DNA from: Thermoplasmata archaeon
Lineage (GTDB): Archaea > Thermoplasmatota > Thermoplasmata > Lutacidiplasmatales > UBA184
Direction: 5' to 3'
Assembly: GCA_028864975.1 (NCBI GenBank)
Contig: JAGWLG010000040.1
Location: forward strand, 1-28,316
Length of the DNA: 28,316 bases
This document shows positions 1 to 28,316 of the stretch, in pieces. Positions within the stretch are counted from its first letter, which is position 1, and each line of letters starts with the position of its first letter. The notes under the pieces are model-generated. The model saw only the letters and a program-made list of their open reading frames with translations, ran no database searches and was not told the origin of the DNA. The translations under genes were made by a program, and so were the position numbers.

Positions 1-489
1 GCGCGCGCGCTCCTGCACCACCCCAAGGTCCTCTTCCTCGACGAGCCCACCTCCGGGCTCGACCCCTTCTCGGGACGCGTGGTCAAGGACGTTCTCTTGG
101 GGCTCAAGCGGGAAGGGACGACCATCTTCCTCTCGACGCACAACCTCCCCGAGGCGGAGGAGCTCTGCGACCGCGTGGGCGTCCTGCGGAAACGGCTTCT
201 AGTGGTGGGCCCACCGCGGGAGCTGCCGCGGCGACTCCCTCGTCGGGGCGCGAACTTCCGCTGGCGACCGGGCTTCCGTCTCGATGAAGGGCGCCTCCTC
301 GCGCTACCCGGGATAGGGGGCGTACGTCTCGAGGAAGGGGGTGCGCACGTTGCCCTGGCGATGCCGGACGAGGGCATCCCCCGTGTCGTGCAGGAGCTCG
401 TACGCCAGGGAGCCGAGCTCAGCTATGCCGCCGAGGAGCTCCCCACGCTGGAGGAGGCCTACCTCCAGATTATCGGAGGCGCCTCGTGA
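1..489 (+). CDS. ABC exporter ATP-binding subunit (5'-partial)
   Basis: Frame open from base 1: ARALLHHPKVLFLDEPTSGLDP (Walker B/D-loop), IFLSTHNL (H-loop). GTGA overlap with the permease. Confidence 0.93.
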   Translation, partial: ARALLHHPKVLFLDEPTSGLDPFSGRVVKDVLLGLKREGTTIFLSTHNLPEAEELCDRVGVLRKRLLVVGPPRELPRRLPRRGANFRWRPGFRLDEGRLLALPGIGGVRLEEGGAHVALAMPDEGIPRVVQELVRQGAELSYAAEELPTLEEAYLQIIGGAS

Positions 490-1607
490 AGCTCGGCCTC
501 GCCTGGGCGCTCGTCCGCAAGGAGCTCCGGGAGTACCGCCGCCAGCGGTTCATCTTGACGACCCTCCTGATCCCTCCGATCGTGCTCGCGATCATCGGGC
601 CCATCGGTGCCTCACTTCCTCTCTATCTGGAGAACAACGCGGTCGACTACCAGGCGATCTCCGCTTTCCAGCACCCCTCGATCCTCACGACCCTCGGACC
701 GAACAACTACAGCTCCTATCTGGCGAACCACACGGTGAACGGCGTCGCACGCCTCGACCATGTGCACGCCAGCTGGGTCAATCTCACGTGGGTCGACATC
801 GAGAACTCGACCATCGAGAACTCGAGCGTCCTGCACTTCTCGATGAACCACAGCATCGCCACGCACAACAAGCTCACCGCGGGCGTCGTAGCGAGCAGCC
901 TGCTGTTCTGGGACGACATCTACTCGTCGTCGCTCCTCAACGACACCGGCCTCGACCTCAGGGTCTACGAGACCTCCGTCTCCGGTTCCCCGAACGTCCA
1001 GGTCCTCGCGACCGATGGGCTTTCGACCGCGCAGATCGCCGTCGGCCTGATGGAGGCCTACCCGCTGCTGATGGCGGTGATCCCTACCGCCCTCCCGGCG
1101 GGGATCGCCTCCTACGCGCTCGTCGGGGAGAAGAACAACCGCAGCTTGGAGCCTCTCCTCGCGGCCCCGATCCGGGACCGGGAGATCCTCTGGGGCAAGA
1201 TCCTCGGCGTCCTGCTCCCGACGATGGGGGTCTCTACGTTGGGATTCGTCCTGCTCGCGGTGGTGTCGGACCTCCTCGTCTACAAGCCCCTGGGGATCCT
1301 GCTCTTCCCGAACGTCACCTGGGCGATCGCGCTCTTCGCGCTCGCCCCCCTTCTGGCCTTCATGGCGATCACGCTCTCGGTGGTCATCTCCTCCCGTCTC
1401 ACCGACGTGCGGTCGGCCCAGGAGGTGTCGAGCCTGCTGGTCCTCCCGATCGTCTTCCTCTTCGTCGCGGAGATCCTCACGTCGGTAATCAACAACATCG
1501 AGGTCCTCTCCGTGCTGGCGGTCGGTCTCCTGGCGATCGACGCGGTGCTCTTCCTGCTCGCGGCCGAGCTCTTCCAGCGCGAGAACATCCTCGTGAAGTG
1601 GAAGTGA
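486..1607 (+). CDS. ABC-2 type permease with an unusual extracellular insertion
   Basis: RKELRE N-terminus, GEKNNRSLEPLLAAPI..EILWGK motif, about 6 hydrophobic segments, coupled to the ATPase. Confidence 0.9.
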   Translation: MKLGLAWALVRKELREYRRQRFILTTLLIPPIVLAIIGPIGASLPLYLENNAVDYQAISAFQHPSILTTLGPNNYSSYLANHTVNGVARLDHVHASWVNLTWVDIENSTIENSSVLHFSMNHSIATHNKLTAGVVASSLLFWDDIYSSSLLNDTGLDLRVYETSVSGSPNVQVLATDGLSTAQIAVGLMEAYPLLMAVIPTALPAGIASYALVGEKNNRSLEPLLAAPIRDREILWGKILGVLLPTMGVSTLGFVLLAVVSDLLVYKPLGILLFPNVTWAIALFALAPLLAFMAITLSVVISSRLTDVRSAQEVSSLLVLPIVFLFVAEILTSVINNIEVLSVLAVGLLAIDAVLFLLAAELFQRENILVKWK

Positions 1608-1683
1608 GCTCCCGAGGCGTGAAGGTCACACCTCCGGGGCCTCGCCACTCCTCAAATACCCCTCCCACGTGGGGCTTCCCGCC

Positions 1684-2385
1684 ATGTTCGGAAGTGCCGT
1701 GCCGTCCTCCGTTGCCCCCATGACGCTCCGCACCGCGTACACCCTCCCGGAGGGGGTCATGAAGGGCACCACGACGGTGGGCCTCGTCTGCAAGGACGGC
1801 GTGGTCCTGGGGACCGAGCGCCGCGCCACCTACTACGGGGGGTTCATCGCCAGCAAGACCGCCCAGAAGCTCTTCCGCATCGACGACCGCATCGGCGCGA
1901 CCATCGCGGGGGGCGTGGGCGACGCCCAGAGCCTCATCCGGACCCTCCGTGCCGAGGCGGCGCTCTACCGCCTGCGCAGGACCGCGCCTATGACGGTGGA
2001 GGGCGCGACGACCCTCCTCTCCAACATCCTGAACGGTAACCGCTACTTCCCCTACTACGTGGGCATGCTGGTGGGAGGGGTCGACGGGAACGGCCACCAC
2101 CTCTATTCCTTGGACGCCGACGGAGGGGCCATCTCGGACAAGTTCGGGTCGATGGGCTCGGGGTCGACGATCGCCTACGGGCTCCTGGAGGAGGCGTACG
2201 AGGACTCCCTCACCCTGAGCGAGGGAGCCGACGTCGCGCTCCGAGCGCTCACCGCGGCCATGAAGCGGGACGCCAACAGCGGGAACGGCTACCTGCTGGC
2301 GACCATCAGCGAGAAGGAGTTCCACGAGCATTCCGAAGAGGAGATCAAGCGCCGCCTCGGGAAGCTCAAGATCCCGGTCCCCTGA
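1684..2385 (+). CDS. psmB: 20S proteasome beta subunit
   Basis: Propeptide then KG|TTTVGL, GTERRAT, GSMGSG, KRDANSG. Start uncertain (1669/1684/1720). TATA-like CTCAAATA near 1651. Confidence 0.97.
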   Translation: MFGSAVPSSVAPMTLRTAYTLPEGVMKGTTTVGLVCKDGVVLGTERRATYYGGFIASKTAQKLFRIDDRIGATIAGGVGDAQSLIRTLRAEAALYRLRRTAPMTVEGATTLLSNILNGNRYFPYYVGMLVGGVDGNGHHLYSLDADGGAISDKFGSMGSGSTIAYGLLEEAYEDSLTLSEGADVALRALTAAMKRDANSGNGYLLATISEKEFHEHSEEEIKRRLGKLKIPVP

Positions 2386-2484
2386 GACGAAGGGCACCCG
2401 ACGTCTCCCCCTTGGGCCCGCAGCCCTTTTAGTCCAGGCGCAGGGTCCCTCCCCGCTCCTAGGCCCCGGAACGCTCCTCATCCC

Positions 2485-3675
2485 ATGCCGAAGCGCGACT
2501 ACTACGATGTCCTCGGGCTCCCGAAGACCGCGAGCCCTGACGACATCCGAAGTGCGTACCGAAAGCTCGCTCGCCAATACCACCCGGACATGAACAAGGA
2601 GAATCCCAAGGTCGCGGAGGAGAAGTTCAAGGAGCTCTCCGAGGCCTACGAGGTGCTGGCCGACGAGCAGAAGCGTCGGCACTACGACATGGGGGGGTTC
2701 GACGCGGTCTCCCAGGACTTCGGACCTCAGGGATTCAACTGGCAGAACTTCTCGCACGCGGGGGACCTCGAGGACCTCTTCGGAGGCGCGGATCCGCTCC
2801 GCGACTTCTTCCGGCAGGCGGGGGTGCGGGGCGACCTCTTCGGAGGGATCTTCGGGCCCGGTTTCCAGCCCTCGACCCGGGGGCGCGGTCGCGACCTCGA
2901 AGTGACCCTCTCGGTCCCGATCGGCGACCTGGTCCAAGGGGTCGAGCGCGAGGTCGAGCTCAACCGCGCCGAGGCCTGCTTGGCGTGCAAGGGCACGGGA
3001 GCGGAGAAGGGGACGGCCATCGAGACCTGCCGGACCTGCAACGGGACCGGCCAGGTGCGCCAGGTCCGCCGCTCGGGCTACACGCAGCTCGTGACGATCA
3101 GCGACTGTCCCACGTGCCGCGGGAGCGGCCAGAGGGTCGTCAAGTCCTGCCCCGAGTGCGGGGGGGCCGGGCGGCGAAGGGTCCCAAGACGTCTGCGCAT
3201 CAAGGTCCCCCCCGGGTTGCAGGAGGGCACGATCCTCCGGCTCTCAGGGGAGGGCGAGCGGGGTCACACGGGACGCGCCGGCGACCTCTACGTCCAGGTG
3301 CTCGTCGAGCCCTCGAGGTTCCTCCGGGACGGGCGCGATGTCCACACGGAGCTCACCGTGAACCTCTCGCAGGCCCTGCTCGGGGACACGGTCCGGATCT
3401 CCACCCTGACGGCCCACGCGGACCTTGCCATCCCTCCGGGAACCCAGCCCGAATCGACGCTGCGCCTGAAGGGGGAAGGGCTCCCTCACCCGGGCGGTGG
3501 CTCTCGCGGCGACCTGTTCGTCACGGTCCACGTGCGCCTTCCCGACCGGCTCTCTTCCGAACAGCGGGAGCTCGTGCGTCAGCAGTTCGGGCCCCCGCCG
3601 GGGGCGGTTGCGGAGGAGCCGGGGCGGTCCGGTAGCGGCTCCTCCGGGGGATTCTTCGGCCGGCGCCGAGGCTGA
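2485..3675 (+). CDS. dnaJ: Chaperone DnaJ
   Basis: J domain with HPD, G/F region, four CxxCxGxG repeats, C-terminal domain. TATA-like CTTTTAG near 2426. Confidence 0.98.
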
Positions 3676-3677
3676 CC

Positions 3678-4352
3678 TTGGCGCGCGTCTCCAAGGAGGG
3701 CGAGGGGCCTTCCGATCCTGAGATGTCGGGAGCGCCCCCGCCGCGTTTCCAGCACTACTTCACGGCGAGACCCCGAGCCCCTCACGCGACGAGGTCGCTG
3801 CGCTTCCTCTACAAGGGGCGTGTGCTGACCTTCACGACCGACCGCGGGCTCTTCTCCTACGAGCAGGTCGACCCCGGCACTTCCCTCCTCATCGAGAACA
3901 TGGACCTGGAGGGCGTCGAGCGAATGCTCGACCTGGGGTGTGGCTGGGGAGCGGTCGGTGTCGCGGCCGCGGTAGGGATCCCGCGAGGCCACGTGGTCAT
4001 GGTCGATGTCAACCACCGAGCGGTCCTTCTCGCCCGCGAGAACCTGCGGGCGAACCACCTCGAGAACGCCGAAGTGCGCCAGGGGGACCTCTACCACCCT
4101 GTCGGCGAGGAACGCTTCGACCTGATCGTCTCCAACCCCCCGTTCAAGGCCGGCCGGGACCTCGTGCTCCGGTTGATGAGCGAGGCCCCTCGACATCTTC
4201 GACCCGGGGGGCGATTGCTCCTCGTCGGGAAGGGGAGCCAGGGGGTCCTCTACTACCAACGCTGGCTCGAAGAACGCTGGACCAAGGTCGAGGTCCTTGG
4301 ACGCGGTGGGGGGTACCGCGTGCTCCAGGCGAGCGGCTTCCCGCCTCCTTGA
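3678..4352 (+). CDS. Class I SAM-dependent methyltransferase (RsmC/MTS-like)
   Basis: FSYEQVDPGT, LDLGCGWG motif I, VSNPPF motif IV. Alternative ATG at 3723. Confidence 0.9.
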   Translation: MARVSKEGEGPSDPEMSGAPPPRFQHYFTARPRAPHATRSLRFLYKGRVLTFTTDRGLFSYEQVDPGTSLLIENMDLEGVERMLDLGCGWGAVGVAAAVGIPRGHVVMVDVNHRAVLLARENLRANHLENAEVRQGDLYHPVGEERFDLIVSNPPFKAGRDLVLRLMSEAPRHLRPGGRLLLVGKGSQGVLYYQRWLEERWTKVEVLGRGGGYRVLQASGFPPP

Positions 4353-4484
4353 AGCGAGATGGTTGATGGTCACCGTCTGACCGCGCGGCGCGGGTCCACC
4401 CGATCCTCGACACGTTCTTCCCTCGTAGGCGAGGGACAACGTGGCGGTCACCCGGCCAGTGCTCGCTCCGTCGGAGCTCTCCGC

Positions 4485-4525
4485 TTCATATACTCCCGAC
4501 TCCATCAGGAATCCTGATGGTGGTG
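4485..4525 (+). promoter_or_regulatory. TATA box, inverted-repeat operator and SD for the wHTH gene
   Basis: TTCATATA 4485-4492; CCATCAGG-AAT-CCTGATGG 4502-4520; GGTGGTG 4519-4525 before GTG 4531. Confidence 0.65.
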
Positions 4526-4530
4526 CGAAC

Positions 4531-4896
4531 GTGAAGCTCGAGAGGGACCCTGCGGCCTACCTCATCCGTAGCGATGCCGCCCGTACCGTCCTCGCGCTCC
4601 TGCGCGACGGCCGTCCCCACAAACCCTCCGAGGTGCGGAAGGCGGCCGGGGGCATGCACCCCCAGATCCTGAAAGAGGCCATGGGCCACCTCGATACCCT
4701 GGGTCTCGCGAGCTGGATGGTTCTGCCGGGGTCCAAGCCCGTCCCGAATCCACACGGCGTGGCCCTACCGGTGGTCCTCCGCATCACGAAGAAGGGACAG
4801 GATGTCCTCGACCACGTCGACCACTACCGTGCCCTCGTCAAGCGGGACCAGGACCTTCTGCCTCCCGCCACGCTCCACCGGTGGCTGGAGGTATGA
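4531..4896 (+). CDS. Winged-helix DNA-binding protein (ArsR/HxlR-like)
   Basis: ARTVLALLRDG..KPSEVRKAAGGMHPQILKEAMGHLDTLGL..LRITKKGQDVL fits a wHTH pattern. GTG 4531 preferred over 4441 because of the promoter and SD. Confidence 0.7.
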   Translation: MKLERDPAAYLIRSDAARTVLALLRDGRPHKPSEVRKAAGGMHPQILKEAMGHLDTLGLASWMVLPGSKPVPNPHGVALPVVLRITKKGQDVLDHVDHYRALVKRDQDLLPPATLHRWLEV

Positions 4897-5219
4897 CCTG
4901 GGTCCTCGTCCTGGGCCCGAGCAACTGGGTCCGAGGCCACAAACCCTCCCTCCCCCCAGACCTGGGGGATCTGCTCCCGCGCTCGTGGGTCCGTCGCAGT
5001 CTCGACCTCCTCTGGCCCATCGACATCCGGGCCATCTTGGTCGCCCTCCTTCGTCGAGAGGGACAGGACGCGGTCCTGATGGAGGAGGAACCTCGCAGGG
5101 GCAGGGAGCCTCTCCTTCGCGACTTCGCGCTCCGGTCCCTCGACACGCCGAGAACGGCAACCTTAAATGGGAGGATTTCTCGGGAGGCCTCCCACCGCTC
5201 GGCGGTGGGGAGCCTCTAG
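4893..5219 (+). CDS. Hypothetical protein coupled to the wHTH gene, possibly 3'-truncated
   Basis: GGAGG SD and ATGA overlap with the wHTH stop. The last ~20 codons run over the rps13 promoter and leader. Confidence 0.5.
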   Translation: MTWVLVLGPSNWVRGHKPSLPPDLGDLLPRSWVRRSLDLLWPIDIRAILVALLRREGQDAVLMEEEPRRGREPLLRDFALRSLDTPRTATLNGRISREASHRSAVGSL

Positions 5220-5223
5220 GAGG
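5162..5223 (+). promoter_or_regulatory. S13 operon promoter, leader hairpin and SD
   Basis: CTTAAAT 5162-5168; hairpin 5184-5216; AGGAGG 5218-5223. Confidence 0.6.
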
Positions 5224-5227
5224 ACGC

Positions 5228-5926
5228 ACGTCGCCCAAGAACGAGAAGGGGGAGGATGCCCCCGAACCCGGGACCAAGACCGCCCCGGTGGCCGGGCCTG
5301 CGGCAGGAGCGCCCAAGGAGGGGGGCAAGAAGCCCAAGGAGGGGAAGGAAGGGGGCAAGTCCGAGAAGGGCGGCGACAAGAAGGCGGCCAAGGCGGGTCC
5401 CCCGGAGAAGAAGACCAAGAAGGTCTCCGACAATCCCAACTTCCGTTACATCGTCCGTGTGGCGAACACCGACCTGGACGGGACCCGACCCACCGTCATG
5501 GCGCTGACCAAGATCCCCGGGGTGGGCGTCCGTATCGCGGAGGCCACCGCGCGGGTCATGGGGCTCAACGCCGCCGCCTACATCGGCGATCTCACCGAGG
5601 AGCAGACGGACGCCATCGAGACCACGCTGCTGTCGATCTCGGAGCGCCTTCCCCCCTGGATGTTGAACCGTCCCATGGACCGCACGACCGCCGAGACCCA
5701 TCACCTGGTCTCCGCGGACCTCGAGACGGCGATCCGCGACGACATCAACCTGATGAAAATGATCCGGTGCTACAAGGGCATCCGGCACGAGCGCGGACAG
5801 AAGGTCCGTGGCCAGAGGACCCGTTCCAACGGACGGACCGGGATGGCGGCGGGCGTGCTCAAGAAGGCCGCGAAGGACGCGGCCGCCGGGGCCAAAGGTG
5901 CGGGTGGAAAGGAGGAGAAGAAGTGA
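5228..5926 (+). CDS. rps13: 30S ribosomal protein uS13 with Lys/Gly-rich N-terminal extension (start uncertain)
   Basis: FRYIVRVANTDLDG, IRCYKGIRHERGQKVRGQRTRSNGR. The first canonical in-frame start after the promoter is GTG 5288. Confidence 0.95.
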   Translation, partial: TSPKNEKGEDAPEPGTKTAPVAGPAAGAPKEGGKKPKEGKEGGKSEKGGDKKAAKAGPPEKKTKKVSDNPNFRYIVRVANTDLDGTRPTVMALTKIPGVGVRIAEATARVMGLNAAAYIGDLTEEQTDAIETTLLSISERLPPWMLNRPMDRTTAETHHLVSADLETAIRDDINLMKMIRCYKGIRHERGQKVRGQRTRSNGRTGMAAGVLKKAAKDAAAGAKGAGGKEEKK

Positions 5927-5985
5927 AGTCCCCTCGATCCACCCTCGGTGGTCTCTGTCGGAGCGGCTAGGAGTTCAGTTCATCT

Positions 5986-6621
5986 ATGGGCGACCCGAAG
6001 TTCCTGCGGAGGACCTACGACACGCCGAAGCACCCGTGGGAGCAGGCCCGGATGGACGAGGAGCGCAAGCTGCTCGCCAAGTACGGTCTCAAGAACAAGC
6101 GGGAGCTCTGGAAGGCCGAATCCCTCCTGCGGAACTACCGCCGACAAGCTCGCCAGCTCCAGGCGCGACTTCGCGCGAAGGAACCCCAGGCCGAGAAGGA
6201 GACCAAGTGGCTCCTCGACAGCCTGGCCCGCCTCGGGATGCTCCCGACCGGAACGCCCTCGCTCGACGACGTGCTCGCCCTCGAGACCTCCGACCTCGTC
6301 CAGCGCCGCCTCCAGTGGATCGTCTACGTGAAGGGCCTCGCCGCGACGACCCACCAGGCCCGGCAGCTCATCGTCCACGGCCATATCTCCGTCGGGGACC
6401 ACCGGGTCACGCGACCGGGCTACTTCGTCCGCAGCGAGGAGGAGCCCCGCATCGCCTACGATGGGTCGAGCCCTCTCAGCGACGAGGGGCACCAGATCCG
6501 CAGCGCGATCCGCGCCAAGGCCGAGTCCGCGGCGAACCCCGTCTCTCCCATGGGTGAAGGTCCCGGCGCTCCGCCGGGCGCTCCCTCGGCCCCCGGCCCC
6601 GCCCCCGCGGGAGGTGCTTGA
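5986..6621 (+). CDS. rps4: 30S ribosomal protein uS4
   Basis: [43 protein letters not shown]. Confidence 0.98.
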
Positions 6622-7004
6622 TGGGCAAGGTCGGCATCGCCCACATCTTCGCCTCGTACAACAACATCCACATCGTGGTCACCGACATCACCGGGGCCGA
6701 GACGCTCTCGAAGGCCACCGGCGGCATGGTCGTGAAGGCCGCCCGCGACGAGTCCTCGCCCTACGCGGCGATGAAGGCCGCCGACCAGGTGGCGGGGGAG
6801 ATCCGCGAGAAGGGTTACGATACGATCCACGTACGGGTTCGCGCACCGGGAGGGAACAAGCCCCGTTCCCCAGGTCCCGGGGCCCAGGCCGCGATCCGCG
6901 CCCTCGCCCGAGCCGGGCTCAAGATCGGGCGCATCGAGGACGTGACGCCGATCCCGCACGACGGCACGAAGCCCAAGGGCGGCCGACGCGGTCGGCGGGT
7001 GTAG
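6621..7004 (+). CDS. rps11: 30S ribosomal protein uS11
   Basis: [49 protein letters not shown] upstream. Confidence 0.98.
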
Positions 7005-7034
7005 CCTCGAGGGATCGAGGAAGGAGGTGCGATC

Positions 7035-7880
7035 ATGGAGATGAACATCGACGAGCTGAGGCCCCACGCCAGCCGCATCCATTTCACCAAGACGTCCGCG
7101 AGCCAGATCAACGCGATCCGCCGCGCGCTCCTCTCGGACGTGCCCAAGATGGCCATCGACGATGTCGAGTTCCACCTGGGCCCCATTCGCGACGAGGCGA
7201 CGGGGAAGGACTACGACTCCTCCACCAGCCTGTTCGACGAGAACGTCGCCCTGCGGATGGGCCTCCTGCCGATCCCGACCGACCTCAAGCAGTTCCGTTT
7301 CAAGGACAAGTGCGTCTGCAAGGGCGAGGGCTGCGCGAACTGCCAGATCGTCTACTCCATCGACAAGAAGGGCCCCTGCACCGTCTACTCCTCCGACGTC
7401 GTCCCCATGGGCGACACCAAGCTCACGATCAGCGAGCCGAACATCCCGATCGTCCGTCTCGGCTCCGACCAGGCGCTCCTGGTCTACGCGACGGCCGTGA
7501 TGGGCACGGCGAGGACGCACGCCAAGTGGCAGGTCGCGCAGTCGGCCGGCCTGGGCTACCAGCCCCACGTGTCCGTCGCCCGCGCGAAGGAATGCTCGGA
7601 CGGGTGCCTGAAGAAGATCCCCACGCTCTGTCCGGGGAAGGTCTTCTCCTGGACGGATGGGAAGCTCAAGGTCGTCAACGAGAACGGCTGCGTCTTCTGC
7701 GAGGCCTGCGAGAAGTCGTGCTCGCACGGGAGCATCAAGGTCGAGGGGGACCCGACGGACATCCACTTCGATTTCGAGACCGACAGCTCGATGACCGCCC
7801 GGGAAGCCTTGCGCTTCGCTCTGAACGACCTGCGCCGTCGGCTCGAGGAGCTTCGGGACGCGGTCGTCTCCATCGGGTGA
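7035..7880 (+). CDS. rpoD: RNA polymerase subunit Rpo3/RpoD with Cys-rich domains
   Basis: INAIRRALLSDVPKMAID, LRMGLLPI, HAKWQ; position after rps11. Confidence 0.97.
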   Translation: MEMNIDELRPHASRIHFTKTSASQINAIRRALLSDVPKMAIDDVEFHLGPIRDEATGKDYDSSTSLFDENVALRMGLLPIPTDLKQFRFKDKCVCKGEGCANCQIVYSIDKKGPCTVYSSDVVPMGDTKLTISEPNIPIVRLGSDQALLVYATAVMGTARTHAKWQVAQSAGLGYQPHVSVARAKECSDGCLKKIPTLCPGKVFSWTDGKLKVVNENGCVFCEACEKSCSHGSIKVEGDPTDIHFDFETDSSMTAREALRFALNDLRRRLEELRDAVVSIG

Positions 7881-8003
7881 GCCGTTCCGGAGCGAGGCTC
7901 GGACGCCTCGTCCAGTCCCCCCCTCCGTCCCTCGGTCGCGTCGAACAAGATTCACCGCCGCCAATTATGGTGCGTCAGGGTCCAACGTTTGGAAGGACGG
8001 GCG

Positions 8004-8465
8004 ATGATGCTCTCGGAGTCCTCGGGATCGGAACTGACGGATCTGTTGCCCGAGCGGAGCTTCTTGTCCTCTCGCGACCAACGCTCTCATAGAGGCCCCG
8101 AGGGCACGGTAGCCGCCTCTCGAAAGGTCGGCGGCTGGGTCGAGTTGGAACAGGAGTTCCTTCGGTTGGCCCGGGGAGGAGCCGCCCCGCTCCGCATCTA
8201 TCCGAGAGGTCGAACCGGCGCCGCGCCCCAGGACGATGGCGCGTCGGTCCCGGTGCCTCCTGGGGTCAACGCCTTCGACTACCTCGAAGAGCTCTTCGGG
8301 CGGTTGTGGTCCCCCGAGGAGCATTCCCCGGTCCAGCTCGAGGAGAGCGAACGAAAGGCCATCGCCTCCATCGCGAAGGGGGATGAGGGAGACCTCGACC
8401 TGGACGAGGACCTCAGGAGCTACCTCGTCGAGGCGCTGATGGACGCAGAGTCCCTTGCTCACTGA
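8004..8465 (+). CDS. Acidic hypothetical protein
   Basis: 153-codon ORF with genome-like codon use; no motif recognised. Confidence 0.5.
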   Translation: MMLSESSGSELTDLLPERSFLSSRDQRSHRGPEGTVAASRKVGGWVELEQEFLRLARGGAAPLRIYPRGRTGAAPQDDGASVPVPPGVNAFDYLEELFGRLWSPEEHSPVQLEESERKAIASIAKGDEGDLDLDEDLRSYLVEALMDAESLAH

Positions 8466-8959
8466 CGGTAGCCCGCCGTGGGCGCCTCGTCTACACGAGG
8501 GCTCTCGGGCCAAAGATTGGGGCCGGGTCCGACCAGATGTCCGGTCCCAGTGGCTTGGTGGACTCTGCTCCACGGGTGACAGACATACGCACCAACGGAA
8601 TGAGCGCTGGGAGGAAGGGGACGACGGACCGTCGAACCTGCCCGGAGACGGCGTGAGCATCCGGTCCTCGTTCCCCCACGAGGGTCGTCCCCGGGTGTTC
8701 CGATCGCGGGTCCGCCGTCCCCCACCCCCCAATCCGCGGTGGTTCGAGACCTATTGGGTTCTGGACCTCACGCCTCACTCGGGACTGACGGGCGGACCGC
8801 GACCCGGTTGATCCTCCTCAGGTCGCTTGCCACAGCGGGTGGACGAGTCCCCAACCGCGGCTTGGCCGCTTACAATCTCAACCTCTGGCAATCTCACCTT
8901 TCGCACGCAATCTCGGACCGCGGAAGACCTGAGTCCCTCGGAGGGGACCGAGGTGGAGA

Positions 8960-9586
8960 TCAAGCGTGGGGCTCCAAGATCTTCTTCTCGATCACGGCCA
9001 GGGTCACCGACAACGTCGAGATCGCGATCCCCATCTTGGCGGCGAGCTCCGTCAACGAGATCCTGCGAGGCACGTCGAAGTACCCCTCCGCCATAGCTCT
9101 GCGGAGCACCTCCTGCTGACGTGGTGTGAGCAACCCCGGTCCCTCGCTCAACGGCCCGTGATGGACGGCTTCCACCTGGGCCCTCCCTTCGTCGGCCTCG
9201 AGCGCCTTCAGGAGGGCGTGGACCTTCTTCTCGGGGCCCACCACCGTCCACGTCGCGACCCCGTTCTGGACCGGGAAGGGGAAGTGGCGGACGAGCCTCA
9301 GACGTTTGAGAAGCGGAAGGAAGGTCTTGCCTCGGAAGTAGACCCGGCACGTCTCGGAGCCTGCGGTAGCCTCGAGAAGCTCCACGTCGTGGACTCCGGG
9401 GAGGCTCCGGATCTCCTCTCCCCAGCCACCCCCTACCGGGGCCGTGAAATGGACCTCCAGCATGGTCAGGCCGTTCCCCACCTCCATCCGGTTCAGGACG
9501 TTCATCCGAACGTCAGGGTGCGCGGTCGTGACGCGATGGACCCAGAAGTTCTCCGGCAACTTGACGTGCAGCCGGCAGGAGAGCAC
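8960..9586 (-). CDS. Bat-like transcriptional regulator (HTH_10 C-terminus)
   Basis: LTPRQQEVLRRAMAEGYFDVPRRISLTELAAKMGIAISTLS is the HTH_10 signature. Probable GTG start at 9586. Confidence 0.88.
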   Translation of the reverse strand: MLSCRLHVKLPENFWVHRVTTAHPDVRMNVLNRMEVGNGLTMLEVHFTAPVGGGWGEEIRSLPGVHDVELLEATAGSETCRVYFRGKTFLPLLKRLRLVRHFPFPVQNGVATWTVVGPEKKVHALLKALEADEGRAQVEAVHHGPLSEGPGLLTPRQQEVLRRAMAEGYFDVPRRISLTELAAKMGIAISTLSVTLAVIEKKILEPHA

Positions 9587-9851
9587 TGCGGAGGGCGAGA
9601 GGGGAGCCTGTGGGGCGCGACCTCGCCCTGACGCCGACGGACGTCTGGGGTTCCTTCGGTCCACGTCCCCTTCCCTCAGTCTCACAGGAGAGAGGTCCCC
9701 GTATCAATCCGACGGGGGGCGACGGTGGGGGGTGTGCTCACGTCTCGGCCCTGGCCCGCCATCGCTTTGGGGCGCATGAGGTTCCCGGAGCGAAACATCT
9801 AGCGGCTCCCTCCTTAGACACCCGCGCCGTCATGTTCCCGGGGGCAGCGAG

Positions 9852-10229
9852 TTGGCGACCCATCCCTACCAACCATCGGTCCGGGCCAAGCGGGTCTACG
9901 AAACCCCCTCGCCGGGGGACGGTAAGCGCGTCCTGATCGACCGCCTATGGCCGCGGGGCCTGACCAGAGAGCGGGCACGGGTGGATGAGTGGAGGCGAGA
10001 CCTGGCCCCGAGCGACGAGCTCCGGAAGTGGTTCGCCCACGACCCGAGGAAGTTCCCCCGGTTCCGAGCGCGATATCGGATGGAACTGCTTCGTCATCAG
10101 GAAGCTCTGGCCATGCTCATCATCGAAGCCGAGCAGCGCCCCGTGACCCTGCTCTATGCTGCACGGGACCCTGAACACTGCAACGCGACCGTGCTGAAAG
10201 AGCTCCTCGAGGAGAACCTGGGCGGATGA
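9852..10229 (+). CDS. DUF488/YeaO-family protein
   Basis: KRVYE..DGKRVLIDRLWPRG, APSDELRKWFAHDP, TLLYAARD..HCNA. Confidence 0.92.
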   Translation: MATHPYQPSVRAKRVYETPSPGDGKRVLIDRLWPRGLTRERARVDEWRRDLAPSDELRKWFAHDPRKFPRFRARYRMELLRHQEALAMLIIEAEQRPVTLLYAARDPEHCNATVLKELLEENLGG

Positions 10230-10747
10230 GCGTGAGGTCCGAGACCCCGGCCGATCCCCCACTGCCCAGCCCTTCCCCCGCCGGGCAGCTCGGGTCCTTC
10301 CTAGAGGAGGACCACGACCGGCTCGACGCTCTTTGGGTCCGCGCCACGCTGGCGTGGCCCAGGGACCAGGTCGAGGCACGGCAGCTCTTCGAGGAGTTCC
10401 GGATCGGCCTCCTACGGCACATCCGCGTCGAGGAGGAGGTCCTCTTCCCGTTCTACAACGCCCGAAGCTCCCCTTCCTCCCGTCACCTGACGGACCTGCT
10501 CCATGCGGAGCATCGGGAGATCATGGCCGCTCTGGCCCGACTGATGGCCGTGGTGAACGGCGGCCCTCAGGACCTCGAGGAGGCGGAGACCGTTCTGCGG
10601 AACGTACTTTGGGCCCACAACGCTCGTGAGGAGGGGCTGCTCTATCCCTGGTTCGATCCTACGGACGATCCGGACCTGCTTCGACTTGGCGCCGACGTGA
10701 GAGCCCGCCTTTTCGTGAGCCCGGCCGGCGCGACCCCACCGCGGTGA
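10226..10747 (+). CDS. Hemerythrin (HHE) domain protein
   Basis: EDH..L, RHIRVEEEVLFP, EHREI, AHNAREEGLLYP. ATGA overlap with DUF488. Confidence 0.9.
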   Translation: MSVRSETPADPPLPSPSPAGQLGSFLEEDHDRLDALWVRATLAWPRDQVEARQLFEEFRIGLLRHIRVEEEVLFPFYNARSSPSSRHLTDLLHAEHREIMAALARLMAVVNGGPQDLEEAETVLRNVLWAHNAREEGLLYPWFDPTDDPDLLRLGADVRARLFVSPAGATPPR

Positions 10748-10887
10748 GGTCCCTCGAGCCCCGTGTTGGGGCGGACCCCGCTCGGGGTGCTCTCGCCCTT
10801 TGCGACCCGAAGCGTTTCGACGCGGGGACTATCCTCGGATCGTCCCTCAACTCCTCCAGACGCCCTCCGGCGTCCGCGGAGAAACCG

Positions 10888-11217
10888 ATGTCGCAGAACC
10901 CACCGCCGTCCCTTGGAGCTCTGAGCGCTGAGCACGTCGTCGACGTTCGAGAGACCCCGCCCTCGGAGCGGCACCCGAGGATCTTCGGGACCTTCCAGAA
11001 CCTCGAGCCCGGGAGATCGTTCATCCTCGTGAACGACCACGACCCCAAGCCGTTGTACTACCAGTTCCAGGCCGAGCACACGGGCACCTTCTCCTGGGAC
11101 TACCTCGAGCGGGGCCCGCGCGTCTGGCGCGTCCGTATCGGGAAGCAACGGGTCGCGAGCGAGCGGAGACCGATCCGCACCCTGAGCCCTTCGACCGATG
11201 GCCAGGGCGCCCCGTAG
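10888..11217 (+). CDS. DUF2249 domain protein
   Basis: VDVRETPPSERHPRIF..LEPG..FILVNDHDPKPLYYQF..WDYLERGP..WRVRI. ATG 10888 preferred over GTG 10744. Confidence 0.9.
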   Translation: MSQNPPPSLGALSAEHVVDVRETPPSERHPRIFGTFQNLEPGRSFILVNDHDPKPLYYQFQAEHTGTFSWDYLERGPRVWRVRIGKQRVASERRPIRTLSPSTDGQGAP

Positions 11218-11230
11218 GACCGGCCTCGTC

Positions 11231-12352
11231 ATGGGCGAGCGTTCGCGACTGCGCTTCCCAGCGATGCTGCTGGGGATGCTCTCCCTCGCGCTCGGGCTAT
11301 GGGCGGGCCTCGCCCGCCTGGGGTGGGGGGTCTACGTCCCCACGGGAAGCTTCCTCGAGGCCCACGGCGCGCTGATGGTGAACGGGGTCCTAGCCACGCT
11401 GATCGGGCTTGAACGAGCTGTGGCGCTGGAGCGGAGATCCCTCTTCGGCGCTCCGCTCCTGACGGGGGCAGGGGCGCTCGCGTGGGCGCTGGGGTTCCCC
11501 GCGGTGTTCGCCTCAGGTCTTCTGGTCGCCGGGAGCACCCTCCTGCTCGTAATGTTCCTCATTATCCTCTCGCGTCAGCGGGCCCTCCACACGCTCACCC
11601 AGTCCGTGGGAGCGGTCTGCCTGCTCGTCGGCAACGCCCTGGGACTTGCAGGGTTCGATATCCCCTATCTCCTCCCCTGGTGGGGCTCCTTCCTGGTCCT
11701 CCTCATCGCCGCCGAGCGGCTCGAGCTGACCCGCGTCTTCCGGGTCTCAGCCTCCCGGCGGGCCCTGTTCGCGGCCTTTCTCGCGCTCGACCTGCTGGCC
11801 TGTGGGGTCGCCCTTCGATGGTTCGTGCTGGGAGGGATGCTCCTCGGCGTCGCCTGGGTCCTCTTGGCGGCTTGGCTGGTCGTCCACGACGTCGCCTGGA
11901 GGAACCTCGGACGCCGGGGATTGCCCCGCTTCACGGCCGTCGGCCTCCTTACGGGCTACGTTTGGCTGGGGCTCGGGGGCGCGTTGCTCCTCCTCTACGG
12001 GGGGGTCGCGTCTCAGGACCTCCTTTACGATGCGCAGCTGCACGCGGTCTTCCTCGGCTTCGTGCTCTCAATGGTCTTCGCCCACGCGCCGATCATCCTC
12101 CCGGCGGTCCTTGGGAAACCGCTCACTTTCCGACTGGCCCTCTACGTCCCTCTCGCGGTCCTCCATGCCTCTCTTGCGCTGCGGGTAGGGGCCGACCTCG
12201 CCGGCTCCTACCTCGTGCGGGAGTGGGCAGGGCTGTTCAATGTCCTCGCCATCGTGCTGTTCGGGCTCACGCTCCTCGCGACGGTGGCCCTCGACTCGTT
12301 CGCGCCCATGAGGAGGGCCCTTTCCGTGGACTCGTCGGTCTTCTACCCCTGA
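11231..12352 (+). CDS. Multi-pass membrane protein, NnrS-like / heme-copper fold candidate
   Basis: About 12 TM segments; HGALMVNG..ERA, YDAQLHAVFLGFV.SMVFAHAP, LHASL His motifs. Confidence 0.75.
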   Translation: MGERSRLRFPAMLLGMLSLALGLWAGLARLGWGVYVPTGSFLEAHGALMVNGVLATLIGLERAVALERRSLFGAPLLTGAGALAWALGFPAVFASGLLVAGSTLLLVMFLIILSRQRALHTLTQSVGAVCLLVGNALGLAGFDIPYLLPWWGSFLVLLIAAERLELTRVFRVSASRRALFAAFLALDLLACGVALRWFVLGGMLLGVAWVLLAAWLVVHDVAWRNLGRRGLPRFTAVGLLTGYVWLGLGGALLLLYGGVASQDLLYDAQLHAVFLGFVLSMVFAHAPIILPAVLGKPLTFRLALYVPLAVLHASLALRVGADLAGSYLVREWAGLFNVLAIVLFGLTLLATVALDSFAPMRRALSVDSSVFYP

Positions 12353-12368
12353 GACACCCAGGGCGTTC

Positions 12369-13067
12369 TCACGCATATCCGAACTGGCGCTTGGCGAAGT
12401 CGCTCATCTTCTGCGGGCCCCAAGGGGGTTCCCAGACGATCTCGACGTCGGCTTCCCGAACACCAGGAACGGCGCGGGCTGCGGCGAGCACCTGGTCGCG
12501 GAGCATCTCCCCCACGGGGCACCCCGGGCTCGTCATGGTCATCTTCACGTGAACTTTTCCGGCGGCGGGCCAATCGATCCCGTAGATGAGCCCGAGGTCC
12601 CAGATGTTCATGGGGATCTCGGGGTCGAAGATCTGCTGGAGAGACCTCTTCAGAAGACCATCAGCCTCCGCGGTAGGGGTCTCGCGCTTCTCGAGCCCCG
12701 ATGCGGCCTCGGTCCGGGCCTCCTTGAGATCCCCTGTCGGGGCCGCCAACGCCCCCGGGGGCGTCGAAGGAAGGTTCGGGCCCTCGAGGTGGAAGCCCGC
12801 GTAGCCCTCTTCCACCACGTAGTCGATAGTGGACTCCGCGAGGTACTTCCGACTGGTGTCGTCAACCACGAGCGGGACGCCCTCGACCTCGAGGACCTTC
12901 TCGTGGGACCTCGGCCGCTCCACGGCCATGTTGGGACGGGGTTGCGCCCCTGGCAGGACGAACAGCCGGACGGCGAACCCCCGCTCGTGGGCCCGCAGCA
13001 CCCCGAGCAGCGCGTCCTTGGCACGCGGGGTCACCGTGATGCGGAACGGGCTGCGGTCGTTCATCAT
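12369..13067 (-). CDS. HesB/IscA-like domain fused to DUF59 (SufT/MIP18) Fe-S assembly domain
   Basis: N-terminal ITVTPRA..VPLVVD..YLAESTIDY..GF..N; C-terminal DPEIPMNIWDLGLIY, MTSPGCP, VWEPPW. Confidence 0.88.
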   Translation of the reverse strand: MMNDRSPFRITVTPRAKDALLGVLRAHERGFAVRLFVLPGAQPRPNMAVERPRSHEKVLEVEGVPLVVDDTSRKYLAESTIDYVVEEGYAGFHLEGPNLPSTPPGALAAPTGDLKEARTEAASGLEKRETPTAEADGLLKRSLQQIFDPEIPMNIWDLGLIYGIDWPAAGKVHVKMTMTSPGCPVGEMLRDQVLAAARAVPGVREADVEIVWEPPWGPQKMSDFAKRQFGYA

Positions 13068-13248
13068 GGTCCGCCGGACGAGGCCTGCCGAGCCCCTGAA
13101 GCCTGCGTCGAAAGGCTTCGACGGGTGAGAGCCCGGTCACTCAGGACGACCCGATAGGACTCCACAGGGGCACTGTCAGTCGCTTCCATCGATCCGTTCT
13201 GTCGCATCCACGCGCGCGCACGACGCCCCGGAGCAACCCCCTTGGTCC

Positions 13249-13794
13249 TTACGTCGGTGTCGCGGGCCTCTTCCGTTGACTTGGGCGCGCGGACATCCCC
13301 CCTGGCAGGAGAAAAGGGAGCAGCACGCGCACCAGGTTCGCGCCGAAGATGAAGAAGGAGGCCACCGCCACCAGAAGGAATACTGTGCCGAGGGGTGAAG
13401 CGGGCGCGATGAGAGCGAGCGCGAAGAACCCGAGGATGCCCACGTTGCTCATCAGGAGGTGAAGACGAGGCAGGAGACGGGGAGCCAGGGGGACCCCGAC
13501 GTGGTTCGGGACCACGATCGTGCTCACCCCGCTGATGGTGAGTCCGACCCACCCGAAGAGGGCCACCAGGTCGCGGACCTCCATGAGCCGGTCAGGAACG
13601 ATGGCGGTCCTATCGAGGAGCTGGACCGCGCCGACCACGAGCATCAACCCGGTGAGCAGGAGGAGGTACCCCGCCGCGCACAGGATCATGGCGAGAGCTT
13701 CCGGGATGGGAGGTCGGCGCACGCGCGGAGCCCCCGCTGCGGAGACCATAGGAAGGATGGATGGGGCCGGGGGGGAGAGGAGCCCTCCGCTCAC
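13249..13794 (-). CDS. Small 4-TM membrane protein (NnrS/COX1-like half unit)
   Basis: Four hydrophobic helices, LFGWVGLTISG..VPN motif, GTGA overlap with the upstream hemerythrin gene. Confidence 0.7.
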   Translation of the reverse strand: MSGGLLSPPAPSILPMVSAAGAPRVRRPPIPEALAMILCAAGYLLLLTGLMLVVGAVQLLDRTAIVPDRLMEVRDLVALFGWVGLTISGVSTIVVPNHVGVPLAPRLLPRLHLLMSNVGILGFFALALIAPASPLGTVFLLVAVASFFIFGANLVRVLLPFLLPGGMSARPSQRKRPATPT

Positions 13795-14687
13795 GCGCGC
13801 CCCCGTCCCTCTTGCGAGGGTGCGGCCAACATCGAGGCCGGGAAGGCGGGGTCGCGGGGGGAGTGGGGGAGGTGTCCCCCCTCGTCGGCCCAGGCGGCGA
13901 GGGCGAGGGGGGCTGGGTCCTCGCTCCCCGACCCTCTAGCGTGCTCGGGACATAGGAAGTCGACCCGGACACGCACGACCCCGTCCGACCCCAACCGGGT
14001 GGTTTGGGGGGATACGCCCCAACCCCCTTCGGGAGCCATGAGGCCTATCCGTCCCTCGTGGAGCGGCACCACGCGCCCCTCCGCGGTGGCCACGCATCCG
14101 TCCCTCGCGCAGTGGACGCTCAGCGGAGCCCCGAGGGAACCCGCAGGGGAAGCTAGGAGCCGCTGGATATGGCTCTCGAGGTCCTCGACGTTCGCCCGGT
14201 CGGTGGTGAACTTCTCCGCCAGCCGCTTCGAAGCCCCCTCAGGGAGTGCGGACACGAGGCAAGAGAGGGGGTAGTCCCCCTCGTGGGTCCGGACCTCGAA
14301 GGTACGGTTCCCAAGGGACTCGAGGCTGTGCGCGAGGGCATCGCGCGAACTTGCGACACCCCTCTCGTAACGGGCCAGCGCCTTCTTCGCGTTCTCGAGA
14401 ACCTCGGAGACCTCTCCGTGGTCCTTCGGCAGTTGGTCCAAGTGCACGGTGCAGGTCGACATGGCCACCGCCCGAGCCTCGGGTCCGAGGGTCCCGTCCA
14501 TGCGTTGAACATGGATGTGGCGGTACTGCTCGAGTAGCCGCAGTCCTTCCGCGATCTCCCCGGGGGGAAGGTCCTTCCCGCCCTTCAGGATCTGGGCCTC
14601 TTCCAGGATCCGTTCCAGCAGTCCTTGGGTGACCTCGTTCTCGTGTTGCAGTTCTTCCAGCGGGTCGGTGAGCTCGGTGTTCGTCAT
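13791..14687 (-). CDS. Degenerate hemerythrin-like protein with a Cys/His C-terminal domain
   Basis: PLEELQHEN, YRHIH, KDH, THEGD spacing typical of HHE bundles; C-terminal CARDGC...CPEH. Confidence 0.7.
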   Translation of the reverse strand: MTNTELTDPLEELQHENEVTQGLLERILEEAQILKGGKDLPPGEIAEGLRLLEQYRHIHVQRMDGTLGPEARAVAMSTCTVHLDQLPKDHGEVSEVLENAKKALARYERGVASSRDALAHSLESLGNRTFEVRTHEGDYPLSCLVSALPEGASKRLAEKFTTDRANVEDLESHIQRLLASPAGSLGAPLSVHCARDGCVATAEGRVVPLHEGRIGLMAPEGGWGVSPQTTRLGSDGVVRVRVDFLCPEHARGSGSEDPAPLALAAWADEGGHLPHSPRDPAFPASMLAAPSQEGRGRA

Positions 14688-14824
14688 GGTCGTGATGTCC
14701 CCTGCTTCGGGCCTCCTGAGAGGGCATGGCTCTGGGGACCGTTAGTCTCCGAGCCTAGAGGTTTCGAGCGCGCTCCGCTGCGAGCCCCCGTGAGGGGCCC
14801 GTTGCCAGGTCAAGCGACCCAACG

Positions 14825-15043
14825 TCAGCTGACGGTGATGGTCCCGGTCATGAACCCTGGGGTGGACATCGGGCCGCTGCCACAGGGAGCCATGCAGGTC
14901 CATGTGAGCGTCTCCGCGTGGTCGAAGACCGTCGTGAAGGTAACCTCGGTCGGTGTCCCCCCAGCGCCGCTGGCGACAGGGATGGGAACGTTCAGCGGGG
15001 TCGAGTACAGGGTACTTCGTCGGTCCGAGTTCCGCCGATGGAT
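14825..15043 (-). pseudogene. 5'-truncated cupredoxin (sulfocyanin-like) C-terminal fragment
   Basis: Manual translation: ..TVFDHAETLTWTCMAPCGSGPMSTPGFMTGTITVS*. No upstream start codon; absent from the ORF track. Confidence 0.6.
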
Positions 15044-15424
15044 CTAGTGTCGATGTGGACGTGGGCGGTGGATGAGCTCCACCTTGAGCCCCTCAGGTCC
15101 TCGCACGAACCAAGAGTAGGAGCCCTCCCTCCTCTTCGTACCGATGAGCGGGAGGCCCTTTCGCCTCAGCAAGGGAAGGACCCCCTGAGCCCTTGGCACC
15201 CGGAGGGCGAGGTGATCGACCCCATCGTTGGCCCGTCCCCGCGACGAGCGGCGGAGGCCCAGGACCTGGTCTCCCATGATGAGGAAGACGTGGTCCTCGC
15301 CCTCTCCGATCACTTCCATCCCGAGGCCGTCCTCGAAGAACCTCCGGGCGGCCGCGAGGTTCCGGACCTTCACGTCCACATGGTCGAAACCTGCGGGCCG
15401 CAGTCCGCCGCGTGCCTGCGCCAC
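15044..15424 (-). CDS. VOC (glyoxalase-like) metalloprotein
   Basis: FDHVDVKV, FFEDGLGM, VDHLALRV, GPEGLKVELI. Confidence 0.9.
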   Translation of the reverse strand: MAQARGGLRPAGFDHVDVKVRNLAAARRFFEDGLGMEVIGEGEDHVFLIMGDQVLGLRRSSRGRANDGVDHLALRVPRAQGVLPLLRRKGLPLIGTKRREGSYSWFVRGPEGLKVELIHRPRPHRH

Positions 15425-15461
15425 GGCTCGAGCTCCGGGGCGCGACAGGCCGACGTCCCGC

Positions 15462-16610
15462 CTAGGAGGGGCTCACGACGTGGACCGAGTGGATCCCCGG
15501 GAACTGGAAGGGGACCTGGCTCCAGCTCTTGCCCGCGTCGGGGCTGAGCACGAGCTGTCCCGTGGTGGTCCCGACATAGATACCCGCCGGGTCCAGCGCG
15601 TCGGTGTTCATCCCCTCGCGGTGAACCCCGTAGTTCCCGGGGATCTTCGTGGCGGTCATGAGCGCGCGCCAGCTCCGCTTGGTGTCGTTCCACTCGAAGA
15701 CCTGGAGCCCACCCTGGACCGTGACGCGGGAGCGCCCCTCGAGAGGGACGAAGAAGGCCCTGCCGGGGAGCGCGGGGGCCGAGGCCACCGCGAACCCGAA
15801 ATCGTCCTCGAACTGCTTGAACGTCGGGATGGACTTCCCGATCCGCTCCCAGTTGGCCATCCGGTCATGGCTGACGTACATCCCTCCATGGTCCTGTCGG
15901 TAGGCGGTGTCCGGGTTCGCGGGGTCGAGGACCACGTGGTGGACGCACTGCCCGACCTCGGGGTACTTGTGGGGCAGGAAGGGGGTCTCGACGCCCTTGT
16001 TCGCGGCCGTCCAGCTCTTGCCCCCATTCTCGCTGCGGAAGGTCCCGGCCGCCGACATCCCGACGTACATCCGGCGGCGGTCCTTGGGGTCGATGAGGAT
16101 CGTGTGCATGCAAGGTCCCCCCGCGCCCGGCCCCCAGTCCGTCTTGGTCGAGTGGTTGTTGATGGAGTCGACAGCGACCCAGCTCTTTCCAAGATCATCG
16201 CTGCGGAAGAGCATGTGCGGGTCGACCCCGAGGAAGAGGGTCTCCGGCTCGTCGGCGTGCCCCGGCTCGAAGTGCCACAGGTTCGTGATGGCGTGCTTCG
16301 GGCGTTGGACCTCTCCCCCGGACGTGTCGAACTCGGGCTTGCGCTCCTGGGTCGCCGGCATGAGCGGCGTGGTGATCTCCTCCCAGGTCTTCCCCCAATT
16401 GGTGGAACGCTTGACGATGGGTCCGAACATCCAGTCGTTGATGGCCGCGTAGAGATGGCCGGGATGCCGCGGGTCGGAGGTCACATGGAAGACCTCACGA
16501 CCGGGGCTCTCGACCTGGCCCACCCTCCAGGACTTTCGCTTCGAGTCGCTCTCGACGACATAGGCGCCCTTTCGTGTGCCCAAGAGCACACGGACCTTCT
16601 TCTCCGCCAT
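15462..16610 (-). CDS. BNR/Asp-box beta-propeller protein
   Basis: STNWGKTW, SDDLGKSW, SENGGKSW, SPDAGKSW; GPCMH and GQCVH motifs; no signal peptide. Confidence 0.88.
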   Translation of the reverse strand: MAEKKVRVLLGTRKGAYVVESDSKRKSWRVGQVESPGREVFHVTSDPRHPGHLYAAINDWMFGPIVKRSTNWGKTWEEITTPLMPATQERKPEFDTSGGEVQRPKHAITNLWHFEPGHADEPETLFLGVDPHMLFRSDDLGKSWVAVDSINNHSTKTDWGPGAGGPCMHTILIDPKDRRRMYVGMSAAGTFRSENGGKSWTAANKGVETPFLPHKYPEVGQCVHHVVLDPANPDTAYRQDHGGMYVSHDRMANWERIGKSIPTFKQFEDDFGFAVASAPALPGRAFFVPLEGRSRVTVQGGLQVFEWNDTKRSWRALMTATKIPGNYGVHREGMNTDALDPAGIYVGTTTGQLVLSPDAGKSWSQVPFQFPGIHSVHVVSPS

Positions 16611-16644
16611 CTTGTCCACGTTCCTTCGGACCGAACCCGTGAGG

Positions 16645-16914
16645 TTATCCTCCGGCTATCGAATGGAGGATATCTACTGTGTGGACGCCGGAAAGCGGAA
16701 CGGCCGTCCCGTCGCCACGGCCCGCGTCCTCCCCGTCGACGAAGACCCGAACATATCGCCGAAGGCCACCGGTCTCATCCCGCAGTTTGAGGCGCAGCCG
16801 AGGGTAGCGCCGCTCGAGCTCGTCCAGGAGCTCCTTCACATTGCTCGCGTCCAGTCGCTCAACGTCGCGCACGCCCAGTTCCCGCATCCAGGCGTCGAGA
16901 CGGACCTCGAGCAT
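16645..16914 (-). CDS. Ubiquitin-like MoaD/ThiS/SAMP protein 1
   Basis: 89 aa from ATG 16914; beta-grasp pattern RRYVRVFVDGED; C-terminal SIAGG. Confidence 0.9.
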   Translation of the reverse strand: MLEVRLDAWMRELGVRDVERLDASNVKELLDELERRYPRLRLKLRDETGGLRRYVRVFVDGEDAGRGDGTAVPLSGVHTVDILHSIAGG

Positions 16915-17188
16915 CAGAACGGGCTCGGGACCGGCCCGACCGTAATGAGGCCTCCGTATCCGAGGGGCCCAAAGGAGCCCGTTACCCACGCCGTCGGACC
17001 GGTCGTGGGCCGGAGGAGAGCTCCTGGTATCCGGCAAGGGACGACCATCGACCGACGGTGCGGACCGGATCTCCGCGGGAATCTGGCCCCCTGTGAATGA
17101 GTCACTTTCCGCCCCGCGACGGCACCCGGTCGCCGTGGGCCGGGCCGCCCTGCCGCCACCCGGGTTCGGCGTGCGCCGCCCTCCCGGT

Positions 17189-17752
17189 CTACATGGAGCG
17201 GAAGAGGTCGGACTGGGTCAGGATTCCCAGGTAGCGCCCACGCTCGGTCACCATGACGGCCGGGGCGTGCCGAAGCAGGAGGGCCGCCACGCGCGCGGGG
17301 GTCGTGGCGTCGACCTGGGGGAAGGGTTCGCGCATCACGTCGCGGACCCTGAGGCGCGGCAGGGTCGCCGAGCGCTGGGGGTCCGCCAGGCACTCTACGA
17401 CCGTGCGGTCGGTTAGCCCCCCGACGACCAGGTCCCCCTCCATGACCGGGAGCTGGCTGACGCCGTGGTGGCGCATCAGATGGGCCGCGTCGGTGAGCAG
17501 GTCGCGGGGACGTGTCGCCACGAGCGTGCGGGTCGCGAGCGCCCCGGCGCTCGCGTCGGGGGAGTCGCGCTCTTCGGACGCTTCCAGGGCCTCCAGCAGG
17601 GCGACCACGTTGCGGTACGAGGGCTCGACCAGGCCTCGCTCGATCTTCGCCACGAGCGACTGGCTGACGTGGGCCTCCCGGGCGAGCTCGCCCTGCGTGA
17701 GACCGAGCCGCACCCTTCTTCGTCGGATCTCTTTGAGCTCGGGAAAGACCAT
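17189..17752 (-). CDS. XRE-HTH + tandem CBS transcriptional regulator (COG3620-like)
   Basis: LTQGELAREAHVSQSLVAKIERG; HGVSQLPV, VRDVM, GILTQSDL. Confidence 0.93.
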   Translation of the reverse strand: MVFPELKEIRRRRVRLGLTQGELAREAHVSQSLVAKIERGLVEPSYRNVVALLEALEASEERDSPDASAGALATRTLVATRPRDLLTDAAHLMRHHGVSQLPVMEGDLVVGGLTDRTVVECLADPQRSATLPRLRVRDVMREPFPQVDATTPARVAALLLRHAPAVMVTERGRYLGILTQSDLFRSM

Positions 17753-17786
17753 GCGGACCTCGGCAGCGGCCAGGGTGGGAGGTCAC

Positions 17787-17800
17787 ATTCCTATAGGAAT
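17787..17800. promoter_or_regulatory. Perfect 14-bp palindrome in the divergent HTH-CBS/thrC promoter region
   Basis: ATTCCTATAGGAAT. TTGATAAT at 17817-17824 is a candidate thrC TATA. Confidence 0.65.
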
Positions 17801-17868
17801 ATTTCGCGCAACGCGGTTGATAATCCACCCCCAGGTAGGTCGTCCCAACGCGCGAGGCGCGAAGGACG

Positions 17869-19251
17869 ATGACGAGCGGAACCACGCCCCAGACGAGCCC
17901 CCCGGACGAACGAACCCCTGCGATCCCCTCTTCGGACCGGCCCGCGCGGCGGTCGAGCCTCGCGCAGGGGCTGGCCTGTGGAGCGTGCGGCGCCGCCTTC
18001 CCGCTCGACGGGCGGACCGCCTGCGAGCGCTGCTTCGGTCCCCTGCAGGTCGTCTACGACCTGGCCCAGCTCCGGGGGTCGCGCCCAGGTCCAGTCCTGC
18101 GCGGGCGTGAGGTCGGCCTCTGGCGCTTCCGAGAGCTCCTCCCTCCCGTATCGCCCTCCTGCGCCGCTCGCCTCTCCGTCGGGAACACCCCGCTGCGGCA
18201 CGCCAAGGAACTGGGCGCGCTCTGGGGACTCGAGGACCTCTGGCTGAAGGATGACACGGTGCTTCCTTCGGGTTCCTTCAAGGACCGTCCCGCTTCGGTC
18301 GCGGTCGCCCGGGCCGCGGACCTCGGGTTCTCTCGCGTCGGCTGCGCCTCCACGGGGAACCTCGCGGCCGCGACCGCCCGGGCCGCCGCCCGGCTGGGAC
18401 TCCCCTGCCAGGTGTTCGTCCCGAAGGACCTCCCCGCCTCCAAGCTCCTCCCGGTCCTCGCCTTCGACGGCCAGATCGTGGAGGTCGACGGGACCTACGA
18501 CGACGCGAACCGGGTCGCGAACCTCCTGGGAGAGCGGGGAGAGGTGGGGCTCGTCAACATCGGGCTGCGTCCGTACTACACGGAGGGGTCGAAGACCCTC
18601 GTCCTCGAGACGCTCGAAGCCCTGGGGTGGGAGAGTCCCGACTGGGTCGGGGTCCCGCTGGGGTCGGGAGCCCTCCTCGCCGCGACGGAGCGTGGGGTCG
18701 ACCAGGTCCGAGACCTGGGATGGCTCGACGGGTCGGGGGGGGACGCTCCCGCCTTGTTCGGTTCCCAGCCGGTCGGATGCGCTCCCATCGCGGACGCCTT
18801 CGCCCGAGGGGACGACCAGATCGTCCCCGTTCGTCGCCCCGACACGATCGCGGAGAGCCTCGCGATCGGGGACCCGGCCTCGGGGTACGAAGCGCTGAGC
18901 GCGATCCGTCGTTCGGGGGGGTTCGCGGACGCCCCGACCTCAGAAGAGGTCCGCTCGGCGATCCTGGAGACCGCCCGCCGCGAGGGCCTCTGGGTCGAGC
19001 CGGCGGGAGGGACGGTCCTCGCCTCGATCAAGCGGAAGCTCGAGCAGGGGGTCATCCACCGCACCGACCGTGTGGTCGCGTTCCTGACCGGCGCGGGATG
19101 GAAGACGCCTCAAGCCCTGGGGGCACCCAGCAGCTGGGCGCGACCGGTGCAGCACCTCCCGGCCGACGCCAGGAACACCGAGGCGCCCCGTCCCTCGCCC
19201 CGTCCGCCCGCGGCTCGCACGGCAACCCCGACGGAGGTGCGCGCATGGTGA
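17869..19251 (+). CDS. thrC: Threonine synthase family PLP enzyme with N-terminal Zn ribbon
   Basis: CGAC..CERC; GSFKDR (PLP Lys); CASTGNLA; RPYYTEGSKT; EPAGG. Confidence 0.9.
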   Translation: MTSGTTPQTSPPDERTPAIPSSDRPARRSSLAQGLACGACGAAFPLDGRTACERCFGPLQVVYDLAQLRGSRPGPVLRGREVGLWRFRELLPPVSPSCAARLSVGNTPLRHAKELGALWGLEDLWLKDDTVLPSGSFKDRPASVAVARAADLGFSRVGCASTGNLAAATARAAARLGLPCQVFVPKDLPASKLLPVLAFDGQIVEVDGTYDDANRVANLLGERGEVGLVNIGLRPYYTEGSKTLVLETLEALGWESPDWVGVPLGSGALLAATERGVDQVRDLGWLDGSGGDAPALFGSQPVGCAPIADAFARGDDQIVPVRRPDTIAESLAIGDPASGYEALSAIRRSGGFADAPTSEEVRSAILETARREGLWVEPAGGTVLASIKRKLEQGVIHRTDRVVAFLTGAGWKTPQALGAPSSWARPVQHLPADARNTEAPRPSPRPPAARTATPTEVRAW

Positions 19252-19523
19252 GCGTCTGCTTCGCCTCCGCTCTGCGGAGCGTCGCCCGGGGGCAGGCGGA
19301 GGTCGATCTCCCCGGCTTCGAGGGAGACCTCCGTGGGCTTCTGCAGGCGCTCTCCCATCAGGTGGGTCCTGCGCTGGGGGAGAGGCTCCTCGAGCAAGGT
19401 CGCATCCGCCGCTTCGTCAACGTGTACGTCGACGGCCTGGACGTGAGGTTCAGCGGCGGCCTCGAGACGCCTGTCCCGAAGGGGGCGACCGTGGACTTCA
19501 TCCCGGCCGTCGCGGGAGGGTGA
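19245..19523 (+). CDS. Ubiquitin-like MoaD/ThiS/SAMP protein 2
   Basis: GGAGG SD and ATG 19245 overlapping the thrC stop; RRFVNVYVDG; C-terminal PAVAGG. Confidence 0.93.
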   Translation: MVSVCFASALRSVARGQAEVDLPGFEGDLRGLLQALSHQVGPALGERLLEQGRIRRFVNVYVDGLDVRFSGGLETPVPKGATVDFIPAVAGG

Positions 19524-19524
19524 G

Positions 19525-20784
19525 ATGGGGCAGGAGGGGACACCGACCTCCCCGGGGGGGCCTCGCCCTGGACCTCGGGGGCCCTCGCCGCGCAGGGTCC
19601 TGCTCCTCGGTTTCGGGCACGTCGGTCGCGCGGTCGCCGAGCGGCTCCTTGAGGAGGGGCACGGAGACCCCGACTTCCCCTGGAGGGTGGTCGGCATCGT
19701 AGATTCCCGGGGTGCGCTGATCGATGAGGCGGGCGTCGACCTCCGTGCCGCCCTCTCCTCGAAGACCACCGCCGGTCGCTTGGAGGGTCCCACCTGGCGG
19801 GATTGGGACGCGCTCCAGGCGCTGGACGAACTTCGCCCCGAGGTCGTGGTCGAGGTCTCCGTCGCCGACCCCGTGAGGGGAGAGCCCGGGACCACCCACG
19901 TCCTCGCCGCCCTCGACGCCGGTGCCGACGTCGTCGCGTCCAACAAGGGCCCGTTCGCCCTCCGTCACCGAGAGGTCTTGGCGGCGGTCGCCCGGACGGG
20001 CCGTCGGGTCCGCTACGGCACCACGGTCGGGGGGATCGTACCGATCCTCGAGACCCTCGTGGAGCGTCTGCCGACCGCCGAGGTGACCCAGGTGCGGGCG
20101 GTGCTCAACGGCACGACGCAGTTCGTGCTCGACCGCATCGCCCAGGGGGCCTCCTTCGATGACGCGGTAGGCGAGGCCCGTCGAACGGGGCTCGCCGAGC
20201 CGGACCCCTCCTGGGACCTGGACGGCCACGATGCGGCGCTCAAGGCCGCGATCCTCCACAACGCGCTTTTCACCCCCCCGATCACCGCCGCCGAGGTTCC
20301 TCGGGACCCGCTCGGCCCGGACCTGATCCCCCGGCTCCAGAAGCTTCGCTCCGAAGGGAAGGGGGTGGCCTTCGTGACGACGGTGAGGGCGGGGTCGGCC
20401 GAGGTCCGATGCGAAGAGGTCCGTGCGGGGAGCCCGTGGTCCGAAGGAGGACCGGCTAACGTGTTCGAGATCTCCACGCGGAGGGTCGGGACCCTACTCC
20501 TGCAAGGCCGTGGAGCGGGGCCGCAAGCCACGGCGACGGGGGTTCTCGCGGACCTGACCTCCCTCGAAGCCCTCTCCGGGCACGACGGACCTAGGTTGCG
20601 CGGGTCGGCTTGGATCGAGCGCTCCCAGTGGCCTCCACGCCCCCCGGTGGAGCGCGACACCACCCCGGTGACCCACGACTTCGTCCATCCTGCCGTGCGG
20701 GCGAGTTGGAGTGTGCCCCGCCCCCCTCCGACGCTGCCTTCGGCTGCCGCGGCAGAAGCGTTCGAGGAGGTGCGGCCGTGGTGA
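19525..20784 (+). CDS. hom: Homoserine dehydrogenase (no ACT domain)
   Basis: LLGFGHVG, VVASNKGP, VGGIVP, LNGTT, AEPDPSWDLDGHDAALK, GRGAG..TA. Confidence 0.93.
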   Translation: MGQEGTPTSPGGPRPGPRGPSPRRVLLLGFGHVGRAVAERLLEEGHGDPDFPWRVVGIVDSRGALIDEAGVDLRAALSSKTTAGRLEGPTWRDWDALQALDELRPEVVVEVSVADPVRGEPGTTHVLAALDAGADVVASNKGPFALRHREVLAAVARTGRRVRYGTTVGGIVPILETLVERLPTAEVTQVRAVLNGTTQFVLDRIAQGASFDDAVGEARRTGLAEPDPSWDLDGHDAALKAAILHNALFTPPITAAEVPRDPLGPDLIPRLQKLRSEGKGVAFVTTVRAGSAEVRCEEVRAGSPWSEGGPANVFEISTRRVGTLLLQGRGAGPQATATGVLADLTSLEALSGHDGPRLRGSAWIERSQWPPRPPVERDTTPVTHDFVHPAVRASWSVPRPPPTLPSAAAAEAFEEVRPW

Positions 20785-21848
20785 CCCCGGCGCTGGCAGG
20801 GACGGCCCCGCTCGGCCCGAGGTTCGAGGAGCCCGCAGCCCCCAACCCCGCGATCCGCGCATGCTCGAGGAAGGCCAAGGCCCCGCCGCTTCCCGACCTC
20901 GTCCCTCCCGGCGAGCACCCCACCTCGGTGCGCGTGCGGGCCCCTCTCAGCATCGCGAACGTCGGACCTGGCTTCGACCATTTCGGCCTCTGCCTCGAGG
21001 GCCCTGCGGACGTGCTCGAGCTTCGGACCTCCCGTGCCTCCGGGCTCGAGGTCTACGGCGACGCTGTCGTCCCGCGGGACCTGCGTCGCAACGTAGCGAC
21101 CGTCGCGGCCCAGGAGGTCTACCGTCAGAGCGGGCTCAGGTTCCGGGTGGAGGCGCGGCTCTTCAAGGGCTACCATGGCGGAAGCGGTATCGGCTCCAGC
21201 GGGGCTTCGGCGGTCGCCGGCGCCCTCGCGGCCGCCGCGCTGCTCGGACTGGACCCTCGGGAGGGACCGACCCTGGACCTGGTCGTTCACGCGGCGTTGT
21301 GCGGCGAGCGGGTGGCCTCGGGCAGTGCCCACCTCGACAACGTGGCGGCGAGCCTCTTCGGAGGTTTCGTCCTCGTGGAGGGGTTGGACCCTCCCATCGT
21401 CCATCGGCTGCCGACCCCCGACGGAGCCCGGATCATCGTGGCGCTACCCACCCTACGGGTCTCCACATCCAAGGCCCGGGCCCTCTTGCCCGCGACCGTC
21501 CCGCACCAGGACGCGGTCGCGAACGTGGCGAGGGCGAGCGCGCTCGTCCATGGATTGCTCACCGGCGACCTGGAGCAGGTGGGACGCAATCTTTCTGACC
21601 GGCTGGCGGAGCCCTACCGGGAGCCCCTGGTCCCGGGGCTCGCCTCCGCGAAGCAGGCCGCCCTCGAGGCGGGTGCCTGGGGCGTCGCCCTGGCGGGGAG
21701 CGGGCCCGCTGTCTTCGCCCTCGGTCCCCCGGACCGGACGGAGGCCGTGGGGGCAGCCCTTCGAGAAGGGTTTGGACGCGCCGGGGTCCCTTGCCACACC
21801 TTCACGAGCCAGGTGGGGGAGGGGGCTTCTCTGGTGGGTTGGAGCTAG
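20778..21848 (+). CDS. thrB: Homoserine kinase (GHMP family)
   Basis: SIANVGPGFD, GIGSSGAS, HLDNVAASLFGG, LAGSGP. GGAGG 7 nt before GTG 20778. Confidence 0.93.
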   Translation: MVTPALAGTAPLGPRFEEPAAPNPAIRACSRKAKAPPLPDLVPPGEHPTSVRVRAPLSIANVGPGFDHFGLCLEGPADVLELRTSRASGLEVYGDAVVPRDLRRNVATVAAQEVYRQSGLRFRVEARLFKGYHGGSGIGSSGASAVAGALAAAALLGLDPREGPTLDLVVHAALCGERVASGSAHLDNVAASLFGGFVLVEGLDPPIVHRLPTPDGARIIVALPTLRVSTSKARALLPATVPHQDAVANVARASALVHGLLTGDLEQVGRNLSDRLAEPYREPLVPGLASAKQAALEAGAWGVALAGSGPAVFALGPPDRTEAVGAALREGFGRAGVPCHTFTSQVGEGASLVGWS

Positions 21849-24168
21849 GGAGGGCTCGACGATCCGAGGGGAGAAGGGACGAGGTTCCGCCGTCGCCCTG
21901 CGACAGTGCCCTCTGAGCGGCCTCGGGAGGTCGCTCCGCGCGCCAGGGTCCCGTGAGCGATCGCTCGACCAAGGGGTCCGCCGTCGTCGCAAGGCCCCTC
22001 GGGACTCCTGGCGGCGGAGTGGAGGAGGCGCCGGTGGCGGCGTGGAGCGGAAGCGTGAAATGGAATCGGGACCCCTTCCCCGCCTCTCCCGAGCTTTCGA
22101 CCCAGATGCGCCCTCCGTGGCGCTCGACGACCTTCTTGCAGATGGCCAGCCCGATCCCGGTCCCGGGGTACTCCTGACGAGTATGCAATCTCTGGAAGAT
22201 CGCGAAGATCCGTTCGTGGTACTCGGGAGCGATGCCGATCCCGTGGTCCTCGAGGACGAAGTGCCAGGAGCCCTCTTCCTGCACGGCCGAACAGCGAACC
22301 CAGGGGCGCAGCTCACCATGGAACTTGATCGCGTTGCCCGCGAGGTTCTGGAAGAGCTGGAGGAGCTGGGTGCGGTCCCCCTGGACCGTGGGGAGCTCCC
22401 CCCGGGCCACCTCCGCATGGGATTCTTGGATCGCGGGGAGCAGATTCGTCAGCGCCAGGTCGAAGACCTCGTTCAGGTTCACATCGCCCCACGGCGCGGC
22501 CGAGCGGTTCAGGCGAGAGTACGCGAGGAGGTCGTCGATGAGCTGGCTCATGCGCTTCGCGCCCTCCGTGGCGTAATTGATGAACTCGTTCGCTTCGGCG
22601 TCCAGACGGTCCTGGTATCTCGTCTGGAGGAGCTGGGTGAAGCTCGCGACCATCCGGAGCGGTTCCTGCAGGTCGTGCGAGGCCACGTAGGCGAACTGCT
22701 GGAGCTCCCGGTTCGACCGGACCAGTTCGGCCTCCCTCTGCTTCAGCGCCGAGATCAGGGCCATGCGCTCGGTGTCGTCCTGGGCCGTGCCCACCATGCG
22801 CACCGGCTTGCCGTCGCGCACCTCCACCACCTTCCCCCGCCCGATGACCCAGCGCACTTCTCCGGTCGGAAGTCGGATCCGGAAGTGGCTCGCGGACTCG
22901 GGGGCCGAGAGGGCCTTCGGGTCGCTCGCGATCTGACGCAGCCCGGCCTGGCTCATTTCGCGGTCCTCGGAGACCGTACGCTCGTAGGCTTTCTCGAGGG
23001 TCACCTCGAACCGCTCCTTCCCGAACCCGTAGATCTCGAACATCTCGTCGGACCAGGTGATCTTGCCGGTGGAGAGGTCATAGTCCCAGCTCCCTAGCCG
23101 TGCGATGGCCTCGGCGTCGGAAAGGAGCTTGGTCCGCTCCCGGACCTTCTCCTCGAGGTTCTGCCTCGCGCTCTCGGCCGCCTCCTCGGCCTTCTCGTGC
23201 TGGAGCACCTCCGCCGCAGCGAGCAACGCGGCGGCAATGATCGACCCGATGTAGAGGCGAAGGGAGAACAGGTCGGAGAGGGGGGCCATCGCGGCGAACG
23301 GTCCGCGACCCAGTACGGTCCCGGTGATCGCTACCAGGGAAACGGCCGTGGCCGAAACGGCGGCTCCCAGCGACCGGTACCGTAGAGCTGCCCAAAGGAC
23401 CGGCGGGAGCAGGAGCAGAGCGGTTCCGGAGACGCCTCGATAGGGGAACGCCGATGTCAAGAAGACCACCCCGCTGAGCAGCGAGACCACCAGGGCCACC
23501 ACGAAGGTCTCCCCCGCCGTGCGCCCCGCGATGGCCCTTCGCAGCCCGTTCCGGCCTTGGGCCAAGAGGATCAGGAGCGGTGTGAACTCGAGCGCGCCCA
23601 CCGCATCTCCCAGCCACCACGTCGACCAGAGGGAAGAGTAGTTCGCGATCGAAGCGAGATGAGCGGCCACCAGAGCCGCGGCCCCAATGGTCGCCGCGAT
23701 ACTGGTCGCGACAAGGGCCCCAAGCCCGAGGAAGATCAGGATGTCCCGAGGCTGCTCGGTGAAGCGGGTCCCCCGCGCGAACCGGATCGTGAGGTAGGCC
23801 GCCACGAGCCCTTCCAGCGTGTCGCCTCCGGCAATGACGATCGAGCTCCAGGGGTCCCCCGTGGTCCAAACGTTGGCGAGGAAGGAGGCGACCGCGATCG
23901 CCGGCCAAACATCGTAGCCCAAGACAAGGAAGAGGGCGATCGCGACCCCGGAGGCCGGCCAGAAGACCGAGACGCTCGCGTTGCTCACGGCGAGGAGGAG
24001 GCCGAGCTTGGCGGCCGCAAGGTATCCCGCCCCAGAGCCTAAGAGGATCAGGCCGGTGCGGACGGTGGAGCGCAGGTCAGGAGACGACCGATCTGTTGCC
24101 GAAGGGTTGGCGTGGGGGTCTTCTGCCGTCGGACCCAGAGGCGTGCGCCCCGGTGCCTCGGTCATCAT
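21802..24168 (-). CDS. MASE1-PAS sensor histidine kinase
   Basis: MASE1-type TM region (FWPASG, WWLGDAVG), PAS (GSWDYDL..WSDE), H-box SHDLQEPLR, N/G boxes (NAIKF, DHGIGI, GTGIGL). Confidence 0.93.
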   Translation of the reverse strand: MMTEAPGRTPLGPTAEDPHANPSATDRSSPDLRSTVRTGLILLGSGAGYLAAAKLGLLLAVSNASVSVFWPASGVAIALFLVLGYDVWPAIAVASFLANVWTTGDPWSSIVIAGGDTLEGLVAAYLTIRFARGTRFTEQPRDILIFLGLGALVATSIAATIGAAALVAAHLASIANYSSLWSTWWLGDAVGALEFTPLLILLAQGRNGLRRAIAGRTAGETFVVALVVSLLSGVVFLTSAFPYRGVSGTALLLLPPVLWAALRYRSLGAAVSATAVSLVAITGTVLGRGPFAAMAPLSDLFSLRLYIGSIIAAALLAAAEVLQHEKAEEAAESARQNLEEKVRERTKLLSDAEAIARLGSWDYDLSTGKITWSDEMFEIYGFGKERFEVTLEKAYERTVSEDREMSQAGLRQIASDPKALSAPESASHFRIRLPTGEVRWVIGRGKVVEVRDGKPVRMVGTAQDDTERMALISALKQREAELVRSNRELQQFAYVASHDLQEPLRMVASFTQLLQTRYQDRLDAEANEFINYATEGAKRMSQLIDDLLAYSRLNRSAAPWGDVNLNEVFDLALTNLLPAIQESHAEVARGELPTVQGDRTQLLQLFQNLAGNAIKFHGELRPWVRCSAVQEEGSWHFVLEDHGIGIAPEYHERIFAIFQRLHTRQEYPGTGIGLAICKKVVERHGGRIWVESSGEAGKGSRFHFTLPLHAATGASSTPPPGVPRGLATTADPLVERSLTGPWRAERPPEAAQRALSQGDGGTSSLLPSDRRALPSSNPPEKPPPPPGS

Positions 24169-24221
24169 CCACGCTCCGCCGCAAACACCAGGGTGACCTC
24201 GAGGCCGCGAGCGCGGAAGTC

Positions 24222-24235
24222 CCTTACCGGTAAGG
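24222..24235. promoter_or_regulatory. Perfect 14-bp palindrome between the divergent kinase and surface-protein genes
   Basis: CCTTACCGGTAAGG. TTAAGTA TATA-like box near 24263, about 27 nt before ATG 24296. Confidence 0.5.
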
Positions 24236-24295
24236 TGCCGTCGTCCCGCGCCCTAGAGTGGTTAAGTAGGGGGGAACTTCAGCACATGCCACGGC

Positions 24296-27200
24296 ATGAC
24301 GCGCTCCGACCCTCATCCGTGCGGACGAGCCACGACCAAACGTAACCTGACCCTGGGATGGATCGGCCTCGCCATCGTCCTGGCGGGTTTCGCCCCCGCG
24401 GTCCTGCTTTCGACGGCGTCGTCCGCCCCTTCCGCCCCGCACGTCATCACCCCCTCGGTGGTCCACGTTCACGGGCACATGATGCCCACGATCGCCGGCT
24501 CCGCGCTCGCGAAGCAGGGGGCCACCTCGACCTGGTGCCTGGGGCTCTACCCGACGCCGAACATCTCCTACACGCCCGGTTGCTACGGCCACGACGAGCC
24601 GACCATCTCCTACATGTCCAGTGCGGCGAGCAGCGGGGCCGACGCCAGCTGGTGGGAGGTCCTGCCCAAGAACGGAGCCACGTTGGAACAAGGCGACCTC
24701 TACGCCACCTTCTGGTACGGCGGGACGGTCAAGGACTCGGCTAGTCTGAACGGCGTGGCCTTCCTCGAGTGGCAGTTCTACCCGCTCGCCCCCGCGGCGA
24801 CGGGTGCGGGATCGGGGACGACCGACTGCGGTGCGGGCGGGAACTTCAACGGCAACTATCCGTCGACCGACCTCTGGTTCAGCTGTGTCATCGTCTGGGA
24901 GGTCGTCGGGTCGAACGAGCAGGCGGCCTACGCGGGGCCGGTCGACTACTGGACGGGAGGCGCGGACTCCACCGCCATCCTCGAGATGCACTCGGGCGAC
25001 CAGATCTACGCGAACTACACGGGTTCGCCAACGGGGACGGGCTGGACGATGACGCTCCACGATCTCAACACCGGCCAGTTCGGCCAGACCTCCCTTTCAG
25101 GTTCCCTCTGCGTCTCGACGGGATGTCCTCTCAACCCCGACACGGGAGTGGCAACGTGGTGCCAGCTCTCCTGGGGGGCGAGCTGCCCCGGCCAGGTCGC
25201 GTGGGCCTACGAGATAGGCCACTCCCTGAACCCGGCGGCAGGGGCGAGCTGCAACCCCGGCGATGGTACGTGCGACAGCTACAACCCGACCGCATGGACC
25301 TCCGTGGGGCAGAACGAGATCTCCCTCCCCGTCCTGGGCGTCCCAAGCGCGCGCGAGTACCCGCTGCGCTTCGGATTCTCCTCGTCCCAGGGGGGCCTGA
25401 CCGAAGTCAACGGAAGCGCCGGTTGCCCCGGTGGCGTCAACTGTGTCTATCCGTGGTACATCTACCAGTCCCAGGACTACTCGTTCACCTACCAGGCCAG
25501 CGCCTCCTCGAACAACACGTACGACTACGGGAACGCGAACCAGTACTCGACGACCTCGAACATCCACAAGGACTGGACCCCGCCGTACGCCAACGTCACC
25601 TTCGTGATCAACAAGGGCACGGCCGTGATCACGGCGAACCCGGGAAGGATCAATCAGACCGGAGGGGCGTACACCGCGGGGAACCTCTCGAGCGAGTTCG
25701 CGACGGGGACCTACCAGATCGGGGCGACCGCCGCGGGATGCGTCGGCTATTCCCAGAGCTGGTACTTCAAAGCCGGCGTAGCCTACACGGTGAACATCAA
25801 CCTGCTCTGCGGCGGGCCGGTCACCAACGTCGACTTCTTCACGAGCCCTTCAAGCTGCGGGAGCATCAGTTTCAACAGCGCGACCTACACGAACGGACAG
25901 ACCGGGGTCTTCTCCCCGGGGACGTACCCCGTGAGCGCCACGCCGTGCGCAGGTTACACCTCCGGGACGCTGACAGGAACAGGGTCCGTCTCCATCACCG
26001 GCGGCACGGCCACGACGGTGGCGGGTCAGGGTAGCGTCTGGGCGAACTTCACCGCGGTCAACCCCAAGTTCACCGTGTCGTTCTCCGTCTCCCCCGCGGG
26101 ACGCGGCGACGGCATCCTCTTCAACGGCACCAAATGGTACAACGGCCAGTCCGGGAGCTTCCTCGCGGGGCCCTACGCGGTCGCGGCGGCACCGGTCGCC
26201 GGATGGAAGTTCGCAGGATGGACCTCCTCCGGAGGCGTCGGTCCCGTGGTCGGGGGCACCGCCACCGTCACCGGGGCGGGTTCGATCACCGCGACCTACA
26301 CCGCGCTGGGGACCGTGCGTTTCGTGGTGATCCCGTCGACGACGTGCGCCGCCTCGATCTCGTTCAACGCCACCTCGTACGTCAGCGGGCAGCAGGGGAC
26401 GTTCGCCTCGGCAGGAACCACCTACCCCCTCGTCGCGGGCACCTGTCCAGGGTACGGGTTCACGGACTGGACCGCGACCTCGGGGCTCACGCTCGCCAGC
26501 TCGACCCTCGCCTCGACGACGGGGACCTTGAACGACAACGCGACGCTCACCGCGAACTATGCGGCCGTGCCGCTCTACACCGTCACGTTCTCGCTCACGG
26601 CGACCTGCACGATGCTCTTCAACGGCACGAGCGAGATCTCGGGAGCGCAAGCCACGGTCTACGCGGGGACCTACCCCGTCCAGGCGGCGTCGTGCACCTA
26701 CTACGCGTTCTCCAGCTGGTCGGGCACCAGCACGATCACCATCGCCTCCCCCACGAGCGGCTCGACGACCGTGACGGTGAGCGGCAACGGCACGCTCACG
26801 GGGTCCTTCACGCAGGTCGCCTTCCCGGTACGACTCCAGGTCTACCCCACGTCGTGCACGGGGGTCCAGGTGAAGATCGGGACCGGGACGTACACGAACG
26901 GGCAGACCGCCTACCTGGCCTCCGGGAGCTACACGGTGGTCGCGGGCACCTGTGCGGGAGAGGCTCCGACGCCCACCTTCCAAGTGGGAGGAGGGACCCA
27001 CCTCTCGATCAGTGCGGGCAGCCTGACCGTGTCGGGCGGCGGGGGCACGCTCACGGTGACCTACCTGGGGCTGCTTCGGGCCTCGCTGAGCGGTCCCACG
27101 ACCACGACGGTCGGGAGCTCCGTCGAGTTCACCGCATCGATGACGGGAGGGCTCTCGCCCTACTCGCTCACGTGGACGATGGGCGACGGCTCCGCCTCGC

Positions 27201-27577
27201 TCTCCTCGACGGTCCCGCTGGGCGCCGCCTCGGGAACGATGAACCACACGTACAGCGGGGCGGGGACGTTCGCGGTCCGACTGACGGTGACCGACTCGCA
27301 AGGTCAATCGGCCTCGGCCGAGACGAACATCACGGTCTCCTCCTCCAGCACGTCGGGAGGACTCCTCGCGATGCTGGAGAACCCCCTGGTCCTGCTGCTG
27401 CTGGTCGTGGTGGTCGCGGCGATCGTGGCGGCCGTCGCGCTCTCCCGCCGCAAGAAGGGCAAGTTGCCCACGGAGGCGGAGTACTATCAGTACCCGACCT
27501 CCGGTGGGTCCTACGCAGGTGCGGCGCCGCCGCCGGGGTACCCCAGCTACCAGCCACCGCCTCCGCCGCCTACGTAG
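24296..27577 (+). CDS. Large membrane-anchored surface protein (signal peptide, Cys-rich N-domain, five beta-repeats, PKD, TM, Pro tail)
   Basis: Hydrophobic N-terminus, Thr/Ser/Gly-rich body, WTMGDG..HTYSGAGTFAVRLTVTDS (PKD), C-terminal TM followed by RRKK. Confidence 0.92.
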   Translation: MTRSDPHPCGRATTKRNLTLGWIGLAIVLAGFAPAVLLSTASSAPSAPHVITPSVVHVHGHMMPTIAGSALAKQGATSTWCLGLYPTPNISYTPGCYGHDEPTISYMSSAASSGADASWWEVLPKNGATLEQGDLYATFWYGGTVKDSASLNGVAFLEWQFYPLAPAATGAGSGTTDCGAGGNFNGNYPSTDLWFSCVIVWEVVGSNEQAAYAGPVDYWTGGADSTAILEMHSGDQIYANYTGSPTGTGWTMTLHDLNTGQFGQTSLSGSLCVSTGCPLNPDTGVATWCQLSWGASCPGQVAWAYEIGHSLNPAAGASCNPGDGTCDSYNPTAWTSVGQNEISLPVLGVPSAREYPLRFGFSSSQGGLTEVNGSAGCPGGVNCVYPWYIYQSQDYSFTYQASASSNNTYDYGNANQYSTTSNIHKDWTPPYANVTFVINKGTAVITANPGRINQTGGAYTAGNLSSEFATGTYQIGATAAGCVGYSQSWYFKAGVAYTVNINLLCGGPVTNVDFFTSPSSCGSISFNSATYTNGQTGVFSPGTYPVSATPCAGYTSGTLTGTGSVSITGGTATTVAGQGSVWANFTAVNPKFTVSFSVSPAGRGDGILFNGTKWYNGQSGSFLAGPYAVAAAPVAGWKFAGWTSSGGVGPVVGGTATVTGAGSITATYTALGTVRFVVIPSTTCAASISFNATSYVSGQQGTFASAGTTYPLVAGTCPGYGFTDWTATSGLTLASSTLASTTGTLNDNATLTANYAAVPLYTVTFSLTATCTMLFNGTSEISGAQATVYAGTYPVQAASCTYYAFSSWSGTSTITIASPTSGSTTVTVSGNGTLTGSFTQVAFPVRLQVYPTSCTGVQVKIGTGTYTNGQTAYLASGSYTVVAGTCAGEAPTPTFQVGGGTHLSISAGSLTVSGGGGTLTVTYLGLLRASLSGPTTTTVGSSVEFTASMTGGLSPYSLTWTMGDGSASLSSTVPLGAASGTMNHTYSGAGTFAVRLTVTDSQGQSASAETNITVSSSSTSGGLLAMLENPLVLLLLVVVVAAIVAAVALSRRKKGKLPTEAEYYQYPTSGGSYAGAAPPPGYPSYQPPPPPPT
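25818..27070 (+). repeat. Five ~83-aa divergent InlB-B-repeat-like units
   Basis: Recurring V.F...P..C..I.FN...Y..GQ......GTY...A..C.GY.F..W....T.TV.G.G...A.F pattern. Confidence 0.7.
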
Positions 27578-28268
27578 GTCGATTGTCCCCCTGCTGCGCC
27601 GCCCCCCTGCCTGGGGGGTGTTCGGGGGAAGATGGTAGGGCCTTCCGGTCGCGACGCGAGGGCCGCTTCCGCCACCGCAGCGGGACGGTCCAGCTCACAA
27701 CGAGCCCGAGGAGCAGCCCCAACGTCGCTCCCGCCAGCACGGCCAGGGTCCCCAGCGCTTCGGGTGCTGCTGAGAAGGCGACCACGACCGAGGCCCCGGT
27801 CGCGTTGAACCCGTCAGAGTCGATCTCCTCGATCCAGAAGCGGTACGACCCGGAGGAAGGCACGCTTACCGTCGCATTTCCGCCAAGCGTCGAGGTCGAG
27901 CGGAGCGGGCAGTTCGAGCCCCCCGAGCCCACCTCCGCATAGCACAGCAGCAGCGTGGTCGCCCCCGGCCAGAGGGGGGGACCCCAAGCGACGGTCGCTG
28001 TGAGACCCTCTGCGGTAACGGTGGGCGCGCTCACCTGCCATTCTGGCATGAAGTCCTCGGGGGAGCTGGTGGCGGTCATCCCGTCGGTGGTGGTCACGGA
28101 GAGTTCGACGATGGAGGCGACCGCGTTGGGAAGCGGGGGCCCCCTCCACGAAGAGGTCCCCTGCGTTGCGTTCAGACTAAGGGGTCGCAACTGAATAAGT
28201 GAGTTATATAACCGCGGGCCCCTCTCCCCTCTGGCGTGGACGTCGAGGGACTTCGTGCCAAGTACCAA
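27570..28268 (-). CDS. Hypothetical protein with a C-terminal TM anchor (start uncertain)
   Basis: Thr/Ser-rich domain, TM LGTLAVLAGATLGLLLGLVVSW then RWRKR. An AT-rich TTATATAA at 28204-28211 lies inside the nominal 5' end. Confidence 0.5.
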   Translation of the reverse strand: MVLGTKSLDVHARGERGPRLYNSLIQLRPLSLNATQGTSSWRGPPLPNAVASIVELSVTTTDGMTATSSPEDFMPEWQVSAPTVTAEGLTATVAWGPPLWPGATTLLLCYAEVGSGGSNCPLRSTSTLGGNATVSVPSSGSYRFWIEEIDSDGFNATGASVVVAFSAAPEALGTLAVLAGATLGLLLGLVVSWTVPLRWRKRPSRRDRKALPSSPEHPPGRGAAQQGDNRPT

Positions 28269-28316
28269 GCCCTCGGTCCTGAACTCACAGAACGGTCTCG
28301 GAGGCTCTGGGCGGCC

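What the first reader, a model, noticed from the sequence alone, without database searches (positions are those of the whole stretch)
15044..16914. Ubl - BNR propeller - VOC operon: candidate uncharacterised sulfur-relay or conjugation system
Seen: three co-oriented genes with short gaps (34 and 37 nt): a GG-ending Ubl, a cytoplasmic Asp-box propeller with paired Cys-His motifs (GPCMH, GQCVH) and a VOC metalloenzyme. No E1, JAMM or MoaE gene is in the window. Established: C-terminal GG Ubls act as thiocarboxylate sulfur carriers or protein tags (SAMPs); Asp-box propellers are often labelled sialidases without evidence. Inference: the propeller is the Ubl-accepting enzyme (Cys as persulfide/thioester or metal site), and the VOC handles a reactive electrophile substrate or product.
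Basis: partly seen in the sequence, partly recalled or inferred. Interest (0 to 1): 0.8.

Follow-up and report, generated by a model that had tools for sequence, protein, structure and literature searches.

The report
Ubiquitin-like protein paired with propeller
A small ubiquitin-like protein ending in Gly-Gly and a seven-bladed propeller protein form a two-gene unit kept together from soil archaea to several bacterial phyla, with no reported function; it probably marks an undescribed partner for sulfur-carrier proteins, and the third gene (VOC) is only a local neighbour.

Summary
The three genes are real and lie as described. Only two of them form a conserved unit.

**The pair.** The GG-ending ThiS/MoaD-type Ubl (16645-16914) and the cytoplasmic seven-bladed Asp-box propeller (15462-16619) are adjacent in:
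- 17/17 Thermoplasmatota genomes carrying the propeller;
- 45/48 Actinomycetota genomes, including two in-frame fusions;
- contigs from Nitrososphaerales, Chloroflexota, Obscuribacterales and an alphaproteobacterium.

**The VOC gene.** It recurs next to the pair in none of about 85 loci.

**The propeller.** It belongs to the family of PDB 3B7F, whose function is unknown. It is not a sialidase or a GH74 enzyme. That pattern fits a metal site on the top face. The Thermoplasmata subfamily adds further His at equivalent blade positions.

**Activation machinery.** The genome's only E1 is a ThiS-ThiF-rhodanese fusion beside a JAMM, on another contig.

**Best guess, about 0.4.** The thiocarboxylated Ubl tail docks in the propeller's His-rich centre for a sulfur-transfer step. 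The acceptor is unknown.

I found no paper on the pair. This scan has noted the same pair many times in bacterial genomes.

The parts
16645..16914 (-). Ubl: 89-aa ThiS/MoaD/CysO-like beta-grasp protein ending in Gly-Gly (GG codons 16648-16653, stop 16645-16647).
   Evidence: PF02597 scores 33 bits, above its cut-off. SAMP1 and moaD_arch models score below their cut-offs. GG is invariant in 20 propeller-linked Ubls.
15462..16619 (-). Cytoplasmic seven-bladed Asp-box beta-propeller of the PDB 3B7F family (385 aa; alternative ATG start at 16610).
   Evidence: Pfam BNR/Sortilin-Vps10 hits. AF2 model with pLDDT 92 and pTM 0.92. 3B7F matches at E 8e-131 to the family profile and TM 0.85.
16104..16118 (-). 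GPCMH (residues 168-172). His172 is nearly invariant; Cys170 is variable.
   Evidence: H172 in 47/48 and 78/79 sequences; C170 in 28/48 and 57/79; coordinates checked.
15939..15953 (-). GQCVH (residues 223-227). His227 is invariant; Cys225 is mostly conserved and otherwise Asp.
   Evidence: H227 in 79/79; C225 in 76/79 and 40/48, with D in 3B7F and the Chloroflexota member.
15888..15896 (-). QDH (residues 242-244). Gln242 and His244 are invariant and lie in the B-C turn of blade 4.
   Evidence: 79/79 each; coordinates checked.
15618..15620 (-). Arg334, invariant. Candidate anchor for a (thio)carboxylate.
   Evidence: 48/48 and 79/79. The role is inferred.
15044..15424 (-). VOC/glyoxalase-fold gene. 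Probably co-transcribed here, but a lineage-specific neighbour and not part of the conserved unit.
   Evidence: PF00903 at 29.9 bits. No homologue beside the pair in any other locus.

Best explanation
The window holds the archaeal (Thermoplasmata) version of a widespread, uncharacterised two-gene module: a CysO/MoaD-like Ubl with a free Gly-Gly end and a cytoplasmic seven-bladed Asp-box propeller of the 3B7F family.

Proposed mechanism:
1. The Ubl is adenylated and thiocarboxylated in trans by the genome's single E1, a ThiS-ThiF-rhodanese fusion on contig C75. Inferred from the domain content.
2. Its flexible C-terminal tail inserts into the top-face centre of the propeller. Inferred.
3. There, invariant Arg334 (with Lys17 and Arg298) holds the (thio)carboxylate. 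A His-rich, probably metal-binding site (His172, His227, His244, Gln242, Cys/Asp225) takes or passes on the sulfur to an acceptor not yet identified. In the Thermoplasmata subfamily this site is enlarged by His45, His116, His156 and His377. Inferred.

What is shown: the two genes co-occur, fuse, and keep GG and the His/Arg set. The VOC gene downstream is a local passenger.
For: Adjacency:
- 3/3 Thermoplasmata contigs.
- 17/17 Thermoplasmatota genomes with a full-length orthologue.
- 5/5 contigs from Gaiellaceae, another Actinomycetota, Chloroflexota, Nitrososphaerales and another archaeon.
- 45/48 Actinomycetota genomes.
- Obscuribacterales and Aliihoeflea aestuarii.

Gene order flips between upstream and downstream while the pairing is kept.

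Natural Ubl-propeller fusions occur in at least two sequence groups: P0148/P0314/P0315, and P0237/L077/L079.

No other neighbour is conserved.

GG is invariant in every Ubl, including the fused ones. Several Ubls carry short extensions after GG, which implies that the C-terminus is processed and used.

The conserved polar residues all fall on D-A or B-C loops, that is the top face, when read from the DSSP blade map.

Cys225 is exchanged for Asp while the His residues stay. This is typical of a metal ligand and not of a nucleophile.

The own genome has an E1 with a rhodanese domain and a JAMM. It also has a separate canonical MoaD-MoaE, so this Ubl is not the molybdopterin carrier.
Against: - There is no biochemical datum. 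No acceptor substrate can be named, because nothing else is conserved nearby.
- No known thiocarboxylate-using enzyme has a propeller fold.
- I had no model coordinates, so the clustering of the conserved residues is inferred from propeller topology only.
- In the fusions the GG is joined by a 4-12 residue linker to the propeller's first strand. By topology that strand starts on the bottom face, so the tail could reach the top face only after cleavage or in trans.
- Three Streptomyces-sized Actinomycetota genomes and one Nocardioidaceae contig have the propeller, with the site intact where checked (L072-L074), but no Ubl within 3-7 kb.
- Relatives of the propeller fused to Ser/Thr kinases (P0137) hint at a binding or sensing role rather than catalysis.
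Confidence: 0.42

Rival explanations
1. The propeller is a metal-dependent hydrolase acting on the Ubl C-terminus. It could trim residues after GG, including cutting fused forms. It could release an adduct from the Ubl, as Mec+ does for CysO-Cys. Or it could hydrolyse the thiocarboxylate to hand sulfide to another enzyme, as TfuA does with ThiS-COSH.
For: Many partner Ubls carry 1-15 residues after GG (GGC, GGS, GGST, GGG, GGGTG, GGAPAPVR ...) or are fused in frame, so a GG-specific cut is needed. A His/His/His plus Cys-or-Asp set resembles hydrolytic metal sites such as the His-His-Asp zinc site of JAMM (my knowledge; residues). Related Asp-box propellers bind C-terminal peptide tails, as the PDB titles for Ycf48 with D1 peptide and for sortilin with peptide show.
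Against: The window's Ubl and most others end exactly at GG and need no trimming, yet they keep the propeller. JAMM genes exist elsewhere in this genome. A mere processing enzyme would leave the Ubl without any client in the module.
Confidence: 0.2
2. It is a protein-tagging system of the SAMP or Urm1 type. The activated Ubl is conjugated to proteins, and the propeller is its main target, adaptor or ligase. One possible route is an Urm1/Ahp1-like reaction of the thiocarboxylate with oxidised Cys225.
For: The Ubl's best family models are SAMP1 and archaeal MoaD, though below their cut-offs. Cys225 is conserved in 76/79 sequences. Urm1-COSH conjugation coupled to cysteine persulfidation is established (PMC9574740, listed; not read in detail).
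Against: Cys225 is Asp in 3B7F and in the Chloroflexota member, which still has an adjacent Ubl. No E2- or E3-like gene is linked. The pair is common in bacteria where ThiS-type conjugation is rare.
Confidence: 0.12
3. The Ubl is a non-activated structural or regulatory subunit of a ligand-binding propeller that acts as a sensor or scaffold. There is no C-terminal chemistry.
For: Kinase-propeller fusions exist. Fusion of the Ubl through its GG to the propeller blocks the C-terminus unless it is cleaved. Some genomes keep the propeller without a nearby Ubl.
Against: GG is invariant in all Ubls seen, fused ones included. That is hard to explain without C-terminal activation.
Confidence: 0.1
4. 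One reading: the VOC enzyme handles a reactive substrate or product of the Ubl-propeller reaction.
For: A 37-nt gap and the same strand in this window.
Against: No VOC homologue lies beside the pair in about 85 other loci, including five genomes of the same family. One Thermoplasmata contig has an unrelated glyoxalase on the opposite strand.
Confidence: 0.03
5. The propeller is an ordinary glycoside hydrolase (sialidase or GH74-like), and the Ubl gene is an unrelated neighbour.
For: Database names such as 'exo-alpha-sialidase' and 'glycosyl hydrolase'. Partial matches to GH74 and GH33 chains.
Against: The matches cover Asp-box blades only. The fold is a single seven-bladed domain. There is no RIP motif. 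There is no conserved Glu, and no conserved acid pair apart from Asp-box Asp residues. BNR_2 scores below its cut-off. There is no signal peptide. The Ubl adjacency is conserved across domains of life.
Confidence: 0.03

Closest known systems
PDB 3B7F (Reut_B4987 / YP_299179.1, Ralstonia eutropha JMP134; structural-genomics entry titled 'putative glycosyl hydrolase with BNR repeats')
   Same: Same protein family: E 8e-131 to the family profile, 2.5e-56 to the window protein, TM 0.85. It is a single seven-bladed Asp-box propeller and keeps His172, His227, Gln242, His244 and Arg334.
   Different: It is bacterial, about 32% identical, and has Lys and Asp where the window protein has Cys170 and Cys225. 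Its function is listed as 'not known' in the one paper that discusses it (PMC2716378). I did not check whether a Ubl gene lies beside it.
Sulfur-carrier plus acceptor pairs: MoaD-MoaE (including the fused MoaX of M. tuberculosis), ThiS-ThiG, and CysO-CysM with MoeZ and Mec+
   Same: A GG-ended ThiS/MoaD-fold protein is encoded beside, and sometimes fused to, one dedicated partner. The E1 is encoded elsewhere. The Ubl is CysO-like: 32-39% identity between propeller-linked Ubls and this genome's CysO-type domain.
   Different: The partner is a beta-propeller, a fold not known among thiocarboxylate users. No substrate pathway genes are linked. The genome already has MoaD-MoaE and a CysM-JAMM-CysO/E1 cluster elsewhere.
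ThiS-TfuA (thiocarboxylate hydrolysis that feeds YcaO thioamidation)
   Same: It sets a precedent for a small dedicated partner that binds ThiS-COSH and releases its sulfur.
   Different: The fold is unrelated, no YcaO is linked here, and nothing was tested.
Asp-box propellers that bind C-terminal peptide tails: Ycf48 with the D1 peptide, and the sortilin Vps10 domain with neurotensin or progranulin peptide
   Same: Same propeller superfamily (Foldseek E 1e-9 to 5e-9). They work by gripping a free C-terminal tail, in sortilin through an Arg (PDB titles; the mechanism is from my knowledge).
   Different: Sequence identity is only 11-15%. These proteins are extracellular or lumenal and non-catalytic. 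The His cluster is absent from the comparison.
GH33 sialidases and GH74 xyloglucanases
   Same: They share Asp-box repeats and the propeller fold.
   Different: GH33 enzymes are six-bladed, with an Arg triad, a Tyr/Glu nucleophile and the RIP motif. GH74 enzymes have two tandem propellers with an Asp pair in the cleft. None of these features is present here.
Archaeal SAMP1/SAMP2-UbaA and eukaryotic Urm1-Uba4
   Same: Archaeal GG-ended beta-grasp proteins activated by a single E1. They serve both as sulfur carriers and as tags.
   Different: The window Ubl scores below the SAMP1 and moaD_arch cut-offs. The E1 here is of the MoeZ type with a rhodanese domain. No propeller partner is known for SAMPs or Urm1.

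Membership tests
ThiS/MoaD beta-grasp sulfur-carrier/Ubl family (PF02597) | The profile match exceeds the curated cut-off. | tested here: met
   33 bits against 22.5.
ThiS/MoaD beta-grasp sulfur-carrier/Ubl family (PF02597) | C-terminal Gly-Gly. | tested here: met
   The protein ends ...SIAGG*. GG is invariant in 20 partners.
ThiS/MoaD beta-grasp sulfur-carrier/Ubl family (PF02597) | Adenylation and thiocarboxylation by an E1. | not testable with these tools
   An E1 with a rhodanese domain exists on contig C75. The chemistry is not shown.
SAMP1 (NF041918) / archaeal MoaD (TIGR01687) | The equivalog or subfamily score exceeds its cut-off. | tested here: not met
   41 bits against 60, and 36.4 against 49.5.
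MoaD of molybdopterin synthase | Paired with MoaE. | tested here: not met
   The only MoaE match is on contig C104, beside a different ThiS-family gene.
3B7F-type single Asp-box propeller family (unnamed) | Full-length sequence and fold match to 3B7F. | tested here: met
   E 2.5e-56 over residues 9-383, TM 0.85.
GH33 sialidase | Six-bladed propeller with the RIP motif, an Arg triad and a Tyr/Glu nucleophile. | tested here: not met
   Seven blades. No RIP motif. No conserved Glu. BNR_2 scores 25.3 against a cut-off of 31.4. PDB sialidase matches are partial, at E 5e-7 or weaker.
GH74 xyloglucanase | Two tandem seven-bladed propellers forming a catalytic cleft with two Asp. | tested here: not met
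   A single 385-aa domain. GH74 matches cover about 140-260 residues at E 1e-21 or weaker.
Ycf48/HCF136 | The PF14870 or NF010237 score exceeds its cut-off. | tested here: not met
   16.3 bits against 27, and 16.8 against 326.
VOC / glyoxalase-fold superfamily (the third gene) | The PF00903 match exceeds its cut-off, and His/His/Glu candidates stand at the usual positions. | tested here: met
   29.9 bits against 20.6. H15, H71 and E116 are present. No specific subfamily is reached: the Fos model scores 34 bits against 250.
Conserved Ubl-propeller module | A Ubl gene adjacent to, or fused with, a 3B7F-family propeller. | tested here: met
   The window, plus the tallies.

The most novel reading that the evidence does not exclude
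The propeller is a new class of thiocarboxylate-dependent metalloenzyme. Its central His site would hold a metal or a metal-sulfide centre that receives sulfur from the Ubl-COSH tail. In the Thermoplasmata subfamily this site is enlarged to a ring of equivalently placed His on five to six of the seven blades plus two Cys, which in outline resembles the His-lined CuZ site of nitrous-oxide reductase. If so, this is a previously unknown client of the prokaryotic ubiquitin-like sulfur relay, shared by archaea and many bacterial phyla.
Probability: 0.15. Interest if true: 0.85.

Novelty: new variant of a known kind. Interest (0 to 1): 0.66.

Why it matters
Every characterised ThiS/MoaD-type carrier has led to a defined sulfur-insertion reaction or a tagging pathway. 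Examples are thiamin, molybdopterin, cysteine, methionine, thio-tRNA and thioamides.

Here a carrier is tied to a partner of a completely different fold. I found no report of its function.

Identifying the reaction would add a new branch to prokaryotic Ubl and sulfur-relay biology. It would also correct thousands of 'sialidase', 'glycosyl hydrolase' and 'PSII assembly factor-like' annotations. The solved structure 3B7F and cultured carriers make the question directly testable.

Tried and rejected
- **Complex prediction of propeller plus Ubl.** No verdict: median score 0.14 against a mark of 0.32. I count it neither for nor against binding.
- **AF2 model of a natural fusion, P0148.** pTM 0.81. 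The GG linker has pLDDT under 50, so the model gives no information on docking.
- **A combined fusion, propeller and Ubl alignment, A5.** MAFFT misaligned it, so I discarded it.
- **The search for related loci with family alignments A1 and A3.** It failed because no stretch was conserved enough. The single-protein scan gave only three relevant loci.
- **Conserved third genes.** I clustered the neighbours of 20 Actinomycetota loci and ran tblastn with VOC, HTH-CBS, ThrC, hemerythrin, E1, JAMM and CysM against all loci. None recurs. The one exception is a CysM-like gene near the pair in L088.
- **Rhodanese-E1 co-occurrence in Thermoplasmatota.** Strong matches occur in 15 of 18 pair-positive genomes, but also in many pair-negative ones. 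The result is confounded by kinship, so it is only weakly suggestive.
- **ESM Atlas feature search.** No hit scored above 0.81.
- **Literature.** No paper links a ThiS/MoaD protein to a BNR propeller. The two main comparative-genomic surveys of prokaryotic and archaeal Ubls do not contain the words BNR, propeller or sialidase.
- **Model coordinates.** They were not available to scripts, so residue clustering could not be measured.
Full report
**Observation.**

The window is contig C35 of a 3.6-Mb, 68% GC Thermoplasmata archaeon assembly. On the minus strand lie three genes:
- an 89-aa protein ending ...HSIAGG (16645-16914; PF02597 ThiS, 33 bits);
- a 385-aa Asp-box propeller without a signal sequence (15462-16619);
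- a 126-aa VOC protein (15044-15424; PF00903, 29.9 bits).

The gaps are 25 nt (34 nt from the alternative ATG) and 37 nt. GPCMH and GQCVH are at residues 168-172 and 223-227. The window has no E1, JAMM or MoaE.

**What is conserved.**

The propeller has more than 1,100 close relatives, mostly from Thermoplasmata.

In three different Thermoplasmata contigs a ThiS-family gene lies 11-33 nt upstream, while everything else differs. One of these contigs abuts MoaA, MoeA, MoaB and MoaC.

In a sample of 301 Thermoplasmatota species genomes, 18 besides the own genome carry an orthologue. All 17 loci that are complete enough have an adjacent GG Ubl. Five of these Ubls have 1-7 extra residues after GG.

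Representatives at 34-45% identity come from Gaiellaceae, another Actinomycetota, Chloroflexota, Nitrososphaerales and another archaeon. All five have the Ubl next door, upstream in some and downstream in others.

In Actinomycetota, 94 of 301 sampled genomes carry the propeller. The Ubl is adjacent in 30/30 of the best loci. In 18 further genomes, 15 have it (two of the 20 loci fetched there repeat genomes already counted). Two of the 15 are in-frame Ubl-propeller fusions, L077 and L079. Three large genomes have none within 7 kb.

Called fusion proteins also exist in the metagenomic protein libraries: P0148, P0314, P0315 and P0237.

An Obscuribacterales MAG and the cultured alphaproteobacterium Aliihoeflea aestuarii have the pair. 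One Nocardioidaceae contig does not.

Some of these counts rest on unpublished genomes:
- Three of the 30 loci (L054, L062, L069) come from G540, G421 and G569. Without them the count is 27/27.
- The 94/301 tally includes G540, G421, G569, G389, G475 and G527.

Related genomes are not independent, so I give the counts without a statistical test.

**What is not conserved.**

The VOC protein has no homologue beside the pair in any other locus, not even within the same family. The HTH-CBS regulator, the ThrC operon and the hemerythrin gene of this window do not recur either. Clustering all neighbours of 20 Actinomycetota loci gave no third conserved gene. No E1 or JAMM lies near any fetched pair. 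The unit is two genes.

**The propeller.**

The AF2 model is confident (pLDDT 92, pTM 0.92).

The only close solved relative is 3B7F, a structural-genomics entry from Ralstonia eutropha JMP134. It is classed as a seven-bladed Asp-box propeller of unknown function. GH74 enzymes, Ycf48, DAIP, sortilin and sialidases match only at the level of blades. Sialidase and GH74 hallmarks are missing.

The conserved polar residues are Lys17, His172, Cys225, His227, Gln242, His244, Arg298, Arg334 and Tyr348. His172, His227, Gln242, His244 and Arg334 are present in 78-79 of 79 genomic sequences. Cys170 is variable. Cys225 is replaced by Asp in 3B7F and in the Chloroflexota member, which still has its Ubl.

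I read the DSSP string as blades, with Asp-boxes marking the C-D hairpins. On that reading these residues sit at the start of inner strands or in B-C turns, that is on the top face around the central channel.

A Cys-to-Asp exchange with fixed His residues suggests a metal site.

In the 120 closest Thermoplasmata proteins, His also occupies the equivalent inner-strand position of blades 1, 2 and 7 (His45, His116, His377). His156 and both Cys are fixed as well. Together they form a His ring.

**The Ubl and its activation.**

GG is invariant in 20 aligned partners and in every further example, including the fusions. The Ubl is CysO-like.

The own genome has four ThiS-family genes:
- this one;
- one after thrC at 19254-19523;
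- a canonical MoaD beside MoaE on C104;
- one fused to the only ThiF-family E1, which also carries a rhodanese domain and sits beside a Prok-JAB and a PALP enzyme on C75.

That arrangement matches the CysO-MoeZ-Mec+-CysM logic. It makes thiocarboxylate formation the expected fate of activated Ubls here (inference).

**Mechanism.**

I commit to a model in which the thiocarboxylated tail docks in the His/Arg centre of the propeller for a sulfur-transfer step (confidence about 0.4).

The step I hold with much higher confidence, about 0.8, is only that the two proteins act together through the Ubl's C-terminus.

They are listed with their tests.

**Prior knowledge.**

No paper in the searchable library links ThiS/MoaD proteins to BNR propellers.

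This scan has already flagged the same pair in many bacterial genomes, and follow-up agents reached similar conclusions.

- the archaeal members;
- the finding that His, not Cys, is the conserved core;
- the His ring of the Thermoplasmata subfamily;
- the exclusion of the VOC gene.

Noticed in passing
window 17869-21848 (+): A ThrC-like PLP enzyme is followed directly by a second GG-ending, CysO-like Ubl (19254-19523). Homoserine dehydrogenase and a GHMP kinase come next. This is a separate Ubl-linked operon, divergent from the pair.
   Followed up: partly
own genome contig C75, locus L008 97-2976: A PALP (CysM-like) gene, a Prok-JAB gene and a single 495-aa ThiS-ThiF-rhodanese fusion with an internal ...SIAGG-TPG junction. 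This is the only ThiF-family match in the 89.6%-complete genome.
   Followed up: partly
L077 6740-8065 and L079 6737-8056; proteins P0148, P0314, P0315, P0237: Natural in-frame Ubl-propeller fusions. GG is retained, and only 4-12 linker residues precede the propeller's first strand.
   Followed up: yes
protein P0137 (704 aa) and ESM Atlas clusters from Acidobacteriota: A Ser/Thr protein kinase domain is fused to a propeller of this family. I did not check whether these keep the His set or have a Ubl neighbour.
   Followed up: no
L020, L021, L024, L026, L029 and many Actinomycetota loci: The partner Ubls carry short tails after GG (GGC, GGS, GGST, GGVS, GGSGNGRQG, GGG, GGGTG, GGATH, GGAPAPVR, GGRDD). 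This implies C-terminal processing.
   Followed up: partly
L005/L006 7141-11648: In one Thermoplasmata lineage the pair abuts MoaA, MoeA, a MoCF_biosynth gene and MoaC on the opposite strand. This was not seen elsewhere.
   Followed up: no
L072, L073, L074 (Actinomycetota genomes of 6.9-9.2 Mb): The propeller has an intact His/Arg set, but no Ubl was detectable within 7 kb.
   Followed up: partly
L088 5735-6589: A CysM-like PLP enzyme gene lies about 130 nt from the propeller-linked Ubl in one Actinomycetota genome.
   Followed up: no
window 12369-14687 and 10226-10747: A HesB/DUF59 fusion, two hemerythrin-domain proteins and a small membrane protein lie downstream of the VOC gene. They are unrelated to the pair.
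   Followed up: no

Follow-up and report, generated by a model that had tools for sequence, protein, structure and literature searches.

In the CysM/CysO/Mec/MoeZ system of Mycobacterium tuberculosis, a protein thiocarboxylate is the sulfur nucleophile for a beta-replacement on O-phosphoserine, and a JAMM protein resolves the resulting adduct. Wolinella succinogenes reportedly forms homocysteine from a ubiquitin-like protein thiocarboxylate by way of HcyS/HcyF/HcyD and MetY (Krishnamoorthy and Begley 2011). The MetM/MetO/Mec/MoeZ route to homocysteine has been described in Streptomyces albulus (Hasebe et al. 2024, Appl Environ Microbiol 90:e01247-24). As that work is relayed by GapMind 2026, MetM (characterized as UniProt A0A059WBP2) is a ThrC homolog that takes the thiocarboxylate of MetO together with O-phosphohomoserine, with the participation of MoeZ and Mec, and the system depends on its carrier. 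A SAM riboswitch lies upstream of S. albulus metM (Hasebe 2024). GapMind 2026, into which the route is already built, states that MetM is often misannotated as threonine synthase. Available published summaries also mention a cyanobacterial MetM homolog, 51.6% identical to MetM, that weakly forms threonine from O-phosphohomoserine in vitro, and they present the cyanobacterial relatives as having no SAM riboswitch.

In this report, we describe a locus from a Thermoplasmata archaeon that is very likely (with a probability of roughly 80%) an archaeal MetM/MetO operon whose genes cover the complete path that leads from aspartate semialdehyde to homocysteine. The window, i.e. the whole stretch of DNA that was analyzed, is 28,316 nucleotides long. 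Four coupled genes at positions 17869-21848, all on the + strand, encode a ThrC-family PLP enzyme, a ThiS-like carrier, Hom, and ThrB. The features of the locus are as follows.

16645..16914, - strand: second Gly-Gly-ended ubiquitin-like protein (Ubl), SAMP1/MoaD-like, 89 aa; translation ends ...SIAGG
17189..17752, - strand: divergent regulator, HTH_3 (XRE-type) plus CBS pair, from Pfam matches
17787..17800, no strand: perfect 14-bp palindrome ATTCCTATAGGAAT, candidate operator
17817..17824, + strand: AT-rich box TTGATAAT, which may be the TATA element in the promoter of the operon, read from the sequence
17869..19251, + strand: MetM-type homocysteine synthase candidate (ThrC-family PLP enzyme), 460 aa; Pfam and NCBIfam matches
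19245..19523, + strand: MetO-type sulfur-carrier protein (Ubl), 92 aa; ThiS PF02597, C-terminal Gly-Gly
19525..20784, + strand: homoserine dehydrogenase (hom), PF00742 and PF03447
20781..21848, + strand: homoserine kinase (thrB), GHMP type, NF002288 and TIGR00191

The earlier note on this DNA had observed that the Ubl is translationally coupled between the thrC-like gene and hom, and the junctions bear this out: the Ubl ATG overlaps the stop codon of the ThrC-like gene in ATGGTGA and is preceded by GGAGGTG, and a single base separates the Ubl stop from the hom ATG. The likely start of thrB is a GTG at 20778 or 20781 that overlaps the hom stop and follows a Shine-Dalgarno sequence, GAGGAGGTG; alternatively, translation may begin internally, at 20928. 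Because the enzyme gene is followed by the carrier gene in 14/14 of the related loci examined, this arrangement is not a product of chance.

The enzyme has a strong match to PF00291 (1.3e-66) and scores 201.6 bits against TIGR00260, the threonine synthase model, whose cut-off is 167.1; its relatives consistently carry the name "threonine synthase" in public records. It has an N-terminal CxxC...CxxC zinc ribbon and a Schiff-base lysine motif (SFKDR, residue 136) whose lysine coincides with that of ThrC in the alignment. Two further motifs, CASTGNLA at residue 159 and RPYYTEGSKT at residue 234, had been linked in the earlier note to MoaD-like neighbors, a link that held up in the examined loci and in the clade alignment. 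Solved ThrC structures match the window enzyme better than they match the genome's other ThrC paralog, which is 31% identical to a SAM-riboswitch-controlled enzyme of Nonomuraea; the window enzyme is 40% identical to the latter and 37-42.5% identical to 80 actinomycete orthologs, some 45 Streptomyces species among them. The phylogeny that the earlier note had called for set the enzyme apart from canonical ThrC: it groups with the Nonomuraea gene and with every Ubl-linked archaeal gene in a single clade of 21 rows (SH-aLRT support, 100). Neither the thrC of Priestia, which is part of a hom-thrC-thrB operon, nor the ThrC that other Thermoplasmata have as their only copy falls within this clade. 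Five residues (L165, R234, Y237, S241, and S266) are invariant across the MetM-type clade and occupy the positions of T88, N157, R160, Q164, and N188 of Thermus ThrC. In work on Thermus ThrC, T88, R160, and N188 are reported to be phosphate-holding residues.

The Nonomuraea gene, which is the best match to the window enzyme there, has a SAM riboswitch (68.7 bits) in front of it and a GG-ended carrier behind it. Its orthologs in the 80 actinomycete loci returned are 76-92% identical to it (76-78% for those of Streptomyces); the carrier is downstream in 80/80, and the riboswitch is present in 20/20 tested. S. albulus is not among these 80 loci, and the approximately 45 other Streptomyces species serve as proxies for its MetM. 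The carrier of the window matches ThiS (PF02597, 1.1e-08), ends in ...AVAGG directly before the stop codon, and shares 50% identity with the Nonomuraea carrier and a median of about 47% with the 80 actinomycete carriers; its best NCBIfam match is SAMP1, below cut-off. Elsewhere, one related locus (L014) additionally has genes for aspartate kinase, a rhodanese protein, and both MetE halves, and a Heimdallarchaeota locus (L015) has a ThiF-rhodanese gene. Another family, f7, has the enzyme-Ubl pair without hom and thrB, and a separate canonical hom-thrC pair is found in the same genomes. The second Ubl of the window adjoins the regulator on its downstream side and has SAMP1 and moaD_arch NCBIfam matches, both below cut-off; among the related loci, only L013 has a copy (61% identical) in the same place.

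The assignment of the homoserine kinase rests on scores of 279 bits against NF002288 (cut-off, 194) and 190 bits against TIGR00191, also above cut-off. The operon copy of hom is the single tblastn match in the genome, and that of thrB is likewise the only one found. In the archaeal family of the host, Hom occurs only in genomes with a MetM-type gene, with which it invariably shares a locus, hom and thrB are confined to the MetM-type operon, and ten relatives are without hom. The search for a second thrC that the earlier note had suggested recovered another paralog (P0005 type), and canonical ThrC was not found in any of the family's four MetM-type genomes (our own, 89.6% complete; G039, 98%; G031, 97%; G047, 97%). 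G039 has no further ThrC-family gene above weak scores. The P0005-type paralog is kept in 8 family members without homoserine dehydrogenase, and ThrB was absent in 5/5 of those tested; this retention makes it unlikely that the P0005 type is an O-phosphohomoserine-dependent threonine synthase.

The remaining parts of a sulfur relay are encoded elsewhere in the genome. A single ThiF gene, on contig C75, also encodes ThiS and rhodanese domains, which makes its product a MoeZ-type activating enzyme; it is 51% identical to the enzyme encoded in the Heimdallarchaeota operon. Between this gene and a CysM-like gene lies a Prok-JAB (JAMM) gene (6.1e-21). Given this neighbor and their separation from the operon, both the activating enzyme and the hydrolase may work primarily for cysteine synthesis. 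MetE is present. The earlier note had also asked after a standard methionine pathway. MetA, MetX, and HcyBio were not found in this genome (89.6% complete). Three Cys/Met-PLP enzymes of unassigned specificity are encoded, one of which could also make cystathionine or homocysteine from O-phosphohomoserine. In a sample of 121 genomes of the class, 13 have the MetM type; HcyBio occurs in 1/13 of these, and MetX or MetA in 0/13, a complementary distribution that represents fewer independent events than genomes, the sampled genomes being mutually related.

Upstream, the HTH-CBS regulator is the divergent neighbor of the MetM-type gene in 10/13 MetM-type genomes, and its relatives are divergent to SAM synthetase in 9/18 other loci examined. 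The palindrome ATTCCTATAGGAAT, which is unique in the 3.6-Mb genome with 2 mismatches allowed, is 35 nt from the start codon of the regulator, and the MetM-type ATG is 69 nt downstream of it. Of the 18 instances of the pattern ATTC-N6-GAAT in 154.9 kb of related loci, 16 are inside the 2.9 kb of regulator/metM gaps; the motif also adjoins the regulator in 10/18 loci where the latter is away from metM. AT-rich boxes similar to TTGATAAT come after the palindrome in related loci. No Rfam family, and hence no SAM riboswitch, reached threshold anywhere in the window. Since the regulator and palindrome are also paired beside SAM synthetase elsewhere in the class, the regulator is a candidate SAM sensor that replaces the riboswitch, i.e. 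a candidate methionine/SAM-responsive transcription factor. Because the published cyanobacterial relatives also have no riboswitch, this element is probably not a defining feature of the system.

We computed gene content, homology, clade membership, synteny, distribution, and the conserved palindrome; from these, the following route is proposed. Hom would convert aspartate semialdehyde to homoserine, and ThrB would phosphorylate the latter to O-phosphohomoserine. The MetM-type enzyme would then eliminate the gamma-phosphate and add the thiocarboxylate of the MetO-type carrier at C-gamma. After an S-to-N acyl shift, the genome's JAMM protease is the probable hydrolase of the carrier-homocysteine adduct, and a split MetE would take homocysteine to methionine. 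The carrier is presumably charged by the single MoeZ-type enzyme (ThiF plus rhodanese) encoded elsewhere. The divergent HTH-CBS regulator, acting at ATTCCTATAGGAAT, probably sets expression and would take the place of the actinomycete SAM riboswitch.

This homocysteine reading is the best supported because of the clade, the enzyme-carrier adjacency, the presence of sulfur-relay genes, the failure to find MetA, MetX, or HcyBio, and the methionine/SAM type of the regulation. Several facts weigh on the other side. The link to S. albulus MetM passes through Streptomyces and Nonomuraea orthologs that are recognized by their riboswitch and carrier; the TIGR00260 cut-off is exceeded, and solved ThrC structures fit this enzyme better than the other paralog; hom and thrB are the classical neighbors of a threonine gene; the genome is 89.6% complete and encodes three Cys/Met-PLP enzymes; and the activating enzyme and JAMM hydrolase are beside a CysM-like gene, not the operon. 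The earlier note had suggested gamma-replacement with the Ubl thiocarboxylate to give homocysteine, and that chemistry is what the sequence comparisons favor. It had also taken such a pathway, if real, to be new, which does not stand, because a 2024 study had already demonstrated the MetM/MetO route in Streptomyces. What goes beyond this precedent is that hom and thrB are found only in the operon in this archaeal family, that canonical ThrC was not found, and that an HTH-CBS regulator with a conserved palindrome is a candidate SAM sensor.

The most serious competitor, which we nonetheless consider rather improbable, is a bifunctional enzyme that would make homocysteine with the charged carrier and threonine, by addition of water at C-beta, without it, and would be the lineage's only threonine synthase. 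A second, threonine-forming activity is conceivable because canonical ThrC was not found in the lineage, i.e. in the family's four MetM-type genomes, and for the same reason such an enzyme has greater plausibility in this archaeon than it would in bacteria. The apparent lack of a further ThrC-family gene in G039, the persistence of the P0005-type paralog in 8 family members without homoserine dehydrogenase, the inclusion of hom and thrB in the operon, and the weak activity reported for the cyanobacterial homolog all point in this direction. Against it, the signature residues are identical in the host family and in f7, where a canonical hom-thrC pair is present separately, and nothing in them thus points to an enzyme adapted to a further function. 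Further, a regulator paired elsewhere with SAM synthetase would tie the threonine supply to methionine/SAM status, and the ten family relatives without hom indicate that threonine auxotrophy is evidently tolerated in the group. An extended form of the idea, in which the operon is the sole source of O-phosphohomoserine, the MetM-type enzyme its sole consumer, and a SAM-sensing HTH-CBS factor the switch of the module, strikes us as similarly doubtful. If it is true, one active site yields both homocysteine and threonine, with the split set by the amount of charged carrier.

Two other explanations are far less likely. That this is an ordinary threonine operon, with the Ubl devoted to regulation, protein tagging, molybdopterin synthesis, or tRNA thiolation, would accord with the TIGR00260 score, the annotation of the relatives, the classical hom and thrB context, and the SAMP1 model as the Ubl's top (below cut-off) NCBIfam match. 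Yet the enzyme belongs to a different clade from canonical ThrC and has systematic changes at the reported phosphate-pocket residues, the Ubl shares 47-50% identity with carriers behind SAM-riboswitch-controlled actinomycete genes, f7 keeps the enzyme-Ubl pair without hom and thrB in its locus and has a separate canonical hom-thrC pair as well, and related loci contain methionine genes and an activating-enzyme gene. We consider this explanation very improbable, and a purely regulatory role of the operon Ubl, an alternative raised in the earlier note, unlikely. Slimmer still are the chances that the nucleophile of the gamma-replacement on O-phosphohomoserine is free sulfide or some other compound, with the carrier dispensable or reserved for a different product. 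Sulfhydrylases commonly accept sulfide in vitro, and the activating enzyme is unlinked to the operon in this genome; however, the enzyme-carrier adjacency is strict across archaea and bacteria (14/14 and 80/80 loci), and the MetM/MetO system is described as carrier-dependent in the published summary.

The proposed homocysteine synthase operon can be set beside several known systems. Archaeal HcyBio (COG1900, MA1821-type), which starts from aspartate semialdehyde, also accounts for homocysteine in archaea without O-acylhomoserine routes, but it belongs to an unrelated protein family and was not found in our genome; the Methanocaldococcus HcyBio carries a SAM-binding CBS pair. The Wolinella HcyS/HcyF/HcyD-MetY system likewise has a ubiquitin-like protein thiocarboxylate as the source for homocysteine, but it uses O-acetylhomoserine and a fold-type I MetY, whereas MetX/MetA were not found here. 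Canonical ThrC (the Thermus, Bacillus, Aquifex, and Mycobacterium structures) has the fold, the SFKDR PLP-lysine motif, and the expected substrate in common with the window enzyme, which scores 145-177 bits against the solved proteins. The window enzyme differs in its separate clade, its N-terminal zinc ribbon, and the Leu, Tyr, and Ser that replace Thermus T88, R160, and N188, with an Arg three residues before the Tyr position. M. tuberculosis CysM/CysO has in common with the proposed route a fold-type II PLP enzyme, an O-phospho amino acid, a protein thiocarboxylate, and a JAMM hydrolase that resolves the adduct, and the CysM-like, JAMM, and ThiS-ThiF-rhodanese cluster on contig C75 resembles it further; it performs a CysK/CysM-family beta-replacement, in contrast to the ThrC-family gamma-replacement on O-phosphohomoserine proposed here.

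The S. albulus MetM/MetO system shares with the archaeal one a ThrC-homologous PLP enzyme encoded directly before a GG-type ThiS-like carrier, O-phosphohomoserine as the expected substrate, and a MoeZ-type enzyme and JAMM hydrolase in the genome; the archaeal enzyme also shares a clade with the Streptomyces and Nonomuraea orthologs. Unlike S. albulus MetM, the window enzyme is archaeal and about 40% identical, as measured against those orthologs, and canonical ThrC was not found alongside its operon. In place of the actinomycete SAM riboswitch stand a divergent HTH-CBS regulator and a palindromic site. One Kitasatospora carrier ends in GGC, whereas the archaeal carrier ends exactly at GG and thus should need no C-terminal trimming. 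Finally, the archaeal operon, unlike that of S. albulus, includes hom and thrB, the sole copies in the genome.

The operon at 17869-21848 is listed here with its neighbors and with the other ThrC-family gene of the same genome (P0005). The window is contig C35, and the closest organism-named relatives of its proteins are from Thermoplasmata archaea.

17869-21848, plus strand: four genes in tandem, all in the same orientation, as follows
First gene, plus strand: ThrC-family PLP enzyme, 460 aa, with a CxxC...CxxC ribbon at its N-terminus
Second gene, plus strand: ThiS-fold protein (Ubl, the putative carrier), 92 aa, with a C-terminal Gly-Gly
Third gene, plus strand: homoserine dehydrogenase (hom)
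Fourth gene, plus strand: homoserine kinase of the GHMP type (thrB)
17189-17752, minus strand: HTH_3 plus CBS-pair protein (the putative regulator), 187 aa, divergent from the operon
16645-16914, minus strand: second Ubl, free-standing and ending in Gly-Gly, 89 aa, SAMP1/MoaD-like, a short distance downstream of the regulator gene and conserved at this position only in the closest related locus
21802-24168, minus strand: MASE1-PAS-HisKA-HATPase sensor kinase, 788 aa, convergent with thrB and overlapping its end by 47 nt
Contig C13, 659-1879: P0005, ThrC-family paralogue

The earlier note held that the Ubl is translationally coupled between the thrC-like gene and hom. This view is borne out: at each junction of the operon the stop and the next start overlap or lie one base apart, and a GGAGG-type ribosome site precedes every downstream start. 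The two motifs it quoted, CASTGNLA and RPYYTEGSKT, are also both present in the enzyme. The enzyme gene is followed by the carrier gene in all 14 loci examined: Nonomuraea, one Heimdallarchaeota contig and 12 Thermoplasmata loci, ten of them in sampled genomes and two on metagenomic contigs. On one Thermoplasmata contig (L014, 9759-13353), the operon runs on into genes for aspartate kinase, a rhodanese/metallo-beta-lactamase protein and the two MetE halves, a near-complete gene string from aspartate to methionine. On the Heimdallarchaeota contig, an aspartate kinase gene precedes the enzyme and carrier genes and a ThiF-rhodanese gene follows them.

The same note proposed gamma-replacement on O-phosphohomoserine by the thiocarboxylated Ubl, yielding homocysteine, and considered that this would be a new pathway. 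The mechanism stands as the best reading of the operon, with a probability of roughly 0.8. The novelty does not: the operon is a new archaeal representative of a route described in 2024. In Streptomyces albulus (Hasebe 2024, cited via GapMind 2026), MetO is the carrier, MoeZ the ligase, Mec the hydrolase, reported to be needed in carrier maturation, and MetM the homocysteine synthase. Two other papers place a SAM riboswitch upstream of S. albulus metM and metO-like genes next to those of MetM homologues, and give 33% identity between MetM and Bacillus subtilis ThrC.

Actinomycete relatives link the window to that system. A translated search of a plasmid collection matched a mislabelled 11.85-Mb Nonomuraea record; the best match there has a SAM riboswitch 5' (68.7 bits) and a 91-aa, GG-ended carrier gene 3'. 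Among the matches listed, a homologue search with the Nonomuraea protein returned Streptosporangiales only, and as a source of further orthologues the plasmid collection yielded Nonomuraea alone. A genome scan placed orthologues (76-92% identical) at 80 actinomycete loci, of which about 45 belong to Streptomyces (many species, S. albulus not among them); the carrier gene lies downstream in all 80, and the riboswitch is present in each of the 20 tested. The Nonomuraea enzyme shares 40% identity (263 bits) with the window's enzyme and only 31% with P0005; the two carriers share 50% identity. The carriers inspected from Streptomyces, Nonomuraea and the archaeon stop at Gly-Gly, whereas that of Kitasatospora sp. 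CMC57 (L119, 2814-3089) ends in AVAGGC, with an extra Cys that may be related to the reported Mec requirement.

A maximum-likelihood tree of 46 sequences (quick search, LG+G4) resolves three groups: a MetM clade, canonical ThrC and the P0005 type. The MetM clade (21 rows, SH-aLRT 100) includes the window's enzyme, all Ubl-linked archaeal genes, the Nonomuraea gene and sequences source-named Armatimonadota, Bathyarchaeia, Thermoproteota and Heimdallarchaeota. The phylogeny that the earlier note called for thus separates the enzyme from canonical ThrC. Outside the clade fall the thrC of a Priestia hom-thrC-thrB operon, the single ThrC that other Thermoplasmata families encode, and the P0005 type. 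Five residues (L165, R234, Y237, S241 and S266) are invariant within the clade and different in canonical ThrC; by alignment, their equivalents in Thermus ThrC are T88, N157, R160, Q164 and N188, of which T88, R160 and N188 presumably bind the substrate phosphate. Retention of phosphate directs ThrC to water addition at C-beta, and a remodelled pocket would be in keeping with another course of the reaction.

Could the operon instead serve threonine synthesis, having merely acquired a Ubl? In our even sample of 121 Thermoplasmata genomes (the unpublished G084 being counted in tallies only), the window's family is represented by 14. Homoserine dehydrogenase occurs in exactly the four of these that carry the MetM type, every time within the MetM locus, and canonical ThrC was found in none of the four. 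In contrast, family f7 has a separate canonical hom-thrC pair and a metM-metO pair without hom or thrB. The confinement of hom to the MetM locus, together with this contrast, argues against a Ubl-acquiring threonine operon in the window's lineage. There, judging from gene content, the operon is predicted to be a self-contained module that takes aspartate semialdehyde to homocysteine and is acquired or lost as a whole. Threonine in this lineage would be either imported or partly made by the MetM-type enzyme. Relatives without hom must import it. For the second route, weak threonine formation in vitro is reported for a cyanobacterial MetM homologue. However, the signature residues are identical in the window's family and f7, which counts against a special second role for the enzyme.

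Another possibility is a division of labor, with P0005 as threonine synthase and the window's enzyme as MetM. The earlier note had raised the matter of a second thrC, and P0005 does exceed the NF006050 "threonine synthase" cut-off. In G039, which is 98% complete, other ThrC-family genes reach only weak scores. Within the window's family, 11 of the 14 genomes encode a P0005-type protein; eight of the 11 (G084 included) have no homoserine dehydrogenase, and ThrB was absent from all five of the eight that were tested. Matches to TIGR02535 in P0005-type genomes without hom score about 200 bits where the cut-off is 446, and look like ordinary phosphoglycerate mutase. Because the paralogue is kept without homoserine dehydrogenase and ThrB, its real substrate is in doubt and the proposed division is unsupported. 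The P0005-type neighbors examined were uninformative; a Chlorohelix relative (L050) lies directly 3' of a phosphoglycerate dehydrogenase gene. A widespread "threonine synthase" paralogue retained by genomes that cannot form the substrate its name implies is a lead in its own right.

The remainder of the genome can be read alongside the homocysteine route. In this assembly (3.6 Mb, 67% G+C, 89.6% complete), a split MetE and SAM synthetase are present; HcyBio was not found, nor were MetA and MetX, the alternatives the earlier note had named. The sole ThiF gene encodes a protein with ThiS fused at the N-terminus and rhodanese at the C-terminus. It lies in series with a CysM-like gene and a Prok-JAB gene on contig C75 (about 32048-35080); thus, the genome would provide both an activator of the MoeZ type and a hydrolase of the Mec type. 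The cluster resembles the mycobacterial CysO/CysM/Mec/MoeZ system and looks like a cysteine system of that type, but with the carrier fused to the activating enzyme. A cystathionine beta-synthase gene adjoins a gamma-lyase-like gene, which points to a flow from methionine to cysteine. Two further Cys/Met-PLP enzymes fall below all curated cut-offs, and one could in principle also use O-phosphohomoserine.

Of the 121 genomes, 13 carry the MetM type (defined by an identity of 48% or more), 10 MetX, 15 MetA and 26 HcyBio, and MetM coincides with any of the others once (HcyBio in G059). The sampled genomes are interrelated, so this complementary pattern is no statistical proof, though it is consistent with the homocysteine reading. 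To our knowledge, homocysteine synthesis in many archaea has long been incompletely explained. The predicted MetM/MetO route closes this gap for a number of Thermoplasmata lineages and, judged by gene neighbors, for Heimdallarchaeota as well. All name-bearing relatives of the enzyme are labelled "threonine synthase"; metabolic reconstructions will therefore mistake the organisms for threonine prototrophs and methionine auxotrophs.

The 116-bp gap between the regulator gene and the operon (17753-17868) holds a perfect palindrome, ATTCCTATAGGAAT, at 17787-17800. No wider regulon emerged in this genome: no second copy with up to two mismatches occurs genome-wide, including upstream of SAM synthetase, MetE and the sulfur-relay cluster. 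Of 11 Thermoplasmata loci, 10 have ATTC-N6-GAAT between the regulator gene and metM, once per gap in the high-G+C family and twice in f7; in 154.9 kb of related loci, 16 of its 18 occurrences fall inside these gaps, which total 2.9 kb.

Members of the regulator family occur in 65 of the 121 genomes, mostly in single copy, and 10 of the 13 genomes with a MetM-type gene have one next to it. At 18 regulator loci away from metM, the divergent neighbor is an archaeal SAM synthetase in nine (PF01941, E-values down to 1e-167), and the same palindrome adjoins the regulator gene in ten. The regulator with its palindrome, divergent from either metM-metO or SAM synthetase, thereby spans different Thermoplasmata families (17189-17752 and 17787-17800 of the window; L061, L062, L064-L066, L069-L071 and L077). 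In another family, weaker HTH-CBS paralogues lie 1-4 kb from MetX (L072, G106 contig C28; L073, G066 contig C57), a hint that the regulator family is tied to methionine genes. Against solved structures, the CBS pair matched generic CBS proteins; such pairs often bind adenosyl ligands, SAM among them. Since one conserved site accompanies a gene paired with either SAM synthetase or metM-metO, a methionine/SAM regulator is the simplest reading. We regard the protein as a candidate SAM/methionine-responsive transcription factor, its ligand and sign of control being deduced from sequence and context. Our literature search found no description of an HTH-CBS methionine regulator in archaea. Where the actinomycete metM genes have a SAM riboswitch, this protein may be the archaeal counterpart of that bacterial RNA element.
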